Shown: positions 1 to 47,124 of the stretch, in pieces | How positions within the stretch are numbered: position 1 is the first letter of the stretch | Layout of the letters: every line of letters starts with the position of its first letter | IMG/VR virus record: IMGVR_UViG_2939521961_000002 | DNA: 47,124 nucleotides | Reading direction: 5' to 3' (one strand) | From: a virus | Lineage: Duplodnaviria > Heunggongvirae > Uroviricota > Caudoviricetes | Translations under genes and position numbers: made by a program | The notes under the pieces: model-generated | The model's input: the letters and a program-made list of their open reading frames with translations, nothing else | Database searches by the model: none | Told to the model about the DNA's origin: nothing

Positions 1-1164
1 TTACGCCTTCTTTATATCCTCCATAATTCCAGAGTGGGACATATTTGGGACATTATCACCAAAAATGTCGTCTATTTTCCTCGCATGCTCTGTCAAATGA
101 TTAGGCGCAAGGTGAGCATACCTACGAACCATTTCTATGGACTCCCATCCGCCCATTTCCTGAAGCACTGATAATGGGACGCCTGACTGAATCAGCCAGC
201 TTGCCCAGGTGTGTCTGAGGTCATGGAAACGGAAATCTTCAATTCCTGCACGACGACAAGCTGATAGCCATGATGTCTTGCTGTCGATGCGCATCTTCCT
301 GACCGCAGGCGTTGATGTTCCATCTGCTCGCTTAGCCGCCTTGGTATGTACAAACACCCATTTGTGATGCTTGCCTATTTGATCACGCAACACTTTACAG
401 GCGGTATCGTTCAGCGCCACACCAATGGCGCGGTTTGATTTGCTCTCTTCTGGATTCACCCAGGCAACTCGTCGCTGCATGTCGATTTGTTGCCATTCCA
501 GATTTATGATGTTCGACTTTCTCAGACCAGTTGCCAGCGCAAACTTGACGACAGATTTCAGTGGTTCGGGGCACTCATCAATAAGGCGTTTTGCTTCCTC
601 CTTTTCCAGCCATCTGACTCGCTTGTTTCTGACCGCTGGTATCTTGATGACAGGCGCTTTTTCCAGCCACTTCCAGTCGCGTTCTGCAGCACGGAGAATG
701 GCCTTTATCATGGCAAGATGCTTTGCCTTTGTCTGAGTTGATACTGGCTTTGGTTCATAAACAGGCGGTTCTTTACCTTTCCTGATGGCGGCCTGAACTT
801 TCTGTTTCCATATTTCTTTCGTCTTTCTGTTATGCATTCTGCTTACAGCAGAGTAAATCTTTGCCTCCGAGATATCTTTAAGCCTTATACCCTCAAAATG
901 TTCAAGCCAGAACTCAATCCGGCTTTTATCTGAATCGAGAGATTTTTTATCAGCTTTTTCCTCAAGCCATCTTAGGCAGGCCTCTTCAAAAGTGACATCA
1001 GGTAAATCCCCTAGCTTTTCTACTCGCCAGAGTTCTGCTTTTCGCTTGTCGTGCAACTCCTGAGCTTGCCGCTTGTCCTTTGTGCCAAGAGATTCCTTAA
1101 TTCGTTTCCCGCCCGGGAGCGAATACGAGGCATACCATATTTCATTTCTGCGGAAGAGTGACAT
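1..1164 (-). CDS. int: Tyrosine integrase (DLP12 IntD-like phage integrase)
   Basis: 387-aa ORF; C-terminal catalytic region ([22 protein letters not shown]) typical of tyrosine recombinases; sits at prophage edge next to xis; stop codon at window position 1-3. Confidence 0.9.
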
Positions 1165-1391
1165 TTTCTTTCCTCTGTTATGCCATCACCCGCGCTCACC
1201 TGGACAGTATGCAGCGGAGACTGAAGCGCCGCAATGCAGGCTTGCCGTGTTGTGAGGTAAGGAGATTTTGGCTTGGTTGGATCTTTACGTGTTGCCTGTA
1301 GGCGGCCTGTTCGTATCCAGTTGGTGGCGGTTGGTCTGGATATCTTAAGAAACTGACAGGCCTCATCGAGTGTGAGGCTGTATGATTCCAT
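1020..1391 (-). CDS. xis: Excisionase-like protein (AlpA/Xis-type HTH)
   Basis: Start chosen at internal ATG ([31 protein letters not shown]) preceded by AGAGG; N-terminal HTH resembles phage excisionases; overlaps int start as in lambda xis/int. Confidence 0.55.
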
Positions 1392-1641
1392 GGTTACCTC
1401 TGCTTTTTGAACGCATGTCACGTAACTTCTTAATGTGTTCTGCCGTTTCGATCTCTTCTGCTATCCGATCTGCATCAGCTTTATTCACAGGTTCAAAGTC
1501 ATGATTAAAGCGGAACATGCTGGCGATACATGTTCTGCCTTTTCGGATGTAGTGAACTTTGTTGTGGGTAGAACGCAGGATTTTGCAGGGAGTGCCGTGG
1601 TGGTCGACGTACCAGGTGTTAGGAAAAATGATTCTGAACAT
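1363..1641 (-). CDS. Hypothetical early-left protein (92 aa)
   Basis: ORF with GAGG 9 nt upstream of ATG; same orientation as pL operon; no family recognised. Confidence 0.4.
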   Translation of the reverse strand: MFRIIFPNTWYVDHHGTPCKILRSTHNKVHYIRKGRTCIASMFRFNHDFEPVNKADADRIAEEIETAEHIKKLRDMRSKSRGNHGIIQPHTR

Positions 1642-1688
1642 TTTTACACCTCAGTTGGACGATGTTGAAATTTGCTGCTTTGAGGCCA

Positions 1689-1907
1689 TCACAGTCCCCA
1701 TTGTTTGTTCTTAAGTTCGATCTCCTCCTGGCAACTTGCACAAGTCCGACAACCCTGAACAGCCAGGCGTCTTCGCTCATCTATCGGATCGCCACACTCA
1801 CAACAATGAGTTGCGGATACAGTCTGGTAGTTCTGACGACGCATTTTTATTGCTGTATTGCGCTGTAATTCTTCGATTTCTGATGCTGAATCAATGATGT
1901 CTGCCAT
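1689..1907 (-). CDS. TraR/DksA-family C4 zinc-finger protein (lambda Orf73-like)
   Basis: 72 aa with CCECGDPI...CRTCASC four-cysteine motif characteristic of the TraR/DksA family; RBS-like GGAAG upstream. Confidence 0.7.
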   Translation of the reverse strand: MADIIDSASEIEELQRNTAIKMRRQNYQTVSATHCCECGDPIDERRRLAVQGCRTCASCQEEIELKNKQWGL

Positions 1908-1961
1908 CTTCCATTAATCCCTGAATTGTTGGTTAATACGCTTGAGGATGAATGCGAACAA

Positions 1962-1983
1962 TAAAAAAGGAGCCTGTAGCTCC
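1962..1983 (-). terminator. Putative intrinsic terminator (minus strand)
   Basis: Hairpin GGAGC-CTGTA-GCTCC (read on minus: GGAGCTACAGGCTCC) followed by TTTTTT on the minus strand, between two early-left ORFs. Confidence 0.4.
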
Positions 1984-2005
1984 CTGATGATTTTGCTTTT
2001 CATGT

Positions 2006-2221
2006 TCACCGTTCCTTAAAGACGCCGTTTAACATGCCGATCGCCAGGCTTAAATGAGTCGGTGTGAATCCCATCAGCGTTACCGTTTCGCGGTGCTTCT
2101 TTAGTACGCTACGGCAAATGTCATCGACGTTTTTATCCGGAAAATGCTGTCTGGCTTTTTTGATTTCAGAATTAGCCTGACGGGCAATGCTGCGAAGGGC
2201 GTTTTCTTGCTGAGGTGTCAT
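2006..2221 (-). CDS. Hypothetical early-left protein (71 aa from internal ATG)
   Basis: ORF MTPQQENALRSIARQ...; start chosen at ATG with GGGG upstream; no family recognised. Confidence 0.35.
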   Translation of the reverse strand: MTPQQENALRSIARQANSEIKKARQHFPDKNVDDICRSVLKKHRETVTLMGFTPTHLSLAIGMLNGVFKER

Positions 2222-2297
2222 TGAACAAGCCCCATGTCGGCAAGCATAAGCACACAGAATATGAAGCCCGCTGCCAGAAAAATGCATTCAGTGGTTG

Positions 2298-2489
2298 TCA
2301 TACCTGGTCTCTCTCATCTGCTTCTGCTTTCGCCACCATCATTTCCAGCTTTTGTGAAAGGGATGTGGCTAACGTATGAAATTCTTCGTCTGTTTCTACT
2401 GGTATTGGCACAAACCTGACTCCAATTTGAGCAAGGCTATGTGCCATCTCAATACTCGTTCTTAACTCAACAGGAGATGCTTTGTGCAT
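2298..2489 (-). CDS. Hypothetical early-left protein (63 aa)
   Basis: Small ORF downstream of exo in the pL operon; start uncertain. Confidence 0.3.
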   Translation of the reverse strand: MHKASPVELRTSIEMAHSLAQIGVRFVPIPVETDEEFHTLATSLSQKLEMMVAKAEADERDQV

Positions 2490-2640
2490 ACCGCCTCCCG
2501 TTTATTATTTATCTTCTCAGCCAGCCGCTGTGCTTTCAGTGGATTTCTGATAACAGAAAGGCCGGGAAATACCCAGCCTCGCTTTGTAACGGAGTAGACG
2601 AAAGTGATCGCGCCTACCCGGATATTATCGTGAGGATGCG

Positions 2641-3321
2641 TCATCGCCATTGCTCCCCAAATACAAAACCAATTTCAGCCAGTGCCTCGTCCATTTTTTC
2701 GATGAACTCCGGCACCATCTCGTCAAAACTCGCCATGTACTTTTCATTCCGCTCAATCACGACATAATGCAGGCCTTCACGCTTCATGCGCGGGTCATAG
2801 TTGGCAAAGTACCAGGCATCTTTTCGCGTCACCCACATGCTGTACTGCACCTGGGCCATGTAAGCCGATTTTATTGCCTCGAAACCACCGAGCCGGAATT
2901 TCATGAAATCCCGGGAGGTAAACGGGCATTTCAGTTCAAGGCCGTTGCCGTCACTGCATAAACCATCGGGAGAGCAGGCGGTGCGCATACTTTCGTCGCG
3001 ATAGATGATCGGGGATTCAGTAATATTCACGCCGGAAGTGAATTCAAACAGGGTTCTGGCGTCGTTCTCGTACTGTTTTCCCCAGGCCAGCGCCTTAGCA
3101 TTAACTTCCGGAGCCACACCGGTGCAAACCTCAGCCAGCAGGGTGTGGAAGTAGGACATTTTCATGTCAGGCCACTTCTTTCCTGAGCGGGGCTTTGCTA
3201 TCACGTTGTGAACTTCTGAAGCGGTGATGACGCCGAGCCGTAATTTGTGCCATGCATCATCCCCCTGTTCGACAGCTCTCACGTCGATCCCGGTACGCTG
3301 CAGGATAATGTCCGGTATCAT
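2641..3321 (-). CDS. exo: Lambda exonuclease (Red alpha)
   Basis: 226-aa product matches phage lambda Exo from memory ([40 protein letters not shown]...GFVFGEQWR); overlaps bet stop as in lambda. Confidence 0.95.
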
Positions 3322-3842
3322 GCTGCCACCTTCTGCTCAGTGGCTTTCTGTTTCAGGAATCCAAGAGCTTTCACTGCTTCGGCCTGTGTCAGTTCTGACG
3401 ATGCGCGAATGTCGCGGCGAAATATCTGGGAACAGAGCGGCAATAAGTCGTCATCCCATGTTTTATCCAGGGCGATCAGCAGAGTGTTAATCTCCTGCAT
3501 GGTTTCATCGTTAACCGGAGTGATGTCGCGTTCTGGCTGACGTTCTGCAGTGTATGCAGTATTTTCGACAATGCGCTCGGCTTCATCCTTGTCATAGATA
3601 CCAGCAAATCCGAAGGCCAGACGGGCACACTGAATCATGGCTTTATGCCGTAACATCCGTTTGGGATGCGACTGCCACGGCCCCGTGATTTCTCTGCCTT
3701 CGCGGGTTTTGAATGGTTCGCGGCGGCATTCATCCATCCATTCGGTAACGCAGATCGGATGATTACGGTCCTTGCGGTAAATCCGGCATGAACCGCCCCG
3801 GAAATCCTGGAGACTAAACTCCCTGAGAAAGAGGTAAACAGG

Positions 3843-4169
3843 ATGACTAAAAATACTCGTTTTTCCCCCGAAGTCCGTCAGCGGGCGATTCGTATGGTTC
3901 TGGAAAGTCAGGATGAATATGACTCACAGTGGGCGGCAATTTGTTCCATTGCCCCAAAGATTGGCTGTACGCCGGAGACTCTGCGTGTCTGGGTTCGCCA
4001 GCATGAGCGGGATACCGGGGGCGGTGATGGTGGGCTCACCAGTGCTGAACGTCAGCGTCTGAAAGAGCTGGAACGTGAAAATCGTGAACTGCGCCGCAGT
4101 AACGATATCCTTCGCCAGGCTTCCGCTTATTTTGCGAAGGCGGAGTTCGACCGCCTCTGGAAAAAATGA
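3843..4169 (+). CDS. IS3-family transposase OrfA (HTH)
   Basis: 108 aa [30 protein letters not shown]...; leucine-zipper-like C-terminus; overlaps orfB by 4 nt at an A-rich site typical of -1 frameshifting. Confidence 0.85.
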
Positions 4170-5056
4170 TGCCACTGCTGGATAAGCTGCGTGAGCAGTA
4201 CGGGGTCGGACCGGTATGCAGCGAACTGCATATTGCCCCGTCAACGTATTACCATTGTCAGCAACAGCGACATCATCCGGATAAACGCAGTGCCCGTGCG
4301 CAGCACGATGACTGGCTGAAGAAAGAGATACAGCGCGTATACGATGAAAATCACCAGGTATACGGTGTGCGTAAAGTCTGGCGTCAGTTGTTACGGGAAG
4401 GTATCAGAGTGGCCAGATGCACTGTGGCACGTCTCATGGCAGTTATGGGACTTGCCGGTGTTCTCCGGGGTAAAAAGGTCCGCACTACCGTCAGCCGGAA
4501 AGCCGTTGCCGCATGCGACCGCGTAAACCGTCAGTTCGTGGCAGAACGTCCAGACCAGTTGTGGGTGGCTGATTTTACCTGGGTAAGCACATGGCAGGGC
4601 TTCGTTTATGTGGCGTTCATCATTGATGTGTTCGCCGGATACATCGTGGGATGGCAGGTCTCATCATCCATGGAAACAACATTCGTGCTGGATGCACTGG
4701 AGCAGGCGTTGTGGGCCCGTCGGCCGTCCGGCACAATCCATCACAGTGATAAAGGTTCTCAGTATGTATCGCTGGCCTACACGCAGCGGCTTAAGGAAGC
4801 CGGATTACTGGCATCAACAGGGAGTACTGGCGACTCGTATGACAACGCGATGGCTGAGAGCATCAATGGTCTTTACAAAGCGGAGGTAATACACCGTAAT
4901 AGCTGGAAAAACCGGACAGAAGTGGAACTGGCCACACTAACGTGGGTGGACTGGTATAACAATCGACGATTGCTGGAAAGGCTGGGCCATATTCCTCCGG
5001 CAGAAGCAGAAAAAGCTTATTATGCTTCCATCGGAAATAATGATCTGGCAGCCTGA
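4166..5056 (+). CDS. IS3-family transposase OrfB (DDE integrase core)
   Basis: 296 aa with DDE-type catalytic core (…WVADFT…HSDKGSQY…YDNAMAES…). Confidence 0.85.
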
Positions 5057-5421
5057 GTTCACAGATAAAATACTCTCCAGGAAACCCGGGGCGGTTCAGC
5101 ATGTACAGGATTCATTGTCCTGCTCAAAGTCCATGCCATCAAACTGCTGGTTTTCATTGATGATGCGGGACCAGCCATCAACGCCCACCACCGGAACAAT
5201 GCCGTTCTGCTTATCAGGGAAGGCGTAAATTTCTTTCGTCCACGGATTAAGGCCGTACTGGTTGGCGACGATCAACAATGCGATGAACTGCGCATCGCTG
5301 GCATCACCTTTAAATGCCGTCTGGCGAAGAGTGGTGATCAGTTCCTGTGGGTCGACAGAATCCATGCCGACACGTTCAGCCAGCTTCCCTGCCAGCGTTG
5401 CGAGTGCTGTACTCATCCGTT

Positions 5422-5718
5422 TTATACCTCTGAATCAATATCAACCTGGTGGTGAGCAATGGTTTCAACCATGTACCGGATGTGTTCTGCCATGCGCTCC
5501 TGAAACTCAACATCGTCATCAAACGCACGGGTAATGGCTTTTTTGCTGGCCCCGTGGCGTTGCAAATGATCGATGCATAGCGATTCAAACAGGTGCTGGG
5601 GCAGGCCTTTTTCCATGTCGTCTGCCAGTTCTGCCTCTTTCTCTTCACGGGCGATCTGCTGGTAGTGACGCGCCCAGCTCTGAGCCTCAAGACGATCCTG
5701 AATGTAATAAGCGTTCAT
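5422..5718 (-). CDS. gam: Gam (RecBCD inhibitor), short form
   Basis: 98 aa matches lambda GamS ([21 protein letters not shown]...[10 protein letters not shown]); the upstream in-frame region is diverged from lambda and closed by a stop at 5794..5796. Confidence 0.9.
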
Positions 5719-5793
5719 GGCTGAACTCCTGAAAATGGCTGTGAAAAAATCGCCCGCGGAATGCCAGGCTGATTCGGAAAACAGGAAAGGGGA

Positions 5794-6084
5794 TTAGTGA
5801 TTCAGAGCGTTGCCGCGTCCGTCGAGAAAAACTTCCACGAGCAAGTCACGGGTATAAGTGCGCTCAATGCCGCGATGCAGATAAAGTCGTCCGCGTAAAT
5901 TAGCTGATGCAGTCCAGGTACCATCTTTGCGTTTGACCAGCATTCCTGGCATGACTGCACCGCGATTAACGGTCTGCGTTCCGTAATGTTGATGAACCAT
6001 AAAAACTCCTGCCCGTAAGCTGGGCTGCTGAACATATAAAGACTTCTGCGCGTATTCAGGCGGTGGATGGCCGCCGGTTGTCAT
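5794..6084 (-). CDS. Hypothetical protein, first ORF downstream of putative pL (kil/cIII position)
   Basis: 96-aa ORF in frame with gam but separated by TAA; no family recognised; see finding on the in-frame Arg-rich upstream ORF. Confidence 0.35.
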   Translation of the reverse strand: MTTGGHPPPEYAQKSLYVQQPSLRAGVFMVHQHYGTQTVNRGAVMPGMLVKRKDGTWTASANLRGRLYLHRGIERTYTRDLLVEVFLDGRGNALNH

Positions 6085-6277
6085 AACTAAGCCGCCTCGT
6101 TGAAGCGACTAAGGTATGAAATGTTGAGTTGATTTCAGCTGGTCACACCGACGTTCACGCGTCCGTTTCATCCCTCGCACTCCCCGAAGCCTGCTGAAAT
6201 TCAAGCTGCGGATCTAAGCGGTCATCGCAACGGTGAATCAGGTGATTGCCGTATCGTTGTGTTGTTGCGATGAACTC

Positions 6278-6350
6278 ATTTAAAACTATAGTTGTTTTAT
6301 CGTCAACAACAAAAGTTGTTTTGTTGGTTGTTTTAGATATAACTGGTTGT
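6278..6350 (-). promoter_or_regulatory. Putative pL promoter with OL operator repeats
   Basis: On the minus strand TTGACG (plus 6301..6306), 17-nt spacer, TTAAAT (plus 6278..6283); three GTTGTTTT half-site repeats resembling the AACAACC motifs at OR. Confidence 0.35.
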
Positions 6351-6449
6351 ATTTAAGATGGATTTATTTTGTGACTTGCATCGCATAGCGATAACTGAAG
6401 CGAGGTCGTGGTGGTTTTTTTGAACGGTGTATGATGAGGGGAGGGCAAA

Positions 6450-6476
6450 AGAAAACCCGGCACGGTGGCCGGGTTT
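6450..6476 (-). terminator. Intrinsic terminator downstream of the cI-linked operon
   Basis: Hairpin CCCGGC-ACGGTG-GCCGGG flanked by A-run and T-run (AAAACCCGGCACGGTGGCCGGGTTT); followed by TTTT on the minus strand. Confidence 0.5.
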
Positions 6477-6550
6477 AGATGATTGGTTAAGAGCGAGGGT
6501 AATGGGGAATGAAAAATCGCTTTACCTAATGCAAGGGTGCGAGCATTTTC

Positions 6551-6994
6551 TTAAGCACTAAAGAAAAAGTACATTGATAGCTTATAAAGTCCTGTTCCTG
6601 CAGCGATGATTGCTGGAACACCAAGCAATACCGCAAGCTTTGCGTCTGAAATCTTTCTATCGACAGCATCACTTGATGGCTTGTTTGTTAAGGATTCTTT
6701 TATAGAGTCCAGACGTGCAAGAATAGTTATCATATTTTTGTCGATAGCTTTAACGTCTGTTTTAAGTTCATCAACGTCTCGTTTGATATGAGCAACATCG
6801 GACTCCAGTTTTGCAACTTTTTCAGGCATGTTATCACTCCCAGACCCACTGCTACCACTTGATTGTAGCATGTCCCATCTTTTTCCAGATATACCTGCTA
6901 GCTGGGAAGACGCACTGGAGTGCAAACAAAATGATTCTGCCGCCTTTGCAATTTTATCATTTAGGTTTGGAGCTTCGTAATAATCGTGTTTCAT
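6551..6994 (-). CDS. Hypothetical tail-anchored coiled-coil membrane protein (rexB position)
   Basis: 147 aa; Ser/Gly linker, heptad-like coiled coil (KVAKLESDVAHIKRDVDELKTDVKAIDKN...), single C-terminal hydrophobic helix (AKLAVLLGVPAIIAAGTGLY); 12 nt after upstream ORF stop, no clear SD (possible coupling). Confidence 0.55.
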   Translation of the reverse strand: MKHDYYEAPNLNDKIAKAAESFCLHSSASSQLAGISGKRWDMLQSSGSSGSGSDNMPEKVAKLESDVAHIKRDVDELKTDVKAIDKNMITILARLDSIKESLTNKPSSDAVDRKISDAKLAVLLGVPAIIAAGTGLYKLSMYFFFSA

Positions 6995-7006
6995 AATTAA
7001 TTACGA

Positions 7007-7270
7007 TTAGTTTGTTTTAGCTTTGTCATGCTGGTCGCGAATGAAGTCAGCCAATTTAAGCATCAATTCTTCGGGCATTCTAATGGTTGCAATGTTGTAC
7101 TTTATGTTCTCAACATCGTCACTTTCATCAACAGGCCATTCAGTTACATTATGAAAAAAAGAAATTGAACCTAGGCGCTGAGAGCCGTCACCAAACGAAG
7201 AGTAGCCAAACGCGTCGGCGTATGCATCGACACAGTTATTTGATTTTTTAACAAGTGTTTTATTACTCAT
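7007..7270 (-). CDS. Hypothetical small protein with C-terminal ribbon-helix-helix-like motif (rexA position)
   Basis: 87 aa; C-terminus IATIRMPEELMLKLADFIRDQ resembles an RHH beta-strand plus helix; AAAGG 5 nt upstream of ATG; 81 nt downstream of cI stop, same strand. Confidence 0.55.
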   Translation of the reverse strand: MSNKTLVKKSNNCVDAYADAFGYSSFGDGSQRLGSISFFHNVTEWPVDESDDVENIKYNIATIRMPEELMLKLADFIRDQHDKAKTN

Positions 7271-7351
7271 TTTTGCCTTTCCCGTAATGTTATTTTTTAT
7301 AAGGTATTTTCTTCAGCGTATTACCCAAAAGCCTCATCAACACGCGGCTGA

Positions 7352-8041
7352 TTATCCGTGTTTTCTGTACGTCTGCGGCATGCTCCCAATAACCTTACCG
7401 AATATGAATACCCGGTTCATCTCGTCTTTCTCGATAGGGTCCCACGGTGAGTAGCTCTTGTTATCAGAGATAACCAGCAGTTTATCCTTCATCATTTGCA
7501 GGCGCTTTACATGGGCGGTGTCGTCGTACAGAAATGCATAGATACCATCACCGTCGAAAGATTTAACCGTGATATCAACGAACAGCAGATCACCTGGTTC
7601 GATCGTTCCTGACATGCTGTCACCACGCACGTTAATGATGCGGATATTTTCTGCCTTCCTACCATCGAACATGTGACGAGCATCGTCAAACGAGTACTCA
7701 ACCGAGCGTAGAACTTCTACAAACTCACGGTTGATGACTCCCGGCCCAGCACTGACTTCTATATCAAGAACGTCAATCTTGAAGTATTTGGAATGGCTGA
7801 CAGTTGATTGTATTGGTTGCACTGTACTGTCTGACATATTTCCAACGCCAGAAGATAACCATTCTGCGCGCACACCCAAAGCGTTCGCGATCTCCACGAT
7901 TTTAGTTGTTTGATTAGCTTTCCCTGTTTCGATTTTCTGAATAGCAGCCTGGCTAACCCCGACCAAATCCCCAAGCGCCTTTTGTGTAAGGCCTCGCGCT
8001 AATCTGGCTTCTTTAAGTCTTTCTGAGAGTGTTGTTTTCAT
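7352..8041 (-). CDS. cI: cI-type repressor (N-terminal HTH, C-terminal LexA/S24-like self-cleavage domain)
   Basis: 229 aa from internal ATG (MKTTLSERLKEARLARGLTQKALGDLVGVSQAAIQKIETGK...); C-terminal ...NVRGDSMSGT...HVKRL... Ser/Lys dyad-like motifs; start lies at a leaderless-type PRM as in lambda. Confidence 0.85.
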   Translation of the reverse strand: MKTTLSERLKEARLARGLTQKALGDLVGVSQAAIQKIETGKANQTTKIVEIANALGVRAEWLSSGVGNMSDSTVQPIQSTVSHSKYFKIDVLDIEVSAGPGVINREFVEVLRSVEYSFDDARHMFDGRKAENIRIINVRGDSMSGTIEPGDLLFVDITVKSFDGDGIYAFLYDDTAHVKRLQMMKDKLLVISDNKSYSPWDPIEKDEMNRVFIFGKVIGSMPQTYRKHG

Positions 8042-8120
8042 AGTCCAAATGTACAACCAAGGTTTTATTCCATCAAACGAAAATGGTTGTTGACTAAAAA
8101 CAACCATAGTTTTAATCTTG
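8042..8120. promoter_or_regulatory. Immunity operator/promoter region (OR, PRM, PR)
   Basis: Palindromic operator ATGGTTGTT-N7-AACAACCAT (8083..8107); PR -35 TTGACT (8089..8094) with downstream -10-like TTAATC/TAATCT; PRM on the minus strand TTGATG (plus 8071..8076) - 17 nt - TACATT (plus 8048..8053) placing the start at the cI ATG. Confidence 0.55.
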
Positions 8121-8145
8121 ATTCAAATTAACCACGGAGGTTGTT

Positions 8146-8376
8146 ATGAACCCAGCTATCAAAACAGCGATCAATATCGTTGGTTCACAAAAGAAACTGG
8201 GCGCTGCCTGCGAAGTTTCACAGCAGGCCGTCTATAAGTGGCTTCACAACAAAGCAAAGGTATCCCCTGAACATGTCGGCAGCATTGTTACGGCTACTGG
8301 TGGAGTAGTGAAGGCATACCAGATTCGCCCGGATCTTCCGAAGTTGTTTCCACACACCGAAAAGAACGCAGCTTAA
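8146..8376 (+). CDS. cro: Cro-like HTH repressor (YdaS/Cro family)
   Basis: 76 aa; GGAGG 6 nt upstream; divergent from cI across the operator region; HTH GAACEVSQQAVYKWL. Confidence 0.7.
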   Translation: MNPAIKTAINIVGSQKKLGAACEVSQQAVYKWLHNKAKVSPEHVGSIVTATGGVVKAYQIRPDLPKLFPHTEKNAA

Positions 8377-8388
8377 ATTTCCATTTCA

Positions 8389-8400
8389 CGCTCTTTAACA
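8389..8400 (+). promoter_or_regulatory. boxA-like antitermination element (nutR position)
   Basis: CGCTCTTTAACA just downstream of cro matches the boxA consensus (CGCTCTTA; rrn-type GCTCTTTAACAA); no obvious boxB hairpin follows. Confidence 0.3.
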
Positions 8401-8445
8401 ATAAGCAATCAACTTAACAGTCAATTCAAACTAAAGGAGTCAATT

Positions 8446-8985
8446 ATGCAACCACTTCCATACCAACAGACTAGCGGATTTAGCCCGACTGCGGTGATAA
8501 ATCGTTCTCAAACAAAACAGGTGCCAGGCCACGAAAAAATCCGTGATGCCGTCCGCGCCTGGTCGGCTGTAGATAATCAGGATGTCGTTGCCACACTCAT
8601 TGTGAATGAGTATCGGGAGCAGGGCGGCGGCACCATCGATTTCCCTGATGATGTCAGCCGTACACGCCAGAAGCTGTTCCGCTTCCTCGATAACAAATTC
8701 GATTCTGAAAAATACCGAAATAACGTGCGTGAACTGACCCCGGCAATTCTGGCGGTACTACCGCTGGAATATCGCGGTTACCTGGTTGAGCAGGATAGCT
8801 TCATGGCTAGGTTGGCTGAAATGGAAAAGGAACTCAGTGAGGCAAAACAGGCTGTCATTCTCAACGCACCACGCCACCAGAAACTGAAGGAAATTAGTGA
8901 AGGTATTGTGTCGATGTTTCGTGTGGACCCAGAGCTGGCTGGTCCATTGATGGCGATGGTTACTACCATGCTGGGGGCGATATGA
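8446..8985 (+). CDS. Putative CII-like / YdaT-family early regulator
   Basis: 179 aa with strong RBS (AAGGAG); position equivalent to cII between cro and O; family assignment from weak recall only. Confidence 0.35.
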   Translation: MQPLPYQQTSGFSPTAVINRSQTKQVPGHEKIRDAVRAWSAVDNQDVVATLIVNEYREQGGGTIDFPDDVSRTRQKLFRFLDNKFDSEKYRNNVRELTPAILAVLPLEYRGYLVEQDSFMARLAEMEKELSEAKQAVILNAPRHQKLKEISEGIVSMFRVDPELAGPLMAMVTTMLGAI

Positions 8986-9071
8986 CAGGTTCAGAAATGG
9001 CGAAAGCCGGTCTGCTGGAACAGAACCGACTTTCAGGTGCAAATCGTAACACACTCATTGCGGGAGGAATT

Positions 9072-10001
9072 ATGGCAAACACTGCTGAGATATTCAATTT
9101 TCCAGTGCCGGATGCGGCACAAAAGGAGCCGCGCGTGGCAGATCTCGATGATGGTTATACGCGCATTGCAAATGAGTTGCTGGAAGCTGTAATGCTGGCC
9201 GGATTAACACAGCACCAGCTTCTGGTCTTCCTGGCTGTCATGCGCAAAACATATGGCTTTAATAAAAAACTGGACTGGGTGAGCAACGAGCAACTTTCCG
9301 AGTTGACCGGGATATTGCCGCACAAGTGTTCTGCTGCAAAAAGTGTTCTGGTAAAGCGTGGGATTTTTATTCAGAGCGGGCGGAATATCGGCATTAATAA
9401 TGTGGTCAGTGAATGGTCAACATTACCCGAATCAGGTAAGAAAAATAAAGTTTACCTGAAAGAGGTAAATTTACCTGAATCAGGTAAGAAAAGTTTACCC
9501 AAATCAGGTAAAGGCACTTACCCGAATCAGGTAAACACAAAAGACAAACTAACAAAAGACAATATAAAACCTTATTCGTCCGAGAATTCTGGCGAATCCT
9601 CTGACCTGCCAGAAAACGACCTTCCTGTGGTGAAAGCGGATGCTGCGATTCAGAGCGGCAGCAAGTGGGGGACAGCAGAAGACCTGACCGCCGCAGAGTG
9701 GATGTTTGACATGGTGAAGACCATCGCGCCATCAGCCAGAAAACCGAATTTTGCAGGGTGGGCTAACGATATCCGTCTGATGCGTGAACGTGATGGACGT
9801 AACCACCGCGACATGTGTGTACTGTTCCGCTGGGCCTGCCAGGACAACTTCTGGTCCGGTAACGTGCTGAGTCCGGCCAAACTCCGCGACAAGTGGACCC
9901 AGCTCGAAATCAACCGGAACAAGCAACAGGCTGGCGTGACAGTCGGCAAACCAAAACTCGACCTGACAAACACAGACTGGATTTACGGGGTGGATCTATG
10001 A
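9072..10001 (+). CDS. O: Replication initiator O
   Basis: Start at ATG after GGGAGG (MANTAEIFNFPVPD...); N-terminal similarity to lambda O (…VADLDDGY…RKTYG…NK…); iterons embedded mid-gene; stop overlaps P start. Confidence 0.85.
   Translation: MANTAEIFNFPVPDAAQKEPRVADLDDGYTRIANELLEAVMLAGLTQHQLLVFLAVMRKTYGFNKKLDWVSNEQLSELTGILPHKCSAAKSVLVKRGIFIQSGRNIGINNVVSEWSTLPESGKKNKVYLKEVNLPESGKKSLPKSGKGTYPNQVNTKDKLTKDNIKPYSSENSGESSDLPENDLPVVKADAAIQSGSKWGTAEDLTAAEWMFDMVKTIAPSARKPNFAGWANDIRLMRERDGRNHRDMCVLFRWACQDNFWSGNVLSPAKLRDKWTQLEINRNKQQAGVTVGKPKLDLTNTDWIYGVDL
9421..9537. repeat. Replication origin iterons (ori) within O
   Basis: Five ~19-bp palindromic repeats of form TTACC-N8-9-GGTAA (TTACCCGAATCAGGTAAG, TTTACCTGAAAGAGGTAAA, TTTACCTGAATCAGGTAAG, TTTACCCAAATCAGGTAAA, CTTACCCGAATCAGGTAAA) followed by an A-rich tract. 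Confidence 0.7.
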
Positions 10002-10699
10002 AAAACATCGCCGCACAGATGATTAACTTTGACCGTGAGCAGATGCGTCGGATCGCCAACAACATGCCGGAACAGTACGACGAAAAGCCGCAGGTACAGC
10101 AGGTAGCGCAGATAATCAACGGTGTATTCAGCCAGTTACTGGCAACTTTCCCGGCGAGCCTGGCTAATCGTGACCAGAACGAACTGAACGAAATCCGCCG
10201 CCAGTGGGTTCTGGCTTTCCGGGAAAACGGGATCACCACGATGGAACAGGTGAGCGCCGGAATGCGTGTTGCCCGTCGGCAGAATAGACCATTTCTGCCA
10301 TCACCCGGGCAGTTTGTTGCATGGTGCCGGGAAGAAGCATCCGTTAACGCCGGGCTGCCAAACGTCAGCGAGCTGGTTGATATGGTTTACGAGTATTGCC
10401 GGAAGCGTGGCCTGTATCCGGATGCAGAGTCTTATCCGTGGAAATCGAACGCGCATTACTGGTTGGTTACCAACCTGTACCAGAACATGCGGGCCAATGC
10501 GCTGACTGACGCGGAATTACGGCGCAAGGCTGCCGATGAACTGACCTGTATGACAGCGCGAATTAACCGTGGTGAGACGATACCTGAACCAGTAAAACAA
10601 CTTCCTGTTATGGGCGGTAGACCTCTAAATCGTGCACAGGCTCTGGCGAAGATCGCAGAAATCAAAGCTAAGTTTGGGCTGAAAGGAGCAAGTGTATGA
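9998..10699 (+). CDS. P: Replication protein P (DnaB helicase loader)
   Basis: 233 aa from ATG overlapping O stop; matches lambda P from memory (MKNIAAQMINFDREQMRRIANNMPEQYDEKPQVQQ...KFGLKGASV). Confidence 0.95.
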   Translation: MKNIAAQMINFDREQMRRIANNMPEQYDEKPQVQQVAQIINGVFSQLLATFPASLANRDQNELNEIRRQWVLAFRENGITTMEQVSAGMRVARRQNRPFLPSPGQFVAWCREEASVNAGLPNVSELVDMVYEYCRKRGLYPDAESYPWKSNAHYWLVTNLYQNMRANALTDAELRRKAADELTCMTARINRGETIPEPVKQLPVMGGRPLNRAQALAKIAEIKAKFGLKGASV

Positions 10700-10880
10700 C
10701 GGGCAAAGAAAGATTCTTCGTTACTTGAAGAAATACAGTGTTTATTGTTCTTTTGAGATGTTGCGAAAACAGGAATTACCACGGTAAACATTTTGTAGCT
10801 GACCCATGCATTGATGAAATATTGTGGGTATTTAATAGAGCATAATTATCAAGTTGCGTAAGATGTGGAGTAATGGTATG

Positions 10881-10898
10881 GGCGGTGTTAGCACCGCC
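10881..10898. terminator. Hairpin between P operon and reverse orphan gene
   Basis: GGCGGTG-TTAG-CACCGCC perfect 7-bp stem followed by TTTAATT on the plus strand; weak T-run. Confidence 0.3.
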
Positions 10899-10903
10899 TT
10901 TAA

Positions 10904-11251
10904 TTAAAGCTCAGAAAGCTGTGATAATATTTTTTCTGGAGTGGTTTCGTTGGAAATGCTAAATAATACAGCACCTTTGACTGATTCATCTCTCATTTCA
11001 ATTTCACATGAATTATGGTTGTATGAGATTGCATAATTTTTTAATGTTCTTTCGCTTTGCCACCACACCATATTTGCAAGACTTCCGTTATACGTTCTTA
11101 TCTCGATTGATCCGGGCAGGGCTTTCCAGATAACACCTCCTAGCAATGTAAGAGCGGCTGCACCAACATTTTTTGCATGATGGTTAGAACGTTCCATTAC
11201 CCCTTCAGCATAACGATGAAGAATCTCTATGTCAGTCGCTTTGATAGTCAT
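10904..11251 (-). CDS. Hypothetical orphan protein (115 aa) in AT-rich island
   Basis: Reverse-oriented relative to replication genes; about 30% GC on hand count; candidate extended -10 (TGcTATATT) about 50 nt upstream on the minus strand; no family recognised. Confidence 0.5.
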   Translation of the reverse strand: MTIKATDIEILHRYAEGVMERSNHHAKNVGAAALTLLGGVIWKALPGSIEIRTYNGSLANMVWWQSERTLKNYAISYNHNSCEIEMRDESVKGAVLFSISNETTPEKILSQLSEL

Positions 11252-11480
11252 GTTATTTCCATGTAATTGCTGTGTGAAACGTAGTGTTAGTTAGGTGTTA
11301 GCAGAATATAGCATCAAAGTCGAAACCGGTAGAAAAAATATTGGTGATTATTTCGCTGCATTTGGAACTGGAACAACAATGATTATTAGCATGATTGCTT
11401 TTTCCAGTCATAAGAATGAGTCGTGTTAATTTTTTCTATTCAATAGGAAATTATCATGTCATCAGAATATGAACAACTAC

Positions 11481-11572
11481 GGTGACTTCTGCGCTAAACG
11501 GGGACGTTTATGCGCACATACAATCCAAACTCTCTTCTCCCTCCACAGATGCAGAAATACACCTGCGATTTT
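11481..11572 (+). repeat. 92-bp direct repeat, copy 1 (5' part of a small ORF)
   Basis: GGTGACTTCTGCGCTAAACGGGGACGTTTATGCGCACATACAATC...CACCTGCGATTTT; about 5 mismatches with copy 2 at 13803..13894. Confidence 0.85.
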
Positions 11573-11650
11573 TTGCATTCGGTGTTTTTGGCAGCCAAGA
11601 ACAGGGAGTCTCTGTTTGTCTGGCGGCTAAAGGTGATATGGAAATCGTGA
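11510..11650 (+). CDS. Small ORF (46 aa) initiated inside repeat copy 1
   Basis: ATG 6 nt after [26 protein letters not shown]...; N-terminal 21 codons shared with the small ORF at 13832. Confidence 0.3.
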
Positions 11651-11729
11651 TGTCTTAGCCTAAAGTAGTTGCAACAGTTGGAGCGATTATGGTGGTAGTA
11701 GTGATCATCGCGCCCCCCATATGCAAGGG

Positions 11730-11759
11730 TTGACGACATTATTTATCCGGCGCTATATT
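11730..11759 (+). promoter_or_regulatory. Putative sigma70 promoter upstream of the Bro-N gene
   Basis: TTGACG (11730..11735), 17-18 nt spacer, CTATAT/TATATT (11753..11759). Confidence 0.4.
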
Positions 11760-11819
11760 CTGTGCGTTGCCGCAAAATCGGCACACGGGATTGGCGTCCC
11801 GGACATCAAAACGACGCAT

Positions 11820-11840
11820 AACCGCGTTCGCGGTTTTTTT
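11820..11840 (+). terminator. Hairpin plus T7 run in the leader (possible attenuator)
   Basis: AACCGC-GTTC-GCGGTT followed by TTTTTTT, about 55 nt downstream of the putative promoter and upstream of the Bro-N start. Confidence 0.35.
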
Positions 11841-12003
11841 ATGCGCAGTGCACGTCTACACAAAAATTATGGTGGGCTGTGTGAGGGCTTCTTCGGAAGC
11901 GCCGGATTTCGTTTTGACCGGTTACGCCAACCTTGCACAGTCCACCACCAGTCGATTGGCGTCGTCGGTGGTGATAGCTCAAATTCAAAACGAGATTATC
12001 GCT

Positions 12004-12612
12004 ATGGTCACTCAGCTCGCATTCCGCGATGTAAAATTCACTCCTATAAATCACAACAACCAGATCTGGTTTACCAGCAAAGAATTGGCGGCAGCATTAA
12101 AATATGCCAGCACCAAAGCAGTAACCGACATCTACAACAAAAATATTGATGAGTTTACTGACGGAATGTCTCAGGTCGTCGAATCAACGACCTCAGGAAA
12201 TTATCGTAAGAAGACTCGCATTTTCTCCCTCCGTGGCGCCCATCTGATCGCCATGTTCGCCCGCACTCCTGTGGCCAAAGAATTCCGCCGCTGGGTGCTG
12301 GATATTCTCGATCGAGAAATTCAACAATCCCCAATCACAAAACAATTCACTGATAACGAACTTTGCACACTTGCTTGGTTATGGCGGGCAAGTGACACAA
12401 TGTTAACCGCTTGCCAAAACGTCACTCCGCTTCTTCAGGTAGCAGAACACCGCGAAGCCGGTCGCTTCACTTCAATCGAACAAGAATATCCCCGGATACT
12501 CAATAAGGCACAGGCAATCCTTGCCAGAGAAACGGCACATGTAAAATTCCGGCCGTGGCAGGATGATAAGTGGAGTCGAGTATTGACGCATTTACGTTCT
12601 GAACGGCTGTAA
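12004..12612 (+). CDS. Bro-N domain protein (antirepressor-like)
   Basis: N-terminus MVTQLAFRDVKFTPINHNNQIWFTSKELAAALKYASTKAVTD...RIFSLRGAHLIAMFARTPVAKEFRRWVLDIL fits the Bro-N pattern; start uncertain (in-frame ORF extends to 11767). Confidence 0.6.
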   Translation: MVTQLAFRDVKFTPINHNNQIWFTSKELAAALKYASTKAVTDIYNKNIDEFTDGMSQVVESTTSGNYRKKTRIFSLRGAHLIAMFARTPVAKEFRRWVLDILDREIQQSPITKQFTDNELCTLAWLWRASDTMLTACQNVTPLLQVAEHREAGRFTSIEQEYPRILNKAQAILARETAHVKFRPWQDDKWSRVLTHLRSERL

Positions 12613-12911
12613 TAAAGTTGCGGGAGAGAAATGCCGCTAGTATTTTGTAATTAATTGAATGCTGACGGTTTAATGAGAAGTCAAGAACACTACTTGTACT
12701 ATAATCGTTCGATGTTAGTGAGGGTTTGATGCAAAAAATGAAGTGATTGACCCTAAATTTGCGCGATCAGCGACAGATTGTACACCGAGATCCTGTGGGC
12801 TGGAATTTGCAGAGAAATACCGAAAATGATATCCAATATTGTTTTCAGTTCCTACATCATACCTGATAAGGGTATAATCATAAAAATTAGGATAATTCAA
12901 GTTATAATTGT

Positions 12912-13328
12912 ATGAATAAAAACGACCTTGAAGCATTATCTGACACTAGGCTTAATGAGGCCAAATGCTTGCTTGATCATGGCTTTTTTCATGGTGCATA
13001 TTATCTTTGTGGGTATGCAGTTGAATGTGCATTGAAGGCCTGTATTGCCAAGTCATTTTTACAACATGAGTTTCCAAACAAAAAAGTCGTAAATGATTCA
13101 TATACTCATGATTTGTCGCAACTTCTCAAAATTGCCAACTTACATCAAATTTTGATTGCTGACGCAAAAAATGATGTTTCGTTGGAGATTAACTGGTCGG
13201 TCGTTAAAGACTGGAGCGAGCAATTTAGATACGACAATAACATAAGTAAAGCTATGGCCGAACAATTGTTTGATGCTGTAGGTGACCAAAATTCTGGAGT
13301 TTTGAAATGGGTAAAAGCACACTGGTAA
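12912..13328 (+). CDS. HEPN-like domain protein (138 aa)
   Basis: Helix GAYYLCGYAVECALKACIAK plus THDLSQLL and FRYDNN resemble conserved HEPN helices; about 32-37% GC; stop overlaps the next ORF. Confidence 0.5.
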   Translation: MNKNDLEALSDTRLNEAKCLLDHGFFHGAYYLCGYAVECALKACIAKSFLQHEFPNKKVVNDSYTHDLSQLLKIANLHQILIADAKNDVSLEINWSVVKDWSEQFRYDNNISKAMAEQLFDAVGDQNSGVLKWVKAHW

Positions 13329-13708
13329 TCGGCAGAGAGTTGACAAAAGATATGGAATTCTCAGGTCAATTTTTGTTAAAAAAACTCAAGTTACAGAATT
13401 TAACTATTGATGCTGCAATGTGGTTTTATTACCCAGATCTATCTTGGAGATATATTTTAGTTATCAGTGACTTCTCAGAACGTGGGCCGGCAGAAATATA
13501 TAGAAAAATCAGTGAGATAAATAGAAATAGCATATCAAAAAAGTATAAGCCGATACCATTAGAAGCAATTGAGGCTAAGGGGGATTCAGCTTTTGTTTAT
13601 AAAATGTTAAAAGGATTTGCTAGAGTCAACGATGGTAAAGTTCGCGTTTCTAATTCTATGGTAAATGGTTTAGAAATCGTTGACTGTCTGATCTATGAGT
13701 TAAAATAA
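13307..13708 (+). CDS. Hypothetical protein (133 aa) translationally coupled to the HEPN-like gene
   Basis: ATG 8 nt after GGAG, overlapping the upstream ORF by 22 nt; no nucleotidyltransferase GS/DxD motif seen; no family recognised. Confidence 0.5.
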   Translation: MGKSTLVIGRELTKDMEFSGQFLLKKLKLQNLTIDAAMWFYYPDLSWRYILVISDFSERGPAEIYRKISEINRNSISKKYKPIPLEAIEAKGDSAFVYKMLKGFARVNDGKVRVSNSMVNGLEIVDCLIYELK

Positions 13709-13802
13709 GAAATCTCTTGCTGGGTATCATTATTGTTTAAATGACTTTTGATTTTCAATAATCAACTTGTCATAATTAAGTCACCGGAGTTTGAACTCCT
13801 CC

Positions 13803-13894
13803 GGTGACTTCTGCGCTAAACGGGGACGTTTATGCGCACATACAATCTAAACTATCTTCTCCCGTCACAGATGCAGAAATGCACCTGCGATTTT
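13803..13894 (+). repeat. 92-bp direct repeat, copy 2 (5' part of the small ORF preceding ybcN/ninB)
   Basis: Matches 11481..11572 with about 5 mismatches; preceded by a 10-bp-stem hairpin whose 3' arm lies inside the repeat. Confidence 0.85.
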
Positions 13895-13933
13895 CTTTAT
13901 CCAGCGTTTGACCTCTGCGGAGGTGAAGCGTGA
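13832..13933 (+). CDS. Small ORF (33 aa) coupled to ybcN/ninB
   Basis: ATG after GGGGA; stop TGA overlaps the GTG start of the next gene (GTGA). Confidence 0.3.
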
Positions 13934-14385
13934 ACCTCCCACAAGACGGCATCAAACTGCATCGCGGTAACTTCACCGCTATCGGTCAGCAGCTCCAGCC
14001 TTATTTGGAAGACGGCAAGTGCTTTCGCATGGTGCTTAAACCGTGGCGCGAGAGACGCAGTCTTTCCCAGAATGCACTTAGCCACATGTGGTACAGCGAA
14101 ATCAGTGAATACCTTATCCGCAGGGGGAAATCGTTCGCTACCGCAGCATGGGTAAAAGATGCTCTCAAACACACATACCTCGGTTATGAAACCAAGGACC
14201 TGGTTGATGTCGTAACCGGTGAAATCACTACTATCCAGTCGTTACGCCATACCTCCGATCTTGATACCGGAGAGATGTATGTCTTCCTGTGTAAGGTTGA
14301 AGCCTGGGCGATGAATATTGGCTGCCACCTGACTATTCCGCAGAGCTGCGAGTTCCAGCTGCTGCGCGACAAGCAGGAGGCGTAA
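13930..14385 (+). CDS. ybcN: NinB-family protein (DLP12 YbcN-like)
   Basis: 151 aa, GTG start after [20 protein letters not shown] motif resembles the NinB S-L-x-Q-N region; position and size match DLP12 ybcN. Confidence 0.65.
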
Positions 14386-14555
14386 TGGCTACACCGCTTA
14401 TTCGTGTCATGAACGGACACATCTACAGAGTACCAAATCGTCGTAAGCGTAAGCCTGAGCTAAAACCATCCGAAATACCAACACTGCTCGGATATACCGC
14501 CAGCCTGGTTGATAAAAAATGGTTGCGACTGGCAGCAAGGAGGAATCATGGCTGA
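14385..14555 (+). CDS. ninE: NinE-family small protein
   Basis: 56 aa ([29 protein letters not shown]...); ATG overlaps upstream stop (TAATG); basic, NinE-like. Confidence 0.55.
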   Translation: MATPLIRVMNGHIYRVPNRRKRKPELKPSEIPTLLGYTASLVDKKWLRLAARRNHG

Positions 14556-14838
14556 TTTGAGAAAAGCAGCGCGTGGTCGCGAATGCCAGGTAAGAATCCC
14601 TGGCGTATGCAATGGCAACCCTGAAACGTCTGTACTGGCACATATCCGGCTGGCTGGACTGTGTGGCACCGGTATTAAACCGCCAGACCTTATTGCCACC
14701 ATTGCCTGTTCTGCCTGTCACGACGAAATCGACCGCCGCACGCATTTTGTCGATGCTGAGTACGCAAAAGAATGCGCGCTGGAAGGTATGGCGAGAACGC
14801 AGGTTATCTGGCTGAAAGAGGGGGTAATCAAGGCGTGA
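14548..14838 (+). CDS. ybcO: DLP12-type YbcO (DUF1364, putative nuclease)
   Basis: 96 aa from ATG after AGGAGG ([35 protein letters not shown]...); cysteine-rich; matches DLP12 YbcO from memory. Confidence 0.75.
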
Positions 14839-15197
14839 ATACCTACAGCATCACATTACCCTGGCCTCCGAGCAATAATCGCTATTACCGCCATAATCGC
14901 GGGCGCACGCACGTCAGCGCAGAGGGGCAGGCATACCGCGATAACGTCGCCCGAATCATTAAAAACGCAATGCTGGATATCGGCTTGGCTATGCCTGTGA
15001 AAATCCGCATTGAGTGCCACATGCCGGATCGCCGTCGCCGTGACCTGGATAATCTGCAAAAAGCCGCTTTTGACGCACTCACTAAAGCAGGTTTCTGGCT
15101 GGATGATGCTCAGGTCGTTGATTACCGCGTTGTGAAGATGCCTGTTACCAAAGGTGGGAGGCTGGAACTGACCATCACCGAAATGGGGAATGAATGA
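14835..15197 (+). CDS. rusA: Holliday junction resolvase RusA
   Basis: 120 aa, GTG start overlapping ybcO stop ([36 protein letters not shown]...TITEMGNE) matches RusA. Confidence 0.9.
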
Positions 15198-15334
15198 TGT
15201 TTGAGTTTTATATGGCAGAACGTCTTCGCCACCGCTGGGGGCGTCTGCGCTTATATCGTTTCCCCGGTTCTGTTTTGACCGATTACCGAATACTGAAGAA
15301 TTACGCCAAAACCCTGACAGGAGCAGGAGTATGA
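15194..15334 (+). CDS. ylcG: DLP12-type small protein YlcG
   Basis: 46 aa [26 protein letters not shown]...; overlaps rusA stop. Confidence 0.55.
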
Positions 15335-15419
15335 AGTCAGAGATAACAATCAACTAATACTGTTTCGTTGATTTTTGCTTGTAATTGGCGTTCTGGTCTG
15401 ATTTTTGTGGAGTAAGTTG

Positions 15420-15803
15420 ATGCGTGATATTCAGATGGTTCTTGAGCGTTGGGGAGCGTGGGCGGCTAATAATCATGAAGATGTGACCTGGTCGTCCATT
15501 GCCGCCGGTTTTAAGGGATTAATTACTTCAAAAGTAAAATCTCGCCCGCAATGTTGTGACGATGACGCGATGATCATTTGCGGGTGCATGGCCCGTCTGA
15601 AAAAGAACAACAGCGATTTGCACGATTTATTAGTAGATTATTATGTAGTCGGTATGACATTCATGTCACTGGCAGGTAAGCATTGCTGCTCTGATGGTTA
15701 TATCGGGAAAAGGTTACAGAAGGCTGAGGGCATAATTGAAGGGATGTTAATGGCATTAGATATCCGGTTAGAGATGGATATCGTTGTTAATAACTCTAAT
15801 TAA
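15420..15803 (+). CDS. quuD: Late antiterminator Q (QuuD / phage-82-type)
   Basis: 127 aa [26 protein letters not shown]...; cysteine-rich zinc-binding region; matches DLP12 QuuD from memory. Confidence 0.85.
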
Positions 15804-15991
15804 TATGCCAATTGTTTACTAAAAATTATTAAGAATGGGGCGTTGAAACGCCCCCAAAAATAAAGGGTAATATATAACAGAAGGTTTATATAGTTAGAAG
15901 CAAGGTTGTGCTTCTAAAGGAAGTGGCTTGAGGGAGCCACTTATATGTTGGGGAGGCAAAGCCTCCCACAACATATGTTTTAGTAATCAAA
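15804..15991. promoter_or_regulatory. Q-downstream region with multiple hairpins (late promoter/qut candidates; nmpC 3' end)
   Basis: Hairpins GGGGCG-TTGAAA-CGCCCC, GAAGCA...TGCTTC, AAGTGGCT...AGCCACTT, GGGAGGC-AAA-GCCTCCC; exact pR' not assigned. Confidence 0.3.
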
Positions 15992-17074
15992 TTAGAACTG
16001 GTAAACCATACCTACAGCAACGATATCATCGGTAGCAACGCCAGATGCTTTCGTGAAATCGCTCTTATCAATCAGGTTGATTTTGTAGTCAACAAAAGTG
16101 GACATATTTTTGTTGAAGTAATAGGTTGCACCTACATCAATATATTCAACCAGGTCCTGATCACCCCAAGCACCCAAGTCTTTCCCTTTAGATTGCAGAT
16201 AAGCAACGGACGGACGCAGACCGAAGTCGAACTGATATTGTGCAACTACTTCGAAGTTTTGTGCTTTGTTGGCAATATGGTTTTTACCAAAAACAGTCAT
16301 GTTTTGGGTTTCAGAATAGGTAGTAGCCAGATAGATGTTGTTCGCATCATATTTCAGACCAGCTGCCCATACTTCAGCATTTTGACCAGATGCATTCAGG
16401 CTGTTGTTACCGTAGATAACCTGATTATTAGTGCGATCAGATTTAGCATAGGTTGCACCTACGCCGAAACCTTCATACTCATAAGTAGTGGAGAAACCGA
16501 AACCATCACCATTAGCTTGAGTTACGTCAGTACGGTCATTTTTACCCTGATACTGAGCAGCAAAGTTCAGACCATCAACCAGACCAAAGAAGTCATTGTT
16601 ACGATAAGTTGCAACACCTGTGGTGCGACCAGTCATGAATACATCTGTTTGGGTCCAGGTATCGCCACCGAATTCTGGCAGAACGTCGGTCCATGCACCA
16701 ATATCGTATGCTACACCGTAGTTACGGCCATAATCGATGGAGCCGTAGTCACCGAATTTCAGGCCAGCGAAGGCAAGACGGGTTTTATCTTTGGAGGAAC
16801 CTTGAGATTCAGCGCGGTTGCCTTTGAATTCATATTCCCACTGACCGAAACCAGTCAGTTGATCGTTGATTTGGGTTTCACCTTTGAAGCCAAGACGGGC
16901 ATAAGTAGTATCACCATCATCTGCATCATTAGAGGAGAAGTAGTGCTTAGCATTAACTTTCCCGTACAGATCCAGCTTGTTACTGTCTTTATTATAAATT
17001 TCAGCTGCCTGAGCAGACATCGCCATCAGTACTGATGCAGCTACAGCAGAAATTGCCACTGTTAATTTTTTCAT
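15992..17074 (-). CDS. nmpC: Outer-membrane porin (OmpC/OmpF/NmpC family), intact
   Basis: 360 aa with signal peptide [23 protein letters not shown], aromatic-rich beta-barrel sequence ending ...VAVGMVYQF; convergent to the late operon, as nmpC in DLP12. Confidence 0.88.
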
Positions 17075-17502
17075 CGTGAGCCCTTTTTTTTGAACTATTA
17101 TTAAAAAATGATGTCACTGCGCGATAAATATTCATCTAATCAATGTGATTATTTCAAGATGTAAGTTTTGGTTTCTCATTTGATTTGTGAAGTAGATCTC
17201 TATTTTTATCTGAACTTTTTCTATCGAATCCTATTCATGGCTCTTGGCTGAATAAAAATAAATCTATTAGCCAATTTATATTAATGGCTGTTATTTATAA
17301 GTGCCCTATAATTTGAAGGTTCAATTTAAATCGGCTAAAAATAACGCTGGAAATTATTTGTTGGTTATTTGTTGAGATTTGTTTATGTATTTGTAGTGGT
17401 GTTTTCAATACTCGGTAGCATTCTCGCAAATATCATTTAGTGGTTTACGTACGTAAAAAATTGGTTATGCTGTTAAGAGTGGTTACTTCGTCACACAGCT
17501 TA

Positions 17503-17525
17503 AACCCGCCGTCGAGCGGGTTTTT
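17503..17525 (+). terminator. Intrinsic terminator upstream of the lysis cassette (tR'-like candidate)
   Basis: AACCCGC-CGTCGA-GCGGGTT followed by TTTTTCCATTTTTT. Confidence 0.45.
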
Positions 17526-17662
17526 CCATTTTTTGAGTCTCGATATTAGCTGATAACCCAATACCTGAGTTATTCACTGACTCCGAGTCTGTTACGTTTC
17601 TGCTTTTTTGCGATACGTTGTATTCCCTCAATTTACACCCGCTTTGTCTGCGAGGTGGGGTT

Positions 17663-17878
17663 ATGAAATCCATGGATAAGTTAACAACGGGTGTCGCCTA
17701 TGGCACCTCAGCAGGTAGTGCCGGTTACTGGTTTTTACAGCTGCTCGATAAAGTCACGCCCTCACAGTGGGCAGCAATAGGTGTGCTGGGTAGCCTGGTA
17801 TTTGGCCTGCTGACGTACCTGACAAACCTTTATTTCAAGATTAAAGAAGATAAGCGCAAGGCTGCGAGAGGTGAATAA
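17663..17878 (+). CDS. essD: Holin, phage-21 S-type pinholin with dual start motif
   Basis: 71 aa [29 protein letters not shown]...KRKAARGE; Met1/Met4 dual-start arrangement; GAGGTGGGG upstream. Confidence 0.85.
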
Positions 17879-18375
17879 TGCCTCCATCATTACGAAAAGC
17901 CGTTGCTGCTGCTATTGGTGGCGGAGCAATTGCTATAGCATCAGTGTTAATCACTGGCCCAAGTGGTAACGATGGTCTGGAAGGTGTCAGCTACATACCA
18001 TACAAAGATATTGTTGGTGTATGGACTGTATGTCACGGGCATACAGGAAAAGACATCATGCTCGGTAAAACGTATACCAAAGCAGAATGCAAAGCACTCT
18101 TGAATAAAGACCTTGCCACTGTCGCCAGACAAATTAACCCGTACATCGAAGTCGATATACCGGAAACAACGCGCGGCGCTCTTTACTCATTCGTTTACAA
18201 CGTGGGTGCTGGCAATTTCAGAACATCGACGCTTCTTCGCAAAATAAACCAGGGCGATATCAAAGGCGCATGTGATCAGCTACGTCGCTGGACATATGCT
18301 GGCGGTAAGCAATGGAAAGGTCTCATGACTCGTCGTGAGATTGAGCGTGAAATCTGTTTGTGGGGTCAGCAATGA
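17878..18375 (+). CDS. rrrD: SAR endolysin (T4-lysozyme-like with N-terminal signal-arrest-release helix)
   Basis: 165 aa; hydrophobic Gly/Ala-rich N-terminus [20 protein letters not shown]; lysozyme-like body; start overlaps holin stop. Confidence 0.85.
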
Positions 18376-18833
18376 ACAGAGTAACCGCGATTATCTCCGC
18401 TCTGGTTATCTGCATCATCGTCTGCCTGTCATGGGCTGTTAATCATTACCGTGATAACGCCATTACCTACAAAGCCCAGCGCGACAAAAATGCCAGAGAA
18501 CTGAAGCTGGCGAACGCGGCAATTACTGACATGCAGATGCGTCAGCGTGATGTTGCTGCGCTCGATGCAAAATACACGAAGGAGTTAGCTGATGCGAAAG
18601 CTGAAAATGATGCTCTGCGTGATGATGTTGCCGCTGGTCGTCGTCGGTTGCACATCAAAGCAGTCTGTCAGTCAGTGCGTGAAGCCACCACCGCCTCCGG
18701 CGTGGATAATGCAGCCTCCCCCCGACTGGCAGACACCGCTGAACGGGATTATTTCACCCTCAGAGAGAGGCTGATCACTATGCAAAAACAACTGGAAGGA
18801 ACCCAGACGTATATTAATGAGCAGTGCAGATAG
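18372..18833 (+). CDS. rzpD: Rz i-spanin
   Basis: 153 aa with N-terminal TM helix and coiled-coil periplasmic domain; Rz1 embedded in the +1 frame. Confidence 0.8.
18592..18774 (+). CDS. rzoD: Rz1 o-spanin lipoprotein (embedded in Rz)
   Basis: 60 aa; lipobox LVVVGC; proline-rich ([16 protein letters not shown]). Confidence 0.7.
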
Positions 18834-18864
18834 AGCTGCCCATATCGATGGGCAACTCATGCAA

Positions 18865-19158
18865 TTATTGTGAGCAATACACACGCGCTTCCAGCGGAGT
18901 ATAAATGCCTAAAGTAATAAAACCGAGCAATCCATTTACGAATGTTTGCTGGGTTTCTGTTTTAACAACATTTTCTGCGCCGCCACAAATTTTGGCTGCA
19001 TCAACAGTTTTCTCCTGTCCAATTCCCGAAACGAAGAAGTGATGGGTGATGGTTTCCTTTGGTGTTACTGCTGTCGGTTTGTTTCCAACAGTAAACGTCT
19101 GTTGAGCACATCCTGTAATAAGCATTGCCAGAGCGGCAGAAAACAACATTTTTTTCAT
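18865..19158 (-). CDS. bor: Bor lipoprotein (serum-resistance family)
   Basis: 97 aa from internal ATG MKKMLFSAALAMLITGCAQQTFTV... matches lambda Bor; lipobox ITGC. Confidence 0.9.
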   Translation of the reverse strand: MKKMLFSAALAMLITGCAQQTFTVGNKPTAVTPKETITHHFFVSGIGQEKTVDAAKICGGAENVVKTETQQTFVNGLLGFITLGIYTPLEARVYCSQ

Positions 19159-19498
19159 CTTATTATCCTGCATTGTTAAAAACGGCAGAATCCTATGTGA
19201 CAACAATTAAACGATAGTTAAATGGATTGATGAAAATTAAAACTATATAGGTGGATGCTCAGCCTATTGGAGGAGGGGGGCACTCAGAATCCTGTGGAAT
19301 GAAATAAACCGCTCTATCTGTCCATTACCCTTTTAGCTGCGCTGTATCGTCGCCGTATTCCCGCATTAACCATGACCGTAGCCCGACGGGGAATTCCTTC
19401 TGCGTGAGTGTGCGGGAATAATCAAAAACGATGCACACCGGGTTTTACTGTGCTGACTGAACCGCCCCGGGTTCCTGGAGAGTGTTTTATCTGTGAAC

Positions 19499-20389
19499 TC
19501 AGGCTGCCAGATCATCGTTTCCGATGGAAGCATAATAAGCTTTTTCTGCTTCTGCCGGAGGAGTATGGCCCAGCCTTCCCAGCAATCGTCGATTGTTATA
19601 CCAGTCCACCCACGTTAGTGTGGCCAGTTCCACTTCTGCACGGTTTTTCCAGCTCTTACGGTGTATTACCTCCGCTTTGTAAAGACCATTGATGCTCTCA
19701 GCCATCGCGTTGTCATACGAGTCGCCTGTACTCCCTGTTGATGCCAGTAATCCGGCTTCTTTTAGTCGCTCCGTATAGGCCAGTGACACATACTGAGAGC
19801 CTTTATCGCTGTAATGGATGGTGCCAGACGGACGACGGGCCCACAACGCCTGCTCCAGCGCATCCAGCACGAATGTCGTTTCCATAGACGATGAGACCCG
19901 CCCCCCCACGATGTATCCGGCAAACACATCAATGATAAACGCCACATAGACGAAGCCCTGCCATGTGCTGACGTAAGTAAAATCAGCCACCCACAGCTGG
20001 TCAGGACGTTCTGCCACGAACTGACGGTTTACGCGGTCACCTGTGGCAACGGTTTTCCGGCTGACGGTAGTGCGGACCTTTTTACCCCGGAGAACACCGG
20101 CAAGTCCCATAACCGCCATGAGGCGCGCCACTGTACATCTGGCCACCCTGATTCCTTCCCGTAACAACTGACGCCAGACTTTACGCACACCGTACACCTG
20201 ATGATTTTCATCGTATACGCGCTGTATCTCTCTCTTCAGCCAGTCATCGTGCTGCGCACGGGCACTGCGTTTATCCGGATGATGTCGCTGTTGCTGACAA
20301 TGGTAATACGTTGACGGGGCAATATGCAGTTCGCTGCATACCGGTCCGACCCCGTACTGCTCACGCAGCTTATCCAGCAGTGGCATCAT
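19499..20389 (-). CDS. IS3-family transposase OrfB, copy 2
   Basis: 296 aa; near-identical to 4166..5056 product with several substitutions. Confidence 0.85.
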
Positions 20390-20712
20390 TTTTTCCAGAG
20401 GCGGTCGAACTCCGCCTTCGCAAAATAAGCGGAAGCCTGGCGAAGGATATCGTTACTGCGGCGCAGTTCACGATTTTCACGTTCCAGCTCTTTCAGACGC
20501 TGACGTTCAGCGCTGGTGAGCCCACCATCACCGCCCCCGGTATCCCGCTCATGCTGGCGAACCCAGACACGCAGGGTCTCCGGCGTACAGCCAATCTTTG
20601 GGGCAATGGAACAAATTGCCGCCCACTGTGAGTCATATTCATCCTGACTTTCCAGAACCATACGAATCGCCCGCTGACGGACTTCGGGGGAAAAACGAGT
20701 ATTTTTAGTCAT
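20386..20712 (-). CDS. IS3-family transposase OrfA, copy 2
   Basis: 108 aa identical in length to 3843..4169 product. Confidence 0.85.
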
Positions 20713-20829
20713 CCTGTTTACCTCTTTCTCAGGGAGTTTAGTCTCCAGGATTTCCGGGGCGGTTCAGACAGACGCAGGGTTACCCTCATAGTCGCTTTTC
20801 CGGTGCGATGGTGGAAGAAACCGGGATGT

Positions 20830-21024
20830 TTATTCATCATCACTTTGGATTGATGTATATGCTCTCTTTTCTGACGTTAGTCTCCGACGGCAGGCTTCAA
20901 TGACCCAGGCTGAGAAATTCCCAGACCCTTTTTGCTCAAGAGCGATGTTAATTTGTTCAATCATTTGGTTAGGAAAGCGGATGTTGCGGGTTGTTGTTCT
21001 GCGGGTTTTGTTCTTCGTTGACAT
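20830..21024 (-). CDS. ylcI: YlcI-like small protein (RHH-like)
   Basis: 64 aa MSTKNKTRRTTTRNIRFPNQMIEQINIALEQKG...; matches DLP12 YlcI from memory. Confidence 0.6.
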   Translation of the reverse strand: MSTKNKTRRTTTRNIRFPNQMIEQINIALEQKGSGNFSAWVIEACRRRLTSEKRAYTSIQSDDE

Positions 21025-21223
21025 GAGGTTGCCCCGTATTCAGTGTCGCTGATTTGTATTGTCTGAAGTTGTTTTTACGTTAAGTTGATGCAGATCAATT
21101 AATACGATACCTGCGTCATAATTGATTATTTGACGTGGTTTGATGGCGTAGATGCACGTTGTGACATATAGATGATAATTATTATCATTTTGCGGGTCCT
21201 TTCCGGCGATCCGACAGGTTACG

Positions 21224-21235
21224 GGGCGGCGACCT
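21224..21235. other. cos: cosN cohesive-end site
   Basis: GGGCGGCGACCT followed by CGCGGGTTTTCGCTATTTATGAAAATTTTCCGG, matching the lambda left end from memory. Confidence 0.8.
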
Positions 21236-21412
21236 CGCGGGTTTTCGCTATTTATGAAAATTTTCCGGTTTAAGGCGTTTCCGTTCTTCTTCGTCGTAAC
21301 TTAATGTTTTTATTTAAAACACCCTCTGAAAAGAAAGGAAACGACAGGTGCTGAAAACGAGCTTTTTGGCCTCTGTCGTTTCCTTTCTCTGTTTTTGTCC
21401 GTGGAATGAACA

Positions 21413-21932
21413 ATGGAAGTCAACAAAAAGCAGCTGGCTGACATTTTCGGCGCGAGTATCCGTACCATTCAGAACTGGCAGGAGCAGGGAATGCCCGTTC
21501 TGCGGGGTGGTGGCAAGGGTAATGAAGTGCTTTATGACTCTGCCGCCGCCATAAAATGGTATGCCGAAAGGGATGCTGAAATTGAGAACGAAAAGCTGCG
21601 CCGGGAAGTTGAAGAACTGCGGCAGGCCAGCGAGACAGATCTCCAGCCAGGGACTATTGAGTACGAACGCCATCGACTTACGCGTGCGCAGGCCGACGCA
21701 CAGGAGCTGAAAAATGCCAGAGACTCCGCTGAAGTGGTGGAAACCGCATTCTGTACTTTCGTGCTGTCGCGGATCGCAGGTGAAATTGCCAGTATTCTCG
21801 ACGGGATCCCCCTGTCGGTGCAGCGGCGTTTTCCGGAACTGGAAAACCGACATGTTGATTTCCTGAAACGGGATATCATCAAAGCCATGAACAAAGCAGC
21901 CGCGCTGGATGAACTGATACCGGGGTTGCTGA

Positions 21933-21958
<26 letters not shown>
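21413..21958 (+). CDS. nu1: Terminase small subunit Nu1
   Basis: 181 aa MEVNKKQLADIFGASIRTIQNWQEQGMPV... matches lambda Nu1. Confidence 0.95.
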
Positions 21959-25659
<3,701 letters not shown>

Positions 25660-26131
25660 TCTCCCGCATATTGCCAGCATGGCTTTTAATGAGCCGCTGA
25701 TGCTTGAACCCGCCTATGCGCGGGTTTTCTTTTGTGCGCTTGCAGGCCAGCTTGGGATCAGCCGCCTGACGGATGCGGTGTCCGGCGACAGCCTGACTGC
25801 CCAGGAGGCACTCGCGACGCTGGCATTATCCGGTGATGATGACGGACCACGACAGGCCCGCAGTTATCAGGTCATGAACGGCATCGCCGTGCTGCCGGTG
25901 TCCGGCACGCTGGTCAGCCGGACGCGGGCGCTGCAGCCGTACTCGGGGATGACCGGTTACAACGGCATTATCGCCCGTCTGCAACAGGCTGCCAGCGATC
26001 CGATGGTGGACGGCATTCTGCTCGATATGGACACGCCCGGCGGGATGGTGGCGGGGGCATTTGACTGCGCTGACATCATCGCCCGTGTGCGTGACATAAA
26101 AGTAAGCGACTCGTCAGAACCGTATTGATAT

Positions 26132-27703
26132 TTACTGAGAGCTCAGATCAACTTTCCAGGGCAACAGATCGCGTACCCGGTTTGCCGGCCAGTCCTGGAT
26201 ATGTTCAATGACGTAACGCAGCCACTTTTCTGGCTCCACATTGTTCAGACGGCATGTGCCGATCAGCGAGTACAACACCGCCGCATGTTCACCACCGCTG
26301 TCGGAACCCGCGAACATCCAGTTTTTCCGGCCTACGGCCACTCCCCGTAAGGCGTTCTCTGCGATGTTGTTGTCGATTTCCACCCAGCCATTACTGCAGT
26401 ACACGTTCAGTGCATCCCACTGTTTCAGCAGGTATGCGAACGCTTTTGCCGTATCTGAGTGACGCGACAGTGTTTTCATCTGTTGCTGTATCCAGTCATA
26501 CAGTGACTGCATCAGTGGCGCGGCTCTGGCTTTTCTTGCCGCCAGACGCTGTTCTGCTGAACAGCCCCGGACCTCTGCCTCGATGGCATACAGTTCACCG
26601 ATACGCTGCAGGGCTTCCGTGGTGATGTAGGTGGGCGCTCTTGCATGCACATCGTGGATTTTTCTCCGGGCATGAGCCATACACGCGGCTTCCGTTATTC
26701 TGCCGGATTCGTATAACGCCCGGTAACCACCGTAAGCATCGGCCTGAAGCACACCGCTGTAACCGGCCAGGTGATTTTGTGGATGGATACCTTTCCGGTC
26801 CGGACTGTACGCGAACCAGACCGCCGGGGGCATCTGTGAACCGGCGTTACGGTCATCACGGACGTAGACCCACAGCCGGGCTGTCCGGGTTTTACCGCTG
26901 CCCGGCTCCTGGACCGGGACGGGGATATCATCAGCATGGACTTTACCGGGCATCAGCACATACTGGCGCAGGACGTCATACAGCGGCTCCAGCAGTTCAG
27001 CAACAGCACCTGTCCAGCGCCCCAGTGTGGCACGGCTCAGCTCCACTCCCTGACGACGGTATATTTCTGACTGGCGGTATAACGGCAGATGGTCTGCATA
27101 TTTCCCGGTGACAACATGGGCCAGAAGCCCCGCTCCGGCATAACTGCGTGCAATGGGTTTTGAAGGTACTGGTGCCTGCACGATATGGTCGCACCGGCAA
27201 CAGGCCTGTTTCGGACGTTGTGTTTCGATAACCTTAAAGGCGCTGCTGATAAGCTCCAGTTGCTCTGACACATCACATCCCAGAGAACTGAGTTCACCAC
27301 CACAGGCAGGACAGCATTCCTCTTCCGGCCGGATAACCCGGGTTTCACGGGGAAGTGAGGCCGGTAACGGTTTACGGGCTGAAGACTGGCGCAGGGCGGA
27401 TGGCAGTACCGGGTCATATTGCTCACCCAGCGTTTCCGCCATTTCTTCCTGAAGTGCGCTGATTCGCTCCTGTGCTTCCTGTATCTGCCGTTCGGTTTTT
27501 GCACGAAGTTTTTCTGAGCTTTTACCGAACTGCATACGTTGCAGTTTCGCAACCAGCGCCTTCAGCCGGTTGATTTCGGAAGCATAAGCCGCCACCCGCT
27601 GTGAGAGCAGGCGGTTGTATTCAGCCATCTGGCGGATGGTGTCCTGTTGCGTCTGCAACAGTGCCCGCAGGCGGGCGTTCTCATGAGCAAGTGAGGTGTC
27701 CAT
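26132..27703 (-). CDS. IS66-family transposase (TnpC/ORF3)
   Basis: 523 aa with N-terminal leucine zipper-like region, CxxC...CxxC zinc-finger motifs and DDE-type core. Confidence 0.85.
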
Positions 27704-27722
27704 ATCCTCACTTTACAACGGG

Positions 27723-28070
27723 TTATATGCGGATTCCAGCGCGTTCCGTTCGTTTCGGGTGCTTCCAGTTGATACCTTCAAGAAGCATGGATAACTGAGC
27801 CGGAGTAAGGTGCACCTTGCCGTCACGGGTGACTGGCCAGACGAAGCGGCCCCGCTCCAGGCGTTTGGTGAAGAGGCACAGTCCGTCACTGTCAGCCCAC
27901 AACACTTTTATCTGGTCACCCCGGCGTCCGCGGAAGATGAACAGGTGTCCGGAGAACGGGTCATCCTTCAGGACGTTCTGAACTTTTGATGCCAGGCCGT
28001 TAAAGCCATTTCGCATATCGGTGATACCTGCAACCAGCCAGATACGCGAACCTGCAGGGAGAGATATCAT
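27723..28070 (-). CDS. IS66-family accessory protein TnpB (ORF2)
   Basis: 115 aa MISLPAGSRIWLVAGITDMRNGFNGLA... typical IS66 Orf2. Confidence 0.8.
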   Translation of the reverse strand: MISLPAGSRIWLVAGITDMRNGFNGLASKVQNVLKDDPFSGHLFIFRGRRGDQIKVLWADSDGLCLFTKRLERGRFVWPVTRDGKVHLTPAQLSMLLEGINWKHPKRTERAGIRI

Positions 28071-28747
28071 CAGTGGCTGCTCCCTTTTATTTCGCGGATA
28101 AGTGTCTGTAATAACGCCGGCGTCAGTTTACCTTTAAGCCTGAGAGTTCCGGCCGGCAGAACCAGCTCACAACACAGACTGTCGGACGGTGTATTTATCT
28201 GCTCTGGTTCCTGTGCGGGGGCCGGGATTTTATTATCCGGCTCCGGCGTTAACGTCACGGGAAGCAGTGCCGGCATATTTTTTCCGGAAGGCAGCAGGCC
28301 ACCTTTCCGGTATTGATGGCGCCAGTTGAAGAGCAGGTTATCGTTGATTCCGTTTTCCCGGGCGATCTGCGCCACACAGGCTCCGGGCTGCAGTGACTGC
28401 TCCACTAAGGCGATTTTAAACTCATAAGGGAAGTTGGGCCGCCGGGGACGTTTTTTTACCACGGGGGCTTCGGATATAACGGTGCTTTCAGGACGTACGA
28501 CTGGTACCGTGGAAAATTGTCCGTAAAGGCAGGCATCAAGTTCCTGCTCCGACATGCCTGCGGGCAAAGGCCACGAAAGGCCAGCTCTCCGAAAGCGCAC
28601 GAACATACTACAAACTGTTGATTTTGGTACACCCAGGCGACGCCCGGCCACAACCCGGGGTAAATGTTCTTCAAAGTGAAGACGTAAAGCTTCAGTGATC
28701 CAGGTCCGGTGTTTCATACGATAGTGTCCATTAAAAATGATGGACAT
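28070..28747 (-). CDS. IS66-family accessory protein TnpA (ORF1), start uncertain
   Basis: Up to 225 aa with HTH-like N-terminal region; overlaps tnpB start; true start may be internal. Confidence 0.6.
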   Translation of the reverse strand: MSIIFNGHYRMKHRTWITEALRLHFEEHLPRVVAGRRLGVPKSTVCSMFVRFRRAGLSWPLPAGMSEQELDACLYGQFSTVPVVRPESTVISEAPVVKKRPRRPNFPYEFKIALVEQSLQPGACVAQIARENGINDNLLFNWRHQYRKGGLLPSGKNMPALLPVTLTPEPDNKIPAPAQEPEQINTPSDSLCCELVLPAGTLRLKGKLTPALLQTLIREIKGSSH

Positions 28748-29270
28748 TATTTTTGTAGAGCCGGAGGAAACAGACCAGACGGTTTAAATGAGCCGGTTAC
28801 ACATAAAACCGGTATGGGCGCTTGCCAACGACATGAACTGCAGTGCAGGTCAGTTGCTTGCCAGTGCCGCCTCCCGGCGTCTGGTCACGCAGACCGCCCG
28901 GACAGGCTCCATCGGCGTCATGATGGCTCACAGTAATTACGGTGCTGCGCTGGAGAAACAGGGTGTGGAAATCACGCTGATTTACAGCGGCAGCCATAAG
29001 GTGGATGGCAACCCCTACAGCCATCTTCCGGATGACGTCCGGGAGACACTGCAGTACCGGATGGACGCAACCCGCCAGATGTTTGCGCAGAAGGTGTCGG
29101 CATATACCGGCCTGTCCGTGCAGGCTGTGCTGGATACCGAGGCTGCAGTGTACAGCGGTCAGGAGGCCATTGATGCCGGACTGGCTGATGAACTTGTTAA
29201 CAGCACCGATGCGATCACCGTCATGCGTGATGCACTGGATGCACGTAAATCCCGTCTCTCAGGAGGGCGA

Positions 29271-29666
29271 ATGACCAAAGAGACTCAATCAACAACTGTT
29301 TCAGCCACTGCTTCGCAGGCTGACGTTACTGACGTGGTGCCAGCGACGGAGGGCGAAAACGCCAGCGCGGCGCAGCCGGACGTGAACGCGCAGATCACCG
29401 CAGCGGTTGCGGCAGAAAACAGCCGCATTATGGGGATCCTCAACTGTGAGGAGGCTCACGGACGCGAAGAACAGGCACGCGTGCTGGCAGAAACCCCCGG
29501 TATGACCGTGGAAACGGCCCGCCGCATTCTGGCCGCAGCACCACAGAGTGCACAGGCGCGCAGTGACACTGCGCTGGATCGTCTGATGCAGGGTGCCCCG
29601 GCACCGCTGGCTGCAGGTAACCCGGCATCTGATGCCGTTAACGATTTGCTGAACACACCAGTGTAA
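29271..29666 (+). CDS. nu3: Scaffolding protein Nu3 (in-frame internal start within C)
   Basis: 131 aa MTKETQSTTVSATASQ... after AGGAGGG; intact despite the upstream IS insertion in C. Confidence 0.8.
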   Translation: MTKETQSTTVSATASQADVTDVVPATEGENASAAQPDVNAQITAAVAAENSRIMGILNCEEAHGREEQARVLAETPGMTVETARRILAAAPQSAQARSDTALDRLMQGAPAPLAAGNPASDAVNDLLNTPV

Positions 29667-29675
29667 GGGATGTTT

Positions 29676-30008
29676 ATGACGAGCAAAGAAACCTTTACCC
29701 ATTACCAGCCGCTGGGCAACAGTGACCCGGCTCATACCGCAACCGCGCCCGGCGGATTGAGTGCGAAAGCGCCTGCAATGACCCCGCTGATGCTGGACAC
29801 CGCCACCCGTAAGCTGGTTGCGTGGGATGGCACCACCGACGGTGCTGCCGTTGGCATTCTGGCGGTTGCTGCTGACCAGACCAGCACCACGCTGACGTTC
29901 TACAAGTCCGGCACGTTCCGTTATGAGGATGTGCTCTGGCCGGAGGCTGCCAGCGATGAGACGAAAAAACGGACCGCGTTTGCCGGAACGGCAATCAGCA
30001 TCGTTTAA
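29676..30008 (+). CDS. D: Head decoration protein D
   Basis: 110 aa [27 protein letters not shown]... matches lambda gpD. Confidence 0.95.
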
Positions 30009-30029
30009 CCTTACCCTTCATCACTAAAG

Positions 30030-30050
30030 GCCGCCTGTGCGGCTTTTTTT
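30030..30050 (+). terminator. Hairpin plus T-run between D and E
   Basis: GCCGC-CTGT-GCGGC followed by TTTTTTT. Confidence 0.5.
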
Positions 30051-30063
30051 ACGGGATTTTTTT

Positions 30064-31089
30064 ATGTCGATGTACACAACCGCCCAGCTGCTGGCGGCAA
30101 ATGAGCAGAAATTTAAGTTTGATCCGCTGTTTCTGCGTCTCTTTTTCCGTGAGAGCTATCCCTTCACCACGGAGAAAGTCTATCTCTCACAAATTCCGGG
30201 ACTGGTAAACATGGCGCTGTACGTTTCGCCGATTGTTTCCGGTGAGGTTATCCGCTCCCGTGGCGGCTCCACCTCTGAATTTACGCCGGGATATGTCAAA
30301 CCCAAGCATGAAGTGAATCCGCAGATGACCCTGCGTCGCCTGCCGGATGAAGATCCACAGAATCTGGCGGACCCGGCTTACCGCCGCCGTCGCATCATCC
30401 TGCAGAACATGCGAGACGAAGAGCTGGCCATTGCTCAGGTCGAAGAGATGCAGGCAGTTTCTGCCGTGCTTAAGGGCAAATACACCATGACCGGTGAAGC
30501 CTTCGATCCGGTTGAAGTGGATATGGGCCGCAGTGTGGCGAACAACATCACGCAGTCCGGCGGTACGGAGTGGAGCAAGCGTGACAAGTCCACGTATGAC
30601 CCGACCGACGATATCGAAGCCTACGCGCTGAACGCCAGCGGTGTGGTGAATATCATCGTGTTTGATCCGAAAGGCTGGGCGCTGTTCCGTTCCTTCAAAG
30701 CCGTCAAGGAGAAGCTGGATACCCGTCGCGGCTCTCATTCCGAGCTGGAGACAGCGGTAAAAGACCTGGGCGAAGCGGTGTCCTATAAGGGGATGTATGG
30801 CGATACGGCGATCGTCGTGTATTCCGGACAGTACGTGGAAAACGACGTCAAAAAGAACTTCCTTCCGGACAACACGATGGTGCTGGGGAACACTCAGGCA
30901 CGCGGTCTGCGCACCTATGGCTGCATTCAGGATGCGGACGCACAGCGCGAAGGTATTAACGCCTCTGCCCGCTACCCGAAAAACTGGGTGACCACCGGCG
31001 ATCCGGCGCGTGAGTTCACCATGATTCAGTCAGCACCGCTGATGCTGCTGGCTGACCCTGATGCGTTCGTGTCCGTACAACTGGCGTAA
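30064..31089 (+). CDS. E: Major capsid protein E
   Basis: 341 aa MSMYTTAQLLAANEQKFKFDPLFLRLFF... matches lambda gpE. Confidence 0.95.
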   Translation: MSMYTTAQLLAANEQKFKFDPLFLRLFFRESYPFTTEKVYLSQIPGLVNMALYVSPIVSGEVIRSRGGSTSEFTPGYVKPKHEVNPQMTLRRLPDEDPQNLADPAYRRRRIILQNMRDEELAIAQVEEMQAVSAVLKGKYTMTGEAFDPVEVDMGRSVANNITQSGGTEWSKRDKSTYDPTDDIEAYALNASGVVNIIVFDPKGWALFRSFKAVKEKLDTRRGSHSELETAVKDLGEAVSYKGMYGDTAIVVYSGQYVENDVKKNFLPDNTMVLGNTQARGLRTYGCIQDADAQREGINASARYPKNWVTTGDPAREFTMIQSAPLMLLADPDAFVSVQLA

Positions 31090-31130
31090 TCATGGCCCTT
31101 CGGGGCCATTTTCTCTCTGTGGAGGAGTCC

Positions 31131-31526
31131 ATGACGAAAGATGAACTGATTGCCCGTCTTCAGGTGCTGGGTGAGCAACTGAACCGTGATGTCAGCCTGA
31201 CGGGGACGAAAGAAGAACTGGCACTCCGTGTGGCAGAGCTGGAAGAGGAGCTTGATGACACGGATGACGCTGCCGGTCAGGACACATCTGTCAGCCCGGA
31301 AAATGCGCTGACCGGACATGAAAATGAGGTTGTATCAGCGCAGCCGGATACCGTGACTGATACGGCTGATCTGGTCACGGTTGTGGCACTGGTGACGCTG
31401 CATACTGATGCACTTCACGCCACGCGGGATGAGGCTGTGGCATTTGTGCTGCCGGGAACGGCGTTCCGTGTCTCTGCCGGTGTGGCAGCTGAAATGACAG
31501 AGCGCGGCCTGGCCAGAATGCAATAA
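31131..31526 (+). CDS. FI: DNA packaging protein FI
   Basis: 131 aa MTKDELIARLQVLGEQLNRDVSLTG... matches lambda gpFI; GGAGGAG upstream. Confidence 0.9.
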   Translation: MTKDELIARLQVLGEQLNRDVSLTGTKEELALRVAELEEELDDTDDAAGQDTSVSPENALTGHENEVVSAQPDTVTDTADLVTVVALVTLHTDALHATRDEAVAFVLPGTAFRVSAGVAAEMTERGLARMQ

Positions 31527-31537
31527 CGGGAGGCGCT

Positions 31538-31912
31538 GTGGCTGATTTCGATAACCTGTTCGATGCTGCCATTGCCTGCGCCGATGAAACGATACGCGGG
31601 TACATGGGAACGTCAGCCACCATGACATCCGGTGAGCAGTCCGGTGCTGTGATACGTGGTGTTTTTGATGACCCTGAAAATATCAGCTATGCCGGACAGG
31701 GCGTGCGCGTTGAAGGCTCCAGCCCGTCCCTGTTTGTCCGGACTGATGATGTGCGGCAGCTGCGGCGCGGCGACACGCTGACCATCGGTGAGGAAAACTT
31801 CTGGATAGACCGGATTTCGCCGGATGATGGCGGAAGCTGTCATCTCTGGCTTGGGCGGGGCGTACCGCCTGCCGTTAACCGTCGCCGCTGGAAGGGGGAT
31901 GTATGGCCATAA
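31538..31912 (+). CDS. FII: Head-tail connector FII
   Basis: MADFDNLFDAAIACADETIRGYMGTSATMTSGEQSG... matches lambda gpFII; 3' end overlaps Z. Confidence 0.9.
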   Translation: MADFDNLFDAAIACADETIRGYMGTSATMTSGEQSGAVIRGVFDDPENISYAGQGVRVEGSSPSLFVRTDDVRQLRRGDTLTIGEENFWIDRISPDDGGSCHLWLGRGVPPAVNRRRWKGDVWP

Positions 31913-32481
31913 AAGGTCTTGAGCAGGCCGTTGAAAACCTCAGCCGTATCAGCAGAACGGCGGTGCCCGGTGCCGCCGCAATGGCCATTAACCGCGTTGC
32001 TTCATCCGCGATATCGCAGTCGGTGTCACAGGTTGCCCGTGAGACAAAGGTACGCCGGAAACTGGTAAAGGAAAGGGCCAGGCTGAAAAGGGCCACGGTC
32101 AAAAATCCGCAGGCCAGAATCAAGGTTAACCGGGGGGATTTGCCCGTAATCAAGCTGGGTAATGCGCGGGTTGTCCTTTCGCGCCGCAGGCGTCGTAAAA
32201 AGGGGCAGCGTTCATCCCTGAAAGGTGGCGGCAGCGTGCTTGTGGTGGGTAACCGTCGTATTCCCGGCGCGTTTATTCAGCAACTGAAAAATGGCCGGTG
32301 GCATGTTATGCAGCGTGTGGCCGGGAAAAACCGTTACCCCATTGATGTGGTGAAAATCCCGATGGCGGTGCCGCTGACCACGGCGTTTAAACAAAATATT
32401 GAGCGGATACGGCGTGAACGTCTTCCGAAAGAGCTGGGCTATGCGCTGCAGCATCAACTGAGGATGGTAATAAAGCGATGA
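31903..32481 (+). CDS. Z: Tail completion protein Z
   Basis: 192 aa matching lambda gpZ. Confidence 0.9.
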   Translation: MAIKGLEQAVENLSRISRTAVPGAAAMAINRVASSAISQSVSQVARETKVRRKLVKERARLKRATVKNPQARIKVNRGDLPVIKLGNARVVLSRRRRRKKGQRSSLKGGGSVLVVGNRRIPGAFIQQLKNGRWHVMQRVAGKNRYPIDVVKIPMAVPLTTAFKQNIERIRRERLPKELGYALQHQLRMVIKR

Positions 32482-32873
32482 AACATACTGAACTCCGTGC
32501 AGCCGTACTGGATGCACTGGAGAAGCATGACACCGGGGCGACGTTTTTTGATGGTCGCCCCGCTGTTTTTGATGAGGCGGATTTTCCGGCAGTTGCCGTT
32601 TATCTCACCGGCGCTGAATACACGGGCGAAGAGCTGGACAGCGATACCTGGCAGGCGGAGCTGCATATCGAAGTTTTCCTGCCTGCTCAGGTGCCGGATT
32701 CAGAGCTGGATGCGTGGATGGAGTCCCGGATTTATCCGGTGATGAGCGATATCCCGGCACTGTCAGAGTTGATCACCAGTATGGTGGCCAGTGGCTATGA
32801 CTACCGACGCGACGATGATGCGGGCCTGTGGAGTTCAGCCGATCTGACTTATGTCATTACCTATGAAATGTGA
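32478..32873 (+). CDS. U: Tail terminator U
   Basis: 131 aa [26 protein letters not shown]... matches lambda gpU. Confidence 0.9.
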
Positions 32874-32880
32874 GGACGCT

Positions 32881-33621
32881 ATGCCTGTACCAAATCCTGT
32901 AATGCCGGTGAAAGGTGCCGGGACCACCCTGTGGGTTTATAAGGGGAGCGGTGACCCTTATGCGAATCCGCTTTCAGACGTTGACTGGTCGCGTCTGGCA
33001 AAAGTTAAAGACCTGACGCCCGGCGAACTGACCGCTGAGTCCTATGACGACAGCTATCTCGATGATGAAGATGCGGACTGGACTGCGACCGGGCAGGGGC
33101 AGAAATCAGCCGGAGATACCAGCTTCACGCTGGCGTGGATGCCCGGAGAGCAGGGGCAGCAGGCGCTGCTGGCGTGGTTTAATGAAGGTGATACCCGTGC
33201 CTATAAAATCCGCTTCCCGAACGGCACGGTCGATGTGTTCCGTGGCTGGGTCAGCAGTATCGGTAAAGCGGTGACGGCGAAGGAAGTGATCACCCGCACG
33301 GTGAAGGTCACCAATGTGGGACGCCCGTCGATGGCAGAAGATCGCAGCACGGTCACAGCGGCAACCGGCATGACCGTGACGCCTGCCAGCACCTCGGTGG
33401 TGAAAGGGCAGAGCACCACGCTGACCGTGGCATTCCAGCCGGAAGGCGCAACCGACAAGAGCTTCCGTGCGGTGTCTGCGGATAAAACAAAAGCCACCGT
33501 GTCGGTCAGTGGTATGACCATCACCGTGAAAGGTGTTGCTGCAGGCAAGGTCAACATTCCGGTCGTATCCGGTAATGGTGAACTTGCTGCGGTTGCAGAA
33601 ATCACTGTCACCGACAGTTAA
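32881..33621 (+). CDS. V: Major tail protein V
   Basis: 246 aa [31 protein letters not shown]... matches lambda gpV including the C-terminal Ig-like domain. Confidence 0.95.
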
Positions 33622-33636
33622 TCCGGAGAGTCAGCG

Positions 33637-34059
33637 ATGTTCCTGAAAACCGAATCATTTGAACATAACGGCGTGACCGTCACGCTTTCTGAACTTTCAG
33701 CCCTGCAGCGTATTGAGCATCTCGCCCTGATGAAACGGCAGGCAGAACAGGCGGAGTCAGACAGCAACCGGAAGTTTACAGTGGAAGACGCCATCAGAAC
33801 CGGTGCTTTTGTGGTGGCGATGTCCCTGTGGCATAACCATCCGCAGAAGACAAAGCAGCCTTCCATGAATGAAGCCGTTAAACAGATTGAGCAGGAAGTG
33901 CTTACCACCTGGCCCACAGAGGCAATTTCTCATGCTGAAAACGTGGTGTACCGGCTGTCCGGTATGTATGAGTTTGTGGTGAATGATGCCCCTGAACAGG
34001 CAGAGGACGCCGGGCCTGCAGAGCCTGTTTCTGCGGGAAAGTGTTCGACGGTGAGCTGA
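33637..34059 (+). CDS. G: Tail assembly chaperone G
   Basis: 140 aa MFLKTESFEHNGVTVTLSELSALQRIEHL... matches lambda gpG. Confidence 0.9.
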   Translation: MFLKTESFEHNGVTVTLSELSALQRIEHLALMKRQAEQAESDSNRKFTVEDAIRTGAFVVAMSLWHNHPQKTKQPSMNEAVKQIEQEVLTTWPTEAISHAENVVYRLSGMYEFVVNDAPEQAEDAGPAEPVSAGKCSTVS

Positions 34060-34475
34060 GTTTTGCCCTGAAACTGGCGCGCGAGATGGGGCGACCCGAC
34101 TGGCGTGCCATGCTTGCCGGGATGTCATCCACGGAGTATGCCGACTGGCACCGCTTTTACAGTACCCATTATTTTCATGATGTTCTGCTGGATATGCACT
34201 TTTCCGGGCTGACGTACACCGTGCTCAGCCTGTTTTTCAGCGATCCGGATATGCATCCGCTGGATTTCAGTCTGCTGAACCGGCGTGAGGCTGACGAAGA
34301 GCCTGAAGATGATGTGCTGATGCAGAAAGCGGCAGGGCTTGCCGGAGGCGTCCGCTTTGGCCCGGACGGGAATGAAGTTATCCCCGCTTCCCCGGATGTG
34401 GCGGACATGACGGAGGATGACGTAATGCTGATGACAGTATCAGAAGGGATCGCAGGAGGAGTCCGGTATGGCTGA
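33637..34475 (+). CDS. T: G-T tail assembly chaperone fusion via programmed -1 frameshift
   Basis: Slippery heptamer G GGA AAG at 34035..34041 near the end of G; the -1 frame continues VFDGELSFALKLAREMGRPDWRAMLAG... (lambda gpT) to 34475. Confidence 0.8.
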
Positions 34476-37029
34476 ACCGGTAGGCGATCTGGTCGTTGAT
34501 TTAAGTCTGGATGCGGCCAGATTTGACGAGCAGATGGCCAGAGTCAGGCGTCATTTTTCCGGTACGGAAAGTGATGCGAAAAAAACAGCGGCAGTCGTTG
34601 AACAGTCGCTGAGCCGACAGGCGCTGGCTGCACAGAAAGCGGGGATTTCCGTCGGGCAGTATAAAGCCGCCATGCGTATGCTGCCTGCACAGTTCACCGA
34701 CGTGGCCACGCAGCTTGCAGGCGGGCAAAGTCCGTGGCTGATCCTGCTGCAACAGGGGGGGCAGGTGAAGGACTCCTTCGGCGGGATGATCCCCATGTTC
34801 AGGGGGCTTGCCGGTGCGATCACCCTGCCGATGGTGGGGGCCACCTCGCTGGCGGTGGCGACCGGTGCGCTGGCGTATGCCTGGTATCAGGGCAACTCAA
34901 CCCTGTCCGATTTCAACAAAACGCTGGTCCTTTCCGGCAATCAGGCGGGACTGACGGCAGATCGTATGCTGGTCCTGTCCAGAGCCGGGCAGGCGGCAGG
35001 GCTGACGTTTAACCAGACCAGCGAGTCACTCAGCGCACTGGTTAAGGCGGGGGTAAGCGGTGAGGCTCAGATTGCGTCCATCAGCCAGAGTGTGGCGCGT
35101 TTCTCCTCTGCATCCGGCGTGGAGGTGGACAAGGTCGCTGAAGCCTTCGGGAAGCTGACCACAGACCCGACGTCGGGGCTGACGGCGATGGCACGCCAGT
35201 TCCATAACGTGACGGCGGAGCAGATTGCGTATGTTGCTCAGTTGCAGCGTTCCGGCGATGAAGCCGGGGCATTGCAGGCGGCGAACGAGGCCGCAACGAA
35301 AGGGTTTGATGACCAGACCCGCCGCCTGAAAGAGAACATGGGCACGCTGGAGACCTGGGCAGACAGGACTGCGCGGGCCTTCAAATCCATGTGGGATGCG
35401 GTGCTGGATATTGGTCGTCCTGATACCGCGCAGGAGATGCTGATTAAGGCAGAGGCTGCGTTTAAGAAAGCAGACGACATCTGGAATCTGCGCAAGGATG
35501 ATTATTTTGTTAACGATGAAGCGCGGGCGCGTTACTGGGATGATCGTGAAAAGGCCCGTCTTGCGCTTGAAGCCGCCCGAAAGAAGGCTGAGCAGCAGAC
35601 TCAACAGGACAAAAATGCGCAGCAGCAGAGCGATACCGAAGCGTCACGGCTGAAATATACCGAAGAGGCGCAGAAGGCTTACAAACGGCTGCAGACGCCG
35701 CTGGAGAAATATACCGCCCGTCAGGAAGAACTGAACAAGGCACTGAAAGACGGGAAAATCCTGCAGGCGGATTACAACACGCTGATGGCGGCGGCGAAAA
35801 AGGATTATGAAGCGACGCTGAAAAAGCCGAAACAGTCCGGCGTGAAGGTGTCTGCGGGCGATCGTCAGGAAGACAGTGCTCATGCTGCCCTGCTGACGCT
35901 TCAGGCAGAACTCCGGACGCTGGAGAAGCATGCCGGAGCGAATGAGAAAATCAGCCAGCAGCGCCGGGATTTGTGGAAGGCAGAAAGTCAGTTCGCGGTA
36001 CTGGAGGAGGCGGCACAACGTCGCCAGCTGTCCGCACAGGAGAAATCCCTGCTGGCGCATAAAGATGAGACGCTGGAGTACAAACGCCAGCTGGCTGCAC
36101 TTGGCGACAAGGTTACGTATCAGGAGCGCCTGAACGCGCTGGCGCAGCAGGCGGATAAATTCGCACAGCAGCAACGGGCAAAACGGGCCGCCATTGATGC
36201 GAAAAGCCGGGGGCTGACTGACCGGCAGGCAGAACGGGAAGCCACGGAACAGCGCCTGAAGGAACAGTATGGCGATAATCCGCTGGCGCTGAATAACGTC
36301 ATGTCAGAGCAGAAAAAGACCTGGGCGGCTGAAGACCAGCTTCGCGGGAGCTGGATGGCAGGCCTGAAGTCCGGCTGGAGTGAGTGGGAAGAGAGCGCCA
36401 CGGACAGTATGTCGCAGGTAAAAAGTGCAGCCACGCAGACCTTTGATGGTATTGCACAGAATATGGCCGCGATGCTGACCGGCAGTGAGCAGAACTGGCG
36501 CAGCTTCACCCGTTCCGTGCTGTCCATGATGACAGAAATTCTGCTTAAGCAGGCAATGGTGGGGATTGTCGGGAGTATCGGCAGCGCCATTGGCGGGGCT
36601 GTTGGTGGCGGCGCATCCGCGTCAGGCGGTACAGCCATTCAGGCCGCTGCGGCGAAATTCCATTTTGCAACCGGAGGATTTACGGGAACCGGCGGCAAAT
36701 ATGAGCCAGCGGGGATTGTTCACCGTGGTGAATTTGTCTTCACGAAGGAGGCAACCAGCCGGATTGGCGTGGGGAATCTCTACCGGCTGATGCGCGGCTA
36801 TGCCACCGGTGGTTATGTCGGTACACCGGGCAGTCTGGCTGACAGCCGGTCGCAGGCGTCCGGGACGTTTGAGCAGAATAACCATGTGGTGATTAACAAC
36901 GACGGCACGAACGGGCAGATAGGTCCGGCTGCTCTGAAGGCGGTGTATGACATGGCCCGCAAGGGTGCCCGTGATGAAATTCAGACACAGATGCGTGATG
37001 GTGGCCTGTTCTCCGGAGGTGGACGATGA
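34468..37029 (+). CDS. H: Tail tape measure protein H
   Basis: 853 aa matching lambda gpH in sequence and length. Confidence 0.95.
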   Translation: MAEPVGDLVVDLSLDAARFDEQMARVRRHFSGTESDAKKTAAVVEQSLSRQALAAQKAGISVGQYKAAMRMLPAQFTDVATQLAGGQSPWLILLQQGGQVKDSFGGMIPMFRGLAGAITLPMVGATSLAVATGALAYAWYQGNSTLSDFNKTLVLSGNQAGLTADRMLVLSRAGQAAGLTFNQTSESLSALVKAGVSGEAQIASISQSVARFSSASGVEVDKVAEAFGKLTTDPTSGLTAMARQFHNVTAEQIAYVAQLQRSGDEAGALQAANEAATKGFDDQTRRLKENMGTLETWADRTARAFKSMWDAVLDIGRPDTAQEMLIKAEAAFKKADDIWNLRKDDYFVNDEARARYWDDREKARLALEAARKKAEQQTQQDKNAQQQSDTEASRLKYTEEAQKAYKRLQTPLEKYTARQEELNKALKDGKILQADYNTLMAAAKKDYEATLKKPKQSGVKVSAGDRQEDSAHAALLTLQAELRTLEKHAGANEKISQQRRDLWKAESQFAVLEEAAQRRQLSAQEKSLLAHKDETLEYKRQLAALGDKVTYQERLNALAQQADKFAQQQRAKRAAIDAKSRGLTDRQAEREATEQRLKEQYGDNPLALNNVMSEQKKTWAAEDQLRGSWMAGLKSGWSEWEESATDSMSQVKSAATQTFDGIAQNMAAMLTGSEQNWRSFTRSVLSMMTEILLKQAMVGIVGSIGSAIGGAVGGGASASGGTAIQAAAAKFHFATGGFTGTGGKYEPAGIVHRGEFVFTKEATSRIGVGNLYRLMRGYATGGYVGTPGSLADSRSQASGTFEQNNHVVINNDGTNGQIGPAALKAVYDMARKGARDEIQTQMRDGGLFSGGGR

Positions 37030-37355
37030 AAACCTTCCGCTGGAAAGTGAAACCCGGTATGGATGTGGCTTCGGCCCCTTCTGTAAGAAAGGTGCGCTTT
37101 GGTGATGGCTATTCCCAGCGAGCGCCTGCCGGGCTGAATGCCAACCTGAAAACGTACAGCGTGACGCTTTCTGTCCCCCGTGAGGAGGCCACGGTACTGG
37201 AGTCGTTTCTGGAAGAGCACGGGGGCTGGAAATCCTTTCTGTGGACGCCGCCTTATGAGTGGCGGCAGATAAAGGTGACCTGCGCAAAATGGTCGTCGCG
37301 GGTCAGTATGCTGCGTGTTGAGTTCAGCGCAGAGTTTGAACAGGTGGTGAACTGA
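37026..37355 (+). CDS. M: Tail tip protein M
   Basis: 109 aa MKTFRWKVKPGMDVASAPSVRKVRFGDGYSQRAP... matches lambda gpM. Confidence 0.9.
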   Translation: MKTFRWKVKPGMDVASAPSVRKVRFGDGYSQRAPAGLNANLKTYSVTLSVPREEATVLESFLEEHGGWKSFLWTPPYEWRQIKVTCAKWSSRVSMLRVEFSAEFEQVVN

Positions 37356-38053
37356 TGCAGGATATCCGGCAGGAAACACTGAATGAATGCACCCGTGCGG
37401 AGCAGTCGGCCAGCGTGGTGCTCTGGGAAATCGACCTGACAGAGGTCGGTGGAGAACGTTATTTTTTCTGTAATGAGCAGAACGAAAAAGGTGAGCCGGT
37501 CACCTGGCAGGGGCGACAGTATCAGGCGTATCCCATTCAGGGGACGGGATTTGAACTGAACGGCAAGGGCAGTGCTGCCCGTCCGACACTGACGGTTTCT
37601 AACCTGCACGGCATGGTCACCGGTATGGTGGAAGATATGCAGAGTCTGGTCGGCGGAACGGTGGTCAGGCGTAAGGTTTACGCCCGTTTTCTGGATGCGG
37701 TGAACTTCGTCAACGGAAACAGTTACGCCGATCCGGAGCAGGAGGTGATCAGCCGCTGGCGCATTGAGCAGTGCAGCGAACTGAGCGCGGTGAGTGCCTC
37801 CTTTGTACTGTCCACGCCGACGGAAACGGATGGCGCTGTTTTTCCGGGACGTATCATGCTGGCCAACACCTGCACCTGGACCTATCGCGGTGACGAGTGC
37901 GGTTATAGCGGTCCGGCTGTCGCGGATGAATATGACCAGCCAACGTCCGATATCACGAAGGATAAATGCAGCAAATGCCTGAGCGGTTGTAAGTTCCACA
38001 ATAACGTCGGCAACTTTGGCGGCTTCCTTTCCATTAACAAACTTTCGCAGTAA
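37355..38053 (+). CDS. L: Tail tip protein L
   Basis: 232 aa matching lambda gpL. Confidence 0.9.
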   Translation: MQDIRQETLNECTRAEQSASVVLWEIDLTEVGGERYFFCNEQNEKGEPVTWQGRQYQAYPIQGTGFELNGKGSAARPTLTVSNLHGMVTGMVEDMQSLVGGTVVRRKVYARFLDAVNFVNGNSYADPEQEVISRWRIEQCSELSAVSASFVLSTPTETDGAVFPGRIMLANTCTWTYRGDECGYSGPAVADEYDQPTSDITKDKCSKCLSGCKFHNNVGNFGGFLSINKLSQ

Positions 38054-38058
38054 ATCCC

Positions 38059-38709
38059 ATGACACAGACAGAATCAGCGATTCTGGCGCACGCCCGGCGA
38101 TGTGCGCCAGCGGAGTCGTGCGGCTTCGTGGTAAGCACGCCGGAGGGGGAAAGATATTTCCCCTGCGTGAATATCTCCGGTGAGCCGGAGGCGTATTTCC
38201 GTATGTCGCCGGAAGACTGGCTGCAGGCAGAAATGCAGGGGGAGATTGTGGCGCTGGTCCACAGCCACCCCGGTGGTCTGCCCTGGCTGAGTGAGGCCGA
38301 CCGGCGGCTGCAGGTGCAGAGTGATTTGCCGTGGTGGCTGGTCTGCCGGGGTGAGATTCATAAGTTCCGCTGTGTGCCGCATCTCACCGGGCGGCGCTTT
38401 GAGCACGGTGTGACGGACTGTTACACACTGTTCCGGGATGCTTATCATCTGGCGGAGATTGAGATGCCGGATTTTGTGCGTGAGGATGACTGGTGGCGTA
38501 ACGGTCAGAATCTCTATCTGGATAATCTGGAGGCCACAGGGCTGTATCAGGTGCCGTTGTCAGCGGCGCAGCCGGGCGATGTGCTGCTGTGCTGTTTTGG
38601 TTCATCGGTGCCGAATCACGCCGCTATTTACTGTGGTGACGGCGAGCTGCTGCACCATATTCCTGAACAACTGAGTAAACGGGAGAGGTATACCGACAAA
38701 TGGCAGTGA
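38059..38709 (+). CDS. K: Tail tip assembly protein K (JAB/MPN and NlpC/P60-like)
   Basis: 216 aa MTQTESAILAHARRCAPAESCGFVVSTPEGERYF... matches lambda gpK. Confidence 0.9.
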   Translation: MTQTESAILAHARRCAPAESCGFVVSTPEGERYFPCVNISGEPEAYFRMSPEDWLQAEMQGEIVALVHSHPGGLPWLSEADRRLQVQSDLPWWLVCRGEIHKFRCVPHLTGRRFEHGVTDCYTLFRDAYHLAEIEMPDFVREDDWWRNGQNLYLDNLEATGLYQVPLSAAQPGDVLLCCFGSSVPNHAAIYCGDGELLHHIPEQLSKRERYTDKWQ

Positions 38710-39371
38710 CGCACACACTCCCTCTGGCGTCACCGGGAATGGCACGCATCTGCCTTTACGGGGATTTGCAACGATTTGGCCGCCGCATCGACCTTCGTGT
38801 GAAAACGGGGGCTGAAGCCATCCGCGCACTGGCCACACAGCTCCCGGCGTTTCGTCAGAAACTGAGCGACGGCTGGTATCAGGTACGGATTGCCGGGCGG
38901 GACGTCAGCGCGTCCGGGTTAACGGCGCAGTTACATGAGACTCTGCCTGATGGCGCTGTGATTCATATTGTTCCCAGAGTCGCCGGGGCCAAGTCAGGTG
39001 GCGTATTCCAGATTGTCCTGGGGGCTGCAGCCATTGCCGGATCATTCTTTACCGCCGGAGCCACCCTTGCAGCATGGGGGGCAGCCATTGGGGCCGGTGG
39101 TATGACCGGCATCCTGTTTTCTCTCGGTGCCAGTATGGTGCTCGGTGGTGTGGCGCAGATGCTGGCACCGAAAGCCAGAACTCCCCGTACACAGACAACG
39201 GATAACGGTAAGCAGAACACCTATTTCTCCTCACTGGATAACATGGTTGCCCAGGGCAATGTTCTGCCTGTTCTGTACGGGGAAATGCGCGTGGGGTCTC
39301 GCGTGGTTTCTCAGGAGATCAGCACGGCAGACGAAGGGGACGGTGGTCAGGTTGTGGTGATTGGTCGCTGA
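38700..39371 (+). CDS. I: Tail tip assembly protein I
   Basis: 223 aa matching lambda gpI. Confidence 0.9.
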   Translation: MAVTHTLPLASPGMARICLYGDLQRFGRRIDLRVKTGAEAIRALATQLPAFRQKLSDGWYQVRIAGRDVSASGLTAQLHETLPDGAVIHIVPRVAGAKSGGVFQIVLGAAAIAGSFFTAGATLAAWGAAIGAGGMTGILFSLGASMVLGGVAQMLAPKARTPRTQTTDNGKQNTYFSSLDNMVAQGNVLPVLYGEMRVGSRVVSQEISTADEGDGGQVVVIGR

Positions 39372-39431
39372 TGCAAAATGTTTTATGTGAAACCGCCTGC
39401 GGGCGGTTTTGTCGTTTATGGAGCGTGAGGA

Positions 39432-47124: not shown

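Follow-up and report, generated by a model that had tools for sequence, protein, structure and literature searches.

The window, i.e., the whole stretch of 47,124 nucleotides analyzed here (IMG/VR record IMGVR_UViG_2939521961_000002, Caudoviricetes), contains a gam-bet-exo operon with all three genes on the minus strand (gam at 5422–5718, split bet at 3318–5416, and exo at 2641–3321). The bet gene is interrupted by a complete insertion sequence (IS) of the IS3 family, hereafter copy A, and a related second element (copy B) lies in the same prophage. The features are as follows, in order of position.

2641–3321, minus strand: exo, intact ORF of 226 aa (YqaJ; full-length match to lambda exonuclease 1AVQ/6M9K, E = 3e-154)
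3318–3788, minus strand: bet 3′ fragment, duplicated Cys codon plus codons 107–261 (RecT profile positions 145–195)
3786–3788, no strand: target-site duplication GCA, left copy (equals the bet Cys106 codon TGC on the minus strand)
3789–5098, plus strand: copy A, complete IS629-family (IS3 family) insertion sequence of exactly 1310 bp
3789–3814, plus strand: left terminal inverted repeat, starting with 5′-TG (from comparison of both ends)
3843–4169, plus strand: orfA, 108 aa, HTH_Tnp_1 DNA-binding protein (PF01527, E = 2.4e-12)
4124–4240, plus strand: ALIL pseudoknot with A6 slippery run, −1 frameshift stimulator (Rfam RF01497)
4166–5056, plus strand: orfB, 296 aa, DDE integrase-core (rve) domain (PF00665, E = 2.4e-26; also HTH_21 and rve_3)
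5073–5098, plus strand: right terminal inverted repeat, ending with CA-3′ (from comparison of both ends)
5096–5416, minus strand: bet 5′ fragment, codons 1–106, terminated by a TGA that the IS end supplies (RecT profile positions 5–82 only)
5099–5101, no strand: target-site duplication GCA, right copy, directly outside the IS end
5422–5718, minus strand: gam, intact ORF of 98 aa (GamS length; PF06064 positions 1–98 of 98; full-length match to PDB 5MBV/2UUZ)
19458–20766, minus strand: copy B, second IS629-family element of 1309 bp with a GAC duplication, inverted and 14 kb from copy A

Copy A has the size and ends expected of IS629 (~1.3 kb with TG...CA imperfect inverted repeats). Its termini read TGAACCGCCCCGG at the left and CCGGGGCGGTTCA at the right; these are perfect over 13 of 13 positions and remain imperfectly paired to about 26 nt. 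The trinucleotide GCA flanks the element on both sides and occurs once at the empty site of Escherichia coli O26:H11 strain 11368 (described below), as expected for an element that generates target duplications of 3–4 bp. Longer duplications of 4–9 nt were tested and no match was found. A 3-bp match by itself has a chance of 1/64; what settles the matter is the base-by-base colinearity with strain 11368 after excision. Within the element, the orfB frame is −1 relative to orfA, and the OrfAB fusion would be 404 aa in length. The A6 run (GGAAAAAATGA) precedes the orfA stop codon (TGG AAA AAA TGA), and the match to RF01497 covers the full-length model with 121.5 bits against a gathering score of 50. 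The combination of an HTH-containing orfA and a DDE/rve-containing orfB in −1 phase, joined by a predicted programmed frameshift, is that of IS629. An identical IS copy in strain 2009C_3996 is labeled in RefSeq as "IS3 family transposase, programmed frameshift." Indirect evidence, namely intact ORFs and ends together with identical copies at different sites in near-identical prophages, suggests that copy A may be transposition-competent.

Under the ISfinder naming convention, an element shares the name of a reference at >90% nucleotide or >95% amino acid identity. For comparison, we used copies from O157 strains in AP012531.1 (annotated as "IS629 transposase") and NZ_CP066753.1 (annotated as "IS1203 family"). 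Copy A differs from these at 52 of 1310 nt (4%; 96.0% nucleotide identity), with OrfA and OrfB being 100 and 96.3% identical, respectively, such that the naming thresholds are exceeded against these two proxies rather than against the ISfinder/X51586 reference. In RefSeq, elements of the copy A type are labeled only as "IS3 family transposase," and the O157 copies as "IS1203 family." IS629 has been divided into IS1203-like, Shigella-like, and O26:H11-like sub-types that are 4–5% apart (Rump et al., 2011; PMC3271280), and the name used here rests on the 96% identity to copies annotated as IS629/IS1203 combined with this scheme. Copy A shows 100% identity to 9–15 copies in each O26:H11 genome and to the 2009C_3996 copy mentioned above. 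Among approximately 7,000 matching records, 134 have at least 99% identity to copy A and most fall at 95–99%. Based on these identities, we assign copy A to the O26:H11 sub-type of IS629; together with the O26:H11-typical copies, it probably belongs to sub-type III in the scheme of Rump et al. (2011). The original prediction named the element IS629-like; this name stands at the level of family and isoform, but the copy has the O26:H11-typical sequence instead of that of the O157/IS1203-type copies. In other respects, copy A resembles the isoforms IS1203, IS1203v, and IS3411 of Shigella and EHEC, which are likewise 1310 bp in length with TG...CA inverted repeats and a 3-bp duplication, and which, as IS629 does, have orfA and orfB with a −1 programmed frameshift and an ALIL pseudoknot. 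It also shares the preference of these isoforms for prophage targets; 62% of IS629 copies were found within prophages, and the duplications were 3–4 bp (PMC3271280).

Along the minus strand, the N-terminal part of bet extends from 5416 to 5099 and ends with Cys106 (TGC, 5101–5099), which is followed immediately by a TGA from the IS terminus (5098–5096). The remaining bet codons are 1313 nt from this 5′ fragment. Past the second TGC (3788–3786), the bet frame resumes (RIYRKDRNHPICV...) and continues to its natural stop at 3318; the longest residual ORF in this fragment starts with Met123 (3737). When the IS and one GCA are excised in silico, a single Bet ORF of 261 aa is obtained. Over residues 1–177, the sequence of this reconstructed protein is the same as that of lambda Red-beta (PDB 7UJL, annealing domain; E = 1.8e-122 for residues 1–178), and residues 182–261 match the C-terminal domain structures 8TFU/6M9K, such that both the annealing and the C-terminal domains of Red-beta are covered. 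The Pfam RecT profile matches residues 24–183 (E = 2.7e-33). Compared with lambda Bet, one residue is different.

The break falls inside the N-terminal annealing domain of Bet, where the frame of this domain is stopped after residue 106, and bet in this window is a pseudogene. Because the break is inside the annealing domain and the two fragments keep only positions 5–82 and 145–195 of the RecT profile, it is safe to infer that Bet function has been lost. These observations agree with much of the original prediction, which had described a 1310-bp IS3-family element at 3789–5098 inserted between bet codons 106 and 107 with GCA (Cys) on both sides, and had expected the two halves to form a continuous frame once the element was removed. 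The coordinates and features that it gave are accurate to the single base, the point of insertion is supported by both the sequence and the empty site of strain 11368, and the expected frame is the 261-aa ORF.

The operon has the gene order and overlap known from lambda Red. The exo ATG overlaps the bet stop (ATGA, 3318–3321), and gam and exo are located upstream and downstream of the insertion, respectively, in the same leftward operon. For the prophage Exo and Gam, the matches to the lambda structures are full-length. Unlike phage lambda, bet is split at residues 106/107 and gam has only the 98-aa short form. Being upstream, gam is unaffected by the insertion. For exo, a polar effect is likely: its expression is probably reduced, given that bet translation stops 1.8 kb before it and that an antisense IS segment of 1.3 kb intervenes. 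In a consensus promoter and terminator scan of positions 2600–6400, the counts were within the shuffled expectation and none was above background, such that the scan supports neither polarity nor outward promoters.

The empty site is found in E. coli O26:H11 strain 11368. After removal of the IS and one GCA, the window is colinear with NC_013361.1 (612093–657903) over 45,811 bp, with four SNPs, none of which is in exo, bet, or gam; the insertion site, duplicated in the window, is present once in this genome. The window and strain 11368 thus form a textbook pair of filled and empty sites. In strain 11368, this region is a lambda-like prophage beside tRNA-Arg (argU), fimZ, and intD, and has an intact bet of 261 aa. 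This uninterrupted allele is 100% identical in many O26-type genomes, and at least 12 genomes share the 24.9 kb on the right-hand side of the insertion with 100% identity. A second bet-like place is also present in O26 genomes.

The prophage had decayed before the bet insertion. In strain 11368 and its relatives, it already had an IS66-family ISCro1 that splits the S49 head-protease gene, a second IS629-family copy, and an internal stop in the gpK homolog. This second copy (copy B) differs from copy A at 55 nt and from the O157 copies at 15 nt. The bet insertion is one more decay step in an already defective prophage and does not indicate that Red was lost by targeting. The statement of the original prediction that exo and gam are intact is borne out by the full-length structure matches and by their identity to strain 11368. 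The description of a selectively broken Red system over-reads the locus, because the prophage already held ISCro1, the second IS629, and the gpK stop, which together make the insertion part of routine prophage decay.

Both junctions and the IS are also found in the closed 5.86-Mb chromosome CP027572.1 (GCA_003018515.1), which is identical to the window over 11,416 of 11,416 nt; this one finished assembly provides the junction support. Among 5,426 complete RefSeq E. coli genomes, no single-piece match to either junction was found with 120-nt probes. The RefSeq matches at ≥80% coverage all consisted of two joined pieces, with IS copies at nearby but different sites. Similarly, a 3.7-kb query that appeared to be 100% covered in strains 2009C_3996 and 2015C-4944 was matched by non-colinear pieces joined together; the IS is in a DUF4222 gene and does not interrupt bet. 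Because 2009C_3996 shares the prophage and carries the identical IS sub-type at this other site, the O26 sub-type of IS629 is shown to be currently mobile in this prophage lineage. No match to the exact junction patterns was found in IMG/VR, JGI metagenomes, or GTDB representative genomes. These comparisons show the bet::IS629 event to be recent and strain-specific.

Relatives of the junction were also sought by an exact-protein look-up of the 106-aa Bet stub, which finds breaks at that position only and gives no enrichment statistic. This look-up returned CP027572.1, probably the source of the window. Another locus, Logan contig SRR24422368, has a junction in which ...ACATGC is followed directly by TGAACCGCCCCGGGTTTCCTGGAGAGTGT, matching the window in both base and orientation. 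Its bet carries three SNPs within nt 1–318, of which the closest lies 6 nt away from the junction; the IS end is of the O157 type, and the prophage has a different immunity region. Judging from these differences, the insertion in this contig must be an independent event. As the flanks in the window are identical to the O26 reference, no foreign allele was imported. At the other eight Bet-stub loci, the contig just terminates at bet nt 318–319; two of them continue with the intact-bet base, and these loci are not countable as insertions. A look-up of the 139-aa C-terminal ORF returned 1,202 blocks, mostly other bet remnants of cryptic prophages (deletions and other IS), and was uninformative for the junction. 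Phages phi330 and phi345 seemed colinear with the locus, but their bet is intact and the IS is in the gam-kil region.

We are highly confident in the reading as a whole, in which an IS629-family element of the O26 type has inserted into and inactivated bet of a decaying, defective argU prophage. An assembly artefact, in which the IS was mis-joined into a bet that is in reality intact, has to be considered since IS629 is present in many copies and misassembly usually arises at repeats. However, a mis-join would not yield a perfect 3-bp target duplication around a complete 1310-bp element, nor flanks that rejoin exactly into the sequence of strain 11368. With the junctions carried by the closed chromosome CP027572.1 and the same type of junction found independently in contig SRR24422368, such an artefact is very improbable. 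The presence of two related, inverted IS629-family copies 14 kb apart in one prophage (3789–5098 on the plus strand and 19458–20766 on the minus strand) could likewise point to recombination between them, with inversion or deletion as the outcome. Yet each copy is still flanked by a matching duplication of its own (GCA/GCA and GAC/GAC), the intervening 14 kb is colinear and in the same orientation with strain 11368, and the two copies differ at 55 positions. An inversion or deletion between the copies is excluded by the matching duplications and the colinearity with the reference, and we give recombination of this kind practically no weight.

A further alternative is that the insertion was favored or selected, either because bet nt 318 is a preferred target of IS629 or because Red loss, or switching that is reversible by the IS-excision enhancer IEE, is advantageous. 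At least three independent bet::IS629 events can be counted, namely, those in the window, in contig SRR24422368, and in O157:H7 ECP19-598/G5295. The second of these coincides with the window in base and orientation, and its prophage background is unrelated. The event in ECP19-598/G5295 agrees with that in the window in IS family, gene, orientation relative to bet, and the presence of a 3-bp duplication, but it differs in the site (approximately codon 151), in the duplicated sequence (ACA), and in having an O157-type IS. Because of the different site and sub-type, it is regarded as independent. IEE-mediated reversible knockout by an IS has also been documented for lacZ (PMC9397093). Against this alternative, just two events share the same site, and the junction is found in 0 of 5,426 complete genomes and in none of the viral, metagenome, and GTDB-representative scans. 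An IS911-style comparison of the target with the IS ends gave 15 of 26 matches to the adjoining site, a marginal likeness given that approximately 0.05% of positions reach this score and approximately 300 positions were tested per site; no shared target pattern resembling the IS ends was found over five sites. Moreover, the prophage was already defective, and the second bet copy in O26 genomes makes a fitness effect doubtful. A real preference for the site at bet nt 318 is possible and weakly supported. That this site is a true IS629 hot spot, and that insertions there could act as a reversible off-switch of Red in IEE-positive STEC, we consider unlikely, and the same holds for the broader explanation by favored targeting or selection. 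An ordinary insertion into a decaying prophage remains the preferred reading.

For this insertion, a series of steps can be proposed. An IS629-family copy of the O26:H11 sub-type would have transposed from an identical copy elsewhere in the same genome into bet of a lambda-like prophage, which resides at tRNA-Arg (argU) in a Shiga-toxin-lineage E. coli of the O26:H11 type. The OrfAB transposase would arise from a −1 frameshift at the A6 run, with the ALIL pseudoknot as the stimulator, and would generate a circular copy of the IS. Integration of this circle with staggered 3-bp cuts would produce the GCA duplication. The insertion cuts Bet between residues 106 and 107, with an instant TGA provided by the IS terminus, and the single-strand annealing protein of the Red system would thereby be inactivated. 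In the IS3 family, OrfAB is known to drive such copy-out/paste-in transposition through a circular intermediate (bioRxiv 10.1101/2023.06.07.543989). The donor copy is retained in this process, which fits the many identical IS copies in O26:H11 strains.

The insertion may also be reversible. IEE strongly enhances the excision of IS629 (PMC9397093; PMC9943667; bioRxiv 10.1101/2023.06.07.543989), and its gene, iee, is located on SpLE1-like elements of O26:H11 strains and of other major STEC (PMC9397093; PMC9943667). This protein can restore interrupted genes, as seen with lacZ::IS600 (PMC9397093). By analogy, it is plausible that, in principle, precise excision could revert bet::IS629 in an IEE-positive host. 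The EHEC knockouts stx2::IS1203v, gne::IS629, iee::IS1203, and lacZ::IS600 are likewise cases in which a single gene was inactivated by insertion of an IS3-family element, in a STEC lineage with many copies and usually with IEE, and lacZ::IS600 reverted via IEE. Unlike those cases, the target here is a recombination gene of a prophage that is itself defective.

The feature is thus an ordinary, strain-specific insertion of a known element into a known gene of a defective prophage. Polymorphisms in IS629 positions have already been used to discriminate EHEC strains. In this context, bet::IS629 marks a single lineage, probably that of the strain with chromosome CP027572.1, among near-identical O26:H11 prophages, and illustrates the ongoing IS-driven decay of a cryptic lambdoid prophage. 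Such genomes have at least two copies of bet; with one of them lost to the insertion, recombination between prophages could be slightly reduced. Beyond strain typing, the significance is small, and the insertion at the same nucleotide in contig SRR24422368 hints at a target preference. As a separate observation, IS629 copies are common in the gam-kil-cIII-N region of lambdoid phages and prophages.

Besides the insertion in the window, IS629 insertions in bet were found in other genomes. In locus L004 (Logan SRR24422368 contig, 6001-6347), the IS629 insertion in bet matches that of the window in orientation and, to the nucleotide, in position. The bet allele there is a different one, the IS end is of the O157 type, and the prophage has another immunity region. 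The insertion in L004 is an event independent of that in the window, and the shared nucleotide may be a sign of an insertion hot spot. In the O157:H7 strain ECP19-598 (NZ_CP066753.1 locus L023, 1357-2666), IS629 was inserted elsewhere in bet, at approximately codon 151, with an ACA duplication; its orientation relative to bet equals that in the window. Strain G5295 likewise carries IS629 in bet at approximately codon 151.

The sister strain 2009C_3996 (NZ_CP074890.1 locus L001) has the same argU prophage with an intact bet, and an IS of the sub-type identical to that of the window (at 4001-5310 of L001) is located in its DUF4222 gene with a TGG duplication. Such IS-position polymorphism among near-identical prophages could serve strain typing. 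In the public collection, 1,202 blocks contain exact matches to the 139-aa C-terminal Bet ORF (loci L013-L022 being from various E. coli genomes). These are mostly cryptic prophages whose bet was cut short by deletions or other IS (IS21-, IS1-, and IS4-like), and bet remnants are therefore very common.

The window also contains a second IS629-family copy, flanked by iss/bor and ylcI homologues and conserved in the O26:H11 strain 11368:

19458-20766, minus strand: second IS629-family copy, complete at 1309 bp, with the target duplication GAC
20315-20431: ALIL pseudoknot of this copy

Both orfA and orfB are intact. This copy is 55 nt away from the bet copy, whereas only 15 nt separate it from the O157-type IS629; thus, two IS629 sub-types are present in inverted orientation in one prophage.

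Damage to the head and tail genes was also identified:

about 26100-28800, minus strand: IS66-family element ISCro1 (tnpA, tnpB, and tnpC; tnpC ORF 26132-27703)
38059-38802, plus strand: gpK-like C40 peptidase tail gene; in 11368, where the sequence is identical, the annotation is of a pseudogene containing an internal stop

ISCro1 interrupts the S49 head-protease (gpC-like) gene, and because this insertion is common to the window and 11368, the ability to make heads was already lost in the prophage. The gpK-like region in the window consists of two overlapping ORFs (38059-38709 and 38700-39371).

Three Rfam matches were found, the first two at gathering level and the third full-length:

11768-11840, plus strand: isrK Hfq-binding sRNA, 64 bits
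11865-11952, plus strand: C4 antisense RNA, 82.5 bits
46883-47081, plus strand: IS009, 227.8 bits

The isrK and C4 matches directly precede a P22AR C-terminal-domain (antirepressor-like) gene, an arrangement that corresponds to the P1/P7-style c4-ant type immunity module, here inside a lambdoid prophage. The IS009 match falls within the tail-fibre assembly gene at the window end. Cargo genes were assigned from the annotation of the identical 11368 sequence:

12912-13708, plus strand: HEPN-domain protein and its small partner ORF
15992-17074, minus strand: phage-borne OmpC/NmpC-like porin
about 18865-19158, minus strand: Iss/Bor serum-survival lipoprotein

Follow-up and report, generated by a model that had tools for sequence, protein, structure and literature searches.

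Two forms of Gam have been described in phage lambda: according to Wilkinson et al., GamL and GamS are two isoforms, GamS corresponding to residues 41–138 (PMC5218532). The DNA analysed here raises the question of what the nucleotides immediately upstream from a very similar gam gene represent, and whether a longer Gam could ever be read from them. The window, that is, the whole stretch of 47,124 nt of IMG/VR virus record IMGVR_UViG_2939521961_000002, had originally been read as having a mosaic breakpoint at the gam 5′ end (5719..5796), where a diverged counterpart of the lambda long-form extension was closed by a TAA. In our analysis 5719..5796, on the minus strand, is very probably an ordinary non-coding kil-gam spacer plus the stop of kil, located in the early operon that a lambdoid prophage transcribes leftward.

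The window opens with an integrase gene (1..1164, minus strand), after which the order is exo, bet, gam, a KilR-like kil, two ORFs of unknown function and a CI-like repressor (7352..8107). An IS3-family element of 1,310 bp (3789..5098) splits bet after nucleotide 318; it carries orfA (3843..4169), orfB (4166..5056), an ALIL frameshift pseudoknot detected by Rfam (4124..4240) and terminal repeats TGAACCGCCCCGG, with a 3-bp GCA target duplication, and similar elements are annotated as IS1203-like in the closest E. coli genomes. Since bet is split, the Red recombination system of this prophage is probably inactive, with gam and exo intact. A second ALIL pseudoknot with the same score of 121.5 bits (Rfam; 20315..20431, minus strand) indicates that the prophage holds another copy of this IS family. 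Rfam also reported isrK (11768..11840) next to C4 antisense RNA (11865..11952) and, towards the right end of the window, IS009 RNA (46883..47081).

The features considered in the following are:

5422..5718, minus strand: gam, putative 98-aa RecBCD inhibitor (GamS form), stop codon included; from the ORF list, translation, Pfam and PDB
5719..5793, minus strand: non-coding kil-gam spacer, 75 nt (74 nt in lambda); from alignments and translation
5726..5730, minus strand: Shine-Dalgarno sequence AGGAG, 7 nt before the gam ATG; read from the sequence
5732..5735, minus strand: run of four Ts (T4; three in lambda, T3), sole gap in the alignment of the window with lambda, placed at 5735
5742..5775, minus strand: terminator-like hairpin, with core 5769..5752, stem extension to 5775 and tail GATTTTTTCA at 5751..5742
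5794..5796, minus strand: TAA stop of kil, here in the gam frame; end of the ORF 5794..6084, aligned with the lambda kil TAA
5794..6000, minus strand: Rac KilR-like kil, 68 aa from ATG 6000, with AGGAG upstream; from PHROG 294 and NCBIfam
5797..5801, no strand: mosaic junction, with the end of the lambda/933W similarity at 5800; from megablast and local alignments

The kil-gam spacer and its reading frame

In a continuous translation of 6084→5422, gam starts at ATG 5718..5716, stops at 5424..5422 and has 98 codons. Its product covers positions 1–98 of the 98 of the Pfam Gam profile PF06064 (E 3.4e-65; 216.8 bits against a cutoff of 25) and aligns end-to-end with the 98-residue Gam chains of PDB entries 5MBV (chain A) and 2UUZ (E about 2.5e-61), from which it has few differences, all conservative. 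At the nucleotide level, 2 of the 297 nt of the coding region (5655 and 5538) differ from lambda in the local alignment. RecBCD inhibition is documented for lambda GamS (PMC5218532), and the Gam of the window is, from sequence identity, a putative RecBCD inhibitor too. The Shine-Dalgarno sequence AGGAG is invariant in a four-way alignment of the window, lambda, 933W and 4A7, and a site of CAGGAG/TAGGAG type is retained in most Gam loci of 70–76% identity. Because of this sequence and of the lambda precedent, we infer that Gam is translated only from ATG 5718, by means of the AGGAG 7 nt upstream.

Exactly 26 codons upstream from this ATG, and in frame with it, lies TAA 5796..5794. The 25 codons in between (5793..5719) are all sense codons in the gam frame, and a search among them for ATG, GTG and TTG found none; no longer Gam can therefore start in this stretch, and the original prediction was right that only the 98-aa form is possible. 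It was also right about the relationship with the lambda extension region, which the nucleotide alignment confirms, the similarity being much greater than chance would give: from 5800 to 5099 the window is collinear with lambda, with 97.6% identity and a single 1-nt gap. Precisely, the 82 nt of 5719..5800 align without interruption, with six substitutions (5793, 5775, 5766, 5759, 5748 and 5737) and one extra T, and the identity of the spacer (5719..5793) to lambda and 933W is 91–94%. The extra T falls 15–19 nt upstream from the gam ATG, where the window reads ATTTTC and lambda ATTTC. The description of this region as diverged applies to the conceptual peptide and not to the DNA. In fact, the peptide upstream from FRSSAM looks diverged because the extra T shifts the frame by one base, and the likeness at FRSSAM consists of five codons downstream from the indel, read in the same frame in both phages.

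The TAA, in turn, had been taken as a product of divergence; it is the kil stop, found at the homologous position in lambda, where kil (33187..33330) terminates at the TAA aligned with window 5796..5794. As the spacer with T4 has 75 nt, kil and gam share a frame in the window and the kil TAA is in the gam frame; as 74 nt is not a multiple of three, the lambda kil stop is out of it. The one base more than in lambda puts the kil TAA in the gam frame, with a second TAA too in most relatives; in lambda, the shorter spacer lets a frame from an ATG inside the lambda-type kil enter gam, and this is the 138-codon GamL ORF.

The region could alternatively derive from a breakpoint inside the gam 5′ extension that replaced functional long-form coding sequence, in which case the lack of a long Gam would be a derived loss. 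Relative to lambda, the spacer has diverged about ten times as much as gam (6/82 nt vs 2/297 nt), which speaks for such a loss, and a very short patch of separate ancestry might lie within the spacer. However, the homology with lambda and 933W is continuous through 5719..5800, one extra T accounts for the peptide difference, and lambda has the same TAA as its kil stop. We consider a derived loss quite improbable, also in the light of the frequencies reported below, and we retain the ordinary spacer as the preferred explanation.

Most relatives have two in-frame stops upstream from gam. The second, in 933W and 4A7, is a TAA 18 codons upstream from gam; the window lacks it because T→G at 5775 makes it GAA. 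The substitutions at 5775, 5759 and 5748 are private to a minor haplotype, and the exact spacer haplotype of the window, bearing all three, occurs in 7 of the 120 IMG/VR contigs among the matches listed.

The missing second stop would suit a readthrough of the kil stop codon giving a programmed KilR-spacer-Gam fusion of about 192 aa, as would the kil stop changed to TAC, with an uninterrupted kil-gam ORF, in a contig of the same spacer haplotype (IMGVR_UViG_2713896771_000008). This single fused contig may, however, be the result of a mutation or an error, and most relatives carry both in-frame stops. Moreover, the kil stop of the window is a TAA with a T after it, the context in which E. coli terminates translation most efficiently, and no stimulating element is evident. 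A programmed fusion is, in our judgement, extremely unlikely. As to the contig itself, at about 4847..4879 it has GAA for the backup TAA and the tail GATTTTTT, with a KilR-spacer-Gam ORF of ~192 codons, which could be a real fusion, a pseudogene-like mutation or an error.

The upstream kil gene and the mosaic junction

The mechanical ORF of kil runs on to 6084 (5794..6084 in the ORF list); the gene was considered from ATG 6000, and the same gene is annotated as a 68-aa Kil in phage 4A7. Its 68-aa product belongs to PHROG 294, "Kil protein for bacterial septation inhibition" (E 3.2e-36). It also aligns over the whole length of the Rac KilR model, NCBIfam PRK11354 "FtsZ inhibitor protein" (E 3e-16), with a score of 59.2 bits; as this is below the cutoff of 92, we considered the Kil of the window as a KilR relative and not as an equivalog. 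A Pfam search with the 68-aa product returned no match, including none to Lambda_Kil PF06301, to which lambda Kil itself scores 72.3 bits. The Rac and lambda kil genes are unrelated in sequence according to Haeusser et al. (PMC3961180), and the block of FtsZ ring formation is known for Rac Kil only (PMC3961180).

A 901-nt query that takes in the KilR-like gene was compared by megablast with GenBank phages. Fifteen records match most of it; in Stx-type phages, 933W among them, the match is confined to the part from query position 451, corresponding to window 5800, into bet. Position 5800 is also where the local alignments with lambda and with 933W start, and across the junction the two kil types have only TCACTAA in common, which comprises the last His codon and the stop. 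These alignments place the mosaic junction at 5800/5801, at the 3′ end of kil, where a lambda-type kil is replaced by a Rac KilR-like one. The exchange is a clean module swap at a gene boundary, as is typical of lambdoid phages. A breakpoint thus exists close to where one had been predicted, but outside 5719..5796, since the homology is unbroken up to 5800/5801; by the same alignments it lies at, or just outside, the upstream edge of that interval and not within the gam leader.

This position gives the derived loss some of its support, as the junction lies no more than 5 nt from the interval on its upstream side and the exchange of kil took away the ATG of the lambda long frame. The removal of this ATG is a second, independent reason for the absence of a long form, and contigs with a KilR-like kil and T3 are also devoid of the long ORF (IMG/VR, among the matches listed). 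We considered two descriptions of a GamL-type locus. The first is an open frame from an ATG 40 codons upstream from the GamS ATG, and in the window an in-frame TAA is found 26 codons upstream. The second is the combination of T3 with a lambda-type kil bearing an ATG, and the window has T4 and a KilR-like kil. The window is without both requirements of GamL, the T3 allele and the ATG-bearing kil.

Frequency of the two arrangements and the form of Gam

IMG/VR was scanned with one pattern accepting either T-run length, which matched at least 120 contigs. Among the 120 contigs listed, 86 have T4 and 34 have T3, distributed by type of kil as follows (IMG/VR, among the 120 matches listed):

KilR-like kil with T4: 53 contigs
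lambda-type kil with T4: 31 contigs
lambda-type kil with T3: 32 contigs, 31 of them with the 138-codon ORF
KilR-like kil with T3: 2 contigs
kil unclassified by the script (3′ end KilR-like) with T4: 2 contigs

The 138-codon ORF thus occurs only with a lambda-type kil and T3 (31/120 contigs among the matches listed), and from its pattern across these classes it follows that it needs both. About 11 of the listed contigs with a lambda-type kil and T4 carry ATTCACTACCCCCC, in which the kil TAA is changed to TAC; their Kil would gain a few residues and end at the second TAA, which acts there as a backup stop.

For GenBank phages we used T-run queries of 43/44 nt, designed so that each 28-mer spans the T run. 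T4 was found in 90 phage records and T3 in 90, the latter including lambda, VT2-Sakai, HK630 and SfI. A search of 5,426 complete E. coli genomes gave 2,900 loci with T4, spread over 2,590 genomes, and 972 with T3, spread over 900. The majority of E. coli prophage gam loci, about three quarters, have the closed T4 arrangement. The closed frame had been regarded as a special loss; it is instead the prevailing state in E. coli and among the IMG/VR matches listed, and is present in 933W and 4A7.

The same counts bear on whether the extra T might be a homopolymer error of sequencing or assembly in a truly lambda-like sequence. The difference does lie in a run of Ts, where indel errors usually arise, but T4 recurs at those 2,900 E. 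coli loci, in the 90 phage records (933W included) and in 86/120 IMG/VR contigs among the matches listed, and in the four-way alignment it is linked to a neighbouring C/T substitution. Furthermore, even with T3 there would be no long form, the KilR-like kil having no suitable ATG. An error of this kind is barely conceivable.

Distant homologs were sought in one genome per species. Most matches of the genome scan were lambda DNA that most likely contaminates unrelated assemblies, and only the matches of 70–83% identity were considered informative. Gam homologs of 70–76% identity were found in two Citrobacter genomes, Klebsiella grimontii, Raoultella lignicola, an Escherichia sp., a Pseudescherichia MAG and an Enterobacteriaceae genome. 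All seven have exactly 98 codons, the homologous ATG and a Shine-Dalgarno-like site before it; an in-frame ATG upstream from gam was found in none of the seven, in which the open stretch upstream is 1 to 38 codons long. The Pfam and PHROG Gam profiles are likewise 98 positions long and cover lambda GamL only over residues 41–138, and the solved structures 5MBV and 2UUZ are both of the 98-aa form. Within lambda, the GamS ATG has AGGAG at 7-nt spacing, and directly before the GamL ATG stands TTATAAAAA, in which nothing resembling a Shine-Dalgarno sequence can be read.

Homologs, profiles, structures and the Shine-Dalgarno contrast, taken together, indicate that the 98-residue Gam is the conserved unit and that the long frame, which is polymorphic and restricted to a lineage, is a by-product or, at most, an accessory form. 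As the closed state is that of the majority and every diverged homolog has 98 aa, the long ORF, and not its absence, is the restricted state, against what a derived loss would require. The complete absence of the long ORF in the outgroup genera points to T4 as the ancestral allele. When expressed from plasmids, GamL and GamS are both active, and GamS is active in vivo (PMC5218532); if GamL is a real isoform in lambda, its extension may have a function that is absent from the window.

Some further observations concern gam annotation and occurrence. The 1981 lambda record V00638.1 annotates both the 138- and the 98-codon frames, and labels the latter (314..610) "reading frame kil", a historical mislabel. 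The "GamL" of a 2025 Genome Research paper is a different protein, of phage phi80; this is a collision of names and was set aside as evidence on lambda. In E. coli ECMA0423 and Shigella flexneri SFBU1023, a gam homolog of 83% identity (locus about 1501) has CAG in place of the ATG start and only a GTG 8 codons upstream, overlapping a AGGAAGGAG site; from its sequence it would be either a degraded copy or a gene with a shifted start. Lambda gam with the exact lambda spacer was also found on low-coverage contigs in the assemblies of unrelated organisms, such as Shewanella canadensis, Pseudomonas spp., Neobacillus and Kitasatospora, three of these contigs being about 48.4–48.5 kb long, as is the lambda genome; contamination with lambda DNA is the most likely explanation.

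The spacer hairpin and comparison with known phages

The consensus terminator scan found in the spacer a stem-loop GCCTG-GCATTCCG-CGGGC (5769..5752) followed by GATTTTTTCA, that is, a G+C-rich hairpin directly before a U tract, as expected of a Rho-independent terminator. The core stem has 5 base pairs. Folded alone, the hairpin has an energy of -10.8 kcal/mol (z -2.0), the lambda equivalent having -11.7 kcal/mol (z -2.7), and the private substitutions 5775 T→G and 5748 A→T give a longer predicted stem and extend the T run to six. RNAalifold on ten aligned spacers, six from diverged genera, placed a hairpin at the same position, and in a count of pairs 90% of the cells were paired and compensatory changes were seen in 3 pairs; the covariation score was 0.311 vs 0.16 in shuffles (reached in 2/500) and ≤0.156 for slid registers. 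As the set comprises ten sequences, of which four are closely related, and non-coding DNA aligns with uncertainty, these values are only suggestive of conservation. The fold of the whole spacer was no better than that of shuffled sequences (z -0.6 for the window and -1.1 for lambda), and we consequently dropped a spacer-wide structure pairing UUCCUG with the Shine-Dalgarno sequence. Rfam reported nothing at the gathering threshold over the spacer region.

In lambda, weak terminators that make up the tL2 cluster lie between ral and bet, and the spacer hairpin may be one of them. A full-text literature search on this cluster found nothing relevant, and the lambda records J02459, NC_001416 and V00638 contain CDS features only, with no terminator features. 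The hairpin is a weak candidate for a terminator. The diverged homologs do not retain its U tract; termination may therefore be a function in the lambda group only, or the hairpin may have some other purpose. In the mechanism that we propose, transcripts from the early leftward promoter would read through this putative terminator under antitermination.

A more far-reaching proposal is that the hairpin is a conserved cis-acting RNA controlling gam across enterobacterial prophages and that the T3/T4 alleles toggle a real, lineage-restricted GamL. We regard this as unlikely; if true, the hairpin could act, for example, in processing, in stability or in coupling to the termination of kil translation.

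For the ordinary kil-gam spacer that we prefer, the arrangement is already known, as identical ones are on record with their annotation for 933W, 4A7 and thousands of E. coli prophages. The region is a standard lambdoid early-left region and has little meaning for new biology. What it makes clear is that the 138-codon gam frame of lambda hinges on a 1-nt allele of the spacer plus a lambda-type kil. About three quarters of natural gam loci, and every diverged homolog examined, lack the GamL frame, which supports the 98-residue Gam as the conserved functional unit and argues against calling a 98-aa gam truncated.

Among known phages, the kil-gam junction of lambda (33110..33189) has a collinear spacer and the same kil stop, hairpin, Shine-Dalgarno sequence and ATG as the window; it differs in its spacer of 74 nt (T3) against 75 nt (T4), in six spacer substitutions and in the family of kil. 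The Stx phage 933W (AF125520; kil 7668..7937, gam 7296..7592) shares with the window T4, the 75-nt spacer and the in-frame kil stop, with a gam annotated as 98 aa and 98.4% identity over window 5099..5800; unlike the window, it has a lambda-type kil and cIII upstream, and a second in-frame TAA where the window reads GAA. Phages 4A7, PhiR68_2, PhiR70_1 and IdasGreatGrand have the KilR-like kil, spacer and gam of the window over the full 901 nt, with 96–99.7% identity, but their bet is intact, whereas that of the window is split by the IS. Finally, the Rac KilR model aligns in full length with the Kil of the window, whose gene occupies the kil slot upstream from the recombination genes, but the NCBIfam score of 59 against a cutoff of 92 bits sets the window Kil apart from Rac KilR.

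Follow-up and report, generated by a model that had tools for sequence, protein, structure and literature searches.

The window analysed here, the whole 47,124-nucleotide stretch of virus record IMGVR_UViG_2939521961_000002 (Caudoviricetes), carries on its minus strand a putative early-left promoter, pL, followed by an apparently non-coding leader, the kil gene and gam. The features of this region, together with the elements elsewhere in the window that bear on antitermination, are collected in Table 1.

Table 1. Features of the pL-kil region and related elements of the window
Feature	Position	Strand	Description
Putative pL	6278..6306	-	-35 TTGACG (6306-6301), 17-nt spacer, -10 TTAAAT (6283-6278)
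pL-kil leader	6001..6271	-	About 270 nt, apparently non-coding
5'-terminal stem-loop	6223..6272	-	CAUCGCAAC (6272-6264) pairs with GUUGCGAUG (6231-6223); C/A-rich loop AACAACACAACGAUACGG...; predicted fold
Middle segment	6125..6222	-	Particular to this phage group; predicted branched stem 6220-6176
Short Arg-rich ORF	6109..6171	-	20 codons and TAG; extendable to TTG 6204; probably not a gene
Small hairpin GACG-CGUGAA-CGUC	6163-6150	-	Encodes the 'RTRERR' codons; predicted
Hairpin III	6082..6118	-	15 pairs, loop AAC; covarying
Hairpin IV	6059..6075	-	GGCGG-CCAUCCA-CCGCC; near-invariant, loop included, across lambdoid phages
kil	5794..6000	-	68 aa, phi80/Rac KilR-type inhibitor of FtsZ and cell division; 207-nt gene in RefSeq
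Weak terminator-like hairpin and T-run	5752..5769	-	Between kil and gam
Other left-operon terminator-like sites	2580-2558, 1985-1967		
boxA	8389..8401	+	Perfect consensus CGCTCTTTAACAA, 13 nt past the cro stop (nutR position)
Q-like late antiterminator	15405..15803	+	phrog_79 match, E 4e-53

The putative pL is set within operator-like GTTGTTGAC...AACAAC repeats and was missed by a simple promoter scan because of the T at position 2 of its -10 element. Both the pL annotated in phi80 (TTGACC-17-TTTAAT, then CCATCG) and the pL of phiEt88 are co-linear with it, and it mirrors the pR region at 8088-8120. Homology among phages with different immunity begins near 6271, at this putative promoter, and from the sequence the pL transcript would start at about the same position.

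The first gene downstream is kil. An earlier note on this DNA had described the first early-left gene as a 96-aa ORF opened by ATG 6084 and ending at 5794; the open frame is there, but as a gene it is over-extended, kil being read as 68 aa from ATG 6000 (MVHQHYG...) both in RefSeq, where the product is named 'phage encoded cell division inhibitor protein', and in relatives from other genera. The orthologues of Kluyvera, Citrobacter, Enterobacter and HK225 all start with MV(H/N)QHYG. A small GCCC/GGGC hairpin (6025-6011) precedes the gene's own AGGAG at 6010-6006, and the orthologues of five other genera likewise have a Shine-Dalgarno sequence of their own behind different leaders. Residues 1-68 of the product match positions 13-80 of the 83 positions of phrog_294 (E 3e-36). 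The earlier note had itself seen no likeness to lambda N in the rest of that ORF, and rightly so; Pfam and PHROGs return Kil and no N. The lambda sequence ahead of the short Gam form is presumably the homologue of the hairpin between kil and gam.

The same note had proposed that a short Arg-rich ORF, in frame with the 96-aa ORF across a single TAG, could be an N-like gene carrying an amber codon. Its coordinates are correct: the minus-strand ATG 6171-6169 opens the peptide MKRTRERRCDQLKSTQHFIP, which is followed by TAG 6111-6109, eight sense codons (SLQRGGLV) and ATG 6084, all in a single frame. It was also right that no N-type gene follows pL, since no N-sized ORF lies between the promoter-like site and 6084; in the place of a first gene of about 100 aa there are 20 codons (31 from the TTG) and then kil. 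The amber-gene interpretation itself was not borne out, as the frame overlaps an RNA hairpin, is broken in relatives and has no codon-type conservation in the linker that joins it to kil. Neither the joined nor the upstream sequence has any similarity to N in Pfam or PHROGs. The longest joined ORF comprises 136 aa from TTG 6204, of which only residues 60-136 match a family, and this family is Kil, whose 68 aa form the C-terminal part. When the Arg-rich peptide was searched by tblastn against 50,697 phage records, it matched the same 16 phages that carry the leader and no N gene, and a protein search of 5.8 billion sequences returned, for the Arg-rich frame, this locus only. The frame is seldom predicted by gene callers.

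Comparison with 96 distinct relatives showed that both the ATG at 6171 and the TAG are minority alleles. The start position reads GTG in 81 relatives and ATG in 15, and the stop position reads CAG in 76 and TAG in 20. A sense codon in place of the TAG had been suggested as a sign of an N-like gene; it is indeed found in most relatives, but in Pfam and PHROGs the joined product remains without similarity to N. The joined frame is disrupted in relatives by a 2-nt deletion, other indels, a stop and a 37-nt duplication. About 30% of the distinct relatives have a stop or frameshift at various places in the upstream frame, kil being intact in all of them. (One locus, L055, was left out of the relatives as a chance 21-mer match.) Among the first 84 distinct relatives, the upstream frame is open over all 71 codons in 52 (about 62%). 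Seventy-one codons without any stop occur in 3.9% of shuffles, which is mildly unusual, while at most one stop per 71 codons occurs in 17%, which is not.

To the extent that closely related sequences allow (most are 95-99% identical, and the constraint estimates come from few events), codon-type conservation is strong within kil and clear evidence of it is absent upstream of 6000. In kil, 69% of the variants are synonymous in frame (51 synonymous, 23 non-synonymous), compared with 16-18% out of frame. In the linker the corresponding values are 25% in frame and 21% and 29% out of frame. For the Arg-rich ORF region, 9 of 22 variants (41%) are synonymous in its own frame and 10 of 22 (45%) and 5 of 22 (23%) in the others.

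These values bear on the possibility that the Arg-rich frame, with 20 to 31 codons, is translated on its own, either into a micro-peptide or as a regulatory uORF that modulates the access of Rho or the folding of the leader. Weighting the variants by frequency brings the synonymous share of occurrences to 65% in this frame, with 24% and 12% in the other two, the three commonest polymorphisms (6187, 6166 and 6121) all being synonymous third-position changes. The ATG/GTG polymorphism at 6171 preserves a start codon, and an SD-like GGGGAG lies at 6186-6181, 9-10 nt before it. However, the weighted signal comes from about three sites and is not seen in the variant counts given above; there are also a frameshift allele and non-synonymous variants (R to C, R to W, S to L, Q to R). 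The frame has no homologues beyond this locus, and its Arg codons, those of KRTRERR, fall within a predicted hairpin. We therefore regard a translated small ORF as unlikely, although it is not without some support.

Attention was then given to the RNA. The leader is found in 2231 of 5426 complete E. coli genomes (41%) and in 16 sequenced phages. The N-less phages that carry it are lambdoid phages of the DLP12/Bievrevirus type. Its variant density is 0.22 per nt, compared with 0.75 at synonymous positions of kil. Variants number 20 in 118 paired positions and 67 in 160 unpaired ones, the predicted stems thus being 2.5 times less variable than the loops, and seven of the eight recurrent stem variants retain pairing. 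In the E. coli set, it should be noted, the stems vary through G-U changes on one side and not through double compensations; the variants recurring at 6272, 6271 and 6269 in the 5'-terminal stem still pair in this way. The 'CAUCG + C/A-rich' opening of the leader is also present in the pL transcripts of phi80, HK225, HK639, phiEt88 and Kluyvera and Citrobacter prophages. The middle segment, by contrast with this opening, matches only the same 16 phages among the 50,697 phage records, except at its end near 6125, where a few bases are already part of the shared module downstream. As the Kil relatives of other genera have differing leaders, no covariation is available for this unique segment. 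The C-rich, G-poor composition is confined to the first 30-60 nt of the leader, and a Rho loading site is plausible from the sequence, if not obvious. Rfam returned nothing in the leader, either over 5000-9000 at E values up to 10 or over the whole window at gathering thresholds, and no second copy of the leader was found anywhere in the window. An anti-sRNA of the AgvB type was considered and rejected, as AgvB sits near PR' and not pL.

The 3' part of the leader contains two hairpins that form a module. Hairpin III encloses the TAG, the eight 'codons', the GAGG positioned for ATG 6084 and ATG 6084-6082 itself; T6111 of the TAG is an unpaired 1x1 mismatch opposite U6089. Across nine lambdoid phages, 97.8% of the alignment cells of hairpin III are paired and double changes are found at 7 of its 15 pairs. 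The observed covariation values were reached in none of 500 shuffles, and slid controls gave 31-51%. Hairpin III exists in 67 distinct versions in 243 loci, every one of them folding. The nine-phage alignment gives the order CAUACC, covarying hairpin, UUAGUUAUGA, GGCGG-CCAUCCA-CCGCC, and the module (6124-6059) is homologous to the phi80 sequence lying just after N and tL1A, within the 'tL1' region of record M11919. In most other contexts the module comes right after a G+C hairpin with a T-run, the intrinsic terminator that comes first in the pL operon; the window type has no intrinsic terminator there, the sequence being ...CAACTCAACATTTCATACC. Hairpin IV is annotated as 'terminator' in HK639 and falls at the start of the tL1 region in phi80 record M11919. 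By the database annotations of other phages the module may be a terminator; in the window, hairpin IV has no U-tract after it. No second copy of hairpin IV is present in the right operon of the window, and the cro-cII spacer of phi80 is too short for one.

The hairpin also bears on the possibility that translation from the GTG/ATG at 6171, or from further upstream, runs into kil and yields a long Kil isoform of 125-139 aa with an Arg-rich extension, the window then carrying a nonsense allele that makes the 68-aa form only. Long Kil products are annotated in several PhiR phages and, with 139 aa, in the curated Perceval record; the CAG is ancestral and common to HK225 and other phages, and the proportion of relatives with an open frame exceeds that expected from the shuffles. 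But the linker has no frame-specific synonymous excess; it forms an RNA hairpin that covaries, and the nucleotide changes in it replace amino acids (S to L, G to D). The extension is also broken in nearly a third of the distinct relatives and is missing from the kil genes of other genera, HK225 and phi80, and kil has a strong SD of its own. A long isoform consequently seems improbable to us.

We then considered whether antitermination in this phage could proceed by other means. The Q-like protein is the sole recognisable antitermination protein in the window, and the curated annotation of the relative Perceval lists Q and no N. No boxA is present in the pL leader; the only one lies after cro, and is tied to this immunity type only, as 4A7-type relatives that share the leader lack it in their cro-cII spacer. 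Cognate nut sites in both early operons were not found, as the two share no hairpin but only two short collinear motifs, CGCAGCTTGAATTTC and AATCAACTCAACA, which border the middle segment and have counterparts at 8367-8381 and 8407-8419 around the boxA. The earlier note had also raised RNA-based antitermination with put-like stem-loops. A covariance model of HK022-type put, built from HK022, phiEt88 and HK639 (five sequences) and run over the whole window with filters off, gave a best score of 10.5 bits (E 0.33) at 2171-2196, an unrelated place, and nothing in 6000-6300 or 8370-8450; no obvious resemblance of putL or putR to the leader was seen by eye. A put-like RNA of the HK022 type is thus absent by this model.

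A new cis-acting RNA might still replace N and nutL in the manner of put, chiefly through the first 150 nt or so of the leader. Such an RNA would account for a constrained, structured leader that starts, like putL, at the 5' end of the transcript, in an operon that has terminator-like sites downstream and no N gene, and behind a pL/operator module homologous to that of the Erwinia phage phiEt88, which has putL after pL and putR after cro. Apart from the negative put model, however, no second copy follows cro, and the same leader occurs with several unrelated cro-cII spacers. Moreover, Kluyvera, Citrobacter and Enterobacter relatives are also N-less and have short, different leaders, and N-less left operons therefore seem workable without this RNA. 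We consider processive antitermination by the leader to be distinctly unlikely.

An N pseudogene, of which only the 5' end with its arginine-rich motif would survive in the Arg-rich codons, the rest being deleted up to the tL1A U-tract near 6124, is highly improbable. The codons do lie where the N terminus of N would fall, KRTRERR resembles the lambda N motif TRRRERR, the phi80-type module homology breaks at '...TTTCATACC', just past the terminator T-run of other phages, and the GACG-CGUGAA-CGUC hairpin aligns with the phi80 'nutL core' CACGUAAACGUG, but this match is non-significant (score 23 against 21.8 +/- 3.3 for shuffles), as is the wider comparison with the leader and the N gene of phi80, a similar N-gene start occurs in none of the 50,697 phage records, phi80 N has no such N terminus, the leader has no boxA upstream, and Arg-rich strings are of low complexity and easily arise from CGN-rich hairpins.

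Taken together, these results suggest that 6271-6001 is, on balance probably, a non-coding, highly structured leader of mosaic make-up, without nutL, N and tL1A, at the 5' end of the transcript that runs from pL into kil, and nothing suggests a damaged N. The Arg-rich ORF would then most likely be a by-product of the G+C-rich, CGN-rich hairpin sequence, and the TAG would have arisen from CAG through a C-to-T change, at a position left unpaired in a conserved hairpin. The stem of hairpin III would bury ATG 6084, with Kil translated from ATG 6000. The leader itself would be a mosaic of three parts, namely the 5'-terminal stem-loop, about 100 nt of group-specific sequence and the two-hairpin module. 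On this reading the whole nutL-N-tL1A cassette, and not merely a functional N, would be missing relative to phi80, and kil follows the module directly. Early transcription would then proceed without need for N, the late genes depending on Q.

With respect to function, the leader presumably acts in cis on the pL transcript. Our guess is that Rho-dependent attenuation, RNA processing and stability, or both, allow it to limit or time the production of the toxic Kil and of the gam-bet-exo genes that follow. Precedents are the annotated tL1B of phi80 and, in Rac, the Rho-dependent terminators ahead of kilR. Silencing of Rac kil by an upstream Rho-dependent terminator has been described (PMC10980228, PMC4150792), and the 5' UTR of kilR is annotated with an sRNA, KilS (PMC8175672). 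That the leader or the two-hairpin module is an undescribed cis-acting RNA device controlling pL elongation, termination or processing without a phage antitermination protein, such as an antiterminator or anti-Rho RNA of a new kind, or a switch in processing that gates the toxic kil, is in our view improbable.

For the N question, then, the locus is ordinary, and it is mildly interesting as an undescribed RNA module. A tempting mis-annotation, the 'amber N gene', is removed, and the 'Kil' calls of 96-139 aa in databases are probably over-extensions of the 68-aa gene. The locus represents a very common E. coli prophage type that would have lost the nutL-N-tL1A cassette and kept a constrained, structured leader before a toxic gene. 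The covarying hairpin followed by the invariant GGCGG-CCAUCCA-CCGCC, which is widespread among lambdoid phages and occupies the tL1 position there, corresponds to no Rfam family, and this module is a candidate regulatory RNA that could act in attenuation by Rho, in processing by an RNase or in antitermination. The toxicity of bicyclomycin and of Rho inhibition in Rac lysogens stems from the expression of Kil, and the candidate is more relevant for this reason.

The known systems resemble the locus to different degrees. In lambda, N and nutL occupy the same place downstream of pL, and the window shares with it an Arg-rich string near the N terminus of an ORF and a boxA after cro. By contrast, the ORF of the window has 20 codons and lambda N about 100; it has no profile similarity to N, no boxB-type hairpin is common to both operons, the left leader has no boxA, and clear coding-type conservation is missing. 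The put RNA of HK022 is likewise a structured RNA at the 5' end of the pL transcript of a lambdoid phage without N, and phiEt88, with its related operator/promoter module, has putL at the place of the leader described here; the leader, however, does not match the put model, has no copy in the right operon and measures about 270 nt, compared with about 70 nt. With Rac kilR the locus shares a long untranslated region before a toxic gene for an FtsZ inhibitor of the same family, within a prophage, whereas the sequences of kilR/KilS and the leader are not similar, the Rac terminator lies further upstream, inside racR, and no intrinsic terminator is present in the leader that would release a short RNA. 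The early-left region of phi80 (pL - nutL - N - tL1A - tL1B - kil) is unlike the window in having the nutL boxA and core, N and the tL1A hairpin, in place of which the window has about 100 nt of unrelated sequence; it is like the window in its promoter architecture, in the CAUCG and C/A-rich opening of its transcript, in the homologous two-hairpin module and in the kil of the same family that lies downstream.

The window represents an E. coli lambdoid prophage; among sequenced phages, Bievrevirus 4A7, Lambda_4C10, Perceval, IdasGreatGrand and the PhiR series are closest to it. Leftward from the LexA-type repressor lie two accessory genes, an intrinsic terminator and an operator/promoter region near 6300, followed by kil, gam, bet (interrupted by an IS3-family element), exo, xis and int. 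Rightward past cro come a YdaT/CII-like gene, the replication genes O and P, an IsrK/C4/Ant module, the nin genes and a Q-like antiterminator. The first IS3-family copy splits the bet recombinase gene into two fragments (3318-3737 and 5096-5416), so that the prophage is probably recombination-defective. The IsrK and C4 RNAs are placed immediately ahead of the anti-repressor (Ant) gene or overlap its start, with the Ant-like ORF extending to 12612, which means that a listed 281-aa ORF starting at TTG 11767 is over-extended; the arrangement looks like a P1/P7-type c4-ant or Gifsy-1 isrK-anrP-like module within the pR operon.

Features of the prophage and of the leader between the putative pL and kil
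Feature	Coordinates	Strand	Remarks
IS3-family insertion sequence, first copy	3843-5056	+	
ALIL frameshift pseudoknot, first IS3-family copy	4124-4240		Rfam
Hairpin IV	6075-6059	-	GGCGG-CCAUCCA-CCGCC; nearly invariant including loop
Hairpin III	6118-6082	-	15 pairs; nine-phage alignment
Middle segment of leader	6222-6125	-	predicted stems including GACG-CGUGAA-CGUC, encoding 'RTRERR'
5' stem-loop	6272-6264 with 6231-6223	-	first ~50 nt; C/A-rich loop
Putative pL	6306-6278	-	TTGACG, 17-nt spacer, TTAAAT
Intrinsic terminator	6476-6453	-	ends cI-accessory-gene transcript, just upstream of pL
LexA-type repressor	7352-8107	-	
cro	8146-8376		rightward side
IsrK	11768-11840	+	Rfam gathering-level, 64 bits
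C4 antisense RNA	11865-11952	+	Rfam gathering-level, 82 bits
Q-like antiterminator	15405-15803		
IS3-family insertion sequence, second copy	19499-20712	-	
ALIL frameshift pseudoknot, second IS3-family copy	20315-20431		Rfam
IS009	46883-47081	+	full-length Rfam match, 228 bits, near right end

The putative pL was not called by a consensus promoter scan. Its assignment is supported by its co-linearity with the annotated phi80 pL (TTGACC-17-TTTAAT, then CCATCG), by its mirroring of pR and by the homology among phages with different operators, which starts at ~6271, the expected transcription start. Upstream of the promoter, a lambda-type boxA-like CGCTCTTAACCAA lies 6 nt before a strong terminator hairpin (6453-6495 for both, minus strand), a span that resembles Rfam IsrJ weakly and below threshold (21 bits, E 1.2). 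Of 5426 complete E. coli genomes, 2231 contain the stretch carrying the leader (5990-6275, 286 bases), with identities of 95-99% in most cases, and copies gathered from IMG/VR, metagenomes, phages and genomes yielded 84, later 96, distinct sequences.

The earlier note had raised, as speculation, the possibility that an N-like gene carrying an amber codon follows pL. It is right that there is no N gene, and its description of the frames holds: on the minus strand, ATG 6171 opens MKRTRERRCDQLKSTQHFIP, followed by TAG (6111-6109), eight sense codons and ATG 6084, all in the frame of the 96-aa ORF that starts at 6084 and ends at 5794, and the interval between the promoter and 6084 has no ORF of the size of N. 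The sense codon that it had suggested looking for in relatives was found, position 6111 being C (CAG) in 76 and T (TAG) in 20 of the 96 distinct relatives; since CAG is also carried by HK225 and other phages having the same stretch, the minority TAG of the window is a derived C-to-T change. The start at 6171 is GTG instead of ATG in 81 of the 96 relatives. A single stop in the 71 codons upstream of kil is unremarkable (at most one stop in 17% of shuffles); a fully open frame, which 52 of the initial 84 distinct sequences have, is mildly unusual, being reached by only 3.9% of shuffles. The other evidence, however, speaks against a real joined gene. In relatives the upstream frame is also disrupted by a stop, a 37-nt duplication and several indels, among them a 2-nt deletion at 6047-6046, yet kil remains intact.

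Codon-type conservation among relatives is strong in kil (51 synonymous versus 23 non-synonymous variants; synonymous fraction 69% in frame, 16-18% out of frame). In 6108-6001 there is none (25%, 21% and 29% in the three frames), and in 6213-6112 it is unclear (41%, 45% and 23%). Weighting by frequency gives the Arg-rich frame a synonymous excess (65% versus 24% and 12%), which hangs on about three common third-position polymorphisms and is weak evidence for coding. The joined sequence matched no N profile in Pfam or PHROGs; its family match is PHROG 294 (Kil), made by the C-terminal 68 aa only, and kil is 207 nt long in RefSeq. Kil orthologues of Kluyvera, Citrobacter, Enterobacter, Silvania, Pseudocitrobacter and HK225 begin MV(H/N)QHYG after their own SD, and their leaders, shorter and of different sequence, are likewise without N. 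The Arg-rich peptide was matched at the same locus only, among 50,697 phage records and a collection of 5.8 billion proteins. Broken frames, the lack of a clear coding signature and the restriction of the family match to Kil thus leave the proposed amber-bearing N-like gene not supported.

Instead, the leader looks like a constrained, structured RNA rather than a coding region, judging from its low variation (0.22 variants per nt versus 0.75 at kil synonymous positions), the sparing of its stems and the lack of clear periodicity. Variation at predicted paired positions (20 variants in 118) is 2.5-fold lower than at unpaired ones (67 in 160), and recurrent stem variants keep pairing in 7 of 8 cases, pairing breakers being nearly all singletons; these figures come from close relatives and are based on few events. 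Within the 5' stem-loop, variants at 6272, 6271 and 6269 retain pairing through G-U. A similar opening of pL transcripts ('CAUCG' followed by C/A-rich sequence) occurs in phi80, HK225, HK639, phiEt88 and Kluyvera/Citrobacter prophages, where it precedes nutL or putL or runs straight to kil. The middle segment, its last few bases excepted, has no match outside this phage group among phage records. The C/A-rich loop (GCAACAACACAAC..., 6226-6269, minus strand) shows complementarity to the G/U-rich R1 seed of GcvB, a host sRNA. The duplex energy is -36.4 kcal/mol, compared with -26.3 +/- 4.0 for shuffled sequences, a score matched by 9 of 1308 window tiles; the predicted duplex could make the loop, like AgvB, a target or sponge of GcvB, or the loop could merely be a C/A-rich enhancer.

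The third part of the leader, after the 5' stem-loop and the middle segment, is a two-hairpin module made up of hairpins III and IV. From 6124 to ~6059 the leader is common to HK225, an E. coli AW1.7 prophage, phi80, HK639 and phages of Enterobacter, Klebsiella and Salmonella. In the nine-phage alignment, 97.8% of hairpin III cells are paired and both sides have changed in 7 of 15 pairs (e.g. GUCGC/GCGGC, GCAAC/GUUGC, GGCAGA/UCUGCC and ACGGG/CCUGU), values reached in 0 of 500 shuffles; pairing falls to 31-51% with partners slid. The same fold was found in all 67 distinct versions from 243 loci. T6111 of the TAG lies opposite U6089 in a 1x1 mismatch, so that the T/C polymorphism is structurally neutral, and the common variants G6092A and C6107U keep pairing, yet would be non-synonymous if coding (G to D, S to L). 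The stem also contains ATG 6084 and the GAGG that would serve it. In three database proteins, an 'MTTGGH(PPPE)' frame at hairpin IV (~6059-6080) runs directly into bet, into gam or into a downstream gene, which suggests that prophages have independently undergone deletions ending at or beside the invariant GGCGGCCATCCACCGCC hairpin.

Regarding antitermination, no recognisable antitermination protein other than Q is encoded, N is not listed for curated relatives, and terminator-like sites are present in both early operons. The put-like RNA that had been envisaged was not recovered: a search of the window with a covariance model of five put sequences (putL and putR from both HK022 and phiEt88, putL from HK639) gave no significant match, and the window also contains no second copy of the leader. 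In phiEt88, whose operator/promoter module is related to that of the window, putL and putR sit at the corresponding places, pointing to a slot where antitermination elements get exchanged. A perfect boxA, CGCTCTTTAACAA, occurs after cro (8389-8401) and is absent from the leader, and the same leader also accompanies cro-cII spacers without boxA. The motifs CGCAGCTT(A/G)AATTTC and AATCAACT(T/C)AACA flank this boxA (8367-8419, plus strand) and recur in the same order in the leader (6210-6128, minus strand), with a spacing of 40 nt after cro and 76 nt in the leader, suggestive of common ancestry or of a site that both early operons of this immunity type share. In the cro-cII spacers of three relatives of other immunity types (loci L002, L005 and L007), a G+C hairpin without U-tract, CUGCCGCC-loop-GCGGCG or GGCGGC, replaces boxA; in L007 the 13-mer CCGGCGGCCAT is common to this spacer and to hairpin IV in the left operon of the same prophage.

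Taken together, these results make the locus most likely a non-coding leader from which nutL-N-tL1A has been lost relative to phi80. It would act in cis on the pL-kil transcript, where attenuation and/or processing would gate kil and the recombination genes, a mechanism favoured by the toxicity of Kil and by the Rho-dependent terminators of Rac and phi80. Our confidence in this specific mechanism is low; the leader shows no similarity to the Rac leader, and its C-rich, G-poor portion is limited to the first 30-60 nt. In phi80, the two-hairpin module directly follows N and the rho-independent tL1A and lies slightly upstream of the annotated rho-dependent tL1B; in an older record the 'tL1' signal runs from hairpin IV onwards, and in HK639 hairpin IV is annotated as a terminator. 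Most contexts outside the window type have a G+C hairpin and T-run immediately before the module, a terminator absent from the window type. In Rac, kil expression is restrained by an upstream Rho-dependent terminator (PMC10980228, PMC4150792), and the sRNA KilS is annotated in the kil 5' UTR (PMC8175672). N-less lambdoid phages were already known, one being noted with speculation about put (PMC12315714); new here are a two-hairpin RNA module, conserved but with no family in Rfam, and a leader segment specific to this phage group.

Follow-up and report, generated by a model that had tools for sequence, protein, structure and literature searches.

Directly behind the cI-type repressor gene of a lambdoid prophage lie two small, tightly linked genes (here termed gene A and gene B) that are best read, from their anatomy and genomic associations and from their Rex-like combination of a soluble and a membrane component, as a lysogen-expressed accessory ('moron') cassette in the repressor operon, which would work as a two-component phage-exclusion or abortive-infection module; somewhat less than an even chance is given to this reading. 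The window, that is, the whole stretch of 47,124 nucleotides that was analysed (IMG/VR record IMGVR_UViG_2939521961_000002), corresponds to that prophage, and the region under study is 100% identical in Escherichia coli O26:H11 strain 11368 and in many other EHEC chromosomes. Repressor-linked accessory or exclusion cassettes are already known; the present one comprises uncharacterised proteins and displays an unusual modular design with putative nested isoforms.

The repressor ORF, which displays Pfam matches to HTH_3 and Peptidase_S24, occupies the minus strand (7352..8107) and is divergent from a cro-like gene (8146-8376). Its true start is likely Met23 (at approximately 8041), giving a protein of 229 aa as annotated in sister phages; the annotated cI of PhiR47_2, also of 229 aa, is 99.6% identical to this repressor. 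A palindrome (8083-8107) overlaps the longer start of the ORF, and operator-like palindromes were not recovered by a repeat search. Gene A (7007..7270, minus strand, 87 aa) and gene B (6551..6994, minus strand, 147 aa in its long form) are separated by 12 nt and are co-oriented with the repressor ORF, exactly as a first-pass annotation of this DNA had described them. The 81-nt spacer between cI and gene A (7271..7351, minus strand) contains a Shine-Dalgarno sequence (GGGAAAGG), and since a scan of its minus strand revealed neither a terminator nor a consensus promoter, co-transcription of both genes with cI would be the parsimonious reading.

Downstream of gene B, hairpin scanning and folding located an intrinsic terminator (6443..6476, minus strand), consisting of a stem-loop (6476..6453) and a T-run; its stem contains 9 bp, of which six are G-C pairs, and is followed by TCTTTTG, and the surrounding 131 nt fold with a z-score of -3.85 relative to shuffled sequences. 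This element, which had been recognised in the first-pass annotation as a hairpin plus T-run at 6450..6476, is the equivalent of lambda t-imm, and is also present in sister phages whose slot contains different cargo or is empty. On its 3' side are found approximately 370 bp of conserved non-coding DNA, and then kil, gam and an IS-disrupted bet. The placement of the pair in the slot that harbors rexAB in lambda was likewise borne out: the two genes lie between cI and the early-left operon, are closed by the terminator, and in one related locus (L019) appear in the exact lambda arrangement of cI, pair and N. The claimed shift in composition was correct in direction, although the hand count of 42-45% GC was slightly high; the measured value is 39.3% for the two-gene module, as compared to 45.1% for cI, 56.7% for the structural region and 52.0% for the whole window.

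Comparison with four sister phages that possess the same immunity region (PhiR34_1, PhiR26_1, PhiR47_2 and PhiR68_2) delimited an exchangeable cassette that extends, irrespective of strand, from the cI stop codon to the shared terminator (6474..7351). BLAST homology to those phages ends at 7351-7354 (that is, at the cI stop codon) and restarts at 6473-6475, inside the terminator hairpin. The corresponding slot is empty in PhiR34_1, where only a spacer of approximately 105 bp is present, and is occupied in PhiR26_1 by a gene for a BamE-like lipoprotein, in PhiR68_2 by an uncharacterised pair (341 and 149 aa), and in PhiR47_2 by GevT/GevA, which match the PADLOC candidate defence system PDC-M11A/B (E = 2e-133 and 7e-52); a search of the literature for the GevT/GevA names found nothing relevant. 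In other E. coli prophages, an allele of the A-B pair with 81% DNA identity fills this slot downstream of repressors of two different types. The A-B pair is thus one among several alternative cargos placed between cI and its terminator. Lysogens invariably transcribe the region behind prophage repressors, in which both rexAB and bstA were discovered, and the cI-to-N interval has been described as a mosaic hotspot with these two abortive-infection systems (PMC8585504). The position of the pair is suggestive of defence, but it is not specific, because non-defence cargo (the lipoprotein) also fills the slot.

A similar preference for position was observed across the family. When the co-oriented gene next upstream of the pair was scanned against Pfam in 39 non-redundant IMG/VR loci, it encoded an HTH_3-type regulator in 26 (14 of which also matched Peptidase_S24), an Arc/Mnt family member in four, and a DUF6246 tail-region protein in three; a cI-type or Mnt/Arc repressor gene immediately precedes the pair in at least 30 of the 39, with the loci belonging to related phages that are not phylogenetically independent, so that these counts do not represent independent events. 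Within the mnt operon of P22-like prophages (from Salmonella, E. coli, Serratia and Leclercia), the start of gene A overlaps the mnt stop codon by 4-8 nt, and the mnt-to-gene-16 region in which the module resides is the interval that holds sieA in P22. In prophages of Raoultella and Pantoea, the module is instead an opposite-strand insert among tail genes. The cI slot, the mnt operon and the tail-region insert are three classical positions for prophage-expressed genes, and the gene B family, which carries no Pfam, NCBIfam or PADLOC annotation, uses these positions habitually.

The same linkage to cI-type or Mnt repressors, together with the translational coupling to mnt, might indicate that the pair is an accessory of the lysogeny switch itself, with an influence on how the prophage is maintained or induced (a regulator could, for instance, be tethered to or released from the membrane); RexAB is likewise credited with assisting the lysogenic-to-lytic transition, as Thomason et al. 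2021 is cited in PMC12315714. This explanation is distinctly unlikely, however, as the module is dispensable (the same cI is found with an empty slot in viable phages) and moves between unrelated immunity types (two kinds of cI, and Mnt) as well as among tail genes, a mobility that argues against a repressor-specific partner.

Both genes are genuine, because dN/dS is low across alleles: values for gene A range from 0.05 to 0.11 (measured against the 81%-identity allele and other alleles), and those for gene B correspond to 0.24 overall, 0.125 for the core and approximately 0.5 for residues 1-55, the last of which falls to 0.2 against a Leclercia allele. The gene A product is acidic (pI 4.96) and soluble, and matches phrog_4231 (PHROG 4231, function unassigned) along its full length (E = 7e-54). 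The family is very small, as word indexing yields 10 relatives and 1.84 billion proteins contain only eight cluster representatives. Searches at permissive thresholds against Pfam, NCBIfam and PADLOC produced no match, a search of PDB sequences produced nothing, and a fold search of BFVD returned no structure at E<0.001.

The first-pass annotation had likened the C-terminal end of this protein to a ribbon-helix-helix DNA-binding element, and membership in that fold (Arc/MetJ/CopG) is excluded. The AlphaFold (AF2) model, with a mean pLDDT of 80, displays an antiparallel sheet of three strands (residues 20-26, 33-46 and 54-66) followed by one helix (67-86); the 'IATIRM' stretch, which had prompted the ribbon-helix-helix idea, forms the end of strand 3, a second helix is absent, the 21 residues that follow the strand are too few for a helix-loop-helix, and no ribbon-helix-helix match was found by either sequence or fold. 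The closest known kinds of structure include the COMM-domain and the PC4/Pur-alpha-like beta-sheet-plus-helix dimerisation folds.

From its N-terminus, the long form of gene B contains an extension (residues 1-55) in which a helix at 11-31 is followed by a Ser/Gly linker, then the coiled coil, a hinge (NKPS) and, at the C-terminus, a transmembrane (TM) helix. The corresponding model contains helices at 11-31, 56-103 and 109-146, separated in the first instance by a disordered Ser/Gly stretch (32-55); its confidence is highest across the helix at 56-103 (pLDDT 75-82) and is low outside the coiled coil (pLDDT 59). The coiled-coil segment (residues 56-103; 6686..6829, minus strand), which is defined by both the model helix and its heptads, displays an unbroken 3-4 pattern over residues 60-102, with L, I, V or M at 14 of 16 a/d positions in one register (V60, V67, V74, V81, M88, L95 and L102 at position a; L63, I70, L77, I84, I91 and I98 at position d). 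The TM helix (residues 118-136, AKLAVLLGVPAIIAAGTGL; 6587..6643, minus strand) corresponds to the single hydrophobic segment of the protein, at which the 19-residue Kyte-Doolittle average reaches its maximum of 1.80, and is followed by approximately 11 residues. Three positions within it (Pro127, Gly133 and Thr134) are invariant in 23 homologs, and further invariant positions include K105, P106, S107, I115 and S116.

A TM helix with a Kyte-Doolittle value of at least 1.7 is present in 38 of 38 complete members of the family, and the same architecture, with no signal peptide, a single TM segment some 30 residues or fewer from the C-terminus and a heptad region, is found in all 38; gene B is accordingly predicted to encode a tail-anchored coiled-coil membrane protein. 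The Ser/Gly linker, coiled coil, hydrophobic helix and tail-anchored topology proposed in the first-pass annotation are all consistent with these analyses, as is its failure to recognise either protein as a named defence or toxin-antitoxin protein, and its overall interpretation thus stands for the tail-anchored coiled-coil protein and falls for the ribbon-helix-helix partner.

The closest match to gene B is phrog_3556 (PHROG 3556, also function unassigned; E = 1.5e-58, covering profile positions 128-267 of 276). No significant family was found in Pfam or NCBIfam, including DUF883/ElaB. Searches with both genes against PADLOC-DB 2.0.0 gave no significant match (for gene B, only coiled-coil noise to PbeC, LmuB and JetC at E>=0.004), while GevT/GevA, used as a positive control, matched PDC-M11A/B as expected; PDB sequences likewise yielded coiled-coil noise only, largely from trimeric coiled coils. 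The matches of gene B to XhlA, Lpp, FlaC, SMC-like defence proteins and PDB coiled coils are sub-threshold heptad noise.

Two of these similarities bear on alternative roles. Weak matches to 'hemolysin' (XhlA-type) PHROGs 1193 and 937 (E = 1.4e-4 and 1.2e-3) and to Pfam XhlA (PF10779; E = 0.23), all of which describe small proteins of phages in which a coiled coil at the N-terminus is followed by one TM helix at the C-terminus, might suggest an XhlA-like lysis accessory that aids the holin or endolysin at induction. That role is very improbable: the Pfam score of 12.1 bits lies below the gathering cut-off of 34.7, and the matches fall on the heptad repeats. Moreover, XhlA is encoded within the lysis cassettes of Gram-positive phages, whereas the gene B family is found behind repressors, never adjoins lysis genes in the loci examined, and here resides in an immunity operon that would be shut off or diluted at induction. 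The combination of a coiled coil and a C-terminal TM helix also resembles the architecture of tail-anchored inner-membrane proteins, and a lysogenic-conversion factor for host fitness (for example, a stress-related protein of the ElaB/YqjD type) would agree with that layout, with the enrichment of the module in EHEC O26/O103/O111 prophages, and with the frequency with which morons encode such factors. It is nonetheless improbable, given that Pfam provides no match to DUF883/ElaB or to any other family, and that the variable partner and reassorting tails described below suggest arms-race diversification rather than housekeeping.

Across Enterobacterales, homologs of gene B are conserved only from approximately residue 56 to residue 147, while their N-termini are mutually unrelated and vary in length. 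At that boundary lies an in-frame ATG (Met56), preceded at a distance of 7 nt by a Shine-Dalgarno-like GGGAG (6837..6841, minus strand) that is itself encoded by Gly-Ser codons of the linker. Initiation at this codon would produce a short form of 92 aa (6551..6829, minus strand) that consists of the coiled coil and TM helix alone, a proposal that draws upon a conserved start signal and upon the appearance of the short form in gene calls. In the 81%-identity allele, residue 56 is Val, encoded by GTG, and the GGGAG motif is kept even though nearby Gly codons differ.

A survey of IMG/VR (80 loci, 46 distinct gene B proteins, 38 of them complete) identified an in-frame ATG or GTG with a GGAG-, GGGA- or GGGG-type motif 4-11 nt upstream (mostly 8 nt) in 38 of the 38 complete family members, against a background start-plus-Shine-Dalgarno rate of 0.5% per codon in ORFs of the same loci, and with the caveat that, even without selection for ribosome binding, GGAG-like strings would arise fairly often in a Gly-rich linker. 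The internal start falls exactly at the boundary between N-extension and coiled coil, 46-78 codons before the TM helix, and a Shine-Dalgarno-like motif accompanies 37 of 37 internal starts as compared to 20 of 37 full-length starts. The local use of GGA among Gly codons (31%, versus 20% in the background) represents a moderate enrichment only; the Shine-Dalgarno sequence and the Gly-Gly linker may be one sequence that serves two purposes. Gene callers have moreover repeatedly reported the short form (91 aa rather than 146, 62 rather than 126, and 135 rather than 207), and it is called independently in a sister allele (P0014) in 99 index blocks.

The N-extension, for its part, is coding, because it is open in every family (although the density of off-frame stops is 7.7% per codon), is under purifying selection, and abuts the stop codon of the partner gene, with a gap of -23 to +29 nt. 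The likeliest reading, given the start signal in all of the complete members, is that gene B is translated into a long product and, nested within it, a core product of 92 aa.

The coiled-coil/TM core defines a sizeable family in prophages of Enterobacterales, with representatives from Escherichia, Salmonella, Serratia, Leclercia, Raoultella, Pantoea, Rahnella and Enterobacter. A tightly linked, co-oriented gene precedes gene B in 42 of 47 distinct combinations, again at a gap of -23 to +29 nt. These partners comprise at least eight families with no BLAST relationship to one another, with products that include those of 87 aa (as here), 93 aa, approximately 140-156 aa, approximately 150 aa, a 119-aa Cys-pair type, and others. 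A common origin of the 87-aa and 93-aa families was considered and rejected, as hhalign gave no significant relation (probability 0.1-0.2%); the top alignment between the two contains a common C-terminal motif, 'K-x-x-[IV]-A-[ST]-[IV]-x-[LM] plus helix', which is a hint only.

The type and length of the N-extension track the partner family. At least four types of tail (KKPS...LLGVPAIIA, as here; ...SKILDALNGLVLK; ...NKQIxWTI; and ...NLYLKKP) are each found with several partner families, and a junction of the form 'M-L-E-A-R-V-A-K-L-E-S-D-V-x-Y-I-R-R-D' is common to all of them. Because the N-extension follows the partner while the tails reassort, the units of exchange are [partner plus N-extension] and [core tail], with a breakpoint at the internal start. 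These associations were read by inspection of the tabulated loci rather than from ARI values, because the poly-Gly stretch and the shared junction sequence caused all tails and N-extensions to be joined under single-linkage clustering of BLAST matches, leaving that method too coarse. One predicted protein (P0070), in which the N-terminus of gene A is fused to a B-type tail, was rejected as Rosetta-stone evidence for an association between the two; its DNA displays a deletion between direct repeats of 15-18 nt (GATGTTGAAAACAT...) located in genes A and B, in an allele of the UPF_BP1 type.

The presence of at least eight partner families, the coupling of the N-extension to the partner, and the reassortment of four tails together point to a modularity of the sensor/effector type. 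Partner and toxin modules reassort in a similar manner in toxin-antitoxin systems, and the pair might accordingly represent a toxin-antitoxin or addiction module, in which gene B is a small membrane toxin that is neutralised by gene A or by the balance of isoforms, and which stabilises the prophage rather than excluding other phages. The small operon with the smaller gene first, its tight spacing (as given above), the membrane-active appearance of a single TM helix, and the toxin/antitoxin annotation of neighbouring cargo in one sister phage all agree with that possibility. It is rated as rather unlikely; no type II toxin-antitoxin match was found in Pfam, NCBIfam or PADLOC, and no consensus promoter is located between cI and gene A.

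Under the preferred exclusion or abortive-infection reading, the module would be transcribed from the cI promoter, and gene B would be inserted in the inner membrane as a tail-anchored protein, with its cytoplasmic coiled coil causing it to oligomerise. In keeping with an effector-like architecture, activity is presumed to reside in the conserved TM helix, which contains Pro and Gly and would act through perturbation of, or interference at, the membrane. Gene B would probably exist in two nested forms: a long form, coupled to gene A and bearing the variable N-extension, and a short form, made from the internal Shine-Dalgarno sequence and ATG, that corresponds to the core alone. Gene A and the N-extension, to which it may bind, would together constitute the half responsible for regulation or sensing, which is variable and inherited as a unit; the long form could in turn be titrated or gated by the short one, which might thereby act as a threshold-setter or confer self-immunity.

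Of the systems known from similar positions, lambda RexA/RexB offers the closest parallel. Both pairs are located between cI and a terminator upstream of early-left genes, are co-oriented with cI, and combine a soluble with an inner-membrane protein (the location of gene B being predicted). RexB, however, is a polytopic membrane protein, whereas in gene B a long coiled coil is joined to just one TM helix, at the C-terminus. Similarly, RexA is a DNA-binding protein of approximately 279 aa (PMC12315714), in contrast to the 87 aa and beta3-alpha fold of gene A. Stoichiometry-dependent self-control, with suppression by RexB, has been proposed for Rex (PMC8585504), and parallels the idea of long and short isoforms for gene B. 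Rex is further characterised by depolarisation of the membrane upon infection and by its exclusion of T4 rII and other phages. No sequence similarity of genes A and B to RexA/RexB, and no PADLOC match to them, was found.

A precedent for nested forms is offered by SieB and Esc of P22, a prophage abortive-infection gene in which, in work attributed to Ranade and Poteete in 1993, an in-frame internal start is said to give rise to a shorter polypeptide that antagonises the long one; no sequence relationship to gene B is expected, and for gene B both isoforms and antagonism are hypothetical. A broader extension of this analogy, which is possible but doubtful, would hold that the gene B family is the conserved effector of an unrecognised, widespread class of prophage abortive-infection systems with nested isoforms, in which the N-extension and partner act as a phage sensor, the short isoform, like Esc relative to SieB, defines a threshold or confers self-immunity, and the Shine-Dalgarno sequence doubles as the Gly-Gly linker.

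P22 SieA resembles gene B in its place, the mnt-to-gene-16 region of P22-like prophages, and in being a small inner-membrane protein (as predicted for gene B). SieA (162-164 aa) is predicted to span the membrane with three TM helices and carries the motif FxRYPxEAxxFNK on its cytoplasmic side (PMC10883804); that motif is absent from gene B, which has one hydrophobic segment rather than three and is predicted to be mostly cytoplasmic. While SieA acts alone, gene B is nearly always accompanied by a partner gene. A classical injection block is also less likely for gene B, because only about 11 of its residues would face the periplasm. A further P22 protein, orf59a, which is encoded downstream of mnt, was considered as a relative of gene B and proved to be an unrelated hydrophilic protein.

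BstA, which is encoded downstream of a prophage repressor, presumably shares the promoter of that repressor and has built-in self-immunity (PMC8585504), is syntenic with the module. It differs in consisting of just one protein, large and associated with DNA, and in having a DNA-based anti-BstA element; it has neither homology to the module nor a membrane anchor. The module therefore lies outside RexAB, SieA, XhlA, ribbon-helix-helix antitoxins, PADLOC systems, Pfam and NCBIfam, and belongs only to two function-unassigned PHROGs; literature searches with the locus tags ECO26_0579/0580 and with PHROG 4231 and PHROG 3556 found nothing relevant.

Several features of the family provide experimental handles, including the conserved membrane core, the conserved internal translation start, and the sensor-like half that reassorts with effector tails. 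The module is carried by 205 of 5426 complete E. coli genomes (approximately 4%) and is enriched in prophages of the EHEC O26/O103/O111 lineages, and an exclusion function, if true, would consequently have a bearing on how susceptible those pathogens are to phages and on the traffic of prophages (Stx phages included) in them.

Variants of the A-B pair, in which a small upstream partner (gene A) precedes a tail-anchored coiled-coil protein (gene B), were found in other prophages. In a P22-like prophage of E. coli (L003), the protein P0070 (6001-6405) is an A-B hybrid and represents a natural deletion derivative, in which UPF_BP1-type genes A and B have been joined in frame by recombination between two direct repeats of 15-18 nt (GATGTTGAAAACAT...), with 'DVENIK' present in both proteins; the hybrid product is 134 aa long and retains the TM tail. 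Another small gene, the third in this orientation, lies directly behind the pair in P22-like prophages, at 5957-6262 in L008 and 4044-4349 in L009 (both from Serratia) and at 6496-6864 in the E. coli locus L003. The Serratia product displays a signal-peptide-like N-terminus (MKKVFALAIIAISFGASA...), a family search with that protein returned no match, and the gene may correspond either to extra cargo or to a third component. At a single IMG/VR locus (L044), the upstream 'partner' is a 99-aa protein that itself consists of a coiled coil and a C-terminal TM segment, such that two B-like genes (1022-1321 and 1351-1761) lie in tandem.

The slot occupied by the pair contains instead, in the sister phage PhiR47_2 (L001, 2682-4110), two genes annotated as the toxin GevT and the antitoxin GevA, the latter of which harbors an ASCH domain. 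These genes correspond to the PADLOC candidate system PDC-M11A/B; a literature search for the Gev names found no paper. Elsewhere in the window, a 115-aa ORF (10904-11251, (-)), encoded on the strand opposite to the replication genes and located within a low-GC patch (37-42%), matches PF18315 (VCH_CASS14, a Vibrio integron-cassette protein family; E = 6e-20), and is likely a further moron, that is, an accessory cargo gene.

The true start of the 251-aa cI ORF is probably Met23, at approximately 8041 (-), which yields a 229-aa protein and matches the annotation of PhiR47_2. Within the region between the two candidate starts (8041-8107, (-)), a 25-bp palindrome (ATGGTTGTTGACTAAAAACAACCAT, 8083-8107) contains the first codons of the longer ORF and looks like an operator, and a related palindrome, rich in CAACAA/TTGTTG, is found near 6300-6330, at the position expected for PL/OL. 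The cro-like gene (8146-8376, (+)) and the cII-position gene (8446-8985, (+)) match Pfam families named 'YdaS_toxin' and 'YdaT_toxin'; in this setting both are simply the usual regulators found at the Cro and CII positions in this group of lambdoid phages, and those 'toxin' names are therefore misleading here.

Finally, an IS3-family insertion sequence (3843-5056, (+)), with an orfA of the HTH_Tnp_1 type and an orfB containing an rve integrase core, directly adjoins a 106-aa N-terminal fragment of a RecT/Bet recombinase (5096-5416, (-)). The bet gene is thus disrupted, which probably leaves the prophage recombination-defective.

Follow-up and report, generated by a model that had tools for sequence, protein, structure and literature searches.

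The whole stretch of DNA analysed, 47,124 nt long and referred to here as the window, contains a lambda-like prophage with an S24 cI-like repressor, cro- and cII-like genes and the genes O and P, the latter belonging to PF06992. Downstream of P lies a gene for a 115-aa protein, which is encoded on the minus strand. The initial annotation had described this ORF as standing alone on the opposite strand between P and a repeat-bounded cassette. Its coordinates, start and stop were found exactly as given there, and it is the sole credible minus-strand gene in that interval. The product is labelled 'hypothetical protein' and is encoded in a DLP12-like prophage of O26:H11 11368. All features are collected in Table 1.

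Table 1. Position of the 115-aa gene, its flanking elements and the loci compared with it
Feature	Position	Strand	Remarks
Gene O	8982..10001
Gene P	9998..10699		PF06992
ren remnant MTGKERFFVT*	10696..10728	plus	10 codons; overlaps P stop codon (ATGA)
Left junction of the inserted module	10709		13 nt into ren
AT-rich filler	10710..11425		about 716 bp
Stem-loop GGCGGTG-4 nt-CACCGCC	10881..10898	strand-neutral	perfect 7-bp GC-rich stem, 5 nt past stop
VCH_CASS14-family gene	10904..11251	minus	ATG start, TAA stop, 115 aa; WP_000152742.1; one PF18315 domain; PHROG 5959
Shine-Dalgarno-like GGAA	11257..11260	minus	6-9 nt before ATG
Predicted transcript start	near 11298	minus	sequence-based; 5'UTR about 47 nt
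Candidate extended -10, TGcTATATT	11313..11305	minus	sequence reading; hexamer 54-59 nt before ATG
Stub of theta-like (HOT, PF06440) gene 5' end, CTTTGATGCTAT	11308..11319	minus	12 nt, out of frame; right limit of DNA common with relatives
Weak -35 candidate TCTACC (3/6)	11333..11328	minus	17-nt spacer; sequence reading, inferred
Right junction	from 11426
Direct repeat	11426-11587 / 13748-13909		162 nt, 81% identity
immI-like antirepressor control region	11730-12612		P1/P7 type
Sigma-70-like promoter	11730-11759		TTGACG, 18 nt, TATATT
c4-a1b1 targets	11753-11805		Rfam, below gathering
isrK	11768-11840		Rfam, 64 bits
C4 antisense RNA	11865-11952		Rfam, 82.5 bits
Ant-type gene	12004..12612		RefSeq; Bro-N and P22_AR_C domains
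Overlapping gene pair	12912-13708		35% GC
DLP12-type genes (L001)	13930-14385 onward
Theta-like gene, examples	L035 5697-5945; L037 5716-5868; L055-L057		in L055-L057 upstream of homologue
Genes of the ~165-aa partner family	L016-L018, L020-L023, L025-L029, L040		e.g. L017 6346-6846; L020 6898-7587

No family could be assigned to the protein in the initial annotation, which proposed sensitive profile and structure searches. These searches have superseded that view. Residues 12-104 aligned with profile positions 2-92 of 97 of PF18315 (VCH_CASS14), with a score of 71.7 bits against a gathering cut-off of 26.7 (E 5.7e-20). PHROG 5959, which has no assigned function, was matched at E 1e-80 and PDB entry 3IMO (Vch_CASS14) at E 1.3e-17. 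The profile and structure matches show the product to be a bona fide member of the VCH_CASS14 family. NCBIfam gave no match to the protein. Among the 5027 models of PADLOC-DB 2.0, no family was hit at E up to 1. Likewise, tblastn against 50,697 phage records yielded no match, and Foldseek found no BFVD structure at E up to 1e-3. Members of the family have been seen in prophages and in viral contigs from metagenomes, but in no sequenced phage isolate. It comprises 297 clusters at 90% identity and 572 representatives at 50% identity, nearly all of them single-domain proteins of 109-120 aa. Rare fusions (P0213, P0220, P0234, P0192, P0126) carry long basic Lys/Ala/Pro-rich tails, an N-terminal Clp_N or an N-terminal duplicated region without a family. 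Nucleic-acid binding, suggested by these fusion partners, was dropped as a family trait because the family pI is about 6-7. A literature search on the family, accession, PHROG and InterPro names retrieved only the 2013 structure paper, and a search on lambdoid nin-region morons and defence retrieved nothing concerning the 115-aa gene.

The founding member of PF18315 is a Vibrio cholerae integron cassette protein without known function. It forms a homodimeric alpha+beta sandwich, and the homodimer was also found in solution by size exclusion (PMC3548836). Its hydrophobic pocket is about 15 Å deep and holds a linear aliphatic molecule that was never identified, with an acetate at the polar mouth made by Arg21, Asn60 and Tyr14 (PMC3548836). 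The 115-aa protein fits the two-layer sandwich fold of 3IMO and its deep hydrophobic pocket with the Arg21/Asn60/Tyr14 mouth. When the 20 pocket residues listed in PMC3548836 were mapped onto it, 12 were identical and the other 8 were conservative changes. R21, N60 and Y14 are identical to 3IMO and invariant across a 34-sequence alignment of diverse members, in which H12, H24, H25, N78, H79, E85 and R87 are near-invariant. The two proteins thus share their length class and their pocket-lining and mouth residues. In contrast to Vch_CASS14, the E. coli gene is reverse-oriented in a lambdoid prophage and is not an attC cassette. It lies between the phage genes P and ninB, with no evident integron context. 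Apart from the eight changed pocket residues, the E. coli protein differs by a 2-residue insertion in a beta turn. Its pI is about 6, whereas a strongly basic sheet face was described for 3IMO, and this face is therefore not evidently a family trait. Alpha-beta sandwiches of the frataxin, YdhG and YjbR type share only 6-14% identity and differ in details of topology; the resemblance to them is no evidence of a common function.

The 115-aa gene was detected in 181 of 5426 complete E. coli genomes, each time as a single full-length copy with at least 99% identity. The carriers include O26, O103, O111 and O157 strains as well as animal and environmental isolates. The gene always occupies the same block, consisting of O, P, the module and the c4/ant region; the HEPN pair downstream is variable. 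Disruption of the ORF in close relatives had been named earlier as evidence against a coding gene, and the frame proved intact in every one of these genomes. Homologues with 63-78% identity occur in lambdoid or Rac-like prophages of Citrobacter (L002-L005), Klebsiella (L034) and Enterobacter (L035, L036), in the metagenomic enterobacterial prophage L061 and in the IMG/VR contigs L055-L058. All are solitary, lie between the replication genes and ninG/rusA/Q (nin region) and run antiparallel to the flanking operon. The more distant viral contigs L059 and L060 (49% identity) carry the homologue as a lone antiparallel gene adjoining a C5 methylase. Altogether, the solitary antiparallel arrangement was seen in six IMG/VR contigs. 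In related prophages, a theta-like (HOT, PF06440) gene stands head-to-head with the VCH_CASS14 gene, with the start codons 39-55 nt apart. In Klebsiella L034 and in L061 this gene carries a frameshift, and in E. coli only the 12-nt stub is left. It follows that the enterobacterial phage copies go back to one ancestral arrangement, with the theta-like gene divergent from VCH_CASS14, which was spread by mosaic exchange. Their common orientation is then not to be counted as many independent events.

Among the enterobacterial homologues, synonymous sites are saturated (pS 0.70-0.85), pN is 0.15-0.24, and dN/dS amounts to 0.06-0.16 where calculable. Because of the Pfam match, the PDB homologue and this purifying selection, the ORF is clearly a real gene, and selection on it is strong. 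Decay of a functionless passenger in a defective prophage would fit the reduction of the neighbouring ren and theta-like genes to stubs and the absence of the gene from sequenced free phages. We consider such decay very improbable, since the reading frame is intact in 181 of 181 genomes, purifying selection is strong across genera and both pocket and core residues are conserved.

The borders of the inserted module were located by comparison with related phages. Homology with lambda, 434 and phage 21 covers P and breaks off within ren, of which the window keeps the first 13 nt. The first five codons of the remnant are those of lambda Ren. In lambda, Ren occupies the same slot directly after P; the 115-aa gene is unrelated to it in sequence and lies on the opposite strand. 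From the right junction on, the sequence is that of the segment preceding ninB in phage PhiR30_1. The P-to-ninB slot of PhiR30_1 contains ren, a small reverse ORF, an acyltransferase and a lipoprotein. Since this cargo differs from that of the window, P-to-ninB is a cargo slot. A comparison of the equivalent position in relatives, as suggested before, thus found either lambda ren or the PhiR30_1 acyltransferase and lipoprotein instead of the 115-aa gene. Read from these junctions, the module took the place of ren between P and the pre-ninB sequence. Within the AT-rich filler, the gene segment with its flanking elements accounts for about 440 bp.

The GC content is 36.6% for 10700..11480 and 38.5% for the ORF, against a window mean of 52%; the interval is among the lowest 1.6% of equal-sized windows. 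The AT-rich island of the initial annotation was thus confirmed, and its figure of about 30% GC applies to the third codon positions of the ORF only. H-NS commonly silences AT-rich islands in E. coli, and expression of the gene in the lysogen is for this reason not assured. Lambdoid morons (the concept of Hendrix and Juhala; lambda bor and lom, the HK97 morons) are likewise extra units between genes that are adjacent or differently filled elsewhere, and this was also found for the module. The likeness extends to the base composition, which is unlike that of the surrounding phage genes, to a promoter-like site upstream, to a stem-loop downstream and to the orientation opposite to the surrounding early-right operon. 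In contrast to characterised morons, to none of which it is related in sequence, the 115-aa gene has a stem-loop without a U-tract and a putative lysogen expression. Of the moron hallmarks proposed earlier, orientation and composition held, whereas the hairpin did not qualify as a canonical intrinsic terminator. The moron architecture is supported as far as the sequence goes.

Several elements adjoin the module on its right. The P1/P7 immI-like antirepressor control region begins with a sigma-70-like promoter, followed by the Rfam matches and the Ant-type gene. For the latter, the mechanically listed 281-aa TTG ORF is too long. Next comes an overlapping AT-rich gene pair. Its first gene encodes a HEPN-domain protein of 138 aa (PHROG 5737, weak PADLOC match to PDC-M28A), its second a 133-aa protein without a family (PHROG 5760). 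The two might constitute a HEPN toxin-antitoxin pair or a defence pair; they are missing from one otherwise collinear viral contig (L045). The c4/ant/HEPN cassette is bracketed by the direct repeat. The repeat unit is the pre-ninB sequence of PhiR30_1, which suggests that recombination inside this segment brought the cassette in. Farther right, ybcN/ninB-like, ninE, ybcO, rusA, ylcG and quuD genes precede an ompC/nmpC-like porin gene. Because of these DLP12-type late-early genes, the prophage was classified as a DLP12-like lambdoid mosaic.

An extended -10 element had been claimed about 50 nt from the ATG, and TGcTATATT was indeed located there. The consensus promoter scan called neither this -10 candidate nor the -35 candidate of the 115-aa gene. 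TGNTATAWT occurs twice in the 47-kb window against 1.9 occurrences expected by chance, and the motif alone is not significant because its frequency equals chance. TGcTATATT is also present in Citrobacter, and TGCTATGYT is found in Klebsiella, Enterobacter, L055 and L057. The longer sequence TTTG(A/C)TGCTAT(A/G)(T/C)T is common to all of these and E. coli. In the relatives, the -10-like motif overlaps the first codons (MSEINIASK...) of the divergent DNA polymerase III theta-like gene. The common motif TTTGATGCTAT was therefore withdrawn as independent evidence for promoter conservation, which is confounded because the motif overlaps these codons or reflects common descent. It is notable that the recombination by which E. 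coli lost the theta-like gene spared precisely the near-consensus extended -10 stretch, which is suggestive of a promoter but does not prove one. Where E. coli has the Shine-Dalgarno-like GGAA, the relatives have AAGGA or AGGGGA.

The perfect 7-bp hairpin reported past the stop was also present, beginning 5 nt after the stop codon. It has a folding energy of -13.6 kcal/mol (z = -3.6 against shuffles). On the gene strand no U-run follows (CAUACCAUU), and on the opposite (+) strand the stem is followed by the weak T-rich tail TTTAATT. The terminator scan called the stem-loop on neither strand, and a canonical U-tract is lacking on both. No RNA family of Rfam was found inside 10700..11480. A stem-loop stands at the same post-stop position in Citrobacter, Klebsiella, Enterobacter, L055, L057, L058 and L061. 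The stems differ among lineages (GGCGGTG, GCGGCA, GGCGGC, CAGCGG and others), and a gene-strand U-tract is absent in every lineage compared. Recurrence with different stems speaks for an RNA structure that is conserved and moves together with the gene. The stem-loop is not a canonical intrinsic terminator for the 115-aa gene. Its sequence would possibly suit a 3'-end or stability element of the transcript, or a weak terminator for rightward (pR-direction) transcription.

The last of these functions was considered in a wider form. The stem-loop could mainly serve the phage as a weak terminator or pause site on rightward pR transcripts after P, like lambda tR2. The promoter motif would then be an accident of the theta remnant, and the gene would use other signals or be poorly expressed. 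The tail on the + strand is in line with this, as is an extra G-U pair that extends the stem to 8 bp (-19.5 kcal/mol in context). A T-rich sequence is found on the operon strand in relatives too, and the -10 motif coincides with the theta-like stub. However, the tail has just 4 U in its first 8 nt, hence it was not called by the scan, and from one phage backbone to another the structure accompanies the gene and not P. Moreover, the gene is under purifying selection, which shows that it is used and must therefore be expressed somehow. Taken together, we see in the phage-serving stem-loop a possible account, though not a probable one.

Next to homologues in other genomes, known defence genes were found repeatedly. 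In Serratia marcescens, a 582-aa AIPR protein (PADLOC AbiU, E 6e-53) is encoded 35 bp upstream of the homologue on the same strand. The Franconibacter copy adjoins dndBCDE and an Hcp gene, and on an Azospirillum plasmid the homologue is immediately followed by a complete Pycsar pair (PycTIR, PycC). In 22 alphaproteobacterial loci, the immediate neighbours include DruA (E 8e-291), GmrSD-like HEC-05, an HNH nuclease, a type II/IIG methyltransferase fusion, PDC-S31/DUF2971, ArdC, integrases and DnaE2; a Fic neighbour was called as PADLOC PDC-S04. DnaE2 stands directly upstream in three nearly identical alphaproteobacterial loci (L014, L015, L026). The PADLOC matches belong to immediate neighbours of the homologues, not to the 115-aa protein itself. 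The gene resembles residents of defence islands in that the neighbours of its relatives include AbiU, Pycsar, Druantia DruA, GmrSD-like and restriction-modification genes. By analogy, it also resembles single-gene exclusion or defence factors of prophages, being small, autonomously placed and prophage-borne. In contrast to these factors, the protein has no PADLOC match, no recognisable effector domain and no known phenotype.

A function outside phage conflict was weighed against these neighbourhoods. The protein could be a lysogenic-conversion or physiology factor, namely a small protein that carries or senses a fatty-acid-like or signalling lipid and changes the metabolism or signalling of the host. 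The linear aliphatic ligand of about 15 Å and the acetate at the polar mouth of 3IMO (PMC3548836), together with the conserved pocket of the E. coli protein, speak for such a carrier. Acyl-CoA synthetase, enoyl-CoA hydratase and lipase genes are neighbours at one metagenomic locus, and adaptive genes are often carried by integron cassettes and prophage morons. Nevertheless, lipid-related contexts make up only 1 of more than 40, most neighbours are defence or mobility genes, and the 3IMO ligand may be an artefact of crystallisation or expression. A lipid-related physiology factor thus appears quite unlikely to us.

Downstream of VCH_CASS14, a second conserved gene was found in alphaproteobacteria. 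In 15 of the 22 loci, a gene for a protein of about 165 aa begins at the VCH_CASS14 stop codon or overlaps it, and in at least six loci it is followed by a Fic-domain gene (229-aa Fic, PADLOC PDC-S04/SoFic-like). The partner family is conserved, unannotated and translationally coupled, and it comprises 151 clusters. It had no match in Pfam, PADLOC or NCBIfam and no PDB sequence match. A fold search did not separate HEPN from generic helical bundles. A relationship of the partner to the HEPN pair of the window or to AIPR was considered and rejected, as hhalign found no relation. With the partner profile, no match was obtained in the window or at the enterobacterial loci. VCH_CASS14 and the 165-aa protein, with or without Fic, are a candidate for a new operon type.

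This arrangement raises the alternative of an orphan antitoxin or regulator. The family would primarily be the first gene of a toxin-antitoxin-like or defence operon, and the prophage copy would act on its own as a neutraliser or decoy, shielding the phage or the lysogen from toxins of the partner type. Coupling of the ~165-aa gene in most alphaproteobacterial loci, the Fic gene that comes next and the position of the Serratia homologue 35 bp after AbiU are all in favour. On the other hand, the partner has no homologue in the window or at the enterobacterial loci searched, and hhalign gave nothing against the HEPN protein of the window or AIPR. The family also lacks a DNA-binding domain, unlike typical antitoxins. 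An adjacent cognate toxin, as in type II systems, was not found, and there is no room for a second gene between the ORF and P. An orphan antitoxin is, in our estimate, rather improbable.

We consider it fairly probable that the gene is a self-contained moron of a lambda-like prophage, with its own promoter and a pocket-binding protein product that has a role in phage or mobile-element conflict. The segment of about 440 bp would carry the leftward promoter, the 115-aa gene and the post-stop stem-loop. Transcription would start from its own extended -10 promoter while cI silences pR, that is, in the lysogen. During lytic growth, convergent N-antiterminated transcription from pR would oppose the gene. 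The product is not expected to be a conventional enzyme; it would be a cytoplasmic homodimer and bind a small molecule of elongated, amphipathic shape or a corresponding part of a partner protein. Its role would lie in the conflict of mobile elements with phages and may be exclusion, defence or modulation of defence; this step is based on the neighbourhood alone, taken without a background control. We infer it because integron cassettes, temperate phages and plasmids all carry members of the family, and because known defence genes are found right beside such members. To regard the gene as a candidate for a role in phage-bacterium conflict is reasonable but unproven.

The PF18315 domain family and the moron-type arrangement were known already. 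New is the membership of this gene, annotated only as 'hypothetical', in the family. New observations are also the recurrent placement in prophages, the defence-gene neighbourhoods and the conserved partner operon; they do not establish a function. The gene is fixed in a prophage lineage of 181 complete E. coli genomes, including O26, O103, O111 and O157 EHEC, and the link to PF18315 supplies a solved structural homologue with a defined pocket. With AbiU, Pycsar, Druantia, GmrSD-like, restriction-modification and Dnd genes as neighbours of its relatives, it is a cheap candidate for a single-gene exclusion or modulation function. If no phenotype is seen, it remains an ordinary moron without an assigned function. 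Beyond this single gene, PF18315 proteins might form a hitherto unrecognised class of small proteins that bind a ligand and take part in phage and mobile-element conflict, which we regard as unlikely though conceivable. If this were true, the stand-alone form in EHEC prophages would be an exclusion factor expressed by the lysogen, or a sensor or sponge of a lipid-like molecule. The ~165-aa partner family, with or without Fic, could define a new operon type. The alphaproteobacterial operon, in which VCH_CASS14 is joined by the 165-aa helical-bundle protein and sometimes by Fic, would then be a new multi-component defence or toxin-antitoxin system, with VCH_CASS14 as its regulatory or neutralising subunit.

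Follow-up and report, generated by a model that had tools for sequence, protein, structure and literature searches.

Two copies of a putative ylcH-type promoter-leader bracket accessory genes between P and ybcN in a lambdoid phage genome

Introduction

The closest described relatives of the locus reported here are orf33-orf151 of phage 82 (X92588; Mahdi et al., 1996) and ylcH-ybcN of the DLP12 prophage in E. coli K-12. In both, a single leader containing putative −35 and −10 elements and an inverted repeat precedes a 33-aa ORF that overlaps the following gene, orf151/ybcN. The latter heads a conserved ybcN-ninE-ybcO-rusA-ylcG-Q block, and an inserted promoter was required for adequate expression of the rusA operon (PMC4118853). 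Lambdoid genomes are mosaics in which variable DNA lies between conserved segments and is exchanged by relaxed homologous recombination, with junctions in short diverged homology and with anchor sequence shared by defective prophages (PMC3945230). At 12% divergence, recombination by phage Red is reduced only ∼100-fold, and homology that is present twice in one genome is considered unusual for phages (PMC3945230).

The window analyzed here is a stretch of 47,124 nucleotides from a tailed-phage record (IMGVR_UViG_2939521961_000002). A first-pass annotation of its sequence described an accessory cassette at the P/nin junction bounded by direct repeats and proposed that the cassette had been gained by recombination within a short conserved sequence, duplicating the target. 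Literature searches returned nothing specific on a hotspot between P/ren and ninB/ybcN or on ylcH.

Results

The proposed repeats, 92 bp in length with about five mismatches, are borne out by alignment, as 87 of 92 bases match between 11481-11572 and 13803-13894. The homology tapers off gradually at the left end, with identities of 81-95% over 92-162 nt: blastn aligns 123 nt at 87.8% (11450-11572 with 13772-13894; E = 2e-40 against the 47-kb window) and a repeat search 162 nt at 81% (11426-11587 with 13748-13909), a length at which the homology is weak. Identity is unbroken for at most 46 nt (11480-11525). Comparison of the window with itself by blastn recovered the two copies and no third, and a covariance model of the repeated unit, described below, likewise gave two + strand matches in the window (Table 1); the repeat is thus not the genome-wide regulatory element that had been feared as an alternative. 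An assembly artefact was considered as the source of the two-copy arrangement and rejected, since the same arrangement occurs in 176 of 5426 complete E. coli genomes.

Table 1. Features of the P-to-ybcN interval and the basis on which each was assigned.
Feature	Position	Strand	Basis
Replication gene P, left anchor of the interval	9998..10699	+	Pfam Phage_lambda_P, E = 9.9e-62
VCH_CASS14-family accessory gene, outside the repeats	10904..11251	-	Pfam PF18315, E = 5.7e-20; GC 36-40%
Left leader copy	11457..11580	+	Covariance model, 127 bits; repeat alignments
Truncated or fused ylcH-like ORF, 46 aa	11510..11650	+	First 21-26 codons ylcH-like, unrelated tail
Promoter-like site TTGACG-18-TATATT, placed to start isrK	11730..11759	+	Consensus match only
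isrK RNA	11768..11840	+	Rfam RF01394, 64.1 bits (gathering score 50)
C4 antisense RNA	11865..11952	+	Rfam RF01695, 82.5 bits (gathering score 45)
Antirepressor-like gene, Bro-N + P22AR_C	12004..12612	+	Pfam; PHROGs anti-repressor Ant families
HEPN-domain gene, first of the AT-rich two-gene cargo	12912..13328	+	Pfam HEPN PF05168, 27.8 bits (cut-off 22)
HEPN partner gene, 133 aa	13307..13708	+	22-nt overlap with the HEPN gene
Putative sigma-70 promoter, right leader	13748..13776	+	TTGATT 13748-13753, 17-nt spacer, CATAAT 13771-13776
Right leader RNA copy	13779..13902	+	Covariance model, 146 bits; hairpins 1, 2 and 3
Right-copy hairpins	H1 13780-13808; H2 13813-13837; H3 13870-13901	+	Stem alleles and model
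ylcH/orf33 homologue, 33 aa	13832..13933	+	Phage 82 orf33 annotation; PGAP WP_072097617.1
ybcN (orf151, Orf/NinB-like)	13930..14385	+	NCBIfam PRK09741, E = 4.3e-83; PMC4118853

Both copies contain a GGGGA followed by an ATG (11510 and 13832) with 21 codons inside the repeat core, and only the right ORF overlaps the GTG of ybcN (13930) as GTGA, the left ORF entering unrelated sequence; all of this agrees with the first-pass annotation. The stretch 11510-11587 is called an incomplete pseudogene by PGAP in strains E2865 and NADC1036.

The right copy is ∼88-90% identical over the leader to phage 82 and DLP12, as part of a 655-nt match at 93% that takes in ybcN, and shares with them the putative −35/−10 elements, the inverted repeat, the 33-aa ORF and the overlap. 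By this likeness, the repeated unit is identified as the promoter-leader of phage 82 orf33/DLP12 ylcH, upstream of ybcN. Phage 82 and DLP12 differ from the window in having one copy of it, without isrK-ant or HEPN cargo. The right-copy promoter is annotated as putative in X92588 and was also picked up by our promoter scan, and its hexamers and spacing are kept in Enterobacter, Citrobacter, Siccibacter and Phytobacter. It would be expected to fire and to yield a transcript that begins at about hairpin 1. In the left copy the −35/−10 region is degenerate, and a promoter consensus scan called no promoter-like site there.

The inverted repeat in phage 82 was annotated as a 'possible regulator-binding site'; we read it here as RNA structure, as the leader can be folded into three hairpins with covariation across six genera of enterobacteria. 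The loop of hairpin 1, (C)CUGAACA, is conserved and sits on stems that vary but stay complementary, for example GGUUGUCAG/CUGACAACC in Siccibacter. Hairpin 2 occurs as at least 7 stem alleles, each of 10-12 bp, with GGGA as the loop and a 3′ arm that includes the start codon; in the right copy, the loop carries the SD and the 3′ arm the ATG. Because many of the E. coli leaders were fetched by an exact 35-mer inside hairpin 2, its invariance in E. coli reflects ascertainment, and the informative hairpin alleles are those from a ybcN-based search and from a pair of diverged E. coli copies. With a plain MAFFT alignment, the hairpin-2 alleles of divergent leaders were misregistered, and hairpin 1 escaped RNAalifold when it was run on an alignment of that kind; per-sequence folds and a covariance-model alignment were used in their place. 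The latter comprised 52 distinct sequences; in it, pairing holds in 95.8% of cells and both partners vary at 27 of 34 pairs, a count that favours the model's structure because the alignment was fitted to it. None of 500 shuffles reached the observed level and slid controls gave at most 9 pairs, and the independent folds of stem alleles agree with the model hairpins. Support is weaker for hairpin 3, in which both partners vary at 9 of 13 pairs but two positions have many unpaired cells. The frequent G-U pairs favour RNA from the + strand. These patterns indicate that the base pairs of the leader are maintained by compensatory change, as for a structured cis-acting RNA, and the hairpins may control translation or stability. 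The left copy retains hairpin 2 (11491-11515) and hairpin 3 (11548-11579), and its hairpin 1 (11458-11486) is degenerate, with a fold energy of −5.2 kcal/mol versus −20.0 in the right copy. With both promoter and hairpin 1 degenerate, the left copy in this window may do nothing.

The resemblance between the copies might instead reflect nothing but the shared coding sequence of paralogous small genes, ylcH and a 46-aa relative, the nucleic acid itself having no function. The two copies do share the first 21-26 codons of the ORF that each opens, and the C-terminal 14-residue motif of YlcH is conserved across genera. The homology, however, already begins ∼50-80 nt before the start codon, within the promoter and hairpin 1, and stems in sequence that is not translated show covariation; synonymous sites hardly vary, although the ybcN protein in the same leader-keeping genomes is at 73-81% identity. 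We regard this explanation as highly improbable and retain that of a structured leader.

Neither copy matched an Rfam family (Rfam 15, at gathering scores and at E ≤ 1). The leader was not found before genes other than ybcN or the spacer that leads to isrK, nor as a third copy, among ∼150 loci mapped by blastn and 50 sources searched with the model. Duplex energies for pairing of isrK or C4 RNA with either leader copy fall within the range of shuffled controls. The complement of the hairpin-1 loop has one exact match elsewhere in the window (minus strand, 38662-38670), a count at chance level.

Two modules lie between the copies. The first begins with isrK and C4, both above their gathering scores and on the strand of the antirepressor gene downstream, in which Pfam bears out the Bro-N gene that had been claimed here. 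The two RNA genes are missing from the first-pass annotation; a sub-threshold c4-a1b1 match was also seen at 11753-11805. isrK ends in a terminator-like hairpin (11820-11835) followed by a T run, as found by terminator scan. The antirepressor frame is open from an ATG at 11869, exactly 45 codons upstream, with no stop between. A C4 RNA likewise lies upstream of an antirepressor-type gene in the immI c4-icd-ant region of P1 and P7. The isrK-orf45-anrP module of Gifsy-1 has isrK, C4/STnc1160 and a Bro-N/P22AR_C-type gene in the same order as the window (PMC4825925). Its 45-codon upstream frame is matched in length, but is a separate, coupled orf45 in Gifsy-1 and an in-frame fusion here; the Gifsy-1 module lies downstream of a Q-like gene, whereas the putative module in the window lies between P and ybcN.

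The second module is the HEPN-like pair of the first-pass annotation, whose HEPN domain Pfam confirms. The HEPN gene matches the PADLOC candidate PDC-M28A (E = 1.8e-7) and phrog_5737, and it overlaps and travels with its partner. HEPN-MNT pairs have the MNT gene first and the HEPN gene second. That order is not matched here, where the HEPN gene comes before its partner, as it also does in Citrobacter. The likeness to HEPN-MNT toxin-antitoxin pairs (SO_3166/SO_3165; PDB 5yep) consists of a HEPN gene beside a small protein whose predicted fold is, weakly, nearest to minimal nucleotidyltransferases. Sequence searches of both proteins against solved structures gave chance-level matches only. Consensus scans found no convincing + strand promoter or terminator for the pair; isrK has both a promoter-like site and a terminator-like hairpin. 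Accessory phage DNA is the subject of the 'moron' concept, in which a moron is by definition a transcription unit with its own promoter and terminator. The functions given to the cargo genes are putative.

The ∼2.2 kb between the copies had been described as AT-rich. This holds for 12600-13800 (GC 32-37%) but not for 11550-12600, which at 46-52% resembles the phage backbone. Because the two modules differ in GC and occur independently, the DNA between the copies is composite rather than one cassette: locus L086 has the HEPN pair without ant, and ant is found with 8 other cargo types. More broadly, the 3′ end of P is conserved at 91-100% in 71 related loci, and 25 alternative contents, the VCH_CASS14-family gene among them, occur between P and the next landmark; 9 non-empty types lie between the 3′ end of ant and the right leader. 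Most cargo at the P-to-ybcN position has no assigned function, and some consists of known defences, including BstA between ant and the leader (L011) and, in the slot after P/ren, PD-lambda-1/SNIPE and an AAA ATPase with RloB. The proposal of an insertion hotspot is upheld insofar as empty sites and differing cargo are seen. The two repeats are usually not the boundaries, since the left edge of the variable slot is, in most genomes, the 3′ end of ant or P/ren, and its right edge the right leader, beyond which ybcN forms the right anchor of the interval.

Alignment to related lambdoid phages yielded both single-copy, empty sites (phage 82, the DLP12-type PhiR68_2 and most of ∼3030 matching E. 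coli genomes) and two copies with different cargo (PhiR26_1, IdasGreatGrand, NADC1036 and 24A16CRGN010). A universal two-copy arrangement with identical cargo, which would have told against a gained cassette, is therefore not what these phages show. In E. coli NJS001 and STEC799, the left flank of the window is followed by one hybrid leader that changes type inside the 46-nt identical block; in NJS001 the sequence is left-type before the block and right-type after it, and carries the window's rare right-copy variants. Recombination between the repeats would be expected to produce such a hybrid, and we infer the direction of the event, from two copies to one, by parsimony only. The left copy in L013 is itself chimeric, with right-type 5′ and left-type 3′ sequence.

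Direct repeats flanking foreign-looking, partly AT-rich DNA, together with single-copy empty sites, could also be taken to mean that a transposase or site-specific recombinase inserted the cassette and that the repeats arose as a target-site duplication. Such duplications are short, and their copies start out identical, whereas here the repeat spans 92-162 nt with 12% divergence, and neither transposase nor integrase nor terminal inverted repeats were found between or beside the copies. Left copies of different phages share a distinct 3′ continuation of their own, which indicates one old junction; the cargo is composite; and the natural hybrid junction lies inside the homology and not at its ends. 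We give almost no credence to such an insertion. Gain by recombination within a short conserved sequence accordingly stands as to recombination inside the leader, seen in NJS001 and the STEC799 hybrid, but not as to a transposition-style duplication of the target, given the divergence, the left continuation and the lack of anything mobile between the copies.

The left copy could, alternatively, be a working second promoter-leader that places the ant module under the same regulation as the ybcN-rusA-Q operon, the duplication having been kept for co-regulation rather than being a scar of recombination. Most left copies elsewhere do keep TTGATT-17-CATAAT and all three hairpins (147-152 bits in L072, L030, L074 and L013), and the left-type continuation is conserved among phages. 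Against this, the promoter and hairpin 1 of the left copy in the window are degenerate, and isrK has its own promoter-like site downstream. Complete isrK-C4-ant modules also occur in other genomic contexts without any leader, such as between ninE and ninF/ninG, and the frame of the left ORF meets a stop at codon 15 in some phages (L072 and L030). Such a role for the left copy seems unlikely to us.

Discussion

The arrangement is probably best explained by ordinary lambdoid mosaicism, in which exchangeable accessory genes lie between two leader copies and recombination between the copies can remove them. The intact leader would comprise a promoter of sigma-70-like type, a transcript beginning near hairpin 1, hairpin 2 with the SD and start codon, and ylcH with hairpin 3, coupled to ybcN. 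Because it is constrained at the nucleotide level, the leader stays similar between mosaic phages, and it therefore can serve as a homology anchor for recombination. The left copy would be an older, partly decayed leader, which gives way at about codon 26 to a short spacer, followed by the antirepressor module, putatively controlled by isrK/C4; from its sequence it looks like an old leader paralogue that travels with the ant module. The AT-rich HEPN pair, acquired separately, would occupy the variable slot that separates the antirepressor gene from the intact right leader. As direct repeats with a 46-nt perfect block, the copies allow homologous recombination to delete everything between them.

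The locus thus matches the described pattern of lambdoid exchange in its variable DNA between conserved segments, its junctions in short diverged homology and its sharing of anchor sequence with a defective prophage, DLP12 (PMC3945230). What it adds is a second copy of the homology in a single genome, so that the cargo can be deleted from within. The phage mosaicism behind the locus is already known in kind, and the locus is a clear example of it.

The least-described part of the locus is the leader RNA, the structure of which is apparently unannotated. More tentatively, and with somewhat less than even confidence, we suggest that an undescribed structured RNA leader, with the CUGAACA-loop hairpin at its 5′ terminus, a second hairpin sequestering both ribosome-binding site and start codon and a third within the small ORF, gates the ybcN-rusA-Q block in many enterobacterial lambdoid phages and doubles as the docking sequence of an accessory and defence hotspot, with occasional duplication making the cargo excisable. 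The need of the rusA operon for an inserted promoter (PMC4118853) fits a leader that restrains expression.

A single locus here displays lambdoid trade in accessory and defence genes, with a constrained leader supplying the homology and with natural variants preserving empty, occupied, differently occupied and recombined states. The structure of the leader RNA could help to explain the poor expression of the recombination/antitermination operon in cryptic prophages such as DLP12, and the HEPN two-gene module and the other uncharacterised cargo are candidates for anti-phage activity.

Two diverged copies of a ybcN leader bound the interval

The first-pass annotation described 92-bp imperfect direct repeats at 11481-11572 and 13803-13894, and these indeed show 5 mismatches over 92 positions. 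Homology extends further than claimed: a blastn search against the window aligns 123 nt at 87.8% identity (11450-11572 and 13772-13894, E = 2e-40), and ungapped extension reaches 162 nt at 81%. The longest perfect block common to both copies spans 46 nt. The small ORFs are also as described, with start codons at 11510 (left) and 13832 (right), both ATG, 21 codons in common, and a 33-aa right ORF whose end overlaps the GTG of the following gene (GTGA). The repeat is not a genome-wide element: neither blastn nor a covariance model found a third copy within the 47 kb.

The right copy corresponds to the region 5′ of orf151/ybcN in phage 82 (X92588), where the depositors annotated putative -35 and -10 sequences, an RBS, orf33 overlapping orf151, and an inverted repeat as a 'possible regulator-binding site'. 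DLP12-type prophages carry this unit in front of ybcN as well, the 33-aa ORF there being ylcH, and a ybcN-type leader is present in ~3030 of 5426 complete E. coli genomes. Divergent leaders, gathered via YbcN relatives with one genome searched per species, place the unit 5′ of ybcN in Escherichia, Enterobacter, Citrobacter, Huaxiibacter, Siccibacter, and Phytobacter. In all of these genera a 17-nt spacer separates the hexamers TTGAT(T/A) and (C/G)ATAAT, and a hairpin starts 3-7 nt past the -10. The ybcN homologues of Pantoea and Rosenbergiella (loci L150-L152 and L154) lie directly 3′ of another gene without a structured leader; ybcN therefore does not always come with the leader.

The leader specifies a putative RNA with covarying hairpins

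Three hairpins are recognisable in the leader. The first retains its (C)CUGAACA loop while its stems vary and remain complementary (for example GUCACCGGAG/CUCCGGUGAC, GGUUGUCAG/CUGACAACC, and GUCGACAGA/UCUGUUGGU). Hairpin 2 occurs in at least seven stem versions, every one of 10-12 bp around a GGGA loop, which therefore places the Shine-Dalgarno sequence in or beside the loop and the start codon in the 3′ arm. Most E. coli leaders were retrieved by an exact 35-mer inside hairpin 2, so its constancy within that species is uninformative. The third hairpin, within the small ORF, is the weakest.

A covariance model built from eleven ungapped E. coli sequences aligned 57 hits (52 distinct); in this alignment, which is fitted to the model itself, standard pairs fill 95.8% of cells and 27 of 34 pairs carry changes on both sides. 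Not one of 500 shuffles reached these values, and sliding the 3′ partners gave at most 9 pairs changing on both sides. Because G-U pairs are common, an RNA of the + strand is favoured. Common coding sequence alone does not explain the similarity of the copies, as homology and covariation both extend 5′ of the start codon. Neither copy matched an Rfam family, even at E <= 1, and we found no description of this structured leader RNA in the literature. Expression of the rusA operon, 3′ of the leader, is reported to require an inserted promoter in DLP12 (PMC4118853), a requirement compatible with, and not proof of, a leader that would restrain expression.

The cargo is composite

Features of the window inside and outside the P-to-ybcN interval
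Feature	Coordinates	Strand	Remarks
ALIL pseudoknot (IS3-family frameshift signal)	4124-4240	+	score identical to second match
~22-nt repeats	9423-9539		inside O-like replication gene
P	9998-10699		replication gene
VCH_CASS14 'integron cassette protein' family gene	10904-11251	-	opposite to neighbours; AT-rich block between P and left repeat
Left leader	11457-11580		promoter and hairpin 1 degenerate (hairpin 1 -5.2 vs -20.0 kcal/mol in right copy); ~150-nt spacer 3′
46-nt identical block (left copy)	11480-11525
Promoter-like site	11730-11759		5′ of isrK
isrK RNA	11768-11840		above Rfam gathering score; terminator-like hairpin
C4 antisense RNA	11865-11952		above Rfam gathering score
Antirepressor-type gene	12004-12612		Bro-N + P22AR_C
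HEPN gene	12912-13328		AT-rich segment at right end of interval
HEPN partner	13307-13708		133 aa; overlaps HEPN gene
Right leader	13779-13902
ybcN (orf151)	13930-14385
ALIL pseudoknot	20315-20431	-
Rfam IS009	46883-47081	+	full-length, 227.8 bits; near right end of window

Between the copies, the Bro-N gene and HEPN-like pair reported earlier are both present; the isrK and C4 RNA genes (11768-11952) were absent from that account. Its description of the 2.2 kb as AT-rich applies to 12600-13800 (32-37% GC) but not to 11550-12600, which at 46-52% GC resembles the flanking phage genes. The left-copy ORF departs from ylcH after about codon 26 and is called an incomplete pseudogene by PGAP. Two leaders could possibly be retained for regulation in phages with an intact left copy; in the window this is unlikely, given the decayed left promoter and hairpin 1 and the separate promoter-like site of isrK.

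The Gifsy-1 isrK locus has the same order of isrK, C4 (STnc1160), 45-codon ORF, and antirepressor; short IsrK there switches on translation of the read-through transcript, and induction is triggered by the antirepressor (PMC4825925). In contrast to Gifsy-1, the orf45 counterpart appears fused to the antirepressor, because an ATG (11869) lies exactly 45 codons 5′ of the annotated start and the frame between the two contains no stop.

Landmark sequences were mapped on ~150 related loci (phage records, E. coli genomes, and viral contigs; not an unbiased sample). A single leader without antirepressor occurs in 84, an antirepressor 3′ remnant followed by cargo and leader in 25, a window-like pair of leaders in 15, and the complete isrK-C4-ant module without a left leader in 6. 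In Stx-type nin regions this module lies between ninE and ninF/ninG with no leader nearby, and one related locus (L086) carries the HEPN pair without antirepressor. Between the 3′ end of the antirepressor gene and the right leader lies a slot with nine different non-empty contents, among them the HEPN pair, a DNA polymerase III theta-like gene, an esterase, BstA, a weakly HNH-like protein that scores under the Pfam cut-off, and several unassigned contents. The BstA homologue (3022-3951 of locus L011, E. coli 21AR0303; PADLOC E = 3.8e-121) lies between an antirepressor remnant and a ylcH leader, so known abortive-infection genes use this site. The slot after P/ren has 25 different contents. PD-lambda-1/SNIPE and the pair of an AAA ATPase and RloB are among these, and in other phages one or the other stands where the window has its VCH_CASS14 gene.

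Given these varied contents and the separate occurrence of the units, the hotspot covers the entire P-to-ybcN interval and has at least two slots. The proposal of a hotspot was thus right in outline, and the relatives supplied both single-leader loci and alternative cargo; the '2.2-kb cassette' is, however, two independently mobile units. The window's exact arrangement is found in 176 of 5426 complete E. coli genomes, and the spacer that trails a left leader in 304.

Elsewhere in the window, four to five copies of TTACC(C/T)GAATCAGGTAA look like origin iterons, and the paired ALIL matches suggest two copies of one insertion sequence inside the prophage region.

Exchange occurs at the leader

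The predicted recombinant between the copies (10900-11510 joined to 13833-14400) was written out and used as a query, and it matched NJS001 and STEC799 as one uninterrupted stretch. NJS001 has P, the VCH_CASS14 gene as in the window, a single leader, and ybcN. At every distinguishing position its leader is of left-copy type 5′ of the 46-nt block and of right-copy type 3′ of it, including variants rare among right copies, and its YlcH accession is identical to that of the two-copy strain E2865. This state would be more parsimoniously read as a deletion from a two-copy ancestor than as the reverse. A third genome, 24A16CRGN010, shares the left flank and left leader with the window and differs in cargo past the antirepressor. 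The left copy of locus L013 is chimeric (5′ half right-type, 3′ half left-type), as other leaders visibly are. Internal repeats are usually missing from phage genomes (PMC3945230).

That cargo gain duplicated its target, as first proposed, is not borne out: transposition-type duplication is excluded, as the repeat is long and diverged, neither a recombinase nor terminal repeats lie between or next to the copies, and the natural junction falls inside the homology and not at its ends. Cargo is instead exchanged by homologous recombination at a constrained leader. The locus is a new, well-documented case of already known phage mosaicism, in which the structured leader RNA and the HEPN two-gene module may be new parts.

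Follow-up and report, generated by a model that had tools for sequence, protein, structure and literature searches.

The analysed window is a 47,124-nt stretch of DNA from a virus of the Caudoviricetes (IMG/VR record IMGVR_UViG_2939521961_000002). Between positions 11730 and 12612 it carries, on one strand, a sigma-70 promoter, a short RNA of the IsrK family that ends at an intrinsic terminator, a C4 antisense RNA and a gene of antirepressor type. Sites complementary to C4 lie both in the short RNA and between C4 and the gene (Table 1). The RefSeq annotation at the locus comprises the protein only.

Table 1. Positions of the features found at the locus, in window coordinates.
Feature	Position	Strand	Description
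Sigma-70 promoter	11730–11759	+	−35 TTGACG 11730–11735; spacer 18 nt; −10 TATATT 11754–11759
IsrK-family short RNA, equivalent of the c4-a1b1 element	11768–11842	+	Rfam isrK match 11768–11840
a1 site	11791–11797	+	UUGGCGU; hairpin 2 loop and 3′ side; exact 7-nt complement of C4 a′
b1 site	11806–11814	+	UCAAAACGA; exact 9-nt complement of the C4 b′ loop
Alternative hairpin, candidate anti-terminator	11813–11828	+	GACGC 11813–11817 with GCGUU 11824–11828
Intrinsic terminator of the short RNA	11820–11842	+	6-bp stem, 4-nt loop, U7
C4 antisense RNA	11865–11952	+	Rfam C4 (RF01695), 82.5 bits, threshold 45, full-length match 1–87
C4 stems	P1 11870–11886/11931–11947; P2 11887–11891/11896–11900; P3 11901–11905/11918–11922	+	
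b′ recognition sequence	11909–11917	+	UCGUUUUGA; in the 12-nt P3 loop
a′ recognition sequence	11924–11930	+	ACGCCAA; single-stranded junction 3′ of P3
a2 target site	11956–11962	+	UUGGCGU; starts 4 nt past the C4 Rfam match; complementary to a′
b2 target site	11985–11997	+	Exact core 11985–11993, pairing to 13 bp; antirepressor ribosome-binding region
Antirepressor-type gene	12004–12612	+	202 aa; Bro-N and P22 antirepressor C-terminal domain; ATG 12004

The 202-aa protein has a Bro-N domain at residues 15–101 (Pfam, E = 1e-13; 52.2 bits against a threshold of 25.6) and a P22AR_C domain at residues 111–181 (E = 7.8e-17; 61.6 bits against a threshold of 22.4). It is also matched by PHROG “anti-repressor Ant” families, with a best E-value of 9.6e-56. 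The initial annotation had placed a Bro-N ORF at this position and pointed to antirepressors as a frequent role of such proteins, and the matches in both databases agree with it. These family annotations suggest that the protein binds and inactivates a repressor. Its ATG lies 161 nt past the T run of the terminator. The distance of about 160 nt given earlier was right, but the interval is not a plain leader, as it holds C4 and the a2 and b2 sites.

If the protein truly started at TTG 11767 or ATG 11869, the hairpin and the RNA region would be coding, and the initial annotation had allowed for a start at 11767. In the window the frame stays open over 11767–12612; an open stretch of 79 codons is, however, not rare by chance. 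No Pfam match was found on the extension, protein similarity begins at residues 1–5 of the 202-aa form, and in most homologues the frame is closed 1–50 nt before the ATG. The RefSeq entry WP_001415151.1 has the same start, equal to 12004. A longer protein was rejected, as the upstream ORF is unconserved and has no Pfam match, and we regard an upstream start as extremely improbable.

Promoter, short RNA and terminator

The promoter matches 10 of the 12 consensus positions and is expected to start transcription near 11766. The terminator consists of the stem AACCGC/GCGGTT (11820–11835) followed by T7 (11836–11842), and begins 60 nt past the −10 hexamer, ∼54 nt past the expected start. When counted by consensus alone, neither promoter-like sites (9 in the region, 10.5 expected) nor terminator-like sites (9 in the region, 6.1 expected) are above chance. 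A promoter scoring at least 9/12 was found at a fixed distance from a1 in 30 of 35 related loci, and the end of the −10 hexamer lies 31 nt from a1 in most of the 35. Likewise, 35 of 38 loci have a hairpin with a T-run between b1 and C4, and among them the stem sequences vary and the pairing is kept. Thus, we take the promoter and the terminator to be real because they are conserved, and not because they match a consensus. The earlier proposal that the Bro-N gene has its own promoter, followed by a hairpin and a T7 run, is borne out at the positions proposed, and both elements keep their place in related loci.

The promoter differs very little from that of Gifsy-1 isrK, ttgacacaaacagttatccggggctatatt. 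The Gifsy-1 promoter drives transcription of its operon, as seen with lacZ fusions, and its start sites have been mapped (Hershko-Shalev et al., 2016, PMC4825925). By our own alignment the Gifsy-1 +1 falls seven nt after the −10 hexamer, on the base with which the Rfam isrK match begins. In support of this placement, the published positions G28/G31 and C159/C162 then land exactly on a1 and a′. A search of the sequence around 11640–11775 found neither a LexA box nor a palindrome nor any k-mer of at least 8 nt in common with the prophage OR region, and repressor control of the promoter was rejected on this search alone.

The score of the short RNA with the Rfam isrK model (RF01394) is 64.1 bits with a threshold of 50, which supports the earlier suggestion of a short non-coding RNA ended by the hairpin. 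It is predicted to fold into hairpin 1 (11768–11772/11779–11783) and hairpin 2 (11786–11791/11796–11801), followed by a single-stranded stretch and the terminator. Across 25 loci 93.7% of the cells in hairpins 1 and 2 are paired, and 9 of the 12 pairs show compensatory changes. The layout is that of the c4-a1b1 motif (Weinberg et al., 2010, PMC2864571), with two hairpins, a1 inside the second, b1 directly 3′ of it and both sites complementary to the cognate C4; the terminator is left out of the motif definition. The window copy scores 40.6 bits (E = 5.7e-9) with the Rfam c4-a1b1 model (RF03163), under the curated threshold of 46.7, and formal membership was rejected on that score. The homologues in Gifsy-1, a Stx2a phage and P1 do pass it, and isrK and c4-a1b1 matches overlap in Gifsy-1, the Stx2a phage and a Lelliottia locus.

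C4 and its target sites across related loci

The predicted fold of C4 is a long closing stem around two hairpins, with a minimum free energy of −42.4 kcal/mol (z = −5.0). Across 41 sequences 98.7% of the cells are paired, and compensatory changes are seen in 24 of the 27 pairs. Alignment with the annotated 77-nt P1 c4 predicts a mature form of approximately 11871–11949; the annotated P1 c4 (444–520) falls within its Rfam match (438–523).

Both b′ and a′ are exactly complementary to b1 and a1 in the short RNA and to b2 and a2 on the 3′ side of C4. The a1 sequence is that of Gifsy-1 a1, in which G28 and G31 were mutated (PMC4825925); we checked the numbering by alignment. Only three copies of the b 9-mer are present in the 47-kb window, namely b1, b2 and, on the other strand, b′. 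The combined a2…b2 pattern occurs once, with 0 expected by chance, and neither this search nor that for the b 9-mer found any further C4 target in the window. The b2 site spans 7–19 nt before the ATG, its exact core ending 10 nt before it. For the b2:b′ duplex we predict −14.8 kcal/mol, compared to −10.4 kcal/mol for b1:b′. Binding to C4 is predicted to be stronger for b2 at 28 of 41 loci and weaker at 11 (Wilcoxon p ∼ 0.04), which weakly suggests a general preference, as the test counts for little because the loci are related.

A C4 lies 50–150 nt upstream of the gene in 36 of 80 loci coding for relatives of the protein, and also in the window and in phage PhiR26_1. The sequences vary widely: a′ occurs in 26 versions and b′ in 32. 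Over 38 loci from many genera, the longest complement to the cognate a1, a2, b1 and b2 has a median length of 7, 7, 8 and 9 nt, respectively, as against a mean of ∼4.3 nt for non-cognate pairs, of which at most 0.6% reach the cognate median. All four targets thus co-vary with a′ and b′ across the 38 loci. In almost every locus b2 and the Shine-Dalgarno region overlap; b2 usually ends 7–11 nt before the ATG and contains AGGA or GAGG. The modules of a Stx2a phage, Gifsy-1, SW-37 and PhiR26_1 have the same a′ and different b′; a′ is common to all lambdoid copies examined, and the b′ loop varies among them. This suggests that b′ sets specificity, and a′ could permit partial cross-talk between prophages that share a cell.

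The promoter and the terminator, taken alone, are unremarkable consensus matches and would also fit a standalone gene with no more than a leaky terminator or leader attenuator and a short transcript that has no function. The short RNA, however, has two conserved and co-varying hairpins, its two sites change together with a′ and b′ of C4 from genus to genus, and the homologous RNA acts in trans (PMC4825925). We consider a functionless transcript to be very unlikely.

A proposed RNA switch

Taken together, we think it likely that the locus is an RNA switch of the P1 immI and Gifsy-1 isrK type that holds a prophage antirepressor silent. It is a fresh, unannotated copy of an already described system and not a new kind of system, and the practical value of recognizing it lies in a correct annotation and in a unified reading of the IsrK and c4 literatures. 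What is observed is the set of elements, the exact complementarity between them, a geometry like that of P1 and sites that co-vary across genera; for the transcript ends, the processing, the direction of control and the protein target at this locus we infer the following. Transcription would start near 11766 from a promoter that is apparently operator-free, and most transcripts would end at 11820–11842, yielding an IsrK-like RNA of ∼75 nt that exposes a1 and b1. Transcripts reading through would carry C4 (11865–11952), then a2 and b2, and then the Bro-N/P22AR_C gene, and C4 would probably be excised from this precursor, as in P1. C4 would pair with b2 via its P3 loop (b′) and with a2 via the adjacent junction (a′), and would thereby mask the ribosome-binding region and block translation of the antirepressor. 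The short RNA, having the same two sites, could titrate C4. When it rises relative to C4 the antirepressor would be made, which would presumably inactivate a lambdoid repressor and promote induction. The short RNA and C4 share one promoter, which is a counterpoint to the proposed switch.

Regulated readthrough of the promoter-proximal terminator, as suggested in the initial annotation, may occur here by analogy with the Gifsy-1 homologue, for which partial readthrough is documented (PMC4825925). In Gifsy-1, IsrK occurs both by itself, as a short RNA ended at the terminator, and at the 5′ end of the readthrough mRNA, and it binds Hfq (PMC4825925). IsrK and STnc1160 are abundant in lysogens across all tested conditions (PMC7067206).

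The terminator could itself respond to C4. The alternative hairpin, which is conserved and has 4–5 bp, overlaps the 3′ end of b1 as well as the 5′ arm and the loop of the terminator; its predicted energy is −5.5 kcal/mol, and an equally good fold was obtained in 2 of 200 shuffles. C4 pairing with nascent b1 would force termination because this competing hairpin overlaps b1 and could then not act as an anti-terminator, and with little C4 transcription would read through. The terminator would in this way give negative feedback on the synthesis of C4 and the antirepressor, a1 and b1 would mainly be the cis sensor of an antisense-controlled transcription attenuator, and the short RNA would largely be a by-product. 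Of 25 related loci, 24 have an equivalent hairpin, which falls into two co-varying sequence classes, and phage P1 has a clearer version, in which CCGCA can pair with UGCGG either beside b1 or before the U-run. For Gifsy-1, a transcriptional fusion went up 8-fold with IsrK in trans, and the authors themselves considered attenuation as a possibility (PMC4825925), but relief of Rho polarity could explain the effect as well. Moreover, the hairpin is short and weak and has only 2–3 nt in common with the terminator stem, and shuffled upstream sequence yields an equivalent hairpin in ∼7.5% of trials per locus. Being related, the loci are not independent, and the segment is highly conserved and leaves little true covariation. 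That a1 and b1 serve mainly as such a sensor is possible, but we hold it to be somewhat doubtful.

A second role of a1 and b1 in cis, alongside the titration of C4, is nevertheless probable by analogy with Gifsy-1, where a1 mutations in cis raise basal expression (PMC4825925), an effect that would not be expected of sites that are decoys and nothing else. We tentatively suggest, without favoring it, that the terminator is the output of an antisense-RNA-driven attenuator and that a1 and b1 are dual, acting in cis feedback and in trans titration of C4. If this were true, the long-unexplained a1 and b1 sites of P1 would have a function, and Gifsy-1 IsrK would be recast as part of a c4-type circuit, with “orf45”/STnc1160 as its C4 and with G28:C162 and G31:C159, the pairs that were mutated, as a1:a′.

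The module is 100% identical in E. coli E2865 and O157:H7 strains and is found at a coverage of at least 80% in 172 of 5426 complete genomes; related modules are present in Stx1- and Stx2-converting phages. The antirepressor under its control belongs to a lambdoid prophage of Shiga-toxin-producing E. coli. Prophage induction by an antirepressor can dispense with RecA-mediated cleavage, and the action of an antirepressor can reach other prophages resident in the same cell, and because of these properties RNA switches of this type bear on the induction of toxin phages.

Comparison with known systems

In the Gifsy-1 locus isrK-orf45-anrP-isrJ of Salmonella the short RNA activates translation of the antirepressor and prophage induction, and IsrK in trans raises anrP translation 139-fold (Hershko-Shalev et al., 2016, PMC4825925). 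Both loci have a nearly identical promoter, an IsrK RNA with its terminator, a C4-family RNA (“orf45”/STnc1160) and an antirepressor, and their a1, a′ and a2 sequences are identical. The published compensatory pairs G28A/C162U and G31A/C159U (PMC4825925) map onto a1:a′ in our numbering. The b′ loop, on the other hand, is CGGUGA in Gifsy-1 compared to UCGUUUUGA here, with b sites that differ too, and AnrP belongs to another family (31% identity over 54 residues only). In Gifsy-1 the module follows Q and isrJ lies downstream, whereas here it lies between P and ybcN and Rfam gives no isrJ match downstream. The published mechanism is without a c4-type antisense RNA (PMC4825925), and in the literature searched we found no paper joining IsrK/STnc1160 to the c4 system.

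[quoted passage not shown] This orf45 starts at an AUG within the C4 sequence, and translation of the antirepressor is coupled to it. The model needs no free antisense RNA. Stop and start-codon mutations in orf45 lower activation by IsrK (PMC4825925, Table 1C), C4 has an almost invariant AUG at its 5′ end, and in the window this AUG (11869) opens exactly 45 codons, into the Bro-N ATG. Yet the window ORF has no stop codon, so that an N-terminally extended protein would result instead of coupling. Elsewhere the ORF from the C4 AUG is unconserved, spans 2–46 codons in varying frames, and its end is usually distant from the start of the antirepressor. With compensatory changes in 24 of 27 pairs, the region has the behavior of a structured RNA, and b2 co-varies with the C4 loop and occupies the antirepressor's own ribosome-binding site. 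Also, STnc1160 is a stable processed RNA at the C4 position in Salmonella (PMC4825925). We regard the published model as unlikely for this locus and prefer the switch in which C4 acts on a2 and b2.

P22 immI (sar–ant) is alike in that a small RNA governs translation of an antirepressor of the Bro-N/P22AR type. The sar RNA runs on the opposite strand across the ant ribosome-binding site and has neither sequence nor structure in common with C4; Rfam gives no sar match in the window. An Erwinia relative of the 202-aa protein has a sar RNA match at its 5′ end.

The CI RNA of satellite phage P4 (seqA/seqC) was named a structural analogue by Hershko-Shalev et al. (PMC4825925). By its description it is likewise a processed leader RNA that pairs with complementary sites upstream and downstream of itself, but it causes premature transcription termination of replication genes (PMC4825925) instead of blocking a ribosome-binding site.

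P1/P7 immI (c4–icd–ant1/ant2) has the same arrangement of promoter, a1, b1, hairpin with U-run, C4, a2, b2 and start codon, and the order of the elements in Gifsy-1 and P1 is the same by Rfam. As in P1, a2 lies 4 nt and b2 33 nt past C4 (counted here from the Rfam match and in P1 from the mature c4 of the annotation), b2 is followed after 10 nt by the start codon, C4 has the same fold, and the cargo is an antirepressor. In P1, ant is repressed by c4, which is excised from a longer precursor, by RNase P at the 5′ end, and acts as a free RNA. The icd gene lies between b2 and ant, ant needs icd translation, and the repression of ant is partly due to Rho-dependent polarity. Here, repression must be direct because no icd-type ORF, nor any other, lies between b2 and the antirepressor ATG, and b2 sits directly on the ribosome-binding site of the antirepressor. 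Nor did the search of the sequence find a C1-type operator at the promoter. The a′ and b′ sequences differ between the two, and so does the host element, which is the nin region of a lambdoid prophage here and a plasmid prophage in P1. The antirepressors are unrelated, as no sequence similarity to P1 Ant1 was found. Because protein homology is weak or absent, it is the RNA module, and not its cargo, that links the locus to the P1 and Gifsy-1 systems.

RNA elements upstream of the antirepressor gene

Using Rfam covariance models with their curated thresholds, we scanned the window and found two above-threshold matches within the region of interest, isrK and the C4 antisense RNA. The promoter, the hairpin with T7 and the Bro-N ORF of the initial annotation all lie at the positions it gave. 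Its suggestion of an antirepressor-type protein is borne out by Bro-N and P22 antirepressor C-terminal domains in the product and by matches to PHROG "anti-repressor Ant" families. Given the isrK match, the hairpin and U-run are, by sequence, the terminator that ends an IsrK-type small RNA. The proposed promoter-proximal terminator thus stands as the end of a short RNA, but within the 160 nt that had been taken as a leader lies a complete C4 RNA. This is predicted to fold with the closing stem of the family enclosing two inner hairpins (−42.4 kcal/mol, z = −5.0).

Features of the antirepressor module and its surroundings (window coordinates)
Feature	Position	Strand	Basis or remark
115-aa ORF	10904–11251	−	Integron cassette protein family VCH_CASS14, E = 5.7e-20
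162-nt direct repeat	11426–11587 and 13748–13909		81% identity
Sigma-70 promoter, TTGACG-18 nt-TATATT	11730–11759	+	10/12 consensus positions
isrK	11768–11840	+	Rfam, 64.1 bits (threshold 50)
a1	11791–11797	+	Inside short RNA; exact complement of a′
b1	11806–11814	+	Inside short RNA; exact complement of b′
Alternative hairpin	11813–11817 with 11824–11828	+	Predicted fold
Terminator, 6-bp hairpin and T7	11820–11835 and 11836–11842	+	Conserved in 35 of 38 related loci
C4 antisense RNA	11865–11952	+	Rfam, 82.5 bits (threshold 45)
b′	11909–11917	+	C4 P3 loop; exact complement of b1 and b2
a′	11924–11930	+	C4 junction; exact complement of a1 and a2
a2	11956–11962	+	3′ of C4; exact complement of a′
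b2	11985–11993	+	3′ of C4; exact complement of b′
Antirepressor-type ORF	12004 (ATG)–12612	+	Bro-N and P22 antirepressor C-terminal domains (Pfam)
HEPN-domain protein	12912–13328	+	Pfam, E = 3e-6; PHROG of unknown function
133-aa ORF	13307–13708	+	No Pfam match; PHROG of unknown function
ALIL frameshift pseudoknots	4124–4240; 20315–20431	+; −	Identical scores
IS009, full-length match	46883–47081	+	Rfam, 227.8 bits

The recognition segments a′ and b′ of C4 have complements both in the short RNA (a1, b1) and 3′ of C4 (a2, b2). Beyond the C4, b1 and b2 sites, the b 9-mer was found nowhere in the 47 kb, and the a2...b2 pattern occurs once in the window, with 0 occurrences expected by chance. Between b′ and b2 the duplex reaches 13 bp (11985–11997; predicted −14.8 kcal/mol, against −10.4 for b′ with b1) and occupies the ribosome-binding region, −19 to −7 relative to the ATG.

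Conservation across related loci

When genomes were searched for relatives of the antirepressor protein, 80 loci in many genera were recovered. We used nine of these to build a C4 model; run on the loci upstream of the gene, it located a C4 RNA at a distance of 50–150 nt in 36 of the 80, giving 38 loci together with the window and phage PhiR26_1. These contain 26 distinct a′ and 32 distinct b′ sequences, with complements at constant positions: about −74 to −81 for a1, about −58 to −63 for b1, +1 to +8 for a2 and +31 to +51 for b2. The median longest cognate complement is 7 nt for a1 and a2, 8 nt for b1 and 9 nt for b2. For non-cognate combinations the mean is ∼4.3 nt, with no more than 0.6% attaining the cognate median. 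In related loci b2 usually ends 7–11 nt before the ATG and includes the Shine-Dalgarno sequence. For the C4 helices, pairing holds in 98.7% of cells and 24 of 27 pairs show compensatory changes; the corresponding values for the pair of hairpins in the 5′ part of the short RNA are 93.7% and 9 of 12.

When only the match to consensus is scored, neither the promoter nor the terminator exceeds in frequency what shuffled sequence gives, so their reality must rest on conservation. A promoter scoring at least 9/12 is seen at constant spacing from a1 in 30 of 35 related loci, and a hairpin with T-run, differing in stem sequence, between b1 and C4 in 35 of 38. A sequence search at the promoter found no operator, LexA box or palindrome, which fits the reported abundance of IsrK and STnc1160 in lysogens under every condition tested (PMC7067206).

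The initial annotation had considered that the ORF might truly start at 11767 and the hairpin be coding. The frame is indeed open from 11767, and a conserved AUG at the C4 5′ end (11869) lies exactly 45 codons before the ATG. Elsewhere the ORF from the C4 AUG varies in frame and in length (2–46 codons), and in most homologues the antirepressor frame is closed shortly 5′ of its ATG. We therefore rejected a coding extension from either position; judged by this comparison, the extension is a chance open frame over structured RNA.

Some loci depart from the common arrangement. In PhiR26_1 (L002), a close relative, b2 (CTACTCAA, 3005–3016) lies on antirepressor codons 2–4 rather than the Shine-Dalgarno region. 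The element upstream of C4 in Mannheimia (L021, 1270–1347) matches Rfam AaHKsRNA82 instead of isrK, as it does in the Pasteurellaceae/Vibrio loci L032, L034, L046, L065, L073, L074 and L080. In these loci a1 is farther from C4 (−117 to −128) and the terminator lies 64–75 nt before C4; the element appears to be their counterpart of IsrK/c4-a1b1. In Erwinia phyllosphaerae (L004), a P22-type sar antisense RNA (1414–1482, minus strand; 44.6 bits, threshold 43) sits at the 5′ end of a 53%-identical protein relative in place of C4, which by sequence puts the same cargo gene under two unrelated antisense controls.

Genomic setting of the module

The window, which is 100% identical to strain E2865, is a lambdoid prophage from Shiga-toxin-producing E. 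coli. Of 5426 complete genomes, 172 carry 80% or more of the queried stretch. Replication gene P and ybcN flank the module, in which RefSeq annotates the protein only. Related RNA modules (∼73% identity) are common in Stx-converting phages, and Rfam matches to C4 and isrK have been listed for O157:H7 EDL933 (PMC5331693).

The 162-nt repeat encloses the HEPN gene pair together with the antirepressor module, and part of it matches a phage 82 record (X92588) that is annotated 'orf33 / possible regulator-binding site'. This suggests that the 2.3-kb block entered the nin region as a cassette via recombination between such boundary sequences. The HEPN gene and the overlapping 133-aa ORF could be a toxin-antitoxin or defence pair adjoining the antirepressor. 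The VCH_CASS14 ORF sits between gene P and the module on the opposite strand. The oppositely oriented ALIL pair implies that one and the same IS3-family insertion sequence is present twice, at sites ∼16 kb apart on either side of the early region of the prophage.

Comparison with P1 and Gifsy-1

The P1 GenBank record annotates a1, b1, c4, a2, b2 and icd, and Rfam finds c4-a1b1 and C4 in P1. There, the starts of a2 and b2 follow the end of the annotated mature c4 by 4 and 33 nt, and the window shows the same offsets when the end of its Rfam C4 match is taken as the reference. The start codon comes 10 nt past the b2 end in both. By analogy, the most likely mechanism is that C4 would pair with a2/b2 and block initiation at the antirepressor start. 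Because the window, unlike P1, has no icd gene, the block would act on this start directly. The short RNA, carrying decoy copies of both sites, could titrate C4, as judged from its Gifsy-1 homologue with the same a sites.

By Rfam, Gifsy-1 carries isrK (overlapping c4-a1b1), C4, the antirepressor STM2616 and isrJ in that order, and the Stx2a-converting phage (L164) carries isrK/c4-a1b1 and C4. The Gifsy-1 promoter has nearly the same sequence as that of the window; the a sites are identical, whereas the b sites differ. An sRNA-Xcc1 match in L164 (3280–3363, 75.7 bits), ∼140 nt 3′ of a 121-aa ORF after C4, resembles isrJ in position; nothing comparable was found 3′ of the antirepressor gene in the window.

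In Gifsy-1 the IsrK terminator lets part of the transcripts through, the long RNA is silent at the level of translation, and IsrK in trans raised antirepressor translation 139-fold and induced the prophage (PMC4825925). Hershko-Shalev et al. named the region 3′ of IsrK "orf45"/STnc1160 and likened it to P4 CI RNA rather than c4 (PMC4825925). We find this region (L166, 34131–34329, minus strand) to be a C4-family RNA (69 bits). With numbering that takes the start of the Rfam isrK match as base 1, G28 and G31 map in a1 (UUGGCGU) and C159 and C162 in a′ (ACGCCAA), and the published compensatory pairs G28:C162 and G31:C159 (G28A/C162U, G31A/C159U; PMC4825925) are exactly a1:a′ base pairs. In the literature searched, a single paper names IsrK and c4 RNA together, and it presents them as separate systems.

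Of 25 enterobacterial loci, 24 are predicted to form an alternative hairpin of 4–5 bp in the nascent RNA that stretches from b1 into the loop of the terminator; it overlaps the last nucleotides of b1 and the 5′ arm and loop of the terminator. In P1 a CCGCA segment can pair either with UGCGG adjoining b1 or with UGCGG before the U-run, the arrangement of an anti-terminator which C4 binding would disable. We treat this role as a hypothesis, rather less likely than not, since the loci are related and the hairpin weak. If correct, it would explain two Gifsy-1 results that a pure decoy model does not, the 8-fold rise of a transcriptional fusion with IsrK in trans and the higher basal expression caused by a1 mutations in cis (PMC4825925).

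Five lambdoid copies (the window, PhiR26_1, Salmonella phage SW-37, the Stx2a phage and Gifsy-1) share the same a′ (UACGCCAA) and have five different b′ loops. Specificity thus appears to be set by the b′ loop, and a′ could permit partial cross-talk among co-resident prophages. Taken together, the module is real and more structured than initially thought, yet it is another copy of a known type of system.

Follow-up and report, generated by a model that had tools for sequence, protein, structure and literature searches.

A widespread HEPN gene pair with an undescribed partner family in a lambdoid prophage of enterohaemorrhagic Escherichia coli: a candidate conflict module

HEPN nucleases are among the commonest effectors in bacterial immunity and toxin-antitoxin (TA) biology. 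The locus described here raises the question of whether two small, overlapping, AT-rich genes of a lambdoid prophage, one of them HEPN-like, constitute a further conflict module of this kind, and which of the two proteins would then act and which would control. A preliminary description, made from the sequence alone, had proposed a candidate TA or abortive-infection (Abi) module. This proposal was followed up by profile searches, structure prediction and a census of related loci.

The window, that is, the whole stretch of 47,124 nucleotides that was analysed, is a DLP12-like lambdoid prophage of enterohaemorrhagic E. coli (EHEC), and all coordinates given below are on its plus strand. Gene A, at 12912-13328, encodes a protein of 138 aa, and gene B, at 13307-13708, one of 133 aa; both were confirmed in the open reading frame (ORF) list with the ATG starts first assigned to them. 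RefSeq carries A as WP_001038620.1, "HEPN domain-containing protein", and B as WP_000520500.1, "hypothetical protein".

Gene order and the 22-nt junction

The ORF coordinates bear out the 22-nt overlap of A and B (13307-13328), and this arrangement recurs far beyond the window. A homologue of B lies immediately downstream of the HEPN gene, on the same strand, in 132 of the 135 HEPN loci collected, and in 121 of these 132 paired loci the overlap is exactly 22 nt. In the remaining paired loci the two genes overlap by 7 nt (7 loci), by 4 nt or by 64 nt, or are separated by 11 or 21 nt. Of the three unpaired loci, one is cut by a contig end, one is an A-B fusion, and in one B carries a nonsense mutation. 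Seen from the side of B, a full HEPN gene stands upstream in 57 of the 66 loci that could be evaluated and a disrupted one in the other nine; two more loci are fusions. Given the RefSeq annotation, the hundreds of homologues across phyla and the recurrence of order and overlap in 132/135 loci, A and B are, on sequence grounds, real genes and no chance ORFs in AT-rich DNA. The pair thereby displays the small, adjacent, co-oriented and coupled genes expected of a generic type II-like TA system.

The signals for translation of B are embedded in conserved codons of A. The Shine-Dalgarno sequence of B, GGAG at 13296-13299, lies inside gene A and is formed by the codons of the conserved Gly129-Val130 (G129 is 98% conserved); its spacing to the ATG is 7 nt, so that the 8 nt originally given was essentially right. 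In all junctions shown, from more than 25 phylogenetically distant loci, GG(A/G)G stands at this place. The ATG of B in turn spans xxA-TGG of the conserved Trp133 of A, and the stop codon of A follows directly after Trp138 (TGG-TAA). Because the Shine-Dalgarno sequence and start codon of B are both within conserved A codons, translation of B is structurally tied to that of A, which strongly upholds the coupled expression that had been suggested from the overlap alone. Furthermore, natural fusions in the order A-B have arisen independently four times (loci L061, L139/P0192, L166 and L219 of our census), a classical indication of joint action by the two products.

The HEPN protein and its partner

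The peptides on which the HEPN-like assignment of A had been based (GAYYLCGYAVECALKACIAK, THDLSQLL and FRYDNN) are all present in its translation, and the assignment itself is sustained by profile and fold. A matches Pfam PF05168 with 27.8 bits (gathering score 22; E 3e-6), residues 12-118 aligning to profile positions 10-102 of 117, and a precomputed PF05168 match is carried by most database relatives of A, which corresponds to phrog_5737. An AlphaFold2 (AF2) model built from 58 sequences is all-helical, with a pLDDT of 94.8. When it was compared with the PDB by Foldseek, the six best matches were all HEPN proteins: 1wol, 1o3u, 1ufb, 2q00, 4nqf and 2hsb (named as ST0689, TM0613, TT1696, SsR10, 4nqf and AF_0298). 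Match probabilities were 0.96-0.99 for the top four, at TM scores of only 0.46-0.60 and E values of about 0.2-0.9; no PDB chain similar to A was found by sequence or profile. TM scores of only about 0.5-0.6 indicate that the HEPN domain is divergent. Thus, judged by its Pfam match and predicted structure, A is a genuine but divergent HEPN protein of the PF05168, or HEPN-T, type (Anantharaman et al. 2013), and the presumed effector of the pair.

An alignment of 110 unique sequences revealed thirteen residues of A that are 100% conserved, namely L20, Y31, L32, G34, Y35, E38, K42, P55, H66, L71, W101, R106 and Y107, and R13 is 98% conserved. Among these, R13, E38, K42, H66, R106 and Y107 make up an enzyme-like polar set that is 98-100% invariant. 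The canonical catalytic HEPN motif Rx4-6H, which in active members opens helix 4, is absent: over positions +1 to +10 after R106, His does not exceed 12% and Asp does not exceed 21% in the 110 sequences. Of the Arg and His residues putatively ascribed to a HEPN site beforehand, conserved R106 and H66 do exist, but they do not form a contiguous Rx4-6H motif. H66 sits in the THDL helix, and PF05168 has been described as having "a conserved H elsewhere" in place of the canonical motif (PMC3710099); in the family of A, H66 is this histidine. With the canonical motif missing, RNase activity of A is not assured.

The partner presents a different picture. The AF2 model of B (pLDDT 91.9) is a compact alpha/beta domain, predicted to run helix 14-29, strand 34-42, strand 46-53, helix 56-74, strand 88-91, helix 96-101, strand 112-119 and strand 122-132. 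B corresponds to phrog_5760, of unknown function. A profile search retrieved 345 relatives, and an exhaustive one 797 clusters at the 50% level; even distant B partners are homologous to one another (hhalign probability about 97%, E about 1e-12). The earlier statement that B resembles nothing recognisable was borne out at every level: B and 66 relatives had no match in Pfam, NCBIfam or PADLOC, even at E<=10, B had no match in the PDB by sequence, profile included, and its model gave no significant fold match in the PDB or BFVD. Its fold may be previously undescribed, in a family that has neither a Pfam entry nor a structural neighbour. Also, the view that B is not the MNT nucleotidyltransferase usual beside such HEPN proteins stands, since neither B nor the 66 relatives matched NTP_transf_2 or a related family at E<=10 and no catalytic motifs were present; B as an MNT nucleotidyltransferase was rejected on this basis.

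Conservation in the B family is sparse. Only L12, G20, L27, W39, W47, Y65 and Y130 are conserved in 90% or more of its members, and whereas six polar residues are invariant in A, B has none that would suggest catalysis. Nor does B have a recognisable DNA-binding domain through which it could autoregulate. Across the same loci, identity to the window proteins is 50% (45-56) for A and 27% (18-37) for B; by this comparison B evolves about twice as fast as A. The lack of conserved catalytic residues and the rapid evolution suggest that B is probably non-enzymatic, and we presume that it is an inhibitor or regulator of A.

Distribution, mobility and the lambdoid cassette

Pattern scans anchored on the HEPN gene, with one genome per species, yielded at least 561 relatives of A, a lower bound; the partner-anchored scan used a sub-alignment of B, as the full B alignment was too divergent. 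In species-representative genomes the relatives occur in Acidobacteriota, Planctomycetota, Chloroflexota, Desulfobacterota, Proteobacteria, Bacteroidota, Verrucomicrobiota, Gemmatimonadota and Latescibacterota and in one archaeal metagenome-assembled genome (MAG), and the pair extends to hundreds of species in ten phyla or more. A further 44 relatives of A lie in viral contigs. The genes flanking the pair are unrelated from locus to locus, the largest homologous cluster comprising 5 of 87 loci. Of 83 loci, 58 have a module GC content more than 5 points below that of the flanks, and one has it above. One MAG carries two copies (L056 and L059). The distribution is thus patchy, mobile and independent of neighbours, as is generic for TA systems.

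The neighbourhoods vary. Some copies adjoin recognised TA genes: PIN, HicB and Fic genes in one locus (L004), a PIN gene in another (L009) and CcdAB in a third (L136). Another (L138) lies inside a restriction-modification-like cluster of DUF499, DUF3780, DUF1156 and PLD-SNF2 helicase genes, in agreement with a report that HEPN proteins of the PF05168 family cluster with operons for restriction-modification (PMC3710099). Many copies are inside housekeeping operons, as in the order purM-[pair]-purH of several Chloroflexi (L006, L007, L022 and L139) or at panB-panC. Taken over all loci, sequence comparison portrays the pair as an ancient, very widespread and mobile two-gene unit.

In the window, the pair lies between the replication gene P and ybcN (ninB-like), with a Bro-N/P22AR_C antirepressor gene upstream. 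GC content is 0.34-0.35 across 12801-13600, and that of the module is 0.351 vs 0.454 in the +/-4 kb flank, within the 32-37% estimated earlier by hand count. The HEPN-pair region recurs with 100% identity in O26:H11 strain 11368 and in numerous O26 and O103 genomes. The pair is found at >=99% identity in 190 (3.5%) of the 5,426 complete E. coli genomes, mainly in O26 and O103 EHEC prophages.

Enterobacterial lambdoid phages harbour variants of the pair, 58-100% identical, in the same slot between P and ninB/ninE. Between lambdoid viral contigs with different flanks, nucleotide homology starts at 12866-12871 and ends at 13708-13720, which defines a shared cassette at about 12867-13720, some 850 bp that consist of the two ORFs and a leader of about 45 nt (12867-12911). 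This leader contains a perfect -10 sequence, TATAAT, at 12873-12878. Related phage copies have GTTACA, an 18-nt spacer and then TATAAT; the corresponding -35 position in the window reads GTTCCT, and it is because of this weak -35 that a strict consensus scan had missed the element. In the leader alignment, GGGTATAAT is conserved in L106-L116 and L107. From these features we infer that the leader element acts as a promoter. Genes in a prophage accessory region under a promoter of their own bear the signature of a "moron", and by the homology boundaries and leader the pair in lambdoid phages is a moron-like accessory cassette that moves in the P-nin hotspot.

Downstream of B, and outside the mobile cassette, is a perfect 10-bp palindrome, GTCACCGGAG...CTCCGGTGAC, at 13781-13809. 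It is part of a conserved promoter/operator/orf33 unit that precedes ybcN, and the same element is annotated as a "possible regulator-binding site" in phage 82 (record X92588). The palindrome may terminate cassette transcripts; its candidacy as the cassette's own terminator was downgraded, as it belongs to the phage 82-like nin unit and lies past the end of homology at 13708-13720. Also surrounding the cassette is a 162-nt direct repeat, with an upstream copy at 11426-11587 and a second copy, 81% identical to it, at 13748-13909. The two copies bracket a 2.2-kb insert of isrK, C4, the antirepressor gene and the HEPN pair, and the upstream copy includes a duplicated 5' fragment of orf33, annotated in RefSeq as an incomplete pseudogene. 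Searches of Rfam found no known RNA inside the cassette, the nearest being isrK and C4, upstream of the antirepressor gene.

Known systems, gene decay and competing explanations

The closest formal parallel is the HEPN-MNT system (HepT/MntA, type VII), also a small two-gene module with a nucleotidyltransferase-associated HEPN of about 130-140 aa, mobile, widespread and sometimes fused into one polypeptide. The differences are substantial. The partner here is not a nucleotidyltransferase, having no Pfam match and no GS or DxD motifs; the HEPN protein lacks Rx4-6H(xY); and the partner is downstream of the HEPN gene in all 132 paired loci, not upstream, whereas in known dyads the MNT gene is "almost always" 5' of HEPN (PMC3710099). 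Since the partner is no nucleotidyltransferase, neutralisation by AMPylation cannot apply to this pair.

A second parallel is HepS, a solo HEPN Abi protein of the Salmonella prophage Gifsy-1 that occupies the same kind of slot and is constitutively expressed and non-toxic until triggered (PMC13043305). Both HEPN genes are situated in the accessory region of a lambdoid prophage, beside its replication and antirepressor genes, and HepS provides a precedent for constitutive prophage-borne defence. HepS has a canonical R100-x4-H105 and no conserved neighbour (PMC13043305), and works alone; A, in contrast, has an obligate partner and no Rx4-6H. No similarity between HepS and A was detected, HepS appearing neither in the PDB sequence searches nor among the top 50 fold matches. 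AbiV, a lactococcal HEPN RNase of a two-component antiphage system, likewise shares with A a HEPN-family effector in abortive infection, and it is among the weak fold matches of A (9bj6 and 9bj7; probability <=0.21, TM <=0.39). It differs in being larger and in having a phage protein, not a co-encoded partner, as its second component. Identity with HepS or AbiV was rejected from these fold matches and the published descriptions.

RnlA-RnlB and LsoA-LsoB also encode a HEPN toxin first and then a small, non-DNA-binding antitoxin of about 120-130 aa; they are found on mobile elements and act against phages. Their toxins, RnlA and LsoA, are large, comprise several domains and have the canonical HEPN site. 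The likeness of the window pair to these systems is confined to gene order, and Pfam and Foldseek revealed no sequence or fold similarity of A or B to RnlA or RnlB. In PADLOC, where a search had been advised at the outset, A reaches the candidate model PDC-M28A weakly (E 1.8e-7), as do 58 of 58 members of its family against the 138 positions of that model (best E 7.5e-12). The A component thus resembles a small HEPN family flagged as a multigene defence candidate; B and its 66 relatives match no PADLOC model, so that only one of the two components is recognised and the other either differs or has diverged beyond recognition. By this profile comparison A is at best a sibling subfamily of PDC-M28A, on which no literature was found. 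Identity with a DefensePredictor system was rejected, DS-28 being a different pair, and the window accessions do not occur in those parts of the DefensePredictor supplementary tables that were examined. No paper mentioning either RefSeq accession was found, and a study of Klebsiella TA systems (Horesh et al. 2020) does not mention HEPN. By analogy, then, the pair is a member of no described system and is most like HEPN-based TA and Abi pairs.

Gene decay offers a clue to the roles of the two proteins. With the same coverage criterion on both sides, partner-anchored metagenome loci were compared with HEPN-anchored genome loci. An intact B lies beside a HEPN pseudogene in 9 of 66 of the former (three nonsense mutations, four frameshifts and two N-terminal deletions), and an intact HEPN gene lies beside a disrupted B in 3 of 75 of the latter. 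This threefold asymmetry, drawn from two different collections, is non-significant (Fisher p=0.067), and as a trend its direction is that expected were A the costly component. One locus (L137) fits this trend: an internal deletion has removed most of A, and what is left of it, the first 25 residues, is joined to a complete B. Four loci (L002, L047, L079 and L083) present the converse, a HEPN protein that keeps every invariant residue next to a broken B, which argues that A is not unconditionally lethal. Such loci may reflect an Abi pair that is off by default, like HepS, or events that are recent or compensated in trans. As a decider of which protein is the toxin, gene decay was set aside, for it supplies only a non-significant trend with counter-examples.

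We judge it about an even call that the pair is a widespread, mobile conflict module of TA or Abi type, with A as the effector and B as its inhibitor or regulator. Obligate pairing, fusions, the enzyme-like residue set of A, mobility, TA and restriction-modification neighbours and the slot shared with HepS argue for this reading, as do the copies in viral contigs, the PDC-M28A matches of the A family and, as a trend, the decay asymmetry. A and B would form a complex in which A, as the effector, would bind or cleave RNA. Instead of Rx4-6H it would use a non-canonical site comprising the invariant residues R106-Y107 and H66 and perhaps also R13, E38 and K42. B would be non-enzymatic and serve to restrain or tune A, be it as an antitoxin-like inhibitor or as a sensor of a trigger. 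In a lysogen, the role of the cassette would be defence against superinfecting phages or stabilisation of the prophage. Counting against the conflict-module reading are the missing RNase motif, the non-significance of the decay asymmetry, the many copies in housekeeping operons, an effector-first order that is less common in type II TA systems and the lack of a DNA-binding domain in B; the four loci with broken B, moreover, speak against A being unconditionally lethal without it. The module as originally envisaged gains support from the obligate pairing, the mobility, the accessory hotspot and the TA- and restriction-modification-like neighbours; a strict relation in which the toxin needs its antitoxin is put in doubt by those four loci, and the function is one that we infer. 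A bolder version, which we advance only tentatively, is that the pair founds a new HEPN-based immunity or addiction family, in which R106/Y107 and the distal His66 would form the site, B would be an inhibitor or phage sensor of new fold, and stoichiometry would be set by the coupling signal within the effector codons.

The chief competing explanation, somewhat unlikely in our estimate, is a sensor-effector Abi pair in which A is inactive by default, like HepS, and B senses a phage component and activates it, so that loss of B disables the system. It would account for the fully conserved HEPN proteins beside a broken B in four loci, and the twofold faster evolution of B is what is expected of a subunit that tracks variable phage triggers; HepS, constitutive and non-toxic until triggered in the same prophage slot (PMC13043305), and the promoter-like element of the cassette are in keeping with it. 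The more frequent loss of HEPN (9/66 vs 3/75) is, however, more typical of a component that is costly alone, tight coupling and fusions fit a constitutive stoichiometric complex, itself compatible with either model, and the trigger is a supposition. The same four loci could instead be read with the roles reversed, B being the harmful effector and the motif-less HEPN a non-catalytic antitoxin or RNA-binding regulator that is encoded first. The antitoxin is the first gene in most type II systems, a point argued for MNT-HEPN (PMC3710099), and A lacks Rx4-6H. This reversal is quite unlikely, as A has six invariant polar residues and B none that suggest catalysis, the toxin tends to be the better conserved of the two proteins (50% vs 27% identity), HEPN is lost more often than B, and the retention of a complete B after internal deletion of A in L137 would be unfavourable were B toxic.

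That the pair is no conflict system, and instead a two-subunit cellular factor, for instance an RNA- or nucleotide-binding regulatory complex occasionally picked up by phages, is unlikely. The many copies at lineage-stable housekeeping positions, such as the four purM-[pair]-purH loci, would follow from it, as would the breadth and good conservation of the family, the missing RNase motif and the absence from curated defence and TA catalogues save for a weak match to a candidate model. It is harder to square with flanks that are unrelated in nearly all loci, a module GC systematically below that of the surroundings, two copies in at least one genome, frequent pseudogenisation of both genes, TA and restriction-modification neighbourhoods, movement as a minimal 850-bp cassette among lambdoid phages and presence in only 190 of 5,426 complete E. 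coli genomes. Very unlikely is the last alternative, in which B is a degenerate, dead MNT and the module a decayed HEPN-MNT (type VII) system that neutralises by binding alone. A does belong to a HEPN family normally paired with MNT (PMC3710099), and the B model gives non-significant Foldseek matches to chains E and F of the HEPN-MNT complex 7ae9, subunit unspecified (probability 0.28-0.30, TM 0.32-0.33). A strand, a Gly-Pro turn (G60, 82% conserved, and P61) and a helix of B loosely resemble the nucleotidyltransferase core, and a later strand has a frequent Asp at position 87 (38/113); the B family has no conserved acidic pair.

Finding HEPN in a candidate conflict system is no conceptual surprise, as HEPN domains often appear in such systems. 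Yet, for all the ubiquity of HEPN, curated catalogues do not list this pair, and no paper on it was found. What the analysis adds is an ancient, mobile unit with a hard-wired 22-nt junction, a non-canonical conserved HEPN site, an undescribed partner family and a promoter-bearing lambdoid cassette. The system is small (about 850 bp) and resident in E. coli, and hence directly testable. Should it prove to be a functioning conflict module, the regulators of HEPN proteins would gain a new partner family, and the pair would furnish a tractable test of whether motif-less PF05168 HEPNs act through an alternative His. It would also be a further cargo of the P-nin hotspot, with possible effects on superinfection and on the stability of prophages in Shiga-toxin-producing E. 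coli.

The segment carrying the HEPN pair

The HEPN gene (12912-13328) and its overlapping partner gene (13307-13708) lie within a 2.2-kb segment that also contains isrK, the C4 RNA and an antirepressor gene, and that is enclosed by the two copies of a 162-nt direct repeat (11426-11587 and 13748-13909). The copies are 81% identical overall and about 95% identical in a core of ~100 nt. The downstream copy, which lies ahead of the ninB-like ybcN, corresponds to the promoter/"regulator-binding site"/orf33 unit of the phage 82 annotation. The upstream one is a fragment produced by duplication and is recorded as a pseudogene in RefSeq. This bracketing, with the phage 82 unit on one side and the duplicated fragment on the other, suggests that the segment was acquired via recombination at this conserved boundary.

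Rfam places two RNAs immediately 5' of the antirepressor gene, which encodes Bro-N and P22AR_C domains: the Hfq-binding sRNA isrK (11768-11840, + strand; 64.1 bits) and the antisense RNA C4 (11865-11952, + strand; 82.5 bits). A promoter-like site is located at 11730-11759. The isrK/C4/antirepressor set, directly 5' of the HEPN cassette, looks like an antirepressor control module, similar to P1/P7 immI or to the isrK-anrP arrangement of Gifsy-1.

Other accessory genes, cargo and insertion sequences

A further small accessory gene occupies the same slot as the HEPN pair, between replication gene P and ninB/ninE. It is an AT-rich ORF of 115 aa (10904-11251, - strand; GC ~0.38) that falls in phrog_5959 and, with an E of 5.7e-20, in the Pfam family PF18315 ("Integron cassette protein VCH_CASS14"); its distribution among related prophages is patchy, some having it and others lacking it. 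At the cII-like position, adjoining the cro-like regulator, is a gene annotated in RefSeq as "toxin YdaT domain-containing protein" (8446-8985, + strand; mapped from 4747-5286 of the RefSeq-annotated locus L001), which adds another toxin-antitoxin-associated domain to the immunity region of the prophage.

An OmpC/NmpC-like porin gene of 360 aa (15992-17074, - strand) separates the lysis cassette from the Q antiterminator. Beyond the lysis genes comes a lipoprotein gene of the iss/bor type, mapped to about 18865-19158. Together these constitute lysogenic-conversion cargo typical of DLP12-type prophages. Two ALIL frameshifting pseudoknots (4124-4240, + strand; 20315-20431, - strand) indicate two IS3-family insertion sequences in opposite orientations, one of which interrupts the region 3' of the lysis genes and iss. 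An IS009 RNA (46883-47081, + strand) is found close to the end of the window.

Fused forms and host loci of the pair

At four independent loci (L061, L139, L166 and L219), the HEPN protein and its partner are encoded as one fused polypeptide. Elsewhere, the pair is inserted within a DUF499/DUF3780/DUF1156/PLD-SNF2 helicase cluster (L138:1-7370), which looks like a restriction-modification-type defence system. One 14.9-kb contig binned as Candidatus Aenigmatarchaeota archaeon (L016, JAUWZS010000012.1) carries one HEPN-partner pair, with the 22-nt overlap and a HEPN protein 52% identical to that of the window; the pair either crossed between domains of life or was placed there by faulty binning of the contig.

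In the Chloroflexota loci L006, L007, L022 and L139, the pair has a constant place in the purine-biosynthesis operon, purM-[pair]-purH; here the L139 fusion, of 266 aa, stands where L006 has two overlapping genes. Given this constant position in several Chloroflexi, the cassette is evidently capable, once inserted, of stable inheritance within a lineage.
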